Notes: generated from the letters alone by a model not told the origin. A DNA stretch of 64,000 bases from Hydrolagus colliei (GCA_035084275.1 JAYJKW010000100.1:1302001-1366000); one strand, 5' to 3'. Positions 1 through 64,000 are shown, numbered from the stretch's first letter. Made by a program: numbers and translations.

Positions 1-3000
1 CAGCAACGGTTTATATATTCTATGTAGAATTTTTTTTACTTTAAAAAAATAAAATTATCTTATTTCCACAGACATAGGGCAGCTGTGGAGAATACCCTGT
101 GTTGTTAATTGTAATATTTGGAACCAGTTTCTAGCAGATGGTTTAACGTCAGATTTCTATTAAGAGGAAGTCGATCTAAAGTATTGTCAGAAAATGCAGG
201 TGTTTCATGTAGATAGGAAACTGACTCATTTTTGGATAATCGCATGACCAGAGGCAATGATTTCTTGTAAATGTTGTATGAGCCACAGTGACCTGGGGCA
301 GCTGGATTCAGTACAGTGTTCATCAAAGCTAAGTTATGTTTCCAAATCATTAATTTAGATACATAAAGCTGGCTATGTTTGTGTCTTAGTTTGGCTATCG
401 ATAAGGATTATAGCGTGGTCGGGCGGTGCTGATTGTTGTGTGTACCTCAGTGAAGGTGAATTTACCTAGTTTAAGTGTCCAGGTTGAATGAATGGAAACG
501 ATACTTGGAACTTAATCAATACTATGTGTCAGCCTAAATCATCCAAGTGGGTCATTTTGCCTTCCAAGCATTGTCACTGACAAACCAGCCAGGTTGCCTG
601 CCTCAATGGCAGGACTGGAGTGGCAAACTGATTACCGAAGCCAGTGGAGAATCATGCACTTCTGGTCTTAGTATCTCTACAGGCCAAAGCACTTATATAC
701 ACTATAGTCTAACTTGTCAAATTCTTCGTCAAACAGCTTTTATATATATGTGGTTAACACACACATACAAACACACACACACATACACATACGCACAGAT
801 TCACACTAGGAACCCACAGATGTGAATAAACATATCATAATATGTAATAACCTCCTATGTATATATCCCATTTTATTTTTTGTTTCTGCTAAAATATCAC
901 TCCTCTGAATGAAGGAGCCTCGCTCTTCTCTGTACATTCTCTTCTTCAGGCCCAGTATTCTGGATACTCACTGGTGCATCCCTAACAATATTTAATGACC
1001 CCAATGATGATTTCTGAGCATTTCAGCGGTAATTGATTCAGCGTGTTGTTAGTTTTCTCAGTGGCCATATCATCGAATTGTCTGTGCTGCTGTGGGATTG
1101 AGGAAATTAACATCCTTCCAACATTGCAGATTTCCTAACTTCCTAGAGTGCACTAAACGCTGCAAATATATTTGGACTTGTACACAGAAGACCTGAATGC
1201 AAACTTCGGTAAATTATCAAAGAATTTTATTGTACAGGTGGATATGCCAGGATATGGGAATGATCGATGGGAACATTTCCACATCAACAGAGATATACTC
1301 TGCTAATGAAACATGTTGACAGATACTGAAAGTTTCAAAACATGCAAGTTTAAAATAAAATCAGTTTACATTCAGTAATCAGTTAGCTCTAGTTCCAAAA
1401 ACGCTTATGCAAAACTGACTTAGAATTTGTGACACTGTTTAACAAATTCCAAGTTCTTAATTGCGAAGTTTTTCCACATAAATTATCAAAGCAAGAAAAA
1501 GTAAGATTTCTTCTTTCTAGTGATCATTCTCAGTGAAGTTAAGCGAAGGAGGCATATGGAGGGATGTGCAGTCACAAAACATTGCCTGCAATTGAAATTC
1601 AAAACAAGTCTGCGGAATCACTGTTTGAGTGGAGATGGTAGATGCACAAATTGACGATTTCTTGAATAACACATGGGTAGGTTTATTTTCCACAACAATA
1701 TGTTTAGAAACAATACCTAATTTGAGATAACGTATGTATATGTGACTGTGAGGATGATAGAAATCTGACTGGCTCGGCACTGGTCATTTTTTCTCTCAAT
1801 GCTTTAGTTCTGACTGTGCTATTATAGTGGACTCCTGATACACTTAATGCAACACTAAGTGATATTAATAAAATTATTACACGTGGAAAACTGTTCTGTT
1901 TGCAAAATGCTTAATATTTTGCGTCCTTCCTATTGCTCAATATATACCTATTGGGTGTTAACAGATGGGAACTAGGCTGAAGTTATCTATTGTGCAGAAG
2001 TCACTGGACTCTGTGGAAGCTGGAGAGACACTAACACAGAGTGCAACCTGGAAGAGAGAGCTCCCAGAGAAATTCAATGACCACTGAGTACATAACAAAT
2101 GTTGACACCAGAGACAATATAAAATCACGATAGTAATCTTTAGAAGGGGACGTTCTGTATCACTAGTGATGCGAGTTGGGCTAAGGGAGCCAGATCAATT
2201 TTACATGTAGGGAATTTAAGGCCACATTTCTATTTTTGTTTCAGTCTGGGCGTTTCATGATGTTATGAAAGAATGATAATAATAATTGCATTTGCTTTAA
2301 GGTGTATCAAGTCAGCAGTATGTCCCATCGTTTCACTGTTTAATGTGTGAATAGGTGTCTGGGCCACAGCAGGATTTGGGCTTGATGGTCTGCCATTGTG
2401 GTGCTGCCAATCAATGTGTGCAGCTCAGCACAGGCAGGAGAAGTTGTGAGTGTGTACAACAAATGACACACTCACATTGTTCTGTAAATACTGTAACAGA
2501 GAGCTGCGTGTTACTCTATTAGAACAGCCGTGCATCTGAAGCAGTAACTGGGTGTGGAGATGATCACTGGGGGAATGGAAGCAGGTGCCGGTTAAAGAAG
2601 TGGAGGAGCTACAGAAGCGGAAATGTTGCTGCACATTAGTAATCTCAGCAAAACCCGAGGTGAAGGTGGACGGTTCACTCAACAGCTTTTGAATAGCGCT
2701 AAGTTTTCAGGGAATCTGAATAATTTGGTGAGCAGGAGAAAAGGCACAATTGACACAATAATGTAAAGAAAGGCTTGATATTTTGCACCGCGTTTATTAT
2801 TTCGTATTGATGCAGTGGACAGTATTTTCAGACGTTATGAATCAGGAGAAGCTAAACAAAAATACGAAGCTTCTGATTAAAATCAAAGAAAAATCCACAA
2901 CAGCCAATTTATTTCTTCAGCATTACACCACTCAAATATTGAACAGTAAACACAAAATATAAAAAAATTTCATTACTGCCACAAGTCACATTATAAAGTA

Positions 3001-3154
3001 AGGATTATTAAAACAAGAAGAGTCATTATAATTGTTGTATTTGCACAATTCAAAGGTTAATTCCAGCGAGGATAGACATCATATTTTCGTTCGCCATATA
3101 TTGTTCCTCAACATCAGCAGATGAGGCACCTGGGTGCAGCTGATATTCCGAAAT

Positions 3155-3163
3155 TCATTTTAC
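3155..3163 (-). CDS. ighm: IgH membrane exon TM2 (V-K-stop)
   Basis: Minus strand reads ttttacag|GTA AAA TGA. Phase-0 acceptor matches the phase-0 end of TM1; VK-stop is the classical mu cytoplasmic end. AATAAA on the minus strand at 2908-2913 and 2793-2798. Confidence 0.85.
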   Translation of the reverse strand, partial: VK

Positions 3164-3850
3164 CTGTAAAATATTAGTAGATATATAATTTAAAGGTTCT
3201 GCTTGGGTCAGCAGTTATTGATGACGGTTGCGTTTATTGATATATTGTTTATAATATACACGCAGATATATATACACACATGCATACAAACACACACACC
3301 ACACACACATGCAGACAGAAATAGAAACACAGTCAGAGACACAAACAGACACAGACACACACACACACACAGACAGAAATACAAACACACAGACAGACAT
3401 ACACAGACACACACACAAACTGAAACGATTCTGTGTGAATTGATTTTTGTCTGCTGGTGACTGACGCAAGTCGCACTTTGCCATGTTTTGCATACAAGCA
3501 CACACACCACAGATATATGCGGACAGAAAAACAAAACACACATCTTAAAGCCAGGCTTTAAAGCTTCCACTAGATATTCATAGAACTATATGTTCTGCAA
3601 ATTACCGTTGGATTTGGCCTCTATCCATAACCAGTGGGCATATATCAGCAGTGATTATTGGTATGTAAGGGTAATCGGATATTTTCATCTCCAACACAGA
3701 GTGTGGACACAATGATCCAGCCTTGTACAGACATGGGGATTAACCCAGCAGAGTGGATGCAATGAGCATCACTATCACTACTCTCATGAAGCAAGTATTT
3801 ACAGCATTTGTTAGATCAAATAATGGCGTCAATGAATTTAATATCCTCAC

Positions 3851-3981
3851 CTTAATTAGAGTGACGGTGGCGCTGTAGACTATACTCAGGAAGAAGAGGA
3901 TGATGAATGTGGAAGCAGCAGGCCAGAGGTTCTCACTTTCATCTTGTTGAAAACTTTCCACTATCAACTCGGTTGAGAAAT
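3851..3981 (-). CDS. ighm: IgH transmembrane exon TM1
   Basis: ctcccag|at acceptor and aag|gtgagg donor. Encodes DFSTELIVESFQQDESENLWPAASTFIILFFLSIVYSATVTLIK, with an acidic spacer and the CART motif (T-F-x-x-LF-x-LS-x-x-YS-x-x-VT). Confidence 0.95.
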
Positions 3982-6113
3982 CTGGGAGGTTAACAAAGAA
4001 GAAAATATTCAGATGGAACACAAACTTGAGTTTATTGTTATTTTTACTCTTTCTTTATTAATGATTATACGGTTTCCAATTGCGCTCCCTCACATTGAAC
4101 CACATGGGCCCAAAGATATGTGCACACTTATCGACTCACACAGCACCATTTATGTGCATCCTGCCAATTAATACAAGCATTAGCATTTCAGAGAAATTAA
4201 GGAGAAATGGTTAATAATGTTTGTCCATATCAATTATATAATCCATGAAATATATTTGGGGTCACTTTGGGAAACTTTAATTTGTAGAATACCAGAAGGA
4301 TGAATATCCTCACATTGAGACTTTGCTGGTAGAAAATGGAAGAACTATGGCAATCCTCCAATTTCACCTTTCCAACTGTTTTCTTGTCACTAACCAAATA
4401 CCATTTCAGATTGCGTCACTTTGTTATTGGGTTGAATAAACATATATTCCAAAAGATCTCTGTACAAAACACCAGCTCTAACTTTGTACGTTGCGTTTAT
4501 TTTCCTGGGTGTCAGAGTTTCAAAATCTATCCTGCATTTTAACAGGTTTTATTCGATACTCTCCTCATTTTTTCTTTTACCTTCACTTTTTACGAGAAAA
4601 ACTACAATGATTGAAGTTGTTCCGCATCGCTATAATGCCAATCACAGGCATCATTTTCATGCTCTGTGTGAAATAGTCCTAAACCTACAGTGTAGGAGTG
4701 TGGAGAAGCCTGTGTTTAAGTGACTCTCTTGCTGTACCCTCTTTGTATAATAAAGTGTATGGAGCACCACACCGTACTCCAACCACATCCCTAATAACGC
4801 TATTTCAATTAACTGCGCGAAAAGCGCGATATCATTTTAATTTTCCAAATCTTCCCCATTGCACTGAAACAATATGAATCCTTTGGAGAACATACTTCCA
4901 AAATATACTTGAAATAAGCAGTTGTTTCAATATTCGACTGCATTTCTAAATTTCTACCAACAAAGCTAACGGTCTGATATTACGAAATGTGCCCACTTCA
5001 TTCCTCATTGTGAACCTTACCCCTGTTACATCCAGAACAATGTGTTTACAAGTGGTACCATGGTTAGTTAAAAATCGTTAATATTGTTTCAATGTTAGTG
5101 CTGTGTGTGAGTTTGATTGTGTATTTTTTTGCTGATATGTCTGGATGGGCCTTGGTCTGGGCGTTTGTGAACATTTTGGGTGCGGGCTGTGTGCTTGTGC
5201 TGATGTATAGGTGACTGTGTGTGCCTTTGCGCCCAGAAGGATGCAATGTTTGTGTGGGTCCGTTTGAGATGTGAGATTGTGTGGGCCTGGGTGTGTGATT
5301 GCGTATGAGCATTTATGCTTGGGTATGTGAGAATGGGGGTCAGGTGTGTGCCTGAGGTGGGTGTGATTATGTGTGAGTGTGTGTACACCTAATGTGTGTG
5401 AGTGGGTGTGATTCGGTAAATATGTGCTTGAGTGTGTGGGAGCGAATTGGCCTGGATTGACGTGAATGTGTGAGTGTGTGTGGTTCCAGTTAGATTTGAG
5501 GGTATTAAGCTATGTGTAAGCCTGGGTTGGTGAAAGTTTGAGTGAATGTGCTTAGATGAGTGTCTGGTTGGCAGTGAGTTTGTGTCGGTGTGTGGAGTGG
5601 GTGAGCATGGCCCTCACTGCATTTGAGTTTGGACGATTCTCTTTGTTTATGAAGTACAAGTCTGGGGAAGTCTATGTTGAAGTGAATATCTTCCTGTACC
5701 CAGATCTGCTTGTGTGGAAGAATCTGCAATTTTACATGAATTCAAGCAGTATAGCCCATAAATATTGTTATGTGTGGAACAATCATTGTGAATGATAAAG
5801 AAAATATCATGGAAGGGAACGTGCGCAGAGGTCCCACCCAATTCCAAAACAAGCTGCAAATCAACCCAAACTGAGTTGGCATTGTCGCAAGTGATGTGGA
5901 ATAATTTGTGTGTTTTGAATTAACGTTTTGGAGGTTAATTGATACGTGTCAAAACCCATCCTCATGCATGCTCATACCAAACTGACATTGCTACCAGCTT
6001 CATAATAACATTGCATCAAAGATAATATGTATTAATCCTCACTCTGGAAATCATCTGCATCATTAATTTTAAATCATCCCCTCCGTACGTGACTCAGTAA
6101 TGCAACAATGATC

Positions 6114-6119
6114 TTTATT
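6114..6119 (-). terminator. Polyadenylation signal for the secreted heavy-chain mRNA
   Basis: AATAAA on the minus strand about 90 nt after the secretory stop codon at 6208. Confidence 0.6.
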
Positions 6120-6207
6120 TAAATTACCTTTCATGAAACCAAACTGACAATGAAATGGTGTGGAGACAGGTGCACACAGCAATATGCATAATTGTATTGG
6201 TAGATGC

Positions 6208-6599
6208 TTATTGACATGCATTCACAGTGTCCATCAGGACAAGGGAAATGTTTACAAAACTTGGTTTACCGCTGGATTTGTTAACGGTTCTGGTCAAGGT
6301 CTTCAGTGCGAAGGTTTCATGTCCGACAATACAGGAGTATGAGAAGCCTCTACCCCACTCTCCAGCTGAGATGGTCAACATGCTGTACATGGAGTAGTTG
6401 CGATCTGCGCTATCTGCCATCAACTCAGTGTTCTTGTAGTTGCTGACATCTATCTCCTTGTCATCAACAGTCCATTGCACAAAGATCTCTTTGGGAGCGA
6501 AGTCCTTCACCAGGCAGGTGAGGGTGACAGACTGCTGAGCAGTCAATTCTGCTGCCGAGGGGAGGAGGATGTACACTGATGGTTGTTTTGTGTGGTCAA
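6208..6599 (-). CDS. ighm: Cmu4 exon plus secretory tailpiece
   Basis: cccacag|tt acceptor. C1-set motifs TLTCLVKDF, VQW, YSCIVGHE. Tail GKPSFVNISLVLMDTVNACQ* has an N-x-S sequon and a penultimate Cys. Internal donor G|gtaaac at 6270/6269 for TM splicing. Confidence 0.96.
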
Positions 6600-7034
6600 C
6601 TGTGGGACAAACACAATCAAATCAATACATTAACGTAATCAATCAAATAATACGTTCATGCGCAACATGCAGTTGAACAAATTGAGAATGTCTGTGTTCA
6701 GTGGTGTTTTCTGAAATTTCCTCATATAACTTTATTAGGTCCACCCAGAGAAAACTGGTTTAGGTGTTTCCAACTAAACTCATTGAGAACATTTCTCACA
6801 TTCTCCAAGAAAAATAATTTATTTATTTATTGTGGATATTATTCACTGAATAATAAGGTATTAAACTACTTATCAACTTATATAAAGATAGGTTTTCTGG
6901 CCTCTTTGATAGGCAACAAATCCACAGATAGATGGAAAGACAATACAGTCCAGAGACAGTTACTAATTGTTTTCACGATTATTTCCATTGTCTACATTCT
7001 AAAACCACGTATTTCCCCAAATCTAGCTCCATAC

Positions 7035-7343
7035 CTGTCCTCTGAAATATCTTTTCTCTGACAGGAGTTGGCATATCTTCGTGGCTGGCAACGCAGAAGA
7101 ACTCCTTCCCACTCTTCCAGTCTTCTGTAGAAACGTTTAATTCACTCATCACTTCATGACGCTCAGTGACAGATGGTTTCCCATATCCAGATAGTTGTTT
7201 CTCTCCTTGTGTCCAAGACACGTTGACATCAAGTGGTGCATTATCCACTACACAGGTCAGTGTTACAGAGGATTCCATCAACACCTGTTTTGGTGAAAGT
7301 GGAAGGAAATAGATCTTGACATTCCCAGTGGGATCCTCACAGT
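7035..7343 (-). CDS. ighm: Cmu3 exon
   Basis: ttttctag|ac acceptor and cag|gtatgg donor; 309 nt, phase 1/1. DCEDPTGNVKIYFLPLSPKQVLMESSVTLTCVV...VNVSW...EFFCVASHEDMPTP resembles shark Cmu3. Confidence 0.93.
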
Positions 7344-7676
7344 CTAGAAAAGGAAAAGAAAGTTTATTCACAAATATCAGCCAATAGGCATGTTTCGTAT
7401 TCGTTCAGGCTGATCAATAGTGTACACACACATTATCAGCTTCTGGATGAGATAAATACAGACTGTTGTTTACCAACGCAAGGATCGTTTGGTGTTGGAA
7501 TAATGTACTGGAAAAGACATGGTTATGGTTAGTCCTGACCCTATCCCTAGCGAATCTCAGAAGCCCTGCATGTTAATTGGCCGATTGATATCGCATATCC
7601 ATCGTCTGATAATGAACAAGTATTAAGCAAATACGTTCGATGAGTAGTACCTCAGCAGTGTGTGTCATCTGCATAC

Positions 7677-7781
7677 CTTCTTGGATTACACAAATAGTCT
7701 GTTTGTTTTCAGAGAGTTCAGTGAAACTGGAGATTGGGGAAATGTGTGGAATGTGAGAATTGCATCGTCGGTCACATGGAC
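7677..7781 (-). CDS. Putative Cys-rich hinge-like mini-exon between Cmu2B and Cmu3
   Basis: ctctcacag|gt acceptor and gaag|gtatgc donor; 105 nt, phase 1/1, stop-free: GPCDRRCNSHIPHISPISSFTELSENKQTICVIQE. No transcript evidence is available. Confidence 0.5.
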
Positions 7782-8067
7782 CTGTGAGAGGTATGATATG
7801 TGCCCTTGAGAAGCAGATCAGTAAATGACCGACATAGTGTGTCTGCTTGGCCACCCGCTGATACGTGAAGAGGATCAGGGCCTGATTTCCTCATGTTGTG
7901 CAGGTCAACAAAACACTGGATCAATGCTCACATGTGCAATGTCCTCAGTGAAATAACAAAAGGGGGTGAAATGAAATGAGCTATTTGATCTCATAGGAGT
8001 GGATAATGGGAAGCATTACCAGAAGCACATTGTTGCCATGATTCTCAACTGGTTCTTTGCTTCATAC

Positions 8068-8397
8068 CTGAGGACTTGGTGATGTTCTTGACAATGTATG
8101 TCTGTGTTGGGCTATGGGAAACCTGGCAAGTGTAAACCGAGCCACTCCTCCACTCTCTGGCGAGGACAGTCAGCCGGCTGCTGGTGGTGAATGTCCCATT
8201 GTCTTCTTTAACGGAGGGAGAGGTCTCAACCCCCGAGGTGATGGGCTCCCAGTCCTTCAACCACTTAACTGTCAGTTCATCTGGACGGAAGCCAGATATC
8301 AAACAGACAGCAATGCCTGGTTTGTGGATTGCAATATCTTCAGGAGATGGCTGAGTGAGGATAACAACTGGGGGCGATGGCTCCTGAATTTCATCAA
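8068..8397 (-). CDS. ighm: Cmu2-like exon B (second constant domain)
   Basis: catttcag|tt acceptor and cag|gtatga donor; 330 nt. Contains SGVETSPSVKEDNGTFTTSSRLTVLAREW and YTCQVSH, the motifs of shark Cmu2; only the two intradomain Cys. Confidence 0.93.
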
Positions 8398-8959
8398 CTG
8401 AAATGCATGAAATAATAGGTTATGTTTTGTGCAGTTCTCATTAATATTGAAGCAAACGTTGATTTCAGCCCGAGTGTGGACACCTCTCTGTTAGAGCTTT
8501 ACATATTTGTATCTTCCCTGCAAAGATAGTCTTATCATTCTCACCTTACAAAATTCTAATCTCCTCAATCTATTCATCTGACTTAGTGAACTAAATGTTA
8601 AAGTGGGCCTGGAATTGAAAACTCTTCTGCTCTCCTTTACCCGATTCCTACCACTGAACATTCCTTACATCTTGCACTCCAAAGCTATGTAGCTCCCCTT
8701 CTCTATGTCCCACCTTCTCACTGTCTAGTTTCTGTTGTTTCTGTGTCGTGTCACATTATTCATCTAACTTCCCCAGTCCATCTCAACTTCGTAGAGTACT
8801 TTGTATCCCGTTCATATATGCCCTTCATTTGCGGATAAAGCAGCATTCGAGAAATTAGTGTAATTTGGGAATTACAGATTCTCTGTGATGGGATTTCATT
8901 TAATCCAGTGAAGAAAAGTGACATACTCACATCTGCAATAGAGAATTCTACAATCCAGA

Positions 8960-9340
8960 CTAATGATAATAATATTCCTTATATAGCTACATAAAATTTA
9001 ATGTTTTTGAGGCGTCTAAAAGTGCTTACCAGAATAGACCAGGAAACAAAATTCGATGTACATTTTATTCGCAAAATGTGGCGGCCAAGGGCTCACAGCA
9101 GTGTCCCATGAATTTGGTGCATTGAAGTCATTGATTTTTATTTGAATAATAATTAGCTCCCAGAAATGCGATACACCAATGGACTGACCACAGGTTTCAT
9201 ACTTTCTTCCAGGTGTTCAGATATATGTGTAGTAACTAAACTAGCCCAATCTTTTGTCCTGCCTGGGAATCAAGCCAAAAATTCTAGTTTGAGATGTGAA
9301 TGCTCTAACCACTGATCTCCAGGACTCCACATGTAAGCAA
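8960..9340 (-). mobile_element. tRNA-derived DeuSINE-type element in the Cmu2A-Cmu2B intron
   Basis: Reverse-complement tRNA-like head (~9260-9330), degenerate core (cacagcagtgtccca) and tail similar to the copy at 25706-26048. Boundaries approximate. Confidence 0.6.
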
Positions 9341-9399
9341 TACAGGAAACTCAGAGCCACAACATTGCCACATGCATCAGCTGGCGCTGCGCCCCCTAC

Positions 9400-9729
9400 C
9401 TGTGGGCATGGTGATGCTCTTGACAATGGTGGTGTCGGTGGGACTGTGGGACACCTGGCATATGTAAACCCCGCCATTCCTCCATTCTCTGGCGGGGACA
9501 GTCAGCCGGCTACTGATGCTGAATGTCCCATTGTCTTCTTTAACCGAGGGAGAGGTCACCACACCTGAGGGCACGGGCTGCCAGTCCTTAAACCACTTAA
9601 CACTCAGTTTGTCGGGTTCGAAGCTGAATATTAAGCAAACAGCAGTGGCCGGTCTGAGCATTGCGATGTCTTCAGGGGAAGGCGGCAGGAGAATAACTCC
9701 TGGGGGTGATGGTTTCGGTTTTACAATAT
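9400..9729 (-). CDS. ighm: Cmu2-like exon A (first constant domain, in the CH1 position)
   Basis: tttcctgcag|at acceptor and cag|gtaggg donor; 330 nt, phase 1 matching the J donor. DIVKPKPSPPGVILLPPSPEDIAMLRPATAVCLIF...VKW...SGVVTSPSVKEDNGTFSISSRLTVPAREW...YICQVSH. Confidence 0.93.
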
Positions 9730-11227
9730 CTGCAGGAAATTAAACAACAGTTTACTTTTTGTTCCATTGAAATACATTCTGTTGTGCGATACGTATTAAT
9801 ATTGAAAGGCCAGCCATGATGTGGAAATTTCTCTCTCATCGGCATACTTTTTTTCAATCTTCCCTATGAAAGAAAGCCTTTAGAAACATGAACAATGCGA
9901 TCTCCTCAATCAATTTACCTGATGTGTTGAACTAAACTCTATAGAGTGCTTGTATTTGAGAACTCTTCTATTCTCCCTGCCCACAAACATCTCATTGGGC
10001 ATTCCTCAATGATTGATCTTTAAAGCCAGTTCAGTGTCATTCTGTGAGTCCTGCTTCCCTTCTGTCTGGTGAGTGTTGTGTCTGTTTCTTTTCAAACTAC
10101 TTGCATATCTATCCCACTCCAACTGAACAGGGTCAGGTTCTTCCTACCATGTCTATATCTGACCATTAGCTCCAGAAATAGAGGTATATATATATATATA
10201 TGTTTGTGTATGGGTGTGCATTAGTGCGTGTGTAAGTGCATACAATTACTACTAACTATAGAGATTTTCAACCGAGGCTGTGGCTGCTTGGAGTTGGAAT
10301 TCAACGATCCAATGATGCTAAACAAAAATGGAAGTCTCTCTCTCTCTCAATCTCTATCACTCTCTCTCGTCATACTAGTTAATAATCCCCCCAAATAATC
10401 TTTCTCAATCACTCTACCCTTGTTTGTGGGACAGTGGTCTGTGCAACAGGCTTTTGTGCCTTGCTCACAAAATACAGACAATCCACTTTGCATTATGTCC
10501 TGCGTTTTACCTCCAGGATAGGCATTGCATCTAATGCAATAATTACAGAATGAAGTACGTGCACATGACAGCGTGCGTAACTGCACCCAATGACAAAAAT
10601 AGACTTCATTTATTGGTATTATTCATCATAGTTTGTATGGATGCAGCTGTAACTTTTTTGTTGTGAGTTCGCGTGGTGGTCAGGGGGAGGTAGAGGGGGG
10701 GGGGGGGGGGGGGGGCAGGAGGTAAATTGCGTCCAAGGTGTTACATTTGGCATTTTACATTTAAATATACTTTAAATTTAAGCTCCCAATAATGTAGTTT
10801 CAGTTTTGAATACCTGTGTGAAAGAGAAACTTCTGAGCAACACTGCAAAGCCTCATCACCCTGCTTGCTTGTCTATGTACTGCTTGATCTCACACTCAGT
10901 TCTCTGAGATGGAGTGTAAATTCCTCTCAATCCTGTGTCACATTTCAGCTGTCAATCAGTGATAGAAAGGCAGCGATGACTGCCAGTGTCTGTCTGTGAA
11001 CCTGGAGTCAGTGACGCTGAATCGACAGAGAAGCAGCTCAAAGCCACCAGTTGTTAGACTGTGTTTCTATATTTACATTGTGATCATAAATCTGACTCTG
11101 ACCAATAAGTTTTCAGAATTCAAAATCACACCACATTTTGAATTGCCGCTAAAATTCAAATTCAGCTTCAATTTTAAAAACGTCTAATTAATTTGTTAAT
11201 GTAAATTGATGTCAAGTGTACTCAGAG

Positions 11228-12437
11228 ATGCAAATATTTTTACACCAAAATTTAAAACATGAGCAACACTGGCTTTGGCGTTTGCAAAATCAATTGACCA
11301 TCTTCAGACTGTTGACTGAATTACCAGTCAATTTCGACCAGACTCCTGCTGTGTGGTGTTAAAATAGTTCATCAATTATTTACAGTGATAATAAATTGGG
11401 CGTTTGATTTAGATCCTTATTGTGTCTTCGAGAGATCTCAAAGCGCTTCATGGAATATACTGCGAAGTTAACTGGCAGCTCGTTTTGGGAAGAAAAATAT
11501 CTGTCTGACTGTTGACTAAGATTGGTCCATATTAGCTCTTTTAAATAATCAAGATTCCATGTAATGGTTTTCCGTGTTTTACATGAGAAATGAAGGACAG
11601 TCATCAGTGTTGTGCCAGGGACTAGCCTCTCACAGGGAATCCTGTCTGACTGTGAGGGTGATTAGCGCAACCTGAAGCAGCTGCTGGCACAGCGATAAAT
11701 GGAGGCACAAAAATGTTCCAACACATTTACGTGTATTTTTGTCACACACCCGCTCCGAAATGGTTAAATAACGGCAGAGGCAGAGGGTAAATAGCGATCG
11801 ATGGCAGAGACGCTGCCTTGATTGACGAGCAAAGCACTTTCACACATGGGAACATGATAAAATAATAGTAATTAACAGCGATTGATGTAGTTCCATACCA
11901 CGCGTTTGAGCGGCCTCAAACAGTTTAATATGACATACTGTAAACTGAAATGTCTGTGTGATATTTGGGCGAATTTCGACAGCCCATTTCAAACAGCATT
12001 GCCCAACAAACAGCTATCGGTTGAATCAACAATTAGTACTTTTATCCTTATTATTATTGAGGGAATATTACCACCAAGAAAGAGGTTTGCTGATTAACCA
12101 TCCAGCAAGTTCCTGCCTACTGCTAGGTAAACAGATGTGTGTGTGTGTGTGTGTGTGTGGAGCACGGAAAACTGCCTAATGTTTCTTCATGGCTGAGAAT
12201 CAAACCTGTTTGTTCCCGCTTCACCGCTGGGCTACAGGAATCACAGAATTTACATAACTATTGTTTGCTTCACAGTCTGTATAAAGCTGAATTGTGGTAG
12301 ATTTCTGAGTTAGTATTTAGATATCCTGTTTTCATGTTGCAGCCATGTCCCCCAGGCTGACACTCAGAGGCAGGTGCTACAAACACTGAACAACAAGCGT
12401 CGCTGGCGTTTGTGCAGCTGTTTCCTGCCCTTGCGGT
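11228..12437. promoter_or_regulatory. Candidate intronic (Emu-like) enhancer motifs in the J-C intron
   Basis: Perfect octamer ATGCAAAT at 11228-11235. Cluster of CAGGTG (12371), CAGCTG (12415), TTCCTG (12422) and TGCGGT (12432). Motif matches only. Confidence 0.3.
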
Positions 12438-14387
12438 CACCATTTTGTTAGTTATAAATACATTGAATAAAATAATGATAAAACTAAAGATTATGTTCAC
12501 TTCTGCCATGGAAATCCTCAAATAATAACAGATACTTTGAGATCATTTATGTGTACGTTAGTATTTTTTAAATAGTATAATAATCTGAAATTTTATTTGA
12601 TTTTGCAATTCCGTTTTTCATACGATATCAGGAAAACTTTTTTTTAGAAATCAAACTGAGTTTGCCATTTATTCACGTGGGATTTTACACTTTAACAGAA
12701 AGTATTCTCCTCGCGGCCAGAGTTTGTGTAGATCTTTCGGTCTGTTGGAAGATGTTAACTAAAACAAACCTACATATTGCTGTGGTCGACCGTTGGTTCT
12801 GAGTCTTAAACAAAAACCGAGCTCTCAGTCTCTCTCTGCATAGTCTGTAATCTCAATTTCAGCCGTTTGCAATTTCGCTGCTCAATGCCGTCTAATCAAG
12901 TCTCACAAATAATCACAGAGCAAAACTTCACACCCCGAACACAAACAGATTCCATCCAATAATCCAAAAGTTACTCAATCTTCGTTTACGATCAGCCTGA
13001 AGTACTCAGTGACTGAACAGTCAACCCACAAACTCCCTTTCCGCATCACACATGAAGTTCAGTACATTGAACAATGTAACTCACAGTCAGAATTCCGTGC
13101 AGCACAACTAATTACACAACATAATCTAATCATGTAATTAGAAGGAAATGAGATACCGTTTCCTTTCATCCCCAGCTCTGCGGGACTTTGAGCTAATCAG
13201 CTGTGAAATCATTAGTTTGGTGTCAGTGACTGATGCTGTTGTGTGACAAACATCTCACAAGCAGCTGCTAATTTTGCACTTCAGCCTGGAAGTCACAGTT
13301 TACCGTTTGTTTATTGAACATCATCTGTGTTTTTTCCCCTACACACCAGTTCATTTTAAGCAGGAAGCTGATGATTATAGATGAACAACGCTCTCTTGTG
13401 TGACTCAACTTTGCGAGGAAGCACAATTCACTCAATCGCTGTAAAAATAATTTACCGTTAATTCTGAACTGATACTGTCACGGTTAATATCGAGATTGGT
13501 GTGTGGGGGCCGCTGAGGAAATGAAACTATGAAACACATATTAATGTCTATATCAATTCGAATTAAAACCTTCACACTTATTTCAGTATGAACCGTGCAC
13601 GATGATTTGCTGTTGATTTCAGTAACTTCCCAGCAACATGAAACAAAAATAAGATAAAATTTCCAACACTCATCCCATTCCATTCAAGCTACTGGTTTGT
13701 TAGTTGTAGAACAATTGAATCAAATATTGATTTTTTAAAAATAGACACTAATCTCACATTTGGAGGAAATTTTATCGGTAATTTAAGATTTTGCTGTAGG
13801 GTATAAGATTATTTGTATACTTAGAATTCGAAAATTTGATGCAGAGTAACTCTGGTAAACCTGTTTCAAACCGAATTTAAAAAGTACCCACATTTCTACG
13901 GGATTGTACGCGTTACCAATCAATGAAAACACCCCTATTATTTGGGGAAAATATGTACAGCATGAGTTGCTGTATTTTTAGTCACAATCCAACATTATGA
14001 TCTAGCTTTACACTCAGAATCAATCGCTCCCAGACAAGCAGCTACCAACTGCAGACACTTCCCCTACATTAAACTTTGGGGCGTTAAATGCATGTTTGAA
14101 GCGATCAAATAAACTTCTCACTATATCTCCCAAAAATGTCAAAAATTGAGCTGTGACCATTCACCGCGATCGGACATTGCAGAAAGTGCATCAGCATTAG
14201 CTCAGATGGATATTCGTTGAATGAATAATGCACAAGTTCAAAGCAAAAACAGCAAAAACACTTCTAACATAGATAAAACTACGAGATACTCCGTTCATTA
14301 AATCAAATGTCTGTCAAACCGAAAAAAAATCATGCATATAAACAGACAAGGTAAGTGCAGTGAGTGAGATTTTTTTCTCTTTCTTAC

Positions 14388-14438
14388 CTTCAGTCACCGT
14401 CACCTTCGTGCCTCGTCCCCAGTAGTAAGGGTTATAGT
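14388..14438 (-). CDS. ighj: JH gene segment
   Basis: Encodes YNPYYWGRGTKVTVTE (WGxG motif), followed by the g|gtaag donor in phase 1. Confidence 0.96.
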
Positions 14439-14477
14439 CACTGTGCTACAGTCAATGAGCTGCCCACTGCAATAACC
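14439..14477 (+). promoter_or_regulatory. 23-RSS of JH
   Basis: CACTGTG (14439-45), 23-nt spacer, GCAATAACC (14469-77). Confidence 0.85.
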
Positions 14478-14814
14478 TGCTGGGCGGGCAGGAAGCACAA
14501 ACACAATATTAGTATAAATGTTGACTTCCTCAAGCCAAACGCAAGTCACAATGTACATCTGTACGCGCAGAAAAAAATTGAAAAATTCTGTTTTTACCTG
14601 ATAAATGTTTGTATCATTGCCGGTTTCCAATGTTCCTGTCAAACGCCTTGCCTTATCAACATCGGAATGAAGTATACATTTGTATGTTTTATTTCTGTTA
14701 AATTTGGTAATATCCTCAGTGATCAGCACTGTTTTAACCATATCAACTAATTGGTCACTTAGTCAGTCTCAGTTGTGTGAACAATGAGAGAGATTAACTG
14801 GTTATGTGTGGAAG

Positions 14815-14882
14815 GGTTTTTGTATTGGCAGTTAATGCTGTGGTCCATGTATACCACAGTGATGAACACTCGGACAAAAACT
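14815..14882 (-). other. ighd: DH2 segment (14843-14854, GTATACATGGAC) flanked by 12-RSS/12-RSS
   Basis: V side: CACAGTG-12-ACAAAAACT (14855-14882). J side: CACAGCA-12-ACAAAAACC (14842-14815). Confidence 0.93.
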
Positions 14883-15198
14883 ACTGCACAGGATCAAATT
14901 TGAAATATTGACCTGAAATTTCACACAAAGACTGGAGGAGCTCAGTTCAGATTCTCCAATGTGGCATCGTGTAATGTTTCAGTCAGAATACATTTTTATG
15001 TTTATCGGAGACTTTTAATTAATGTGAAGCCACTCACCAGACCCCAATCTTGTTTAGCGACATCATGTAATCTACACTAATCTGAATCCATCTTTTAAAA
15101 AGCAGGATATTTCTGAGGATGATGTACTGTCAGTAACAGTACATTTGGTTAGTGTGAATGTTGTTGTGATTACAGGGTTGAGCAGTCTCTCTGGCTGG

Positions 15199-15276
15199 GG
15201 TTTTTGTATGAGGGGGCGGCTGTTTGCTGCATTGTGACCCACTGTATCCACAGTGATACAGTCCCATACAAATACT
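15199..15276 (-). other. ighd: DH1 segment (15237-15248, GATACAGTGGGT) flanked by 12-RSS/22-RSS
   Basis: V side: CACAGTG-12-ACAAATACT (15249-15276). J side: CACAATG-22-ACAAAAACC (15236-15199). This is the 12/22-23 D1 layout of cartilaginous-fish clusters. Confidence 0.93.
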
Positions 15277-15692
15277 GAGCCCCAACGTCAGCTCAATACT
15301 GGCTGTAACAAATTGTTCAAAGTTTAACTTATCATTTGACATGACACCGACTGTGTCTAGTAATGGCTTCGTATCCACAGAAACAGAAAAATAATTATAA
15401 CCAGCAGCTTTTAACAAGAGAGTACATCTGAACCGTTACACAGCCAATCTCCAATCATTGTCCTTCCCGCCTCAACAGCAGAGATTCACTTAACAGGTAA
15501 AATTATAAAGCATATAATTATATAATATTACAACAAACGTGAGCAGCTCATTCGCCCCATTCAAACCACGATTTGTTCCATTGAATAAGTTTGATAAGAA
15601 ATCCATTACCAGCTTTTTCTTTAAACTTCGTTACAATAACCCAATGCCTGCCTGCGAGTGTAGGGTGGGAGGGGCTGCCTTTCGTCCCCTTG

Positions 15693-15731
15693 TGTATTTG
15701 TAGCGGCTCAGCCCAGTTTCCTCTCACTGTG
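15693..15731 (-). promoter_or_regulatory. 23-RSS of VH
   Basis: CACAGTG (15731-25), 23-nt spacer, ACAAATACA (15701-15693). Confidence 0.92.
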
Positions 15732-16040
15732 ACTGGTCTTTAGCACAGGAATAGGTGGCGGTGTCCTCCACTCTCAGGCTTTTGATGATCAGATCGAAGA
15801 TGTTATTGGAATCCTCTCTGATGACAGTGACACGGTTTTCGATCCCAGCCGCGAAGCGTTTGTTGGATGAGCTGTAATGCCTGAGGAGCTGCTCCCGCTG
15901 TTTCCCGGGAAGCTGCCGGTACCAGTACATGTAATAGCTGCCAATATTGAACCCGCTGGCTCTACAGGTCAGTCTCAGGGACTGGCCAGCTTTCCCGGTT
16001 AGAGACTCCGGCTGTGTCAGCACCACAGCGGTCTGGACAC
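15732..16040 (-). CDS. ighv: VH exon, germline and unrearranged
   Basis: gtttacag|gt acceptor. VVLTQP...LRLTC...MYWYRQ...EDTATYSCAK; both canonical Cys and Trp present, no stops. Confidence 0.97.
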
Positions 16041-16147
16041 CTGTAAACAACAAGAGTAATGATTCTACATTATCCTGACTCGGCGATACGGCAGAGAGAA
16101 TAACACAGACATTGGAATATTGCGATTGACATACAAACAGTACTCAC

Positions 16148-16193
16148 AGGAGAAGAGACACAGCAACAGACTGAGGGATATGAGGGACCTCAT
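16148..16193 (-). CDS. ighv: VH leader exon
   Basis: ATG at 16193; MRSLISLSLLLCLFS plus 1 nt, then a gtgagt donor in frame with the V exon. Confidence 0.93.
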
Positions 16194-16199
16194 CTCTCT

Positions 16200-16370
16200 G
16201 GCCACTTATTAGAACTGAGGCTTCTGCCCAATAACTGAGGGACCGGGAGCTGCCAGATGGACAGATGGGCTCAGTCCCCAGTGACCGCTATTTAACAAGG
16301 ACAAGGGCGGCAGGTATTGGAGAATCGACCAATAGCTGCACGAATTGGGCGAGTCACGCCTTGGATTCCC
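16200..16370 (-). promoter_or_regulatory. Putative octamer-less VH promoter
   Basis: TTAAATA at 16295-16289, CCAAT-like words and GTGACTC upstream, CATCTG E-boxes. No octamer seen, consistent with cartilaginous-fish IgH promoters. Confidence 0.4.
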
Positions 16371-19300
16371 TCTGACCTGCAGAGATCAATCATTCTACCT
16401 TGATATTCTACTTTTACACCTGATTAATATTAATATAGTTCTCAATAGTATCAGTCTCAGGGCTTAAGGGTCGTGAATGATTTCCTTCCAAGCGATTGTG
16501 TGAGGATTTGTAAATTCAAAATAAATCAGCAGAAATAAAATTTCATGGCGCATTTGGTAAAGATATGAAGAGCCTCCTTTGAAAGCCGATGAAAGAAAAA
16601 AAGTCAATTAATTAAAGCAAATTAGGTTACTTTTAGGAAATAAAATATGGAGACAAAATATATAATTTGGGAGATTGGGTATTTGTGAGTTCCGGGATGG
16701 TAGACGGCGCGATGGATCGACCTTGCTCTTATTTAATCTAACTATTCCTATTTTCCTGTTGAAACGATGATGATTATTTTAAGCCCCACGTTTGATAAAG
16801 AGCCTTACTAGCTCAATAAAAGGTAATATTGCCATGAGTGAAATGACTGAGCATCTTGTTGCCCAAAATTAATATTGTATCCTCTGGTTGTGTAATGCAG
16901 AACAAAGCACATTAACTGAAAATAATAGCTAGGATATTTAGGATTGAAAACGCCAAATGGCAATGGAAATCTGGAAATCACTTTCCATCAATACAGTGGA
17001 TACTTGTTCCACCGATATGTTCAAGATTGATGTGGATAGATATCTGTTCGGTTAGCTTTGTGTTATTAAGTGATGCGTGGTAAAGACGTATATTGGGAGA
17101 TGCAGTACAGATCAGCTATGATCTTGTCGAGTTTCAGAACAGGTATGAGGGGCTGACATGCATGCTCAAATATCCATGCTCCAAATGTAAAATGTTCGAT
17201 ATTCTAATTAGGTTAAAATTGAGGCTGACGTTTGAAATACAGAATAATTTTATTGTCTCATCTTCAGTTGCTGCCAATTTGGGCAGGAAGAAATTAATTG
17301 TTTTGTTTCCTTCTGCGGATTTCACTTGGCGTAATTTAGACATGCAATTTATTTTCCTTGCTCTTTTAATCCTTTTTTCTATTTTGTCTCTTGTCAATGT
17401 TTTTTCTTCCTACTAATATTACCTCTCCTTTCTCTTACTTTTCTCCTTGATACCGTTGACATTGTTGAAAATATTTACAACGTTCGCTTCCAGCACAATT
17501 CCAGTGATATTCATTGGCCTTTACAGGCAACGAATTTTGCTTAAATCACAAAATTTATTTTGATGAACTAATATGATGATTATAAACGATTTGATGTGTT
17601 GGCGCAGGCTTTCAATTCTGGTATGATCACTTGATGTGAGAAGCAAGATGGCGAGAGCTGCTGGAGTAGTCAGATCCCAGTGAACTGCGGGGACCAAAGT
17701 CCTGACAGTCTTCCAGGAAAAGAAGAGAAGCAACTGAAGTAGCAAACTGCAAAGAAAAAAAATGTGATGTGAAGTTTGCATCAGAAGTGCTATAAGTGGC
17801 TCATTCCTGAAACTCAAGCATCCTTACTCCACACGCAGTCAGTGAAAAATCCAGGTGTTAGTCGATTAATGGATTGCTTTCCCGGGGTAATAGTACGGTC
17901 AAAACAAACATTATACAGTGAATCTGGTCATTATAGCAAAATCCACAAAGGCTGTTATCTTATAGCAAGCTTGACAAATCACCACAGACACACTCGCACG
18001 ACAGAACACATATCACTGTAATATACACACTGGGTGCATAGAACGATTCAGTGCCAAGCTGACCCACAAAACACTTGGGCATTGACTGAACATGAAGCAA
18101 CAATACAATTTAAAGGTGTATAATTATCATTCCATTTTACATAGCGCCTCATTACATCTTCCAGACTTCTGGAAGGGTTGTTCAGAATATACTGTAAAGA
18201 GTTGTGGGACAAATACGGTACATAATTGTGTTAGTTTTTTTTTTTTAATTATTATTAAAGATACTTTTTCCTGACATTGTTATTTACAAACACCAGGACA
18301 ATCCTTGTAATCAGTCAGTAATTGAAAGCGTCCTTTTTTACATCTTTCGGAATGAACCCAAATAATGTAATCATTTTTAGATGATGAATATCTAATACAT
18401 TTGAAAAAGCTCATTTGAATATTCGTAACTCAAGATTGGTCTATATTAGTATGTTTTTTGTGTATTGGCAGATGTATCCGGCAAAGTATTCAATAACGTT
18501 TTCTGTTGAAATTAAAGAACTCCCAGGCCCCTGGAGCTGTATTTGCTTCGGCAGCAATTCTCTCTAACTTCATTTCTTAATTGTGTCTGCACATTCCTGC
18601 ATGTCCTGGCTTATTATATATCAATCATTCACCTTAACCAACGTCCCAAAAGACTGTGATTATGGCATCCTTAGGTTTGGTATTGCATGGAATATGTGTG
18701 TTGTTACGCAGTCTCATTGTGAAAATGTCATCAAGTATCCGAGTTGATGAATAATGAACTGTGTTTTTATATTGTGGTATATCTATAATATAACGAGGCA
18801 GAGATAGACAGGTACATTATCCTGTAAATAATATGATAACGTCTTACATTCAGCTGGTAATGTGATTATTTATTCCCTGGAAGGTTAAGCCGGTACTGAT
18901 ATATCTTCTGTATTGTCTGTAGTAATCTTGCAGATAAAATAAATAAGAGGGGCTGGCTTCATTTAGCATCCATTAGAATCGATGGCAAGTCTTCAGTCCT
19001 CATATTGCTGTACTGGTTTGTGTTCATTTCTGTTATATTAATTCAAGATTGCGTGTTTATAGGAAGTTAATTTTGGAAGAGTTAACAGAATAATTTATCT
19101 GGATGAAATGTTTAGTCGCAAAATGCTACACAAGTTGCTGTTTTTCGTATCTAACGTTATCTGACTAGGAATAATCTGGAAATATGTTTCACATAGGGTG
19201 AGTCAGCCTACCTTCAGGTGGGGTGGAATCTCAGAATAGAATTGTCAGGAAGCAGCTGTGAGTGTGTGCAGTCAGTCATTGAGTAGCTTCCTGCCCTCAC

Positions 19301-20925
19301 ACCCTGGCGCCCACTCCTTGACTTTTTATACATTAATGCACTTCCCACCAAAAACAGCAGCATCGTCAGCGACACCTGTTTGGTCACCAAAGCAGCTGCG
19401 ATTCTCAGACCAGAAATGGTAGTCAAAATACGGATAATAATAGTTTAGACCTAATCTATTTGTCAAAGCGGCTTTCACACCGGACGAACAGCTGAAAACA
19501 CGTGGATGGTTGACTTTAAAATGTGGTGAAGCCCTTTTCAAATAAACTTAATTCAACCATTTACCCATTCAAGTCTTGCGATTTCCTCCACAAATTTTTG
19601 TCGTTTTCTGTGACAGAAGGTACTTTGTGCAACAAAATATGCTAAGGATCAGACCATTGTGAGTGGCAATATAATTTATCTTCTGGGTGAATTCCATTTA
19701 AAATGCCTAGGTTTGGCATATGTCAATCTAATATTATAGATTACATTAATTATTCAGTTACATTAATCTTGTGATATATTTAAACTCCTGGTTGAATGAG
19801 AAATTGGGATAACAATTATTATTGTTCTGAGTGAAAGTGTGCGGGCTGGTACACAATTTAGAGATGACTGAACTCACAGTTTAATTGAAGAACAAGTAAA
19901 ACATTATATACACTTTGCAGTGAAATCCATAGCGATTGTACCGTATCAATGATTTCAGATGCAATACTAAATTAGTCTGCTTGTATTATTTACTCATTAT
20001 TAGATTGTTACACAACTGTATTAGTTGTCTCTAAACAAACGTTTGAAGTACACTGCACTCCATCTGTTACAATGTCAGACAGGCCCCTTCCCCACCTCAC
20101 AGCTTCCCCTTGTGGAATGGATATGGTCGGCCTGAGGTTTGGGGAATTATTTTGATTGACGGAATAGCTACTTTAAATCACAGTTGTAATATATTCATTT
20201 GGTAATTCATTCAATTGATGCAATTTTTAATTGAAACCCGAGCGTTACCAAATTCTTAAAAGATATTTTCAAAAATAGTAATCCCTTTGTGCACCAGTAA
20301 TTATACGGACAAATGGAAGAGATTCAGATACATTCGTTTGCCCTTCGAACATTATACCAAAACAGCGTTAGGCAGGAATAAACAATATGAATAAATAATC
20401 AGTTGAGTTTCTATGCATGATGTGTCAGAGAGACGTGTTCAACCAGGATGATTCCTAGAGCAGCATGTTATGGTGAAAGAACAGACGAGCTTGGAGCTTT
20501 TCTATCTCCAGAATAGCCGACAAAAGTGAGATCAAATAGAGCTGCTGAAAACGTATCTGGAATTGTTGAAGTAAAGCCGGATAAATATTTTTGTTTGCAA
20601 GAAGCAAGCAGAAGTTTTGGCCGCAACATTCTGGATATTATGCGACATTTCATTACGCACAACAGAATATGTTTCTTCTCTCAGTGAGCAATATACAACT
20701 GGCACATGTTGATCAGATATGTGTTTCTTAGAAACTGTATTCAATAAAAAATATCCTGCGATGTGGCAGCATGATTGTTGTTGGGGAAGGATTGTATGGG
20801 TTGTGACCAAGGGGATTATTTTTCTAATCCTGTTAGCGCAGAATCAAACTCTGACATGTGGTGGCTAGCTTCCTCAAGAGAAGACTCGCTCGAGGAACTC
20901 CAAATGTTTTATATATGAAAATATA

Positions 20926-21245
20926 GTGAGTGAGTGAGTGAGTTCGTTAGTCAGTGAGTGAGTGAGTGAGGTGGGAGGGAGGGAGGGAGGGAGATATCTA
21001 GCTAGGTAGGTAGGTAGATAGTTAGTTAGTTAGTTCGTTCGTTCGTTCGCTGTTTGGTTGGTTGGTTGGTTAGTTAGTTGGTTAGTTAGTTAGTTGGTTA
21101 GTTGGTTAGTTAGTTAGTTAGTTAGTTGGTTGGTTAGTTAGTTAGTCGGTCGGACGGACGGACGGTAGGACGGTCGGACGGACGGTCAATCGGTCGTTCG
21201 ATCGGTCGTTAAGGGAGTCGGCCATTCGATCGGTCGGTTAGTTAA
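20926..21245. repeat. Compound tetranucleotide microsatellite
   Basis: Successive (GAGT)n, (GGGA)n, (AGGT)n, (AGTT)n, (CGTT)n, (TGGT)n and (CGGA)n blocks. Confidence 0.9.
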
Positions 21246-21929
21246 TTAGTTATTACTTTGGCTGCAGTGTACTTCCCTATCCTGCCATTGAGCCATTCTG
21301 GGTAGTGCCGACTAAATGCGGACTTTCCTTGTTCAGAGACCGGATTAGAAATTGTCCTGGACTGGATTCTGATATTGTGCTACTAAGCAACAATTCCCCT
21401 CTATTCAGGCCTGCTCCTCTCCCCTCAATGACCTCAAGAACGCAAACCCCAACCAAAGTATTGAATGGCAATTACAGGGGGCAATGGCTCTCTCTGGCGG
21501 CAGCACATACGTTTCTTGATCATTTGTATACACAGTGAATAATTGTGTCATACGAATAATCCGTGCAGTTGATAGAGTGGATTTCCTATCTTCCAGACGT
21601 CTGAAAGCGCTTCACACTGTTAAGATGAATTGACTGTATTTGGTGGGCTAAACTTGCCCAATGTTGGAATCGAATTCAGGTCTCTCACTTGTAAGGCGAG
21701 CCCTCTAACCACTGTGTCATGGGATTCAGTGATGAAAACTCTATTTGCATAAACACATGATGTGGAATGAAAATAGGTTGGTAAGTTATAACGAAACACA
21801 GATAGAAAGATCCGGAATAGTTATTCCACAAGAACGGCTCAATAAATATAGATGACCTTGTTTCTCTTGAAAACGGTAAGAATTTCTGAAATGAATGATG
21901 TTGCCGCAGTTAGCCACCGGGAGGGGTGG

Positions 21930-23340
21930 TGGTGGGGAGAACTTGAAAGAGAGATACTCACAGAATGAGATAGAGAGAGTGAGGGAGAGAGTCTCAGATA
22001 TTCACACTGAGGGAGACACATGGAGCGAGGGAGAGACACCCACAGGTTCTGTATGACTGTCTATTTCTGGGAAAGACAAACACACACGAGAGAGTAAGAC
22101 ACACACACATATACACTCGCAGCCTCACATACAGAGAGAGACACACACACAAATACACTCGCAGCCTCACATACACAGAGAGAGATACGCGCACATTCAC
22201 ACGCCTTAAAGACACTGGGAGAGAGATGCAAAAGAGAGAGAGAGGTGTGGGGGGGGGGGGGGAAACAGGCACACATACTGAGTGTCAGAGAGAGACACAG
22301 AGAGAGAGAGAGAGAGAGAGGCGGTGGGGAGAAACACACTCATACAGAGAGAGAGGGAGACGGTAGACATACATATATAGAGAGAAAGTGTGGAAACATT
22401 CACACATATAGAGCGAGCGACACACACATTTACAGAGTGAGAGAGTGTGGGAGACACATTAATATACACAGAGAGAGGAGGGCGACAAACATACAGATAG
22501 AGAGACACACACACACACACAAGCAGAGAGAGGACTGAGAAACATACTCATAAAGAGAGGGGAGACACACATTTGCATAGAGAGAGGGGGGAGACACAAA
22601 CAGATACATAGAGGGAGAAATATAGACACACATACATACAGAGAGAGGTGAGGATAGACACACACATATACAGACGGGAGGGGGGTGAGAGACACATGCA
22701 GAGAGCGCTGGCGAGAAACATACTCATATGGAGAGAGGGAGAGGCACACACACATGCACAGAGAGAGTGAGGGGAACACACACACATTCAGAAAGAGAGG
22801 AGACACCCATATATACAGATATATATATATGGAGAGAGGGGGAGAAATACAACCATATAAAGAGATGAGGGGGGAGACATACATCTATAGGGAGGTTGGA
22901 GACATACACACATATGGAGCAAGAACACGCTCTCCTGCAGAGAGAGGGACAGAAGGTGTGGGAGACACACACACAGAAACATAGGGAGCGGGGGATACAC
23001 ACACAGAATGAGACAGACACGCACACACATTCAGAGGGGGGGAGGCTAGAAACATACACACAGAGACAGGGTGGGAGACACACACACTCAGCCCCCGCCT
23101 CTCACGCAGAGACACACAGCCCCCACACATACACAACCCCTCGCACAGAAACACAGCCACACCCCCCACATACAGGCCCCTCACACATCCACCTACACCC
23201 CAGACATACAGCTCCCCCTTCCCACACACATACACTCAGTCCCTCCACACACATAAAGACTCTCACGCAGACATACACTCCCCCCCCCCCCGCTCCCCCA
23301 CACGCACATAGTAATCCCTCAAACAGCCACACAGCCCCCC
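21930..23340. repeat. GA/CA-rich low-complexity tract
   Basis: Degenerate (GA)n/(CA)n; the overlapping ORFs are low-complexity artefacts. Confidence 0.85.
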
Positions 23341-23704
23341 ACTTGCAGTTATAATGTATAAGTTGGTGCAGTCCTGTAGCTCAGTGTTTGGAGCAATCGC
23401 CTCACAAGCCAGAGAACTGGGTTCAATTCCAGACAGGGGGCAGCTTGGGCTGGTTTCCATCTCCACACGTCTAATAACAACCACACAACAACAAATAGTT
23501 ACATAATACTGATATCATTATTAGTCAAGAAATAATAATTAATTAATTCATTAATTGGGAAACAAAAAGAAATACGAAACAATTAAAAATAATTTAAAAA
23601 TTGATTTAAAAAATTAATTTAAAAAATCTAAATTGGAAAAAAGCCAAATAACAAACAATTTTTAAATTTTGTAAAAACAATCTAGTGAGAGCCAGTGGGC
23701 GGGT

Positions 23705-23995
23705 CTCTCTCTCTCTCTCCTGTCAATCACTGATTACCAGGGAAACGGGGGGCGTCCACGCTCCCTTTACATTGAATGACTGGTTACCAGGGAAACGGGG
23801 GGCGTCTCTCTCTCTCCTGTCAATCACCGATTACCATGGAAACGGGGTACGTCTCTCGCTCCCTTTCCTGTCAATGATTGGTTACCTGGGAAACTGGGGG
23901 CGTCTCTCTCTCTCTCCTGTCAATCACTGGTTACCAGGGAGACAATGTTGCGCGCAGGCATTTCGCGTCATCAACTTCGGTCAGCAGGTCACGTG
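23705..23995 (+). promoter_or_regulatory. CpG-containing promoter and non-coding exon 1 of the zinc-finger gene, with five tandem X-box-like motifs
   Basis: ~50-bp units carrying (G/A)TTACC(A/T)(G/T)GGA(A/G)AC at 23733, 23783, 23830, 23881 and 23930. CpG-rich stretch with GTCACGTG, then a gtgagt donor at 23996. Confidence 0.55.
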
Positions 23996-24045
23996 GTGAG
24001 TGTCCCCGCTGGCGGCGGCAGAGACACAGAGAGAGGAGAAGGTGA

Positions 24046-24381
24046 GAGCTGCCTGTGTACAGCCTGAGATACACAGAGAGAAGGTGGGAGCTGCCTGTGT
24101 ACAGCCTGAGATACACAGAGAGAAGGTGGGAGCTGCCTGTGTACAGCCTGAGATACACAGAGAGAAGGTGGGAGCTGCCTGTGTACAGCCTGAGATACAC
24201 AGAGAGAAGGTGGGAGCTGCCTGTGTACAGCCTGAGATACACAGAGAGAAGGTGGGAGCTGCCTGTGTACAGCCTGAGATACACAGAGAGAAGGTGGGAG
24301 CTGCCTGTGTACAGCCTGAGATACACAGAGAGAAGGTGGGAGCTGCCTGTGTACAGCCTGAGATACACAGAGAGAAGGTGG
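24046..24381 (+). repeat. 42-bp minisatellite, 8 copies
   Basis: Unit gagctgcctgtgtacagcctgagatacacagagagaaggtgg; 336 bp = 8 x 42. Confidence 0.95.
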
Positions 24382-25078
24382 GAGAGAGAGAGAGAGAGGG
24401 TGAGTCTGTGTGGCTGTGTGCATGGGTGTAGCTGTGTGTGTGTGTCTGTGTGTGTATGTGTGAATGGCTGTGTGTGTCTCTGTGTGTGTGTCCCTGACCC
24501 CCCTTGTTTCCCAGTAGGTGGTTCTGCTGTGAGGTTGAGTGTGGCTGCTGTGTGTGTGTGTTTGTGTGTGTGATAGAGAGTGTGTGTGTGTCTCTGTGAG
24601 AGTGTGTATGTGTGAGAGTGAGTGTGTTTGTGTGTGTGTGTGATAGAGAGTGTGTGTGTGTCTCTGTGAGAGTGTGTATGTGTGAGAGTGAGTGTGTTTG
24701 TGTATGTGTGTGAGAGAGAGTGTGTGTGTCTCTGTGTGTGTGTCCCTGACCCCCCTTGTTTCCCAGTAGGTGGTTCTGCTGTGAGGTTGAGTGTGGCTGC
24801 TGTGTGTGTGTGTTTGTGTGTGTGATAGAGAGTGTGTGTGTGTCTCTGTGAGAGTGTGTATGTGTGAGAGTGAGTGTGTTTGTGTGTGTGTGTGATAGAG
24901 AGTGTGTGTGTGTGTCTCTGTGAGAGTGTGTATGTGTGAGAGTGAGTGTGTTTGTGTATGTGTGTGAGAGAGAGTGTGTGTGTCTCTGTGAGAGTGTGTA
25001 TGTGTGAGAGTGAGTGTGTTTGTGTGTGTCTTACTAACCCCCCCCCCACCCTTGTCTCCCTGCACAGAGTCCTGGTCT

Positions 25079-25466
25079 NNNNNNNNNNNNNNNNNNNNNN
25101 NNNNNNNNNNNNNNNNNNNNNNNNNNNNNNNNNNNNNNNNNNNNNNNNNNNNNNNNNNNNNNNNNNNNNNNNNNNNNNNNNNNNNNNNNNNNNNNNNNNN
25201 NNNNNNNNNNNNNNNNNNNNNNNNNNNNNNNNNNNNNNNNNNNNNNNNNNNNNNNNNNNNNNNNNNNNNNNNNNNNNNNNNNNNNNNNNNNNNNNNNNNN
25301 NNNNNNNNNNNNNNNNNNNNNNNNNNNNNNNNNNNNNNNNNNNNNNNNNNNNNNNNNNNNNNNNNNNNNNNNNNNNNNNNNNNNNNNNNNNNNNNNNNNN
25401 NNNNNNNNNNNNNNNNNNNNNNNNNNNNNNNNNNNNNNNNNNNNNNNNNNNNNNNNNNNNNNNNNN
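25079..25466. other. Assembly gap (N run); further gaps at 43254-43384 and 45645-45778
   Basis: Runs of n in the sequence. Confidence 1.
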
Positions 25467-25705
25467 CTGTAGGTCCTGGTGTGAGGATGAGTGTGTCTGT
25501 GTGTGTCCCTCACACCCCCTTTGTCCCCCTGTAGGAGAGGCTGGTGTGAGGGTGAGTGTGGCTGTGTGAGAGAGTGTCTGTGTGTGTGTGGCTATGTATG
25601 TGTCCCTATGTGTCCCTGACCCCCCTCGCCTCCCTGTAGGGGGTACTGATGTGTGGGTCAGTGTGGCTGCTGTCTATGTGTGTGGGTGTGTGTGTGTCTG
25701 TGTGT

Positions 25706-25810
25706 GAATCGCCTGTGGCTCAGTGGTTAGAGCACTTGTCTTCCAAGCTGGGGAGACATGTGTTTGAATCCAGGCAGGTCAGAGCGAAACCTTGGGCAAG
25801 TTTCCTTACT

Positions 25811-25849
<39 letters not shown>

Positions 25850-26048
25850 ATAATAATCCAAAAAAAGCACAATAATAAAAATTGGTCATTTCAATCCACG
25901 ACTCTTTGTGGGACACTGCTGTGCGCAATTGGCTGCCGCGATTCGCCCACAAATATACAGTCAATTCACTTTACAGTGTTTTCTGTGAAGCGCTTTGGGA
26001 CGTCGATAAGATGTGAAAAGCGCTATATCAAATGCAAGGATTTTTATT
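25706..26048 (+). mobile_element. Near full-length tRNA-derived SINE with Deu-type core and L2-like tail
   Basis: Head gtggctcagtggttagagc...gtgtttgaatcc (A/B boxes), core gtgggacactgctgtgcgcaattggctgccgcg, tail gtgaagcgctttgggacgtc...gtgaaaagcgctatatcaaatgcaag. The same family recurs many times in the window. Confidence 0.8.
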
Positions 26049-26221
26049 AAGTGTGAGTGTGTGTGTGTCTCTGTGAGAGTGTATATGTGAGTGTGAGTGT
26101 GTTTGTATGTTGCCTTCTTAACCACCCCTCCCCCTCCCCCCAACCCCTTGTCTTCCTATCAGACGGCTGGTGTGAGGGTGAGTGTGTCTGTTTGTGTGTC
26201 TTTGTCTCCGTGTGTGTCTCG

Positions 26222-26567
26222 CTGACCCCCCATTGTCTCCCTGACCCCCCATTGTCTCCCTGACCCCCCATTGTCTCCCTGACCCCCCATTGTCTCGCTG
26301 ACCCCCCATTGTCTCCCTGACCCCCCCATTGTCTCCCTGACCCCCCATTGTCTCCCTGACCCCCCATTGTCTCCCTGACCCCCCATTGTCTCCCTGACCC
26401 CCCATTGTCTCCCTGACCCCCCATTGTCTCCCTGACCCCCCATTGTCTCCCTGACCCCCCATTGTCTCCCTGACCCCCCATTGTCTCCCTGACCCCCCAT
26501 TGTCTCCCTGGCCCCCCATTGTCTCCCTGACCCCCCATTGTCTCCCTGACCCCCCATTGTCTCCCTG
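26222..26567 (+). repeat. 19-bp minisatellite, ~18 copies, forming the pyrimidine tract of the next exon
   Basis: Unit ctgaccccccattgtctcc; the last unit ends in ctccctgtag, the acceptor at 26570. Confidence 0.93.
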
Positions 26568-26646
26568 TAGGGGCTGCATTTGACCATATGTTTGGCTGGT
26601 AACACATCAGGTGTAAGTTTGTGCTGCTGACACAAGGCAGCAGAGA

Positions 26647-26701
26647 ATGTCTGAAGAAACCCAAGCCAGCAACATGGAGTGTGTGATTACCCCAGGGAAA
26701 G
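26647..26701 (+). CDS. First coding segment of the zinc-finger gene (exon 26571-26701)
   Basis: ATG with A at -3 and upstream in-frame stops. MSEETQASNMECVITPGK plus G, then a gtaacc donor in phase 1, in frame with the exon at 28305. Confidence 0.55.
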
Positions 26702-27109
26702 GTAACCACTCAATGTATCTGTACATTACTGTGTTTACTTATTGTTTAAATATTCAGTCTAACTTTATTGATAACTTGCTCTTGCATTGCTTGTATTTTG
26801 CCTACAATTATACAGTCAATTGACGCTATAGTATATTGTGTAAATTTCGACATGTCGATAAGATATGAAATGCATTAAATCAAATGCAAGGATTATGTAT
26901 ATTATCTGATATTTCACTTTTCACATCTTCTGGTTGTCACAAAACGCTTCACAGAATATACTGTAAAGCAAATGGACTGTATATTTGTGGACAAAACGCG
27001 ATATCAAATCGTGCCTAACAGTATCCCACAAACAGCAGTGGAATGAAATGATCAATTTATTACTGTTATGTTTTTTTAGCAATTATTGTAAGTAAATCTT
27101 CGAAGTAAG

Positions 27110-27660
27110 TAAACCTTTGTTTGTGGCAGGACAGCTAGATAAGGCTGTTAACACAGCATATGGGATACTAGACTTTATAAATAGTGGCATTGAGTACAAA
27201 GGTCAGGAAGCTTTAATTAACCTGCATTAAACATGGTTTAGGCCTCAGCTAGATTGCTGTGTTTTGATTCTGGGCATCAAACTTCAGGAAGGATATCAAG
27301 GACTTGGAAGAGGTGCAGAGGAAACTCACCCAGATGTTAGCAGGACTGGGGGACTTTGGTTAAGAGAAAAGTCCAGAAAGTCTAGGATTATTCTCATTCG
27401 AGGAGATAACATTACGAGGAGACCTGATAGAGGGTTTTTCCATGCAGCGAGTTTTTGGAATATTGAATGAATTTCCTGAAACTGTGTTGGGGGCTGATTT
27501 GGAAACAACACGAGGTGGGTAGTTATTTGGGAAGGACATGTTTTGCAGGGTAATGGGGAGAAATCCGGAGTGTCAGATTGACATTGATTAGTGATTTTCA
27601 AAGAGCCAGCACAGACTCAGTGTGCCAATATGCCTCACTTTAACTGGAATATTCTATGAT
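27110..27660 (+). mobile_element. CR1-clade LINE 3' fragment, decayed
   Basis: Degenerate RPQLxYCVxFW...FRKDIxxLExVQR coding region; homologous to 62740-63120. Confidence 0.75.
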
Positions 27661-27859
27661 ACTATAATTCTATTATTATTAGGCCTGTGAAGTGAGGAAA
27701 CTGAGAGAAATTTAACCAGGTTTCTCAGTTATAATATGAGTGCTCTAATTACAGAGCCACAGGATTTATTGGATATTGACTTATGCAATTAATTTGTATT
27801 GTACTTCACTTTTGCGCTTGATTATATGTTGCCCAGAAATAATAATATTTTATAATAAC

Positions 27860-28170
27860 GATATTCCTTGCATTTGATATAGCGCTTTTCCAATAATCTG
27901 GATGATTTAAACTGCTTTGCAGAATATACCGGACAGTGAATTGACTGTATATTTTACTGTCGAATCATGGAAGCCAACAAAAATAAAACAAAACATTTTT
28001 TGCAACCATTATTGGTTTAGGAAATCTATCAACCAGGTTCATATTGACTACTATGCAAACAGAGGACTGTGGAGTGAGGAAACTTGTCAAAGGATTTTTC
28101 CCTCCTGGGAATCAAGCCTGGGTTCTCTTGTGCAAGGCACTGTACAATTTGATTAGGAGCAACTTGATTT
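27860..28170 (-). mobile_element. DeuSINE-type copy, reverse orientation
   Basis: ccttgcatttgatatagcgctttt (reverse tail) and ggagtgaggaaactt...ggaatcaagcc (reverse head). Confidence 0.6.
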
Positions 28171-28304
28171 ACTTTCCACAAACTCTAACATCTCTCTGCC
28201 AAAAGTTGTCAGTGCTTTCTAGTCTCTGTGTACATCCTGTTTTCCAATTCCAATTCAGTTTTCCATTTCAGCTCTTTTCATTTTCTTATCAATTTACTCT
28301 ATAG

Positions 28305-28445
28305 AGCCCAGAATTGCAAAGAGTTTGAGCTCCAAACAGAATCAATTGACTGGAGAAGAGGCCGGGAGAAGCAGATACAATTTGAGAAAGAGGGAGAGAA
28401 GAAATAACACTGAGGACAAGGATCTTCATGACGAAGATAACCTAT
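28305..28445 (+). CDS. SSXRD-like exon (PRDM9/SSX repression-domain motif)
   Basis: Long pyrimidine tract with tatag| acceptor and t|gtaagt donor; 141 nt, phase 1/1. Ends RYNLRKRERRNNTEDKDLHDEDNL, which aligns without gaps to the recalled PRDM9 motif [23 protein letters not shown]. Confidence 0.7.
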
Positions 28446-29149
28446 GTAAGTGATAAATCAATCCGAGTTTCTAAGCATAAAATGGTCCAGTACAGCAACT
28501 ATACCTTAGCATTGACAAGGAGCTTTTAAGGTGAAGTTCCTCTGGTTTTTCAGACAGATGATAAGAATGCAACTGTTGGAATGAGTAACAACTTATAGAG
28601 TCCTCAAGACATCCTGGAGAACTTTGCAGGATTGTATTGTGAAGTGTTGCAGATTCCACAGTGATGACCCCCAAACAGCCATGAGGTGACAGACTAAATT
28701 TATCTTCGATACCGATAGACGGGACACTGCGGTGAGATCGAGTGAGAGAAACTCGCACTGCTTTGGAATCATTCCATCATAATTTTAATGTTTACCTGCA
28801 CAAAATGGCTGGAGAACTGGGTTAAAAATTTCACCAGAATTGCGGCAACTCAGAAAACGGAACACATTCCCCATATTAGTGTTAATTGCTATCAGTGTCC
28901 TGGCCAGGTATCCTCTTCACTAATTATTCATGTCTGTGTGTGAGAAGTTGCTGATTGTCAAATACTGACACTGACACTGACAAAACCTGACCTGCATGCA
29001 GGGGGCGCTTTATAAATGCAATGCAACACTGACCCACATTTTACAGTGGTTAGAGTAAAGCATTGACTTGGACAGGTATTGTAGAAATGTATTGATCACA
29101 CATCAATTGCCAAACAATGCACTCGCAAGTCTTTCTTGGTTTCCTTCAG

Positions 29150-32100
29150 CAGACAAAGTGGATGGTTCTGGAGCTACTTCTTGGCCTCAGTGGAACACTG
29201 TGTTTACTCGAGCTGAGTTTCATCAGAAGCACAGCAGAAGACATCCCGAGCTCCATCGAGACATATCAGGTGCAGTATCAGCCAGTCTGTTGTATCTGTT
29301 CTCAAAGCCGCAAACGTGTCAAGGATCCATCACATGTGCTGCTGAAGAAAAGAGCATCTCTCAGACAGGATCTCCACAGGATCACCAGCCATCGATCTCA
29401 GGAGAGAGACTGTATGATTGTTCCCAATGTGGGAAGAGCTGCACAAATTCAGGAGCCCTGCATAGACACCAGCGATCACATCCAGGGGAGAAACAATATA
29501 AATGTGCTGAATGTGGAAAGCGATTCACACGTTCGAATAATCTCAATGTTCACTATCGAACACACACAGGCGAGAGACCGTACAAATGTGTTGAATGTGG
29601 AAAGAGTTTCAAAACATCACGAGATGTCAAGAAACACCATCGATCACACACAGGAGAGAGACCATACAAATGTGCTGAATGTGGCAAGAGTTTCTCAAGT
29701 TCATGGCATCTCCAGGTTCACCATCGATCACACACAGGAGAGAGATCATATACATGTGATGAATGTGGCAAGAGTTTTAAGACATCAAGCGATATAAAAG
29801 TACACTATCGATCACACACGGGAGAGAGACCATACAAATGTGCTGAATGTGGAAAGAGTTTTAAAACATCTGGATATATGAAAATACACCATCGATCACA
29901 CACAGGAGAGAAACCATACAAATGTGCTGACTGTGGAAAGAGTTTCAAAACATCAGGAGAGGTCAAGAATCATCATCGATCACACACAGGAGAGAGACCA
30001 TATAAATGTGCTGAATGTGGAAAGAGTTTTAAAACATCTGGACATATGAAAATACACCATCGATCACACACAGGAGAAAAACCATACAAATGTGCTGACT
30101 GTGGAAAGAGTTTCAAAACATCACGAGAGGTCAAGAAACACCATCGATCACACACAGGAGAGAGACCAAAGAAATGTACTGAATGTGGAAAGAGTTTCAC
30201 TAGTTCATGGCATCTCCTGGTTCACCATCGATCACACACAGGAGAGAGACCATATACATGTGCTGCATGTGGCAAGAGTTTTAACACATCAGGCGATATA
30301 AAAGTACACTATCGATCACACACGGGAGAGAGACCATACAAATGTGCTGAATGTGGAAGGAGTTTTAAAACATCTGGATATCTGAAAATACACCATCGAT
30401 CACACACAGGAGAGAAACCATACAAATGTGCTGACTGTGGAAAGAGTTTCAAAACATCACGAGATGTCAAGAACCACCATCGATCACACACAGGAGAGAG
30501 ACCATACAAATGTGCTGAATGTGGCAACAGTTTCACAAGTTCATGGCATCTCCAGGTTCACCATCGATCACACACAGGAGAGAGATCATATACATGTGCT
30601 GAATGTGGCAAGAGTTTTATGACATCAAGCGATATAAAAGTACACTATCGATCACACACGGGAGAGAGACCATACAAATGTGCTGAATGTGGAAAGAGTT
30701 TTAAAACATCTGGACATATGAAAATACACCATCGATCACACACAGGAGAGAAACCATACAAATGTGCTGACTGTGGAAAGAGTTTCAAAACATCAGGAGA
30801 GGTCAAGAATCATCATCGATCACACACAGGAGAGAGACCATATAAATGTGCTGAATGTGGAAAGAGTTTTAAAACATCTGGACATATGAAAATACACCAT
30901 CGATCACACACAGGAGAGAAACCATACAAATGTGCTGACTGTGGAAAGAGTTTCAAAACATCACGAGAGGTCAAGAAACACCATCGATCACACACAGGAG
31001 AGAGATCATACAAATGCGCTGAATGTGGAAAGAGTTTCACAAGTTCATGCCATCTCCAGGTTCACCATCGATCACACACAGGAGAGAGACCATATACATG
31101 TGCTGCATGTGGCAAGAGTTTTAAGACATCAGGCGATATAAAAGTACACTATCGATCACACACGGGAGAGAGACCATACAAATGTGCTGAATGTGGAAGG
31201 AGTTTTAAAACATCCGGATATCTGAAAATACACCATCGATCACACACAGGAGAGAAACCATACAAATGTGCTGACTGTGGAAAGAGTTTCAAAACATCAC
31301 AAGATGTCAAGAACCACCATCGATCACACACAGGAGAGAGACCATACAAATGTGCTGAATGTGGCAAGAGTTTCACAAGTTCATGGCATCTCCAGGTTCA
31401 CCATCGATCACACACAGGAGAGAGATCATATACATGTGCTGAATGTGGCAAGAGTTTTATGACATCAAGCGATATAAAAGTACACTATCGATCACACACG
31501 GGAGAGAGACCATACAAATGTGCTGAATGTGGAAAGAGTTTTAAAACATCTGGACATATGAAAATACACCATCGATCACACACAGGAGAGAAACCATACA
31601 AATGTGCTGACTGTGGAAAGAGTTTCAAAACATCAGGAGAGGTCAAGAATCATCATCGATCACACACAGGAGAGAGACCATATAAATGTGCTGAATGTGG
31701 AAAGAGTTTTAAAACATCTGGACATATGAAAATACACCATCGATCACACACAGGAGAGAAACCATACAAATGTGCTGACTGTGGAAAGAGTTTCAAAACA
31801 TCACGAGAGGTCAAGAAACACCATCGATCACACACAGGAGAGAGATCATACAAATGCGCTGAATGTGGAAAGAGTTTCACAAGTTCATGCCATCTCCAGG
31901 TTCACCATCGATCACACACAGGAGAGAGACCATATACATGTGCTGCATGTGGCAAGAGTTTTAAGACATCAGGCGATATAAAAGTACACTATCGATCACA
32001 CACGGGAGAGAGACCATACAAATGTGCTGAATGTGGAAGGAGTTTTAAAACATCCGGATATCTGAAAATACACCATCGATCACACACAGGAGAGAAACCA

Positions 32101-32439
32101 TACAAATGTGCTGACTGTGGAAAGAGTTTCAAAACATCACAAGATGTCAAGAACCACCATCGATCACACACAGGAGAGAGACCATACAAATGTGCTGAAT
32201 GTGGCAAGAGTTTCACAAGTTCATGGCATCTCCAGGTTCACCATCGATCACACACAGGAGAAAGACCATATAAATGTGCTGACTGTGGCAAGAGTTTCAA
32301 AACATCAGGAGTGCTCCAGAAACACCATCGATCACACACGGGAGAGAGACCATATAAATGTGCTGAATGTGGAGTAAGATTTACAAGGAAACATAGCCTC
32401 CAACGTCACCAGAAAATGCACACACGAGACAAGGTATAA
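29150..32439 (+). CDS. Terminal exon encoding 36 tandem C2H2 zinc fingers (PRDM9-like minisatellite array)
   Basis: ttccttcag|cag| NAGNAG acceptor (29150 or 29153), both phase 1. Fingers start at 29413 with an exact 84-bp period and TGE(R/K)P linkers; stop at 32439. Confidence 0.93.
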
Positions 32440-34479
32440 ATGTGCGGATAGTGGAAAGCCTCTTTCATGGGCTGGTCAGCAGAAAAATCACAAACGCTCG
32501 AAGATGCCGTTATTACTTTAGAGCTTTCCATTTCAAACCACATCAAATGCTGCTTTGAGAAGTGATTATAGTAATAGTTTGATGGATAGTGTACAGTGAT
32601 CCACTTGATCTAATACCATTGACTCACAGTCTATTGTCATGGAACATCTTCCTGACGTTAAATGCGCCAAACAAATGTACTTGTGTGGTTTATGTAATGT
32701 TACCATAACTCATATTAAAGCCGTTGACATGGAATACATTACCATTTTCATTAGTTTCCTCATGTGAGGAATATAATGATAAAGCAAAGTAGAGATGAAC
32801 CTGAAGTGACTGTATAGAGGGATATAGAGGGATCTATAGCAGGACAGATACATTATTTTGACAAACAGTATGCTTAGATATAGGCCAAGGCAGACAGAGG
32901 GAGCCACAATTTTTACTGTATTTTCGATGCAAGAGCAACTCTGAGAGTCAGTTTGAGGACAAGATGGGAGGGCTGGAGGGAGACAGTGTGAGGACAAAGT
33001 GGGAGGGGCCTTCTTTCTCCCACCTTGTGGATGACACGCCATGTCCGAGGTACCAGGGCTGTCAGCAAGTCACCAGCTGAGGAGCCGGTGGGTTTTGGGG
33101 ACTGTCACCACACTGGGCCGTTTCCCAGCATTTTAAAGATGGTCCAGAGGAGCGGTGAGGACAAGGAGCGGTTACTGGGCTATTGTTTGTTGTTAATGTT
33201 TTTGTTATTTATTGCTGTTGTTTGATCCCCCCTCAACCCTTGCCCCCTGGCCTCCCCCCTCACCCTTTTGCTCTCCCCTTTTCCCCTCCTATCCCTCTTC
33301 TCCCTTCCCCCCTTCTCCCTTAATTTAAGTTCCCACCATCTTTCCCTCCCATTCCCCTTAACCCTCTTTCTCCCCCTTTTTCCTTTCTGATTTTACCTCA
33401 CCCTCGCCTCCCTCTCCCCCCTTATCCTCTTTTTCCCCTTTCTCCCCTGGCCCCAATTCCACCACTGCTTGTGGGGCACTGTTGTGCTCAATTTGGCTGC
33501 CGCATTTCTCCGACAAATAGTAAATTTTCCTTCTTTCCTTCCCCCAACAACATTCCCCGCCACCCTCCCTACCCCGCACCCCCTCCCTCTGCTCCCCCTC
33601 ACTCTGGTCCTGTCCTCTTCTCCCCACCTTCTTCCCTCATGTTTGCTCCCTACCCCCCACCTGCTCTGGTCCCAGGGACGTTATTGTATTCTGTGAAGCG
33701 TTTTGACACATCGATATGATGTGGAAAGTGTTATATAAATGTAAGGATTATCATTATTTTGCAACTGAATTAAATAATTTTATTGATTTACCGTAAATCA
33801 ATTCAAATGATGCCTGCTGGTGTTATGATAATGCTGCTGCAAAGCAATGCTTACCAAAGAACAACACAATTATATTTCTGTAGTGCGATTTACATCAGGA
33901 AATAAGGGAATAATTCAGCTGCTTGGAATGGAATTGGAATGGACGCATCAGAGTCACATCCATATTGAATTAAAAATGGAAAGTCCAATGACATATGCAG
34001 ATAGGACAGATGAACTCTATCGGAACATTATCATTATTATTTGCATTTGCTTGGAGAACGTAGGCCGATGTCCACCTAATTGGCCTTCACCACCTGCAAC
34101 TCGCTAGATATGTGATGGTGCAAATTATGCACTCGAAATATCTCGATATATCATCTTTTATTTAGCAGAAACTTATATAAGCTTTTCTTGCAATGAACTA
34201 TGCTATGTCTTCGTACTGTCTTCGTAGGCAGTTTATTCCACATTATTACTACACACTGCATTTAGTAGTGTAAAATGTTGTAAATAAAATGCAGCATTCT
34301 CAAATTAATGTTCAATTTTTTCTTGTTCTAACCTTTTCTGTTGACCCAACTCTTTTTATGAAATTTTCAATTTCCTCCACATTTTGTTGTATCTTGCTTG
34401 TTCCTTGTGAATGTACCTTTGTGTTCCTGATGTGACTTTGCCATGCTGGTATTGCCAGTCTCACTGTAATTTGGAGGAT

Positions 34480-34830
34480 ATAATAATAATCCTTGCATTT
34501 GATATAACGCTTTCCACATTTTATCAACGTCCCAAAGCGCTTCACAGAATATACTGTAAAGTGTATTTATTGACTGTATGTATTTGTGGGCGAATCGCGG
34601 CAGCCATATGCGCACAGCAGTGTCTCACACACAGTCGTGGATTGAAATGACCAATTTTACTGTTGTGTTTTTTTTTGAGGGATTATTATTAGGCGTGTGG
34701 AGTAAGGAAACTTACCCAAGGTTTCCCCCAGACCTGCCTGGATTCGAACACAGGTCTCCCCATCTTGGTCTCCCCATCTTGGTCTCCCCAGCTTGCAAGA
34801 CAAGTTCTCTCACCAGTGAGCCACAGGAGC
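34480..34830 (-). mobile_element. DeuSINE-type copy
   Basis: Reverse tail, core (gcgaatcgcggcagccatatgcgcacagcag) and head. Confidence 0.75.
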
Positions 34831-35351
34831 CCCACGATGACAATACGAAGCAGCACGCACATGAAATTTGTGTCCCACGTTTAAGATGGAAGTTGCTTCT
34901 ATTGAATGATCCCATGATATACATCTTAAAGTCTGTCTTTCACTTCCTCGAGAAATGTTGTTCATGAATTCAGCAGGCTAAGATATCTACCCGCCTGTAA
35001 TCTCTCTAGAAGTTCCCCTTTGCTCCCATTAACCTCTCAAGGCTCAACCACACAACTCGACTGTCAAATGGCCAGTTTGCGATTCTCCTCATGGGAAGAG
35101 CACAGGAGTGGTGGTAGGGCGGGGGGGGAGTGTTCTGCTTCCTTGTCAAGCCACTTCAGATGTCTGGAAGATGTAATCAGTTGCTGTGTCAAATGCAAGG
35201 ACTACTATTCCAGTATTATTATTATTATCATCATTACAAGATATTCAAGGCTCTGGACAGCCAGAGACTGTGTTGGTGTGTGGGTGGCCAAAACAGGACA
35301 GAGAGAACCACTGTATTGTTTCAAACGCTCAGAGACTTTACCCCACATCGA

Positions 35352-35650
35352 GTTCCTATAGCTCAGTGGTTAGACCACTCGTCTTACAAGCGTCAGACCT
35401 GTGTTCGAATCCAGGTAGATCAGGGTGAAACCTTGGCCAAGATTCCTTACTCCACAGACACCTAATAATACTCCACCCAAAAAAACCACAAAAATAAAAA
35501 CTGGTCGTTTCATCCCATGACTGTCTGTGGGACACTGCTGTGTGCAATTGGCTGACGTGTTTCATTCACCAAATGTACAGTCAATTCACGCTACAGAATA
35601 TCTGTGAAGCGCTTTGAGACATTGATAAGATGCGAAGGATGTAACGATTA
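35352..35650 (+). mobile_element. DeuSINE-type copy
   Basis: Head gctcagtggttagacc...gttcgaatcc, core gtgggacactgctgtgtgcaattggctg, tail gtgaagcgctttgagac. Confidence 0.75.
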
Positions 35651-35810
35651 TTATTATATTTAATGTCATAAATGGCTCTGCGTTTGTTTGGCAGAATGAC
35701 ACAAACAATCCAACCCACTTGCCTTGTTGCTGAGGGATCCTGGTCCACGCTACTGTTACTCAATGTGACCAGTGATTGACAGGAGACAGAGAGAGTGACC
35801 TCCCCCCCAA

Positions 35811-36014
35811 TGACGTCACCAGGCTGACACTCCAGGCCATCACAGGGGGGATTGTGACGTCAGACCCGGCGATGGGTTTGTGGACAAACATTGTCTGTTT
35901 CCACGTTAGTTAAGACGGGAGAGAGGGAGCGACAGGACCCCCAGCCCCCACAGCTCAATAGCATTGGCTACACACACACTGGGATCAGGTAGCGCAGGGA
36001 ACACAGTGACGTCA
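35811..36014. promoter_or_regulatory. Cluster of three full CRE palindromes (TGACGTCA)
   Basis: TGACGTCA at 35811, 35855 and 36007; the last sits within the 14-bp palindrome cagtgacgtcactg. Confidence 0.45.
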
Positions 36015-36027
36015 CTGGGAGAGGGGT

Positions 36028-36240
36028 CAGCTCGTCACAGAGAGTCAGCACGTGGTTTGTGAAGAGGAGATTGTGTCTGACTAACCTAGTGACAGCTCGT
36101 CACAGAGAGTCAGCACGTGGTTTGTGAAGAGGAGATTGTGTCTGACTAACCTAGTGACAGCTCGTCACAGAGAGTCAGCACGTGGTTTGTGAAGAGGAGA
36201 TTGTGTCTGACTAACCTTGTGACAGCTTGTCACAGAGAGG
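36028..36240 (+). repeat. 65-bp tandem repeat, ~3.3 copies
   Basis: Units start at 36028, 36093, 36158 and 36223; each full unit contains CACGTG. Confidence 0.92.
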
Positions 36241-36444
36241 GGGTTGTGGCGTCCTCTCGACGTGAAAGGCGCTGTATGAATGTAAGTTTTGATTGATCGA
36301 TTGATCGATTGATTGATTGGTTGTTTGTTTGTCTGTTTGTCTTTTGGGCCTGAAAAGAGGGTGTGATCAGCAGGTAACAGCAGTGACTCTGTATAACATC
36401 CAAAATTGATGAAACAGGATGGAGGAAGGATTATCATTATTATC

Positions 36445-36755
36445 ACTGCAGCTCAGCGGTTAAAAAAACTCACCATACACTCACCTTGTGTGCGAATCCA
36501 AGCAGGTGAGAGCCAAACCTTGGACAAGTTTCCTTACTCACACCCACAAACATAATAATAATCCATCCAAAAAGACCCACAATAATAAAAATTGATGATA
36601 TTCAATCCACGACTGTTCATGGGACACGCACAGTCGTGGATTGATGTATGCAATTAGCTTGATAGTATACTCTGTGAAGCACTTTGAGGCAATGATAAGA
36701 TCTGAAAAGCGCTACCTATATCAAATGCAAGGATTATTATTATTATTATTAATTA
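36445..36755 (+). mobile_element. DeuSINE-type copy
   Basis: Head gcagctcagcggtt...gcgaatcc, body aaaccttggacaagtttccttactc, tail ending in (att)n. Confidence 0.7.
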
Positions 36756-37399
36756 TTCTTCAACCGTAGAAACCTGGAGGACCGAGCCAGTAGAACAGTG
36801 GAGGAGAACAGTGGAGGAGAAAAGAGGCCTGAGCTGAGTGAGTGTGTGTGTGGGGCTCAGGGGAGGGGAGAAGTGACGAGCGGTGATTGGCAGACAAGTC
36901 ACAGGTCGTCCTGGGCCTGACACACATTCTGGGACATAACACAAGGCGGCAAATTCAAATTGTGTTTAGTCAGCACTTGACTGTGGCCGGGGAGTGTGGA
37001 GATGTCCCCATGATCTGAGAGGTTCCTCTCACACACAACAAGGGAGTGAGGTCTCGTCAATAAGTCAATATTCACAACATTCAGGTGCATGAGACCTCAC
37101 ACTCTCACTGCCCCTGTACACAGCCCGTCCGTCTGGGAATGTCAGTGATCAGTTGAATGATATTTGTTACAGCGTGGGTCAGAATCAGGGAAAAATCAAT
37201 CGAAAAATACATTGCCCAAAGTATTGTCACTGTGTGATGGGTGAGGAAGGCTTGTGTGGCTGACCACCTGATCTTTTGTCCCAATCTGAATGACCAGGGC
37301 GGGCGGGTGGATCGATGCATCGATGAAGGATGTGAGAGAGGACAGAGACACAGACACAGAGAGAGATGGAGAGAGTGAGTGTGAGAGACAGAGCTACGT

Positions 37400-38890
37400 C
37401 CTACCCCCCCCCACCACCTCTCTCTCCTTTCACACGCTCTGTCTCTCCCTCCCCTTCACACTCTCTCTCTCCCCTCTCTCTGTGCCTCTCTCCCCTGTCT
37501 CTCTCTATCTCTGTCCCTCTCCTCCCTCTCTCTGTCACTCTCTCCCCTGTCCCTCTCTCTGTGTCCCTCTCCCCCCTCTCTCTGTCCCTCTCTCCACTGT
37601 CTCTCTCTCTCTCTGTCCCTCTCTTCCCTCCCTTCCCTCTCTCTGTGCCTCTCTCCCCTGTCTCTCTCTCTCTGTCCCTCTCTATCTGTCCCTCTCCCCC
37701 CCTCTCTCCCCTCTCTCTATCCCTCTCTCCCCGTCCCTCTCTTCCCTCTCTGTCCCTCTCTTCCCTCTCTCTGTCCCTCTCTTCCCTCTCTCTGTCCCTC
37801 TCTCCTCTCCCTCTCTCTCTCTCTCTATGTCCATCTCTCCCCTGTGCCTCTCTATGCCCTCTCTCCCCTTTCCCTCTCTCTCTCTGTCCCTCACTTCCCT
37901 CTCTCTGTCCCTCTCTCCCCCCTGTCTCTCTCTCTCTATGTCCCTCTCTCCCCTGTCCCTCTATATTTCACTCTGTCCCCTGTCCCTCTCTCTGTCTCTC
38001 TCTCTCTCTCCCCTGTCCCCCTCTCTCTGTCCCTCTTTCCCCTGTCCATCTCTCTCTGTCCCTCTCTCTCTCTGTCCCTCTCTCTCTGTCCCTCTCTCTC
38101 TGTCCCTCTCTCTCTGTCCCCCTCTCTCCCCCCTCTCTCAGTCCCTCCCCCCCCTCTCTCTCTCTCTGTCACTCTCTCTCAGTCCCTCTCGCCCCCCTCT
38201 CTCCCCTTTCCCTCTCTCTCTATGTCCCTCTCTCCCCTGTCCCTTTATATGTCACTCTGTCCCCGGCCCCTCTCTCTGTCTCTCTCTATCTCCCCTGTCC
38301 CTCTCTCTCTGTCCCTCTCTCCCATGTCCCTCTCTCTCTCTGTCCCTCTCTCTCTCTGTCCCTCTCTCTCTCTGTCCCTCTCCCCCTCTCTCTCTCTGTC
38401 CCTCTCTCCCCTGTCCCCCCCTCTCTCTCTGTCCCCTTCACTCTGTCCCGCCCCCCCCCCCCTCTCTCTGTCACTGTCTCTCTGTCCCTCTTCCCCCCCT
38501 CTCTCTCTGTCCATCTCTCTCTCTGTCCCTCTCCCACCTCTCTCTGTCCCTCTCTCCCCCCTCTGTATGTCCCTCTCTCCCCTGTCCCTCTCTCTCTCTG
38601 TCCCTCTCTCCCCTGTTCCTCTCGCTCTCTGGCCCTCTCTCCATTTTCTCTGTCTCTGTCCCTCTAACCCCCCTCTCTCTGTCTCTGTCCCTCTCTCCCC
38701 TGTCCCTCTCTCTCTCTGTCCCTTTCTCCCCACTCTCTGTCTCTCTCTCCCCTCTCTCTGTCTATATCCCTCTCTCCCCTGTCCCTCTCTCTCTCTGTCC
38801 CTCTCTGTGACTCTCTCTCCCCTGTCACACTCTCTGTCCCTCTCTTCCCTGTCCCTCTCCCTCCCCTGTCCCTCTCTCCCCTGTCACACA
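37400..38890. repeat. Polypyrimidine (CT/CTGTC-rich) low-complexity tract
   Basis: Almost purine-free plus strand; the 400-500 aa S/L/P ORFs are artefacts. Confidence 0.92.
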
Positions 38891-39338
38891 CACTCTCTCG
38901 TCATGACGAGGACCAACCTAGTCGCGACGAGAGAGAGAAAGACACACAGAGACAGTAAGAGAGATGGAGAGACACAGACACGCAGAGAGACACAGAGAGA
39001 GACAGAGAGACACATACTCTCTCTACCTAGCGTTCGTAGAGACAGAGATGGAGAGACAGACAGACACAGAGAGAGAGACAGACACACACTCACTGACACT
39101 ATGTGTGTATATAGAGACACAGACACAGAGACAGAGACACACACACAGATAGAGACACATTATTTATTATTCACACCCACCCACACACAGAAAGATAAAT
39201 ACCCACACACACAGATAGCCACACACACACACAGATTCACACACACACAGATTTACACACATTCACACTCACAGATAGCCACACACACACAGAGATAAAG
39301 ACACACTCACATCATTATCATTATTTATTCATATCTTC

Positions 39339-39614
39339 CTACCTCTCCCCCCTCTCCCTCTCTCCCTCCCTCTCCCCCTTTCCCTCCCTCTGCCCGTGTC
39401 CCTCCCTCTCCCTCTCTCCCTCCCCCTCCCTCTCCCTCTTCCTCTTCCAGAGCTTTGAGAATGTCCCTGGTTTCGGGATCAGGTCCCAGATCTGTCCCCG
39501 GGCTGAGACTGGGTCTCGATCCCGCGACACGCAGAGGAACGTAGTCCACAGGAAAGCACAGGCACCCACATAGGCCGTGCGTAGGTACACAGGGACGAGG
39601 GCAAAGTTACTAGC
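39339..39614 (-). CDS. mpv17l: Mpv17-like protein, last coding exon
   Basis: ctccccaag|GCT acceptor. ASNFALVPVYLRTAYVGACAFLWTTFLCVS matches MPV17L (recalled TNFSLVPVQWRTAYAGVCGFLWATFICFS). TAG at 39339; AATAAA at 39324-29. Confidence 0.9.
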   Translation of the reverse strand, partial: ASNFALVPVYLRTAYVGACAFLWTTFLCVSRDRDPVSARGQIWDLIPKPGTFSKLWKRKREREGEGEREREGHGQREGKGEREGERERGER

Positions 39615-40244
39615 CTTGGGAGACAGAGAGAGGGAGAGAGACTGAGAGAGTGTGAGAGAGACTGAGAGAGACTGAGACACAGAGAGAGAGACTGAGAGAG
39701 TGGAGAGAGAGTGTGAGAGAGACGGAGAGAGAGAGAGACAGAGAGTGTGATAGAGAGTCTATGAGACTGGTAGCGTGTGAGAGAGACTGAGAGAGAGACT
39801 GAGTGAGTGTGAGAGAGACTGAGGCACGCAGAGAGAGGCTGAGAGAGTGTGAGAGAGAGTGAGAGAGACTGAGACACACAGTTAGAGACTGCGAGAGTGG
39901 AGAGAGAGTGTGAGAGAGACTGAGTGAGTGTGAGAGAGGGTGAGAGAGTGTGTGAGACTGGGAGAGTGTGAGAGAGACTGAGAGAGTGAATGAGTGAGTG
40001 TGAGAGAGTGAGAGAGACTGAGGAATGCAGAGAGAGACTGAGAGAGATATTGAGAGAGTGTGAGAGAGACTGGGAGACTGTGAGAGAGACTGCAAGAGTG
40101 TAAGAGAGACAGAGACTGTGAGAGACTGAGAGAATGTGAGAGAGACTGCGAGAGTGTGAGAGAGTGTGTGAGTGAGACAGGAAGACAGAGAAAGTGGGAG
40201 AAGTAGAGAGAGAGAGAGAGACTGAGATTGAGAGAATGTATTAC

Positions 40245-40274
40245 CTGTGCAATAGACCAAAAAACGACTCCTGT
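40245..40274 (-). CDS. mpv17l: Mpv17-like 30-nt exon (TGVVFWSIAQ)
   Basis: tttgtttcag| acceptor and cag|gtaata donor, phase 0/0; corresponds to MPV17L SGLMYWPFVQ. Confidence 0.85.
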
Positions 40275-40409
40275 CTGAAACAAAAATAAAATGAGTATAA
40301 AATATATATATATATATGTGAGTGTGTCTGTGCTTGTGTGTCTGTGTGTGTGTCTGTATTGTGTGTGTCTGTGCTTGTGTGTGCGTATGTCTGTTTGCGT
40401 ATGTGTGAC

Positions 40410-40480
40410 CTTGTAAGTCTCCCAAAATTTTTCTCGTGTCTCTGACAGACAATCTTTGTGCCCTTCGAGAATATTTAACC
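40410..40480 (-). CDS. mpv17l: Mpv17-like 71-nt exon (GLNILEGHKDCLSETREKFWETYK)
   Basis: ttgttttcag| acceptor and aag|gtcaca donor, phase 1/0; corresponds to GMSILQGKDDIFLDLKQKFWNTYL. Confidence 0.88.
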
Positions 40481-40893
40481 CTGAAAACAAAATACATTTT
40501 CACTCTTTCTGGCTCTCTCTCTGTCTCTCTCACACAGTCGCAATCTCAGTCTCTCTCTTCTCTTTCTCTGTCCCTCTCACACAGTCTCAATCTCAGTCTC
40601 TCTCTTCTCTCTATCTCTCTCTCACACAGTCTCAATTTCAGTCTCCATTTCAATATCAATTTCAATCTCAATTTCAAGTTAAATTTCAAAATCAATCTCA
40701 GTCTCTCTCTCAGTCTCGCTCGCGCACTCGCTCGTGCACTCGCTCACTCACTCACTCACTCACTCACTCACTCACTCACTCACTCACTCACTCACTTCCC
40801 AGTTTCAATCTCAGTCACTATCTCTCTCTCAGTCTCACTCTCTCAGTCTCAATCTCAGTCCCTCCCTCCCGCACTCCGAGAGAGTGTAGTTAC

Positions 40894-41094
40894 CGGTATA
40901 ATAGGCTGTGATGGTGACGGGAGAGGCTACGAGCTGATCTACAGCTGTCTTGAGCAGGACTCGCGAGGCTTCCCTTCCAGGCCACACTCTCTCCAACCCT
41001 CTCAGCCACCAGTAGTTGAAGTTGGCGTGAAAAACAGTGCCGAGAACAGCCATTCGCACGGTTCGATCCCAGTCTAAGCCACTCCCTCCCTCTC
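40894..41094 (-). CDS. mpv17l: Mpv17-like exon 2
   Basis: atgtttcag| acceptor and g|gtaact donor. DWDRTVRMAVLGTVFHANFNYWWLRGLERVWPG...DQLVASP contains the FHANFNY-WL signature. Confidence 0.92.
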
Positions 41095-41276
41095 CTGAAA
41101 CATAAGAATAAAAACAATAGTGTGTGTGTGTCAGAGACTGTGTACGTGTGTCAGAGTGTGTGTGTGTGTGTGTGTGTGTCTCTCAGTCTCTCTGTCAATC
41201 GCACACACAACAACACAGACACACAAACCACAGACACACACCCTCACACACACACACACTCTCACGTACAATGTAC

Positions 41277-41397
41277 CTTTTGCCCCCCACTGCGAAACAA
41301 CATCGGCTGCTGTAAACAGCGTACCATACACACACAGGTTACACAGCCACGGCCTGCGTTTAGCCCATCCCAGGGACGCGGAGAACAACACAGACAT
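41277..41397 (-). CDS. mpv17l: Mpv17-like first coding exon
   Basis: MSVLFSASLGWAKRRPWLCNLCVYGTLFTAADVVSQWGAK plus G|gtacat, phase 1, in frame with the next exon. Confidence 0.85.
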
Positions 41398-41589
41398 GGA
41401 AGGCAGGATGTGTGTCTCTCTGTCTCTCCCTCGTCTGTCTGTCTGTTTCCTTCGTCTGTGTGTGTGTCTATGTGTGTGTGTAGTATGAGTATGTGTGTGT
41501 GTATATGATTTTGTGTGCGTGTCTGTGTGTCTGTATGTGTGTATATGACTGTGTTTGTGTGTCTGTGAGTGTGTGTGTGTGTTTCTCTC

Positions 41590-42660
41590 TCCCACAGTCT
41601 CTCAATCTCAGACTCTCACTATCTGTGTGTGTGTCTTTCTATGTGTGTCTCAGCTCTGACTGACTTGCTCTCTCTGTCTCTCTCGTCGTCTGTGTGTGTA
41701 TGTCTCTGTCTGTGTGTGTGATGAGTGAGTGAGTGTGTGTCTGTGCGTGTCCTCAACTCTTCCTCGCTCTCTGTCTCTCTCAGTCTCTCTCCCTGCCTCC
41801 CTCACACTCACTTCCCTCCGTCTCAGTGTCGACCACAGAACCCACACCCCACAACCCACAGTTGAACTGCAGAAAAAACAGGAATAAGACTCTCTCTCTC
41901 TGTCTCACTCAGTCTCTGTCTCTCTCTCTCTCACACACACACACAGACTCAATGAAACAGTTTTAGCAAATTGCCAGCCGCAAATAGTCTCTCTCTCTCT
42001 CGACACAGACTCACACACACGCACATCAATCAACACACTCTCCGTCTCTCTGTCTCTCACACACAGACACACGTGCACACACACACATCGTGTGTATGTG
42101 TGTGTGAGTGTGTCTCTGTGCGTGCATGTGTGTGTGTGTGTGTGTCTCTCTCTCCCTCAGTCTCTCAATCTCAGTCTCTCACTCTCTGTGTGTGTCTTTG
42201 TGTATGTGTCTCAGCTCTGACTGACTTGCTCTCTCTGTCTCTCTCGTCCTGTGTGTATGTATGTCTCTGTGTGTGTGATGAGTGAGTGAGTGAGTGTGTC
42301 TGTGGGTGTCCTCAACTCTTCCTCGCTCTCTGTCTCTCACAGTCTCTCTCTCTCCCTCCCTCACACTCACTTCCCTCTGTCTCAGTGTCGACCACAGAAC
42401 CCACCCCCCACAAACCACAGTTGAACTTCAGAAAAAACAGGAATAAGACTCTCTCTCTCAGTCTCTCTCTCTCACACACACACAAACACAGACTCAATGA
42501 AACAGTTTTAGCAAATTGCCAGCCGCAAATAGTCTCTCTCTCTTTCGACACAGACTCACACACACGCACATCAATCAACACACTCTCAGTCTCTCTGTCT
42601 CTCACACACAGATACACGAGCACACACACACATCGTGAGTGTGTCTCTGTGCGTACATGT
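41590..42660. repeat. Tandem duplication of ~560 bp
   Basis: The unique core ctcagtgtcgaccacagaaccc...gttgaact..aaaaaacaggaataagac occurs at ~41822 and ~42382, with matching flanks. Confidence 0.85.
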
Positions 42661-42699
42661 GTGTGAGTGTATATGTGTGTATGTGAGTTGTTTGCGTGT

Positions 42700-43188
42700 G
42701 CGTGTATGGGGGTCTGTGGCTTGTGAGAGAGAGAAAGGGGCAAGGGCTCTAACCCACTCAGCCACAGAGAGAGAGAGAGACTGAGACACACAGAGAGACA
42801 GAGAGAGAGACTGAGACACACAGAGAGACAGACTGAGACACACAGAGCGAGTGCGAGAGGAGACTGAGACACACAGAGAGACTGAGACACACACAGAGAC
42901 AGAGAGGTGGAGGGGTTAAGGACACACACACACAATTACATACACTCACTTGGACCACAAATTTTCTCGTTAACAGGAGGTTAATGTGACTTGTAGGCAA
43001 TGAGTCTTGAGAAACATTTCACCCCCCCCCCCCCCCCATTCCCCTCCCCACTTCTTTCTCTCTGTCTGTCACTGTGTCTAACTCTCCCTCAGTCACTGTG
43101 ACTCAATCTCTCTCTCAGTGTGTGTCTCTCTGAGTCTCCATCTGTCTCTCTCTCTTTCTCTGTCAGTCTCTCTTTCTCTGCGTCTCAG

Positions 43189-43219
<31 letters not shown>

Positions 43220-46200
43220 CTCAGTCTCTCTCCGTGTCTCAATCTTTCTCTTTNNNNNNNNNNNNNNNNNNNNNNNNNNNNNNNNNNNNNNNNNNNNNNN
43301 NNNNNNNNNNNNNNNNNNNNNNNNNNNNNNNNNNNNNNNNNNNNNNNNNNNNNNNNNNNNNNNNNNNNNNNNNNNNNNNNNNNNTGTCTCAGTCTCTCAC
43401 TCTCTCTCTCTCTCTCTCTCTCCCCCCATCTTTCTCTATCAGTGTCTCAGCCTCTTTCTGTTTCTTAATTGAAACCAGATGTTGACGAGGAGGAAGGCAT
43501 GTGAGTCAAACAGGAGAGAGAGCGAGGGAGCTAGTGAGACACACCCTCAGATAAAGAACAGAGATTGAGAGGATCACACACATCCTTGAACTAACTCACA
43601 AAGAATATATACACAGAGAGAGAGAGAGGTGAGGATAATTTTATTTGTGTGTGTCTGAGTGTGTGAGAGACACAGAAAGCGTGTGTGTGTCTGCGTGTGT
43701 CTGTGTGTGAGAGCCAGAGAGAGACTGAGTGTATGTGTGTGTATGTCTGTGTATGTGAGAGACAGAGCGGGACTGAGTGTGTGTGTCTGTAAGTGTGAGA
43801 GACAGAGAGACTGAGACAGTGTGTGTGTATGTGTGTATGTGAGAGACTGAGAGAGACTGAGTATGTGTGTGTCTGTGAATGAGACGGAGAGACTGAGAGA
43901 GTGTGTGTGTGTCTGCCTGTGAGAGACAGAGTGTGTGTCTGTCTGTGTGTGAGAGTGTGACTGTGCAGCATGTGTGTCAGTGTGTGAATGGGGGCCTGTG
44001 GATTGCCAGAGAGAGAGAGAGAGAGGCCAGGGCTCTAACCCACTGAGCCACAGAGAGAGAGAGATTGAGAGTGCTTGTCTGTATGTGAGACACAGAGAGA
44101 CACTGAGAGAGTGTGTGTGTGAGAGACAGAGCGCGTGTCTGCGTGTGCGTCTGAGTGTGTGAGAGACTGAGAGACTGAGACACACATTATGTGTGTGTGT
44201 GTCTGTGTGTGTGAGAGACAGGGAGATTGAGACAGTGTGTGTGTGTGTCAGTGTGCATGAGAGACAGAGAGAGAGACTGAGAGTGTGTGTGTCTGTGTGT
44301 GATAGACGGAGAGAGAATGTGTATCTGTGTGTGTGAGAGAGAGACTGAGAGTGTGTGTCTGTGTGTGAGAGACAGAGAGAGACTGAGAGAGTGTGTGTGT
44401 GTCAGTGAGTGAGAGACAGGGACAGTTTGGGTGTGTGTGTGTGTGTCTGTGAGTGCGTCTGAGTGTGTGAGAGACTAAGTGAGTGTGTGTGAGAGACTGA
44501 GAGCGGGACTGAGAGTGTGTGTGTGTCTGTATGTGTGAGATACAGAGAGCGGGACTGAGAGGTGACTATGGGTGAGAGACAGAGAGACTGAGACTGTGTG
44601 TGTGTGTGTCTGTGTGTATGAGAGACATAGAGAGAGAGACTGAGAGTTTGTGTGACTGTGTGTGAGACGGAGAGACTGAGAGAGTGTGTGTGTGTGTCTG
44701 CCTGTGAGAGACAGAGTGTGTGTCTGTGTATGTGAGTGTGTCTGTGCGTGCATGTGTGTCAGTGTGTGTATGGGGGCCTGGGGCTTGCGAGAGAGAGAGA
44801 GAGGCCAGGGCTCTAACCCACTGAGCCACACAGAGAGTCAGAGAGAGAGACTGAGACACAGAGAGAGAATGAGAGAGGAGTCTGGACAAACACAGAGTCA
44901 GAGAGAGAGAGAGGTGGGAGGGTTAACGACATACAGACACACACTCTCCGACCACAAATCTTCTCGTTAACAGGAAGTTAATGTGACTCGTAGGCAAGGA
45001 GTCTTGAGAACCATTTCACTCCCCCACCTCTTTCTGTCTGTCTGTCACTGTGTCTCAGTGACTCATTCACTCTCAGTCTGTGTCTCTCTATGTGTCTCTC
45101 TGAGTCTCCCTCTGTCTCTCTCTCTCTTTCTCTGTCAGTCTCTCTCTCTCTCTGTGTCTCAGTCTCTCTCCCAGTCTCTCTCTGTGTTTCAGTCTCTCTG
45201 TCTCAGTCTCTCTCCCTCTGTGTCCCAGTCTCTCTCTGTGTGTGTTTCTCTTTCTCTTTGTCTCAGTCTCTCTCCCCCTCGGTCTCTCTCTCTGTCTCAG
45301 TCTCTCTCCCTGTGTCTCAGTCTCTTTCTGTCTGTTTGTGTATCTCTTAGTCTCTCTCCCTCTCAATCTCTCTGTCTGTCAGTCCCTCTCTGTCTCAGTC
45401 TCTCTCCCTCTGTGTCTCAGTCTCTCCCTCTCTGTTTGTGTGTGTGTCTCAGTCTCTCTCTCTCCCCATCTCTCTCTGTCAGTGTCTCAGCCTCTTTCTG
45501 TCTCTTATTTGAAACCAGATGTTGATGAGGAGGAAGGCATATGTGTCAAACAGGAGACAGAGCGAGGGAGCGAGAGATAGGGAGAGTGAGACACACCCTC
45601 AGATAAAAAAAACAGAAGTTGAGAGGAACACACACATCCTTGACNNNNNNNNNNNNNNNNNNNNNNNNNNNNNNNNNNNNNNNNNNNNNNNNNNNNNNNN
45701 NNNNNNNNNNNNNNNNNNNNNNNNNNNNNNNNNNNNNNNNNNNNNNNNNNNNNNNNNNNNNNNNNNNNNNNNNNNNNNCACTGAGAGTGTCTGCCTGTGA
45801 GAGACTGAGTGTGTGTCTGTGTATGTGAGTGTATCTGTGTATGTGAGTGTATCTGTGTATGTGAGTGTGTCTGTGCGTGCATGTGTGTGAGTGTGTGTGT
45901 GAATGGGGGCCTGTGGATTGCGAGAGAGAGAGAGAGAGAGGCCACGGCTCTAACCCACTGAGAGAGAGACTGAGTGTGTGTGTGTGTCTGTGTGTGAGAG
46001 AGAGACTGAGAGTGTTTGTCTGTGTGTGAGACACAGGCAGAGACTGAGAGAGTGTGCGTTGCTGTGTGTGAGAGACAGAGCGTGTGTGTCTGTGTGTGCG
46101 TCTGAGTGTGTGAGAGACTGAGACACACATTATGTTTATGTCTGTGTGTGTGAGAGACAGAGAGACTTAGACAGTGTCTGTTTGTCTTTGTGTATGAGAG

Positions 46201-47200
46201 ACAAAGAGAGAGACTGAAAGTGTGTGTATCTGTGTCTGAGAGACGGGGATAGACTGAGAGTGTGTGTATCTGTGTGTGTGAGAGAGAGACTGAGAGTGTG
46301 TGTCGGTGTGTGAGAGACTGAGAGTGTGTGTATGTATGTGTGTATGAGAGGCAGAGAGAGAGACTGAGAGTGTGTGTGTCTGTGTGTGAGAAACGGAGAT
46401 ACTGAGAGAGTGTTTGCGTGTCTGCCTGTGAGAGACAGAGTGTGTGTCTGTCTGTGTGTGAAAGTGGGTCTGTGTATGTGAGTGTGTCTGTGCGAGCATG
46501 TCTGTGCAACCTCTTCCTGTCTCTTAATTTAAACCAGATGTTGACGAGGAGGCAGACATATGAGTCATACAGGAGAGAGAGCGAGGGAGAGAATGAGGCA
46601 CACCCTCAGATACAGAACAGAAGTTGAGAGGAGCACACACATCCTTGACCGAATCCACAAAGAAGATATATACACAGAGATAGAGAGAGGTAGGATAATT
46701 TTATTTGTGTGTATTTGAGTGTGTGAGAGAGAGAAAGCGTGTGTGTGTCTGCGTGTGTGAGAGAGAGAGAGAGACTGAGAGTGTGTCTGTGTGTGAGAGA
46801 CAGAGAGACTGAGAGTTTGTGTACCCGCGTGTGAGAGACAGAGAGAGAATGAGAGTGTTTGTGTGTCTGCCTGTAAGAGACAGAGTGTGACTGAGAGAGT
46901 GTGTCTGTCTGTGAGAGTGTTTCTGTGTCTGTGTGTGTCTGTGCGTGCATGTGTCTGAGTGTGTGAGACAGAGAGACTGAGAGTATATGCGTGTGTCTGT
47001 GTGTATGAGAGACTGAGAGTGTGTGTATCTGTGTGTGAGATTGAGAGACTGAAATAGTGGTTTTGTTTCTACGTCTGAGAGACAGCGTGTGACTGAGAGT
47101 GTGTGTATCTTGTCTCTCTCTCAGTCTCTCTCTCTCTGTCTCTCCGTCTCCATCTCTCTCTCACTATCGTCACATTCCTGAGACTTCTTCAGACTTGAAT
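42700..47200. repeat. Degenerate 1-2 kb tandem segmental repeats embedded in GA/GT microsatellite
   Basis: Recurrent unique cores: gggctctaacccact (~42745, 44030, 44810, 45945), aaaccagatgttga (~43471, 45511, 46531), ttctcgttaacagga (~42964, 44961). Confidence 0.8.
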
Positions 47201-47965
47201 GGTTTACTTAATATGGGCAGAATTTGGCCGACAGTGAGAGAGAGAGGGTGTGAGAGAGACTGAGAGAGAGTGAGAGAGACTGAGCCAGTGTGAAAGAGTG
47301 TGAGAGGATGTCAGAATATTCTGACAGATAACGGTTCCTAATATTGGGTGTGGCACTTCCGAGATATGTGTGTCTGTGTCTGTGACTGTGATGTATCAGA
47401 AAATTGTCGATTTGCCAAAATCAACACTTTATTTATTGGAAATATTTTTCTCGTTGTTGACAGCAACACGTCCGTCTCTCTCAGTCTCTCTCTCAATCAG
47501 TCTCAGTCTTTCTGTCTTAGTCTCTCTCTCTGTCAGTCTCAGTCTTTCTGTTTCAGTCTCTCTCTCAGTCAGTCTCAGTCTCTCTCTCAGTCTCAGTCTT
47601 TCTGTCCTAGTCTCTCTCTCAGTTAGTCGCAGTCTCTCTCTCTCAGTCTCAGTCTGTCTGTTTCAGTCTCTCTCTCTCTCAGTCTTTCTTTCTCAGTCTT
47701 TCTCTCTCAGTCTCTCTCTCCATGTTAGTCTCTCTGTCTCTCAGTCTATCTCAATCTCAGTCTCTCTCTCTCAGTGTCTCTCTCTGTCTCTCTCTCTGAG
47801 TCTTCCTCTCGGTTTCAGTCTCTCTGTCTCTTTCTCTCTCTCAATCAGTCTCTCCCTCCCTCCCCCTCTCAGTCTCTCTCTCTTTCAGTCTCTCTATCTC
47901 AGTCTCACAAACCCTCTCTCTCTCTCTCTCTCTCCTCAGCCTCGCAGACCCCCATCCCCAACAAA

Positions 47966-48948
47966 ATGCCCGTGCGATCCACCACCACCACCGTCACTAC
48001 AACCACCTACTCCTCCTCCTCCTCCTTCCCCTCCACCTTCCTCGCCTCCTCCTCTCGCCAGCGCGCAGTCCTCCTGGCTCGCACCGTGGCCTGCATTCTG
48101 TCCTGCGCTGCCTTCAGCCTCTCCCTTGACCGCGGTCTGGCGAGGCAGCCCGGGGGCGTTTCCATCTGGTGTTTGTTCTCCTGGGGCTGGTCGATCTGCC
48201 TCTCCCTCCTCTTCCTGGTGTGTGGGCTGCCCTCCCTCACCCCCCAGGCCTCCTCCGCCAGCCCCTGCCCGTCCTCCCCGCGGGGGTGGGGATGTAACGG
48301 GAACCTGCCCGCGGCCGCGCCCTCCTGTGCCTCTCGGCCTCCGCCGCCTTCCCCGCGCACTTCCTGGTTTCCTTCCCGGCCTGGGAGGGGGGCTGGATCA
48401 CGGCCCTCTCGTGTCTGGCCTGCGCGGCCTTCTGCGCGTATGTCTGGCTGCTGCGCGCGGCTCCCGGGCAGCCCGGTGCGTACATGTCCACCGTGCCCGG
48501 CTGGCTGAAAGTCTGCCAGACCTTCCTGGGCTGCGCGCTGCTGGCGTTCGCCTCCGGCCTGCGTTACCGGGGCCGCGCGGCGCTGAGCTGGTGTGTGGCC
48601 GTGTACGCGCTCTGCCTCCTGGCCTCCCTGGTCGCGACCTTGTGGTCGTCCTGCGTCTCCCTCCGCCCGCGTCCCCCGGAGAAGTGCCTGTCTCTCACCG
48701 CGATCCTGTGCTGCGCCATGTACGCCACGGCTACGGTCCTCTGGCCCCTGTACTCCTTCTCGGGGGAGCTGGGAGGCCTGGGTGGGGGTCGCCCGGCTCA
48801 CTGCGGGAGGGCGAGAGGGACAGGACTTCACTGCGACTGGGATACCAGCGTCCTCGTCTCCGTCCTCACCGCCCTCAACCTCCTGCTGTATATGGGAGAT
48901 GTGGTGTACAGCTCCAGGTTCGTCTACATCACCACCCCCACCTCATAA
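47966..48948 (+). pseudogene. myadm: MYADM-like double-MARVEL protein, intronless, with one frameshift near 48300-48320 (pseudogene or sequence error)
   Basis: MPVRSTTTTVTTTT start matches the MYADM N-terminus. After a frame change: ALLCLSAS...YMSTVPGWLKV...WCVAVYA...LWPLY...LTALNLLLY, matching MYADM; TAA at 48946-48. Confidence 0.8.
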
Positions 48949-49079
48949 ACTCTCCCTCTCTCCATCCCTCATGAGTGAGCGAATGAACAAGCAAGCGAAT
49001 GCACGAATGGAGGAACGAACGAAGAAACGAACTCACTCTCAAGCGAGCGAATGAACGAACGAATGACCTCACTCACTTT

Positions 49080-52000
49080 GTGTGAGAGAAAGTGTGAGAG
49101 AGACTGAGTGTGTGAGAGAGACTGAGAGTATGTGAGAGAGAAAGTGTGAGCGAGATTGAGAGTGTGTGAGAGAGACTGAGTGTGTGAGAGACTGAGAGAC
49201 ACACGCAGAAAGAGATTGTGTGTTTGTGTGAGTGTGAGAGACAGAATGTGTGAGAGAGAAGATAGACACACAGAAAGTGTGTGTGTGTCTACGTGAGAAT
49301 GTGAGAAAGACCGTGAGAGTGTGAGAAAGACCGAGAGTGTGAGAGAGACAGAGAGAAACACAGAAAGTGTGTGTGTGTCTCTCTCTCACTCTCCCTCCAT
49401 CCCTCCCTCCCTCAATCTCAGGCTCTCACTCTTACAGACACACACACTCCCTCCCTCCCATTAGAGAGGGAGGGAGGGGGAGAGGGTGGGAGTGAGAGGG
49501 GATAGGAGGAGGGGGTGAGGGAGATAAAGTTATCTGCCAATTTATTACAGTATCATTTTGTTATTAAATCAGTTTTTTTGGATTTAAAGTGTTTACCTTG
49601 AGTTATTGTGAGAGGGAGGGAGGTGTGGTGAGAAAGCGAGAAAGAGACTGACTGAGGGATGGAGGGAGAGAGCGGGAGACAGAGAGAGGGAAGGAGAGAA
49701 AGACTGAGAGTGGGAGTGAGAGAGGGAAGGAGAGGGTGTGTGTGTGTGGGATGGAGGGAGAGAGACTAAGGAAGTGAAAGGGGGAGGAGGGGAGCGTGTG
49801 TGTGAAAGGGAGGGAGGGATGGAGTGAGAGAGAGGGAGGGAGAGAGAGAGTGAGGGAGAGAGAGAGTGAGGGAGAGAGAGAGTGAGGGAGATAAAGAGGG
49901 AGGGAGGGATGGAGAGAGACAGAGTGAATGGATTAAGATGCAATTTATACGTTGAAACGCAAAGTGTCGCTAGACTACATGACTCACACGACACACTGTG
50001 TGTCTGTGTGTGTCAGTGAGTGTGTGAGCCAATGTGTGTGTCAGTGTGTGTATGTGCGTGTCAAAGTGTGTGACTGTCTGAATCTCTAAATCTCAGTCTT
50101 TCTCGGTCTCTCACACTATCTCTTACTTTCCCAGTTCCTCTCAATCTCACACACAGACACCACACACAGTCTCTCTCACAGACACACACACAGACAGTCT
50201 CTCTCACATACACATACATACAGTCTCTCACACACACAGACAGAGAGATACACATACACATGTACAGTCTCTCTCTTTCACACACACACAAACACACTAT
50301 CTCCCTCTCTCACACACACAGACAGAGAGACACACACATATACAGTCTATCTCACACACACAGACTCACCGAGAAGGAAACACACACCCTGACACACAGA
50401 GAGAGAGACAGACACACAGAGAGGTTGTGTGGGAGTGTCACAGGTTAATTTAGGTATTTAATTGGACGTCACAGATTTGGAACAATACAACCAAATTCGA
50501 ATAATGCCCCCATTCCTAAATGTAATCATCTCTAAAAATAAACCATCAAATGTCCTACTCTCTCCCTGAGGGAGGGTGTGTGTGTGTAGTGACTGTGTGT
50601 GTGTGTGAGAGAGAGAGAGTGTGTAGTGTGTGCGTGTGAGAGAGAGTGCGTAGTGACTGTGTGTCTGTGAGAGAGACTGAGACACAGAAAGTGTATGTGT
50701 AGTGACTGTATGTGCGTGTCTGTGCATATGAGAGAGAGACTGAGAGTGTGTGTGTAGTGACTGTGTGTGTGAGAGAGAGACTGTGTGAGTGTGCAGTGAC
50801 TGTGTGTGAGAGAGAGACTGAGACAGAGAGAGTGTATGTGTAGTGACTGTGTGTGCGTGTGTGTGCGTCTGCATGAGAGAGAGACTGAGAGATTGTGTGT
50901 AATGACTGTGTGTATGTGTGTGAGAGAGACTATGTGTGTCTGTGTCTCTTTGTCTCTATCACTCTCAGTATCTCTCACACTCTTTCCGTCTCCCACACTC
51001 CCTCACACTCTCACTCACATTCTCTCCGTTTTTCAGTCTCTCTCCCACTCACGTAGTCTTTCTCACGCTCTCTTTAAGTGTTTTTCACACTCTCTCTGTC
51101 TCTCTCTACGACCACCTTGAGAGACAGTCAGTAGGCCCCACCCTCCCTCTAGGTATACAAGGTGAGAATGTAAGCGAGACAACGAGAGAAATAGAGAGAG
51201 AGAGAGAGAGATCCAGCCTGGATAATACAGATCATGGAACATTTCCCCACTCGCTCGCTCACTCGCTCACTTTCTTAGTCTCTCTCACACTCTCTCAGTC
51301 TCTGTCACCGTCTCTCTGTCACTCTCACACTCTCTCAGTCTCCCTCACACTTTCTCCGTCTCTCTCACACTCTCTGTCTCTCTCACACTCTGTCTCTCTC
51401 ACACTCTGTCTCTCACACTCAGTCGCTCTCACACTCTATCAGTCTCTCTCACACTCTCTCAGCCTCTCTCAAACTCTCTGTCTCTCTCACACTCTCTCAG
51501 TCTCTCACACTCTCAGTCTCTCTCTCACTCTCTCAGTCTTTCTCACACTCTCACTCTCTCTCACACTTTCTCAGTCTCTCACACTCTCTCAGTCTCTATC
51601 ACACTCTCTCCGTCTCTCTCACACTCTCTCAGTCTCTCACACTTCCTCAGACACACACACACTCTCAGTCTCTCTCACACACTCAGTCTCTCACACTCTC
51701 AGTCTCTCACACTCTCATTCTCTCTCACACTCTCAGTCTCTCTCACACTCTCTCAGTCTCTCACACTCTCTTAGTCTCTCTCACACTCTCTCAGTCTCTC
51801 TCACACACTCAGTCTCTCACACTCTCAGTCTCTCACACTCTCATTCTCTCTCACACTCTCAGTCTCCCTCACACTTTCTCAGTCTCTCACACTCTCTTAG
51901 TCTCTCTCACACTCTCTCAGACTCTCTCACACTCTCAGTCTCTCACACTTTCTCAGACCCCCACACTCTTTCAGTCTCTCTCACACACTCTCAGTCTCTC

Positions 52001-52230
52001 ACACTCTCTCAGTCTCTCGCACACTCTCTCAGTCTCTCTCACACTCAGTCTCTCTCACACACTCTCAGTCTCTCTCACACTCTCTCAGTCTCTCACACTT
52101 TCTCTGTCTCTCGCACACTTTCTCAGTCGCTCTCACACTTTCTCAGATTCTCTCACCATCTCTCAGTTTCTCACACTCTCTGTCTCGCTCACACTCTCTC
52201 AGTCTCTCTCACACTCTCAGTCTCAGTTAG
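49080..52230. repeat. GA/CT/CA low-complexity tracts
   Basis: Includes a (tctctcacactctctcag)-type degenerate array at ~51280-52230. Confidence 0.85.
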
Positions 52231-52744
52231 TATACTCATAATAGTATCCTTATCAGCAAACTCGCTGTATGCTTCGAGGCATGCCTTGACATTATTAATG
52301 TGCCCACATTCACTTCAACAAACTTCAGTTTTACCGTTATGTTGAAGCATTAACAACTCATGCTGACACCTGCACTACTACCCAGCTTCAGCAAAGGTAA
52401 TTAGAGTTGAAATATCTAAAGAAAAGTTTGAACCCACACTATTGTGTTTGACAGGCGGCAGTATCTTTGAGCAAAATAGAGACATCTATCTTAAAATACT
52501 GCTACCATGGCTACACATATCCCATTAATCCACTCTCAGATTATCATATCTTGGGATTTAAAGACTCTTGTTAGAACACAGGTTTCCCAACAAACACCAT
52601 CCATCCAATTATCTATTTCATCTCTACCTTGAAACTCCATCCAGCATTTCAAAACACAATTGCGACCAAAGCAAACACATGTAATGGTCCCATTTCTAAC
52701 CTGCACCCCTGGCATGTTGATGCTCTGCCCAAAGCACTGACACA

Positions 52745-53395
52745 TCAACAACAACAACAAAAAATTACATTTATGGAGCGCCTTTCACGTCGGGATGACG
52801 TCCCATGGCGCTGAACAGGAGGCGTGTGACCCGAGCCGGGAGGGGAGTGTTTTTGAAGGGGTGAAACACGAAGGGGAGGTAAAAGAGTTCGGGGTGGAAC
52901 AAAAGGCACGATCGAAGAGGAAAGTCTTCAAACCGGCCTTGAAAGAGGAAAGGGAAGAGACGAAACGGAGGGATTGAGGGATGGCATTCGATAAGGTGGG
53001 AGCGGAGAAACTGAAGGCCCGGCCTCCGATGGTGGGGCGGTTCGGGCGGGGGGCTTGGAGCAGGCCAAGTCCTGTTGAACGGAGGGTCCGGGTGGGCGTG
53101 TAGGTGGAGAGTAGATCGGTTACGTAGGATGGGGCAAGGCCGTGTAAGGCCTTGTAGGTGAGGACGATGATCCTAAACTCGATCCTCTGGAGGATGGGGA
53201 GCCAGTGGAGACGGGCGAGGGTGGGGGTTATGTGGTCGCGGAGGCGGGTGCGGGATAGTACACGGGCTGCAGAAGTTTGGATGGCCTGCAGCCTATGAAT
53301 GGAGGAACTGGGGAGGCCGACAACGAGAGAATTTCCGTAGTCCAGTCGTGAGGTGATGTATGCATGCAACATCCGTATCAAAATGATGCTGCCTG
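52745..53395 (-). mobile_element. L2-clade LINE 3' end
   Basis: ORF2 C-terminus TSRLDYGNSL...LQAIQTSAAR...HITP.L..LHWLP...IEF...YKALHGLAP, 3' tail gtgaaaggcgct and (TTG)n end. Confidence 0.92.
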
Positions 53396-53667
53396 TTGCT
53401 CCCATTGATCCACTCTCAGATCATCCGATCTTGGGTTTTGAAGCCACTTGTTAGAACACAGGTTTCCCAACAAACAACATAATTGTTCTTTGTTATTCAT
53501 CTCTACAGATGTATTTCCCCTAACACGGGACAAATATTATTTGTGTACGAATTTGACTGCTGCTGTCCTAGTTACAGTGTCCTGGAGTCCTGCAGCTCAG
53601 TGGTTAGAGTATTTGCCTTTCAAGCTTAGAGACCGGGGTTCAATTCGCAGCAGGGGAACTCCTTAGG

Positions 53668-54030
53668 TATGAAAATAAGGATTACGAGCATGGGTAGGCC
53701 ATTCGACCCTTCGAGCCTGCTCCGCCATTCAATAAGTTCATGGCTGATCTTATTACGTAACTCTGATAACCTGCCCTATCCCTATATCCCAAATTCCCTC
53801 TATTCTTCAAAAATATTTCAGTCTCAGCCTTGAAAATGTTCAAGGACTGAGCATCTACAGCCTTCTGGGTTAGTGAATTCCATACGTTTGCTACCCTCTG
53901 AGTGAAGAAATGTTTCCTCAACTCTGTTGTAAAAGGGTGACCCTTAATTTTAAGTCTGTGAACCCTGGTTACAGATTCTCGTACGACGGGAAGCAATCCC
54001 TCAGTGTCTACTTCATCTCGGTAAAGTTTC
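53668..54030 (-). mobile_element. CR1-clade LINE 3' end
   Basis: HRLKIKGHPFTTELRKHFFTQRVANVWNSL...SLNIFK plus the 3' hairpin ggccattcgacccttcgagcctgctcc. Confidence 0.92.
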
Positions 54031-54336
54031 TTATCCTGCATACTTGGCAATAATACATGAAGAAGAAAACAATAATTCGGACACTTTGAACAACAACTGT
54101 TTGTGGTACACCACAACCCTACATCACCGCAATACTCTTTTCCCCCACCACTACAGTCCATGGCGGTCTCCAGTAGCTCTCTATCACTCAAACGATATAA
54201 TTGATGATATTCATTCTCTAACACTGGTGATTAGTCTGGTTACTCTCCTCCAGTAAAAAATATATCACTGTCAGATACACGGTCACAGCTGTGAGACCCA
54301 GCTTTGCCCGAGTGTGATTTAATTGGAATGGCATAC

Positions 54337-54400
54337 CAGGAAAACCTATGAATTCCATCACAGTATAGAACACCTTTGCTTTTTCTGTCAACCCCACCGT
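54337..54400 (-). pseudogene. Orphan copy of GPR139/142-like exon 1 with a mutated start codon
   Basis: TVGLTEKAKVFYTVMEFIGFP plus g|gtatgc donor. ATG reads ACG. The block ~54040-54640 is homologous to ~61170-61660. No exon 2 found downstream. Confidence 0.75.
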
Positions 54401-55149
54401 TCTCAAGCAGTTCTTGATACCTTCTGCTGAAGGCGGAAAACTACATCCCAACTACATCGTTGCAGAGATTCCATTCATTTTGTAGCTGTGATTCAAGTCC
54501 ACTGGGTTGTAGAATGCAGCAGCATGAAGTCACCTTCTCATCTGAAAACACCATTCCGAGGCAGCTGCTTTCACGCCATTCCCAACGCAAGAAAAGAACA
54601 ACAGCAATAAACAGAGCAACCTTGTACTGGGCTCCATCTCTGGATTTGTTGAGTTAGTGTAGATGAAAAATTTGGAAGAGGGTAGGCGTAGCAGCAGATC
54701 ATGGTGTGATGAAGCCAATTCTGAAGGACTCTTGATTTGGTTATGGGTCAGGGGCATTAGGTGGCTCACACTTGCTTGTTTAGATATCACAGCAGACTGG
54801 GGTACCGGTGGATGCATGGTATATAAAGTAGTTCATAGTTTAGTGGGTGCCAGGCAGCCAAGGCTGGAGGAGACAGTTCGTTGATCTATAAGGGCCAGCT
54901 GGGCAAGACTTCAAATGACACCAGGACAGTGGAATGGGCAATGGAGAATCATCTTTTCCAAGCAGAGAGGTTTTCCAAACCAGAGATTGATGCACACAGA
55001 ATTTTTTGAAGGAGGTAGGATGAGTTGACAATGCTGTTCAAAATGCACATGGGAAACTTGGCTTCGCAAATATAGGGATAGCGTTTAAAAGCACGGAGGT
55101 TATGTTGAATCTTCACAAATCTTCGGTTAGTCCTCAGCGGGAGTATTGT

Positions 55150-56215
55150 CACATGCGGCGATCCCCAGGGCTCTGTCCTTGGCCCCTCTGCTCTTCACCA
55201 TCTACATTCTCCCCCGGGCGACATCATCTGTAGACATGGGGTGAATTTCCACATGTGCGTGTCAATCCTCGATTCCAGGACCACTGGCGTTCTGATTGCA
55301 TGTCTGTCCGACATCGAGTCCTGGACGAGGGCAAATGTCCTACAACTCAATGTCAACAAGACAGAAACCCTGCTGATTGGCTCTTGTCAACATCAGCGTT
55401 CAAAGCTGCCCTCTCCACCTCTCGCAGCCAATCAGGAATCTGGGCGTCTTGTTGAACCCCGAACTATCCTTCCTCCCAACATCCGCACAGTCTTCCATCA
55501 CCTCCGAAATATTGCCAGACTCCGCAATACCTTACCACCCCACGTTGCCGAAACCCTCATCCATGCCTTTATCACTTCCACGCTAGACGACGGGTAATCT
55601 CTCCTCGTTGGCCTCCCCAGCACTTCCCTTCATAGGCTGCAAATCATTCAGACCTCTGCTGCTCCTGTATTCTCCCATACCAGGCTTCGTGACCACATCA
55701 CTCCTACCCTCGTTAGTCTCCACTGACTCCCCGTCACCCAGAGGATCCAATTCAAGATACTTGTACTCATTTTCAAAGCCATTCGCGGCCCTGCCCATGC
55801 CTATCTCTCTGACCTGCTGTCTCCCTATCAGCCTGCCCGCACCCTCCGTTCAGCAGACTCTGCCTGCTCTGCGTCCACCGCGCTAACTGACCAACCATCG
55901 GCGGCCGGGCTTTCAGCCTCTCTGCTTCCACTGTGGAACTCCATCACGCTGCACCACTGCCTCGCTTCCTCCTTTCCATCCTTCAAGGCCGATGCCAAGA
56001 CCTTCCTTTTCGACCGTGCCTTCGGCTGCCCCACTATCTCTTCCCCCTCTTGCACTCTCCTTCCCCTTCCCCCTAGTTCGACCCTCCCACACTCCCCACA
56101 ACCACCCTCCACCACCACCACCACCCCTCTCGTGTCCCGACCAGATTGTTCAGTGCTTTGGGAAGTCCTCCTGATGTGAAAGGCGCTATATAAGTGCAAT
56201 TGTGTTGTTCTTGTA
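55150..56215 (+). mobile_element. L2-clade LINE fragment, frameshifted
   Basis: RT remnants (ccccagggctctgtccttggccc; LQLNVNKTE.L; ETLIHAFITS) and tail gtgaaaggcgctatataagtgc. Confidence 0.9.
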
Positions 56216-58091
56216 GTGCAAAATTCTTGGCTTCGAAAGGCTGTTTCTCTGGTGGATTGATCGATAATTAGGGGACACAGTTTCTCCCTATTTACTTTAT
56301 CAAACCTTGTGCAGGCTGGGATACTTCTACTACATTGGGCCTTAAATTTCTCCGATCTATGGAAAACAAACCCAGCCTCTCCAGTCTCTCCACACAATCT
56401 AAAAACCTTATCCTTAGATTGGTTCACGTGAATATTCTTTGCACCGCCTCCAAGGCGCTGACTTCTTTCCTAAATTTGTAAAATAATCAGAAGACAGTCG
56501 AGAGGATGTTGTTAAGCCCAGAGATTTGATATGATCTGAGACTATACTGCCTGAATGTGTGCTGGAAGCAGATTGTATAGTAGCGACCAAAATGAACAAG
56601 ATAATGACTTGAATACAAAATATATGCACGGCTATAAGAGAAGTTCTTGAATTCTTTCAAAAACAAACATATACACGATAGGCAAATGTATTTCTTCTGT
56701 ACTGCAAGGTTCTACAAAAGTTGCCAAACATGACTAAACAGTTTTGAAGCCTCTTCTCCAAAATCAAGTTCCCAAAGCCAGCTATAATTTTTATTACCTT
56801 TCAGCTTTTGTTCAGCTGGATCTAGCACACCAGTCAAGGCTCTGGCTTGCAGAGTTCACTGGAGATAACTAGAAACAATAATCCACTCATTGCACCCCTG
56901 TATATGAGCCAGGCTGTCTGTTCTGTCATGTGCATTGCCCAACAAGCCTGAAGTACCCACTTGGCTCAGTACTGAAGGGCTGTGATATCAAGGAGGTAGA
57001 TTACATCTTTTGTATACAAACATCAAGTGAAAACCTTCATCAGGTATCTTTCAAATACTGAAAATTTCATAGCATGGAATGTTGTTCTGCATGCTGTCCA
57101 GAGACTTCCTCTCGACATTGTCATCTGCAGACATAAGATTAACATTCACATGTGTGTGGATGAAACCATGCTGTGAATACATGTCCGTTGATATTCTTCC
57201 AGCTTCGTTGACAAGTTTTCTGCAGCTGAATGTCAGCATCCATACTGCTTGGCTGCAGTCAATGTTTTCTTTCCTGTGGGTCTGAAATCATCAACCTTCC
57301 CGGACTCCCCCTCTAAATCACCAAACTCAAATTAAACATCAGTTTCGAAGATCAGCTTTCCTTTCTATTCCTTATCTATTCCCTGAACAGGAAAACTGTT
57401 TCCCACCTCCACCACATTGCACACCTACATGCCTACCTCACACCCACAGCAGTGAAAACCCTAATCAATGCGTTTGTCACATTTCAGCTAAACTATTCAC
57501 ATGCCCTCCTTGCTGGACTCCTCAGCTCCATCGTTTCTCACCTCATACTGGCTCGGTGTCTGGCTGTCACATCTACACGACGCTGCACTAGGTGAAGGAC
57601 GCTGCATGAATGTGTATGTTTTTGTTGCTGTTGGTTTGTCAATACGTTTTGAGATCTTTGTATCAGTATTCCTTGGCTGCCATCCACACATTCTCCCCTT
57701 CTGCACTGACCGACTCACGCTATATAGAGTAAGTCGATTTGTTCATACACTTTATGTATAACTGTTTGGAGATCTTTATTTTCCATAAACTCTTCCACAA
57801 ATCAGCATTTCCCACCAAAAGAATTACATAAAGTTAAGAGGAATTCAATGAAGCCAAAAAAGGTAAATGAATATAAAGAACACATATACAGTATTATAAA
57901 TTACATAGGAAGCATGAAGCTGATGTAAACAATTGAAATTCCAAATACAGATTGAAGATAATTCTTGAATCCAGAAATTCCATTCCACAAAACGTATGTA
58001 TGTTCGTCTATACGAATGATTATGTGCGTATGTATGTATCTGAGTGTGTATGTGTTTGTCTGTGTTGTCAAGGCAGAAATGGGCAGCAAAT

Positions 58092-58996
58092 CTAAGTGGT
58101 GTTATGCGAGTGGACCAGTAAGCGAGTGATGGGATAAGTGAAGATGAATATGAGCTGTTGCCTGAATTTGGTCTGAGTCACACCATAGATGAAAGTGTTA
58201 CAGCAGGAGCTCAGGTGCTGTAACATGTAACCCACCTCCTCAGCGATGGTGAAAGGGCTGCTGTAGTCAGCCTCCAGGATCTTGGACTCTGTCACCATCG
58301 CAAAGATGAAAGTGACCATGTAGGTGAGGCAAAGCAACACAAAGCTGCCCGAGATGGTAAAGAGCAAGATTATAGATTTCCGTCGACTCTCCATCTCCTC
58401 GTCCCTCCCTATCGCAGCCCCCCGCAGACCTTGGCGTACCCTGCTGGCCACTATCACATGCCTGATGGTCAGCGTGTTCAAGACGAGGATGAGGATGAAG
58501 GGAAGAAGTGGATTTGCAAAAATTTCGAACCAGGTAAAGAACCTCCAGAGGGGAGAGGTGTAAACAATAGGTTTGACGGAGCAGTAACTGGGCTGCCCAT
58601 TGACTACCAGCCGTGGTTCAAACATGAAGTATATGGGGATATTCTCCAAGCACAGACCTGCACAGGTTGCCCAGATCACCAGATCCGCTGTCGTCGACGT
58701 GCAGTACTTGGTTTTGAGCTTTGGGCAGCAGATAGCAGTGAAACGGTCGAAGGTGAAGGCCATGGTCAGCCAGACAGAGATATCAGTAAAAATAAAGCAA
58801 AGCATCAAGTGCAGGCGACAAATATCTGTTTGATATATGGGTGAATACGGAATGTAAATATAAATTGTCTCGTACAGGATCACATCAAAAACCATGACCA
58901 GCAGATCAGCAACAGCCATTGCGACCAGGTAGCGGGTGACGCATTTGGAGAGTCCAAACATTCCTTCCACCAGGACCACAATAGTCAATGTGATGG
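58092..58996 (-). CDS. GPR139/GPR142-like class A GPCR, exon 2
   Basis: cattcag|cc acceptor, phase 1. Contains GLSKCVTRYLVAMAVADLLV, SVWLTMAFTFDRFTAICC, RRKSIILLFTISGSF and SSCCNTFIYGVTQTKFR; no stops. Confidence 0.92.
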
Positions 58997-59089
58997 CTGA
59001 ATGAAAGGCCGAAACACAATTATACATTTCACTGGGAATGTGAGCTGCTCTGGCTTATGCTTTATTGTGACTTACAGTGTACTAGTTGA

Positions 59090-59340
59090 ATTGAGAAAAA
59101 AACGTCTTCACTCATAGGGTGGTGAGTGCATGGAATTATTTATCCGAAAGGGATGTTGATGCTGAGTCCTTAAACATATTCAAGACTGAGTTAGATAGAT
59201 TTCGCATTTATAAAGGGATAGGAGGGCATGGGGATAAGGGAGGGAGCTGGAGTTACAGTGGAATATCAGCCACGTTTGAATGGTGGGGCAGGCTTGATGG
59301 GCCAAATGGCCTACTCCTGCTCCTATTTCTTATGCTCTTA
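59090..59340 (+). mobile_element. CR1 3' fragment in the GPCR intron
   Basis: RVVSAWN.L...DAESLNIFKTELDRF; absent from the homologous position in the paralog fragment at ~61960. Confidence 0.85.
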
Positions 59341-61407
59341 TTATTCCATCGTTGTGGTGCACTCCATGTTAGTGGATGCACAGCTGTAAACAGACCATAT
59401 CTCATATCTCATTGACAAGACTTGCAGAGATAGACTGTTCATTGACATCAGAGGTACTAATTAATTCATTACGGTAAACTAAAGCCAAATCTGTTTAGGT
59501 GGGAACTGCGACAGAGAAAGATCTCAATATCAATCAATTATATTCCGGGAATTTGCACTCTCTATCAAACATCAACCCAATTGAAAGCGTCAGGTCCCTT
59601 GACCAAGTATGATTCATACTCTACAGCGAAATGGATAAGAAATCGTGTGTTTCAAGAGAGAGAGTATGTACCCCATTCTTGATAAAAACAAACTTCATTG
59701 TGTCAGTGATAAACATGTGTGGCACTCTTCAGGTTTGGGTACTCCAAAGCACTTTTCTGTTTTGCCCCAAAACAAATCCTGACATATCACTTTCAACAAC
59801 AACTTGGATTTATACAGTGCCAGATGGCATGTCAGATTGTTTCACAATAAGGGATCCCGGGGCCTAGCCAGGGGGACGGTGAAAAGTTGACCAAATGTGC
59901 GGATAAAAAGAAAAGGCTTCGGTAGTCAACTGAAAATGGGAAAAGAGGGAGCGAGTCAAAAGGTTTGAGGAAGGTAGTTCCTTAGCCATGGGATGTACCA
60001 TTAACAACTCACGTTCATATCTGCACCATCTCCCATCAAAGTCACAAACAACTTTCTCTCTCTGTTAGCAGTGTTGCTTGTGCCTCTCTGTCCTTTGGAC
60101 TTATCTGCCCCACACAACAAATTCTACCATTTTATCAAATAGTTTCATGGTAGGAGCATTTGCCGCCCAATGCAGAAGATTTATGTTTCATTCCTGAGCT
60201 GCGTGTGATGTTACGAAATTCCCTTATTTTGCACGATTCTCTGTTTACCAAGTAGCAAGTAGGAATACAGTTGTTTGGCGATTGGTGGATCGCTTTTCTG
60301 TCGATAAATTTCCCTCAAAACCTTGCTCAAGTTTCCTTGCTTCACATGGCTGATAATAATCCCTCGTAACAAACAATAACAAATTGGCCGATTAAATCGA
60401 TAGCTTTTTGTGAGGTACTGTTTTGCACGATTAGCTGCTGTGGTATATCCATCATTCTATTCATAATTCATAAGTGAATTCACGTTATATTATATTTGAG
60501 AAGCACTTTGATGCCTACAAGTTTTATGTCAAATGCAAGCATTTTTTAATAATAATGCAACATAATTATTATACATTATTACGCTGAAAATAACTTAACA
60601 ATAATAATATTGGAGAATTATTGAATAATATATGATTATTAATAAAAAATATATACTAATATATGATAATAATCTTTGCATTTGATATAGCACTTTCCAC
60701 ATCTTATCAACGTCCCAAAGCGCTTCACAGAGTATACTGTAAAGTGCATTAACTCTATATTTCTGGGTGAAATAATAGCCTTCAATAAGTATAGTCGATC
60801 TACTTGGTGACACAATCCAGCACTGTTTGTGGTACACTGCAGTAAAAATTTGGTTATCGCATTTGCCCCACAAAAATGCAGTAAGTTAATTTCATAGTTT
60901 CTTCTCTGAAGTATTTTGAGATGTCCTGAAGACACGATTACGGTACTACAATGAATGCAGGGACTACGTATCTTCATCCACTGACTCCCCACCTTCATGC
61001 ACTATAGTGTAAATACAACCACTAGCCTTCACCTCTGCTGCATTGTCCTCCTCTCAGTATATTTGATACAAAATACAATTGCATCCCCCCATCCTGCATT
61101 TGTCATCTCCCAACTGGATTACTCAACGACCCGACTCAGCGGTCTCTCCACTATCCACAAAATCCGGGTACACCAGAAAACAACAACACTACATCACTAC
61201 ACTAACCTCTGTTCCCCCACCACTACAGTCCATGGCGGGCTCCAGTGGCTATCTATCACGCAAAGGATAGAATTGCAGATCCCCATTCTGTACACTAGTG
61301 ATCAGTGTGGTTTCTCTCCTCCAGTAAATATGATATCACTCCCAGGTATACGGTCCGGGCTGTGAGACCCAGATTTGCCCGAGTGTGAGTTACTTGGAAT
61401 GGCTTAC

Positions 61408-61471
61408 CCGGAAAACCAATGAATCCCAACAGAGGATAGAACACCTTTGCTATTTCTATCAACCCCACCAT
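61408..61471 (-). CDS. GPR139/GPR142-like GPCR, exon 1
   Basis: MVGLIEIAKVFYPLLGFIGFP plus G|gtaagc, phase 1, in frame with exon 2; in-frame stop upstream of this ATG. Confidence 0.82.
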
Positions 61472-61749
61472 TCCCAAGCAGTGCTGGCTTCCTCCTGCTG
61501 AAGGCGGAAAACTACATCCCAACTACATTGTTGCTGAGCTTCATCTCCTTTTTGTAGCTGCGATTCACGTCCGCTGGGATGTAGATTGCAGAAGGAGGAA
61601 GTCACCTTCTCATCTGAAAACAACATCTAGAGGCAGCTGCGTTCACGCCATTCCCCACCCAATTCATTTTTAAAAAAAACATAAAAAAAAAACTATCAAT
61701 TGTTATTGATAGTTCTATCAATAACAATGAAGCAAAGTGTTAGTTGCAG

Positions 61750-61960
61750 GCAACAAATGGCTGTCTGATGTATGGGTGAATATAGAATGTAAATATAAAG
61801 TGTCTTGTGCAGGATCACATAAAATACCATGACCAGCAGATCAGCAAGAACCATTGCGACAAGGTAGCGGGTGATGATTTGGAGAGTCCACGCATTCCCT
61901 CCGCCAGGACCACGATGGTCAATGTGATGACTTATGCTTATGCTTTATTGTGCCTTACAG
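61750..61960 (-). pseudogene. Truncated copy of GPCR exon 2 (TM1-TM2 only)
   Basis: Homologous to ~58850-59080, but with the splice acceptor deleted, a 1-nt deletion (gggtgatgatttgg vs gggtgacgcatttgg) and truncation after ~60 codons. Confidence 0.8.
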
Positions 61961-62419
61961 TGGACGACATGAATTGATTCCACCATCTGTGGTGGACTCC
62001 AAGTTAGTCGATGCACAGATTGCAACAGACCAATTACTTTTATTTTTGTTTCAGATTTCCAGCATTTGCGGTATTTTGCATTCAAAAAGGAAGTACAGTC
62101 AATTCGCTTTACATTATATTGTGTGAAGCGCTTTCAGATGTCTAGATGACATGGAAAGCGCTATATCAAATGCGAGTAATTCTATGATTATTGCATCCTC
62201 TTCTAGTGTCTCCCCTCCCTCACCCATCTTAGTGGGACATCACTTGACTCCTACTGAACAGACTGTCAGCAATACATCTCAGCAAATAGCTTTTCCGCCA
62301 GCACTCACGTAGTAATTGTGAAGTACTACAAGGCTCCATCTTTGGCCTTGCTTTTCATTATGTACATGCTTCCTCTTGGTGACATCATCTGAGAATATGA
62401 GTATAATAATAATCATCCT

Positions 62420-63120
62420 TGTATTTGGACTCGGATTTAGGGAGTACCATTTCCAAGTTTGCAGATGACACAAAGTTACATAAAATAGTAAATACTGAGG
62501 AGGTTCGTAGCCATCTGTAAGAAGATATAGACAGAATGAAAAAATGGGCAGACACATGGCAGATGAAATTTAATGTGAAGAAATGTGAGGTGATGCACTT
62601 TGGTAGGAGAGATGATGTGATATAGGCTAGTTAGTAGAATTTTAAGGCCTGTGATGGAACAGAAAGACCTCGGGGAATGTGTGAGTGATGCTTTGAAGGT
62701 AGAAAGACAGGTAGACACGGCTGCTAAAAAAAAAAGCATGTGAGATACTAGACTTTATAAATAGGGACAGAGAGTACAAACGTCAAAAAGTTTTGACCAA
62801 ACTTTGTAAAATTTTGTTTAGGCCTCAGCTAGAGTACTGTGTTCAATTCTGGTCATCACACTTTAGGAAGGTTGTCAATGGATTGGAAATGGTGCAGAGG
62901 AGATTTACCAGGATGGTACCAGGAATGAGGAACTGCAGTTATGTTGAAAGGATATGGAGGCTAACTTTATTCTCATTGGAGCAGAGAAAGTTACGAGGAG
63001 ACATTAAAGTGCTTTTCGATACCAAGAGGGGATTCGACACGGTAAACTGGGAAAAACTTTCCACTGTTGACTCGATGCCACAAACTTAAAATATTTTCCA
63101 AAAGATTTAGAGAGGAGGTG
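62420..63120 (+). mobile_element. CR1-clade LINE ORF2 fragment
   Basis: FADDTK remnant (tttgcagatgacacaaag) and LFRPQLEYCVQFWSSHFRK...VQRRFTRMVPGM. Confidence 0.9.
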
Positions 63121-63369
63121 TGGAGAAAATTAGCAATTTATTATTTCCTTGGGCAGGAAATTTGCCCAAGGATTTCCTCTGCCAGGAATTGACCCCCACA
63201 TGTCTCACGTGTAAGGCAACTGCTCTAATCACTGAGCTAAAGAACTCCACTGAAGTTTGACTATCAAAAACTACAGGGCGCTAACCAATGTGAATGACTC
63301 TATCTGAACGGAGGATTTTTGTTGCTGTTGTGGTTGTTCAACGAGCATGCTACGAGACGTTGGAAGCTG

Positions 63370-63910
63370 TACTCCTTGGTTGTCGTTAAGATTTTCTCAT
63401 CTTCTGCTCTGACCTACTCACTCATGACTAAATTACATCCCAGCCTGACTATGCAAATGCACTGCTTTTTAAACTCCGTGACCCGATCTCCCCGATCCTC
63501 GCCAGACTCCATTGGCTCTACATTATCCAAACGATTCAATTCAAGATCCTGGTCCTCCTATTAAAAGCCCTCCACAGCCTTACCCCACCCCACATCTGTG
63601 CGGTTCCAACCCCTTACCAACCTGCCCCTTCTCTGGCCTGCACCACGTTCCCCGACCCATCCACCTCACCATTGGTGTGAGAGCCATTAGCCACTCTGAC
63701 TCCTACCTCTGGAACTCCATCCCGTAGTCCATCCAGCGCGCCCCCTCACTGACATCCTTCGAATCCCGCCTCAATACTCTCCTCTTTGATGGTCCCATTG
63801 GCAACTGCTAATCCCCCTTCACTTGACCCCCCATCTCCAGCAGTGAATGCCCAGTGCCTGGGGATGTCCTCCTGATGTGAAAGGCCCAATGGAAGTGTAA
63901 TTTTGTTGTT
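63370..63910 (+). mobile_element. L2-clade LINE 3' fragment
   Basis: LDYANALL/LARLHWL-like remnants and tail gtgaaaggc. Confidence 0.75.
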
Positions 63911-64000
63911 ATACTCAACCTTTACAGAAGAAATCCATTCACTCGTACTCTTTGTGTAAAACTGACTACATTGAGTCTCTGGCTTTATTCATACACTTAT

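What the first reader, a model, noticed from the sequence alone, without database searches (positions are those of the whole stretch)
26571..32439. PRDM9-derived zinc-finger gene that keeps SSXRD but has no PR/SET (and no visible KRAB)
Seen: a fully in-frame three-exon model, 26647-26701 + 28305-28445 + 29150-32439, all phase 1. The middle exon ends YNLRKRERRNNTEDKDLHDEDNL at a phase-1 donor. Established (recalled): PRDM9 has KRAB-SSXRD-PR/SET-ZF order, its SSXRD exon ends ...EPQDDDYL at a phase-1 intron, and its last exon starts in phase 1 with a solitary finger, a spacer and an 84-bp minisatellite array. The 704-nt intron here shows no PR/SET sequence. Inference: the SET exons were removed as a frame-neutral block, leaving a methyltransferase-less SSXRD-ZF protein. 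It could compete with PRDM9 for sites, or represent a cartilaginous-fish repressor family paralleling the KRAB-ZNF origin from PRDM9. Two conserved Tyr of the motif read Asn, so the SSXRD may be drifting.
Basis: partly seen in the sequence, partly recalled or inferred. Interest (0 to 1): 0.85.

Follow-up and report, generated by a model that had tools for sequence, protein, structure and literature searches.

The report
SET-less zinc-finger gene with SSXRD-like exon
An intact 36-finger zinc-finger gene has a short upstream exon that resembles, in sequence and exon structure, the SSXRD exon of the recombination gene PRDM9, but it has no methyltransferase or KRAB part; the resemblance is suggestive, not proven.

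Summary
The three-exon model (26647-26701, 28305-28445, 29150-32439) translates cleanly into 1161 aa with GT/AG at every junction and phase 1 throughout. No KRAB or PR/SET sequence exists in any frame of the assembled 64 kb.

The recalled PRDM9 gene structure also checks out on real macaque, hamster, cat and catfish loci. The SSXRD exon is phase 1-to-1 and ends DDDYL plus T before gtaagtg. The three SET exons total 534 nt, so removing them keeps the frame. The last exon is entered in phase 1.

Homology of exon 2 to SSXRD remains only suggestive:
- **For:** its last 23 residues are the single best match to the SSXRD among 50,186 six-frame 23-mers of the window, in the same register at the exon end. 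Block-preserving shuffles give p of about 3e-4.
- **Against:** Pfam gives no hit, a mammalian SSXRD HMM scores 3 bits, BLASTP gives E=0.13 and hhalign gives 7% probability.
- **Missing:** database searches with the N-terminal 152 residues and the exon-3 linker found no relatives; exon 2 alone was searched only against Pfam and PDB. Expression is untested.

The exon-3 "spacer" is three decayed fingers, not a PRDM9-style solitary finger. Verdict: partly supported, about 45% that this is a PRDM9 derivative.

The parts
26647..26701 (+). Proposed exon 1: ATG plus 18 codons (MSEETQASNMECVITPGK), ending in phase 1 at the donor AAG|gtaacc
   Evidence: translation, junctions; the in-frame TAA at 26614-26616 blocks any N-terminal extension within this exon unless a weak acceptor at 26637-26646 is used; the donor ranks 12th of 256, and this is one of only 4 ATG-first-exon candidates ending in phase 1. 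There is no homologue and no transcript evidence.
28305..28445 (+). Proposed exon 2: 141 nt, phase 1 to 1, charged and low in complexity. An alternative, stronger acceptor at 28272 would add 11 hydrophobic residues in frame.
   Evidence: The frame closes with a stop 2 codons after the donor. Pfam gives no family at E<=10.
28376..28444 (+). SSXRD-like 23-residue motif YNLRKRERRNNTEDKDLHDEDNL at the very end of exon 2, followed by the split-codon base T and gtaagtga
   Evidence: It aligns without gaps to the primate PRDM9 sequence [23 protein letters not shown] (8/23 identical, 13/23 positive; BLASTP E=0.13). It is the best 23-mer of the window. Block-shuffle p=2-5e-4; hhalign P=0.005. The exon-end position, phase and last base T match the PRDM9 loci.
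28446..29149 (+). Intron 2 (704 nt), with no SET or zinc-knuckle remnant
   Evidence: The SET HMM's best hit anywhere in the window is 3.0 bits, while it scores 1e-44 on catfish SET exons. tblastn finds nothing.
29150..32439 (+). Exon 3: strong acceptor (tctttcttggtttccttcag|), 9 residues, 3 decayed fingers, 36 intact C2H2 fingers, then TAA
   Evidence: Pfam zf-C2H2 and zf-H2C2_2 give E down to 1e-33.
29176..29412 (+). Decayed fingers (residues 75-153): a W-x2-W...H-x3-H finger with both Cys replaced by Trp (75-97), a degenerate middle unit, and a decayed finger in register with the array (126-153)
   Evidence: The array HMM and a generic C2H2 HMM weakly recognise residues 84-98 and 128-152. 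tblastn aligns residues 105-152 to intact fingers of horn-shark and catfish genes.
29665..32184 (+). Three tandem copies of a 10-finger, 840-bp higher-order repeat (29665-30504, 30505-31344, 31345-32184)
   Evidence: Identity at a lag of 10 fingers is 0.94-1.0. Copies 2 and 3 differ at 1 nt; copies 1 and 2 differ at 17 nt, in 16 codons (12 nonsynonymous, 4 synonymous). TRF reports periods of 84 and 168.
32714..32719 (+). First AATAAA/ATTAAA-type poly(A) signal after the stop codon
25079..25466 (.). Assembly gap (388 N) 1.2 kb upstream of exon 1. It could hide a small exon.

Best explanation
This is an intact multi-exon C2H2 poly-zinc-finger gene with two short 5' coding exons and one 3.3-kb exon. 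That exon holds 36 good fingers, preceded by three decayed ones.

The exon just before the finger exon is most likely a diverged copy of the PRDM9-type SSXRD exon. On that reading the gene derives from a PRDM9 paralogue. It lost the 534-nt zinc-knuckle/PR-SET exon block, a loss that keeps the frame, and it lost or replaced the KRAB exons.

The predicted product binds DNA through a long, recently expanded finger array and cannot methylate histones. Its only non-finger feature is a basic L-R-x-R cluster followed by an acidic D-E-D-x-L tail. This could serve as a protein-interaction or repression motif like SSXRD, or simply as a nuclear localisation signal.

**Shown:** the reading frame, the splice signals, the finger array, the absence of SET and KRAB, and the match to PRDM9 exon structure.

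**Inferred:** homology of exon 2 to SSXRD, descent from PRDM9, expression, and any function of the motif.
For: - **Gene model.** The frame and junctions are clean. Exon 3 needs an upstream start codon. The exon-3 acceptor ranks 2nd of 217, and very few compatible upstream exons exist.
- **Motif similarity.** The exon-2 tail is the only one of 50,186 six-frame 23-mers in the window that scores >=34 against the PRDM9 SSXRD; the next best scores 24. A 66-kb horn-shark ZNF cluster reaches only 24.
- **Shuffle tests.** Anchored shuffles give p=1e-5 and block-preserving shuffles give p=2-5e-4.
- **Register.** BLASTP of exon 2 against a whole primate PRDM9 places its best HSP exactly on SSXRD residues 181-203, in the register where both exon ends coincide. 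hhalign chooses the same 23 columns, P=0.005.
- **Gene structure.** In macaque, hamster, cat and catfish PRDM9-family genes this exon is phase 1-to-1 and ends (D)DYL + T|gtaag. The window reads DEDNL + T|gtaagtga. The PRDM9 SET block is a 534-nt phase 1-to-1 unit, and the last exon is entered in phase 1.
- **Weight of the missing Pfam hit.** The literature says SSXRD detection by profile is unreliable. Some true PRDM9 orthologues need E thresholds of 1000 (PMC8892340), and whale-shark PRDM9 SSXRD scored E=103 (PMC5519329, supplement).
- **Precedents.** Domain-losing PRDM9 derivatives are known: SSX and the coelacanth aKRAB-ZNFs (PMC8835667).
Against: - No conventional homology test is significant: no Pfam SSXRD hit at E<=10, 3.2 bits with a mammalian SSXRD HMM and not the top hit in the window, BLASTP E=0.13, hhalign probability 7%, and no PDB match.
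- The central Tyr, the S-E-P triplet and the last Tyr of the motif are all changed.
- A comparable score of 34 arises in an unrelated ranid-frog KZNF linker, so charged linkers can reach this level by chance.
- The donor phase of exon 2 is not independent evidence, because any exon spliced to a phase-1 acceptor must end in phase 1.
- No relative of the N-terminal 152 residues or of the exon-3 linker was found in the protein collections. The model itself is not on record.
- The start of exon 3 is decayed fingers, not a PRDM9-like solitary finger plus spacer.
- No shark PRDM9 sequence could be obtained for a direct comparison (one search returned mammals and catfish only).
- Expression and splicing are untested, and there is no CpG island at exon 1.
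Confidence: 0.45

Rival explanations
1. This is an ordinary lineage-specific poly-zinc-finger gene with no relation to PRDM9. Its short charged upstream exon (basic cluster plus acidic tail, for example a nuclear localisation signal) resembles SSXRD by chance and by composition. The phase-1 entry into the finger exon would then be a coincidence or a general feature of finger genes (phase-1 usage in ordinary ZNF genes was not tested here).
For: - No profile or pairwise test reaches significance.
- A frog KZNF linker with no known link to SSXRD reaches the same score of 34.
- The finger region matches generic ZNFs of many vertebrates at about 50% identity, with no PRDM9-specific signal.
- The exon-3 leader is decayed fingers.
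- No KRAB or SET is present.
- No paralogues carry the same N-terminus.
- The finding was picked by eye from a scan, so a look-elsewhere effect applies.
Against: - The motif is a 5.7-SD outlier in the window and sits exactly at the exon end, in the same register, phase and last base as in PRDM9 genes.
- Block-preserving shuffles that keep the basic and acidic halves still give p=2-5e-4.
Confidence: 0.38
2. The three-exon model is wrong or the locus is not a working gene. Either the finger exon is served by different upstream exons (in the gap, further upstream, or with acceptor 28272), or it is an unexpressed or decaying array. Part of the 840-bp triplication might also be an assembly artefact.
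For: - There is no transcript evidence, no CpG island or recognisable promoter, and a 19-bp minisatellite lies directly upstream of exon 1.
- A 388-N gap lies 1.2 kb upstream.
- Alternative first exons and an alternative acceptor exist.
- HOR copies 1 and 2 differ by 12 nonsynonymous against 4 synonymous changes, roughly neutral.
- Copies 2 and 3 differ by 1 nt in 840.
- The exact 1161-aa product is not in the protein collection.
Against: - A 1126-codon open frame with all 36 sets of zinc ligands intact cannot be a long-dead pseudogene.
- The exon-3 acceptor is strong, and only three compatible internal exons exist, two of which share the donor at 28445.
Confidence: 0.12
3. This is a true, complete PRDM9 paralogue whose KRAB and SET exons are simply missing from the assembly or lie outside the window.
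For: A gap exists at 25079-25466. PRDM9 duplicates are reported in cartilaginous fish (PMC5519329).
Against: - Intron 2 is fully assembled (704 nt, no N) and lies exactly where the SET exons would be.
- No SET or KRAB signal is found in 64 kb on either strand.
- An in-frame TAA lies 31 nt upstream of the ATG.
Confidence: 0.05

Closest known systems
PRDM9 (KRAB - SSXRD - PR/SET - C2H2 array), the vertebrate recombination-hotspot gene
   Same: - A short phase 1-to-1 exon ends in an acidic D-x-D-x-L motif plus a split-codon T before gtaagtg.
- An L-R-x-R basic core lies 20 residues upstream of that motif.
- The whole finger array sits in one last exon entered in phase 1.
- The array is built of 84-bp units, with variation concentrated on the recognition helix: 39% of amino-acid diversity falls at positions -1, 2, 3 and 6.
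   Different: - There is no PR/SET, zinc knuckle or KRAB.
- The SSXRD-like motif fails profile thresholds and has lost both Tyr residues and the S-E-P triplet.
- The units are only about 81% identical and are organised as a 10-finger higher-order repeat.
- The exon-3 leader is decayed fingers rather than a solitary finger plus spacer.
SSX family (aKRAB + SSXRD), a mammalian PRDM9 derivative
   Same: It is a precedent for a PRDM9-derived gene that keeps SSXRD and has lost SET (PMC8835667). It shares the layout of a basic L-R-x-R core followed by an acidic tail.
   Different: - SSX proteins have KRAB and no fingers; this gene has fingers and no KRAB.
- The SSX residues needed for nucleosome acidic-patch binding (W164 and the first R of RLR) are absent here, as they are in PRDM9. 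PRDM9 peptides did not bind nucleosomes (PMC7714695).
Coelacanth aKRAB-ZNFs and tetrapod KRAB-ZNFs
   Same: They are PRDM9-related finger genes without SET, expanded and fast-evolving, with the finger array in one exon (PMC8835667).
   Different: They keep KRAB and have lost SSXRD, which is the opposite combination. No KRAB is found here, and no gene family was found around this gene.
Truncated PRDM9 paralogues (teleost PRDM9-beta, cnidarian XSZ/SZ/S variants)
   Same: They show domain loss in PRDM9 duplicates. The catfish PRDM9-beta gene still ends the equivalent exon in ...DDYL + T|gtaag, in phase 1.
   Different: All described truncations remove terminal domains and keep SET (PMC5519329; bioRxiv 10.64898/2026.09.07.749791). 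Here the internal SET block would be the part that is lost.
Effector-less poly-C2H2 genes of sharks (for example Heterodontus and Carcharodon 'zinc finger protein 850-like')
   Same: They have long tandem C2H2 arrays and no KRAB, and their fingers are about 40-48% identical to those here.
   Different: Their loci and products show nothing resembling exon 1, exon 2 or the SSXRD motif.

Membership tests
PRDM9 / PRDM7 family | PR/SET methyltransferase domain | tested here: not met
   A SET HMM built from 96 PRDM9-family sequences scores at most 3.0 bits in the six-frame window, against 1e-44 on the catfish control. tblastn is negative and Pfam is negative.
PRDM9 / PRDM7 family | N-terminal ancestral KRAB domain | tested here: not met
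   KRAB HMMs (PRDM9-only, and PRDM9 plus KZNF) give only noise (i-E >= 0.58), against 1e-21 to 1e-29 on the macaque control. They were not validated on a shark KRAB, and the 388-N gap is unsearchable.
PRDM9 / PRDM7 family | SSXRD exon: short, phase 1-to-1, ending ...DDDYL plus 1 nt, directly upstream of the next coding block | tested here: met
   Exon 2 is phase 1-to-1 and ends DEDNL + T|gtaagtga. Macaque, hamster and cat end DDDYL + T|gtaagtg, and catfish ends DDYL + T|gtaaga.
PRDM9 / PRDM7 family | Finger array in a single last exon entered in phase 1 | tested here: met
   This feature may not be specific to PRDM9; phase usage in ordinary ZNF genes was not tested here.
SSXRD motif (Pfam PF09514) | Significant match to the family profile | tested here: not met
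   No Pfam family at E<=10 for exon 2 or for the N-terminal 291 aa. A mammalian SSXRD HMM gives 3.2 bits. hhalign gives P=0.005 and probability 7%. The published caveat is that this profile misses true fish SSXRDs (PMC8892340, PMC5519329).
SSXRD motif (Pfam PF09514) | Conserved residues: L-R-E-R-K core, central Tyr, S-[ED]-P, acidic D/E run | tested here: inconclusive
   L-R-x-R and the acidic run with terminal Leu are kept. The central Tyr (now Asn), S-E-P (now K-D-L) and the last Tyr (now Asn) are lost.
C2H2 poly-zinc-finger proteins | Tandem C-x2-C-x12-H-x3-H fingers with TGE(K/R)P linkers | tested here: met
   There are 36 fingers at 28-aa spacing. Pfam zf-H2C2_2 gives 2.5e-33 and zf-C2H2 gives 3.6e-29 on the first five fingers.
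KRAB zinc-finger proteins | KRAB A box upstream of the array | tested here: not met

The most novel reading that the evidence does not exclude
This would be a previously undescribed kind of PRDM9 derivative: an 'X-Z' gene that keeps only the SSXRD exon and a finger array, made by frame-neutral internal loss of the methyltransferase exons. It would give cartilaginous fish a catalytically dead, PRDM9-like DNA binder. That would be a third route from PRDM9 to new gene types, beside SSX (K-X) and KRAB-ZNFs (K-Z), and possibly the seed of a lineage-specific family.
Probability: 0.35. Interest if true: 0.7.

Novelty: new variant of a known kind. Interest (0 to 1): 0.45.

Why it matters
PRDM9 is the source of two other gene types. 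SSX keeps KRAB and SSXRD, and the KRAB zinc-finger genes keep KRAB and the fingers. All described truncated PRDM9 copies lose terminal domains and keep SET.

A gene keeping SSXRD plus fingers without SET or KRAB would show that the internal catalytic block can be dropped cleanly, because its exons form a phase 1-to-1 unit. It would also give a natural separation-of-function allele for asking what SSXRD does when tethered to DNA without methyltransferase activity. In addition, published PRDM9 surveys start from SET or KRAB, so by design they could not have found such genes.

If the resemblance is chance, the locus is just one more fast-evolving shark zinc-finger gene.

Tried and rejected
**Searches that found nothing**
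The contiguous 86-aa exon-3 linker was searched instead and gave 0 hits.
- A word-indexed search with N-terminal residues 1-152 gave 0 hits among proteins of 314-1000 aa.
- A search including the first fingers gave only generic ZNFs at about 50% identity. It found no self protein and no close paralogue.
- An exact look-up of the 1161-aa model and of the neighbouring GPCR found neither in the collection.
- PDB phmmer with exon 2 gave nothing.

**No shark PRDM9 could be obtained**
- The PRDM9 query returned 120 mammalian and catfish clusters.
- The supplements of Baker et al. hold no sequences.
- As a result, the most informative comparison could not be made.

**Loci that could not be read**
- The mouse PRDM9 locus was not on record.
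- Two shark ZNF loci were too long to fetch.

**Corrections and rejected readings**
- My first SET HMM was contaminated with fingers, because the regex YC.xC also matches fingers. It was rebuilt from PRDM9-family proteins only.
- The idea that the W-x2-W finger equals PRDM9's solitary finger ZF1 was rejected. The whole leader aligns to ordinary fingers as three decayed units.
- Nucleosome acidic-patch binding as the motif's function was rejected as a firm claim. PRDM9-type peptides lacking W164 and R167 do not bind (PMC7714695).
- The frog KZNF linker that scores as high as exon 2 was examined and judged a compositional match, not an SSXRD.

Full report
**1. What is in the sequence**

Joining 26647-26701, 28305-28445 and 29150-32439 gives 3486 nt that translate without a stop into 1161 residues. 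There is an ATG start with A at -3. The donors are AAG|gtaacc and TAT|gtaagt, the acceptors are ...ctctatag| and ...tttccttcag|, and both introns are phase 1.

The last exon is open for 1126 codons and has no in-frame Met before the sixth finger, so at least one upstream coding exon is required.

The exon-3 acceptor ranks 2nd of 217 AGs between the gap and exon 3. The exon-2 donor ranks 7th of 256 GTs. Only three phase 1-to-1 internal exon candidates exist, and two of them share the donor at 28445. The alternative acceptor at 28272 is stronger and would add 11 hydrophobic residues. Only four ATG-containing first exons ending in phase 1 exist.

An in-frame TAA at 26614-26616 lies 31 nt upstream of the ATG. 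This argues against an upstream KRAB-coding exon feeding into this frame. There is no CpG island, and a poly(A) signal lies 275 nt after the stop.

The model is therefore sound and among very few possible, but it has no transcript support.

**2. The finger exon**

There are 36 C2H2 fingers at exact 28-residue spacing, all with intact ligands. Pfam recognises only zinc-finger families.

The 84-bp units are on average 82% identical. The array is three copies of a 10-finger, 840-bp higher-order unit. Copies 2 and 3 differ at one base. Copies 1 and 2 differ at 17 bases in 16 codons, 12 nonsynonymous and 4 synonymous, which is roughly neutral. Positions -1, 2, 3 and 6 carry 39% of the amino-acid diversity.

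The 86 residues before the first good finger are not a spacer. Residues 126-153 are a decayed finger in register with the array. Residues 105-152 align to intact fingers of other fish. Residues 75-97 are a finger in which both Cys read Trp.

**3. No KRAB, no SET**

tblastn with the non-finger parts of mammalian, catfish and mollusc PRDM9-family proteins finds only noise outside the array.

Local HMMs gave the same answer. The SET HMM reaches at most 3.0 bits in the six-frame window but scores 1e-44 on catfish SET exons. The KRAB HMMs give i-E >= 0.58 in the window but 1e-21 to 1e-29 on the macaque KRAB exon.

**4. The recalled PRDM9 gene structure is correct**

I fetched real loci for macaque, hamster and cat PRDM9/7 and a catfish PRDM9-beta-like gene. 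I mapped their exons by exact spliced matching.

- The SSXRD exon is 102 nt, phase 1-to-1, and ends ...GATGATGACTACCTCT|gtaagtg, that is DDDYL plus T.
- The next three exons (zinc knuckle and PR/SET) are 272+68+194 = 534 nt and run from phase 1 to phase 1.
- The last exon is entered in phase 1 and begins with the solitary finger.
- The catfish gene ends its equivalent exon in DDYL plus T|gtaaga.
- The window's exon 2 ends GACGAAGATAACCTAT|gtaagtga, that is DEDNL plus T.

One caution applies. Once exon 3 is phase 1, the donor phase of exon 2 is forced, so it is not independent evidence. The independent coincidences are the phase of exon 3, the 5' phase of exon 2, and the motif ending exactly at the exon end.

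**5. Is exon 2 an SSXRD?**

Conventional tests say no or are silent:
- Pfam gives no family at E<=10.
- PDB phmmer finds nothing.
- A 75-sequence mammalian SSXRD HMM gives 3.2 bits, and exon 2 is not the top hit of the window.
- hhalign gives P=0.005 and probability 7%.
- BLASTP against a whole primate PRDM9 gives E=0.13.

In every one of these alignments, however, the chosen register is the same. YNLRKRERRNNTEDKDLHDEDNL aligns over [23 protein letters not shown] with 8/23 identical and 13/23 positive. The best BLASTP HSP in the 859-residue PRDM9 falls exactly on the SSXRD.

Scored without gaps by BLOSUM62, this 23-mer (score 34) is the only one of 50,186 six-frame 23-mers in the window to reach that score. 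The next best is 24, and the mean is -23 with SD 10. A 66-kb horn-shark ZNF cluster reaches only 24.

Shuffling exon 2 gives p=1e-5 for the anchored alignment. Shuffling within the basic and acidic halves separately still gives 2-5e-4.

Against this, 193,000 residues of unrelated ZNF proteins contain one independent family that also reaches 34, a ranid-frog KZNF linker reading GNLRDSKVEVKEEIKEEDDEDGV. Charged linkers can therefore do this by composition.

Published work warns that SSXRD is too short for reliable profile detection. True PRDM9 orthologues sometimes need E thresholds of 1000 (PMC8892340), and whale shark scored E=103 (PMC5519329 supplement). The missing Pfam hit is therefore weak evidence against.

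I put the chance of true homology near one half.

**6. Relatives**

None were found:
- The N-terminal 152 residues have no match among proteins of 314-1000 aa.
- The exon-3 linker has no match in 1.84 billion representatives.
- The finger region matches generic ZNFs at about 50% identity.
- The exact model is not in the collection.
- The horn-shark ZNF cluster has nothing like exons 1 or 2.

No shark PRDM9 could be retrieved, so the most telling comparison is still open. The idea of a cartilaginous-fish family has no support so far.

**7. How it most likely works**

*Shown:* a long, intact, recently expanded DNA-binding array, and no catalytic or KRAB domain.

*Inferred:* the product is a sequence-specific DNA binder. 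Its only other feature is a basic cluster (LRKRERR) followed by an acidic tail.

In SSX this kind of region represses transcription and binds the nucleosome acidic patch. That binding needs W164 and the first Arg of RLR, which PRDM9 lacks, and PRDM9 peptides did not bind nucleosomes (PMC7714695). The window's motif reads NLR, like PRDM9's SLR. I therefore do not claim nucleosome binding. A protein-interaction motif or a nuclear localisation signal are equally plausible.

Competition with PRDM9 for sites is pure speculation.

**8. Comparison with what is known, and novelty**

Known PRDM9 derivatives are SSX (KRAB+SSXRD), the coelacanth and tetrapod KRAB-ZNFs (KRAB+fingers; PMC8835667), and terminally truncated paralogues that keep SET (PMC5519329; bioRxiv 10.64898/2026.09.07.749791).

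An SSXRD-plus-fingers gene with the internal SET block removed is not among them. If real, it is a new variant of a known kind. It cannot be filed as a PRDM9 family member, because SET and KRAB were tested and not met.

**9. Verdict**

| Explanation | Confidence |
|---|---|
| PRDM9-derived SET-less finger gene | 0.45 |
| Ordinary finger gene with a chance resemblance | 0.38 |
| Wrong model, or not a working gene | 0.12 |
| Complete PRDM9 with exons missing from the assembly | 0.05 |

Interest: 0.45.

Noticed in passing
window 6208-7371 (- strand), probably extending to about 8300: There are two immunoglobulin C1-set exons (Pfam 1.3e-21 and 2.2e-10). The downstream one ends in a secretory-tail-like sequence (...GKPSFVNISLVLMDTVNACQ), so it looks like an IgM-type heavy-chain constant region. 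The zinc-finger gene therefore lies next to an Ig heavy-chain cluster, which fits a cartilaginous fish.
   Followed up: partly
window 29665-32184: The finger array is a triplicated 840-bp (10-finger) higher-order repeat. Copies 2 and 3 differ by a single base. This is either a very recent duplication or an assembly expansion. Copies 1 and 2 differ by 12 nonsynonymous and 4 synonymous changes.
   Followed up: yes
window 29176-29244: This is a degenerate zinc finger in which both zinc-binding Cys read Trp (W-P-Q-W...H-x3-H). Each is one base away from a Cys codon. It is followed by two further decayed fingers up to 29412.
   Followed up: partly
window 28272 versus 28305: Two in-frame acceptors lie 33 nt apart for exon 2. 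The upstream one scores higher with a crude PWM and would add the hydrophobic stretch LFIFLSIYSI.
   Followed up: partly
window 26215-26567 and 24036-24384: A 19-bp minisatellite (TGTCTCCCTGACCCCCCAT, 18.5 copies) ends 80 nt before the proposed start codon and supplies a pyrimidine tract plus AG at 26569-26570. A 42-bp repeat (8.3 copies, 99% matches) lies 2 kb further upstream.
   Followed up: no
window 22-26 kb and 37-52 kb: These are very long tracts of TC/TG-rich simple sequence. They produce many spurious ORFs of 120-530 codons rich in S, L, H and T on both strands. Three assembly gaps lie in such sequence (25079-25466, 43254-43384, 45645-45778).
   Followed up: no
window 48484-48948 (+): An ORF in a GC-rich island has a sub-threshold MARVEL membrane-domain match (E=4.2e-6, 27 bits against a cut-off of 32.8).
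   Followed up: partly
window 58092-59027 (-): This is an intronless 311-residue rhodopsin-family GPCR ORF (Pfam 7tm_1, 8e-18). Its exact sequence is not in the protein collection.
   Followed up: partly
window 27100-27560 (intron 1); 52785-54224 (-): These stretches read by eye like LINE reverse-transcriptase remnants. Pfam gave no hit for the two ORFs at 52785-54224; the intron-1 stretch was not searched. One alternative ATG first-exon candidate (27442-27514) lies inside the intron-1 fragment.
   Followed up: partly
P0063, P0033, P0091, P0069 (ranid frog KRAB-ZNF proteins): A repeated linker module ...HHHQSGNLRDSKVEVKEEIKEEDDEDGV... scores as high against the PRDM9 SSXRD as the window's exon 2 does. 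I judged it compositional. It may be worth a look, because amphibian KZNFs descend from a PRDM9-like ancestor.
   Followed up: partly
L002 (catfish PRDM9-beta-like gene, Tachysurus vachellii): A gene classed as lacking SSXRD still has a phase 1-to-1 exon ending ...KPRHDDYL + T|gtaaga at the SSXRD position. The exon and its acidic end outlast the recognisable motif.
   Followed up: partly
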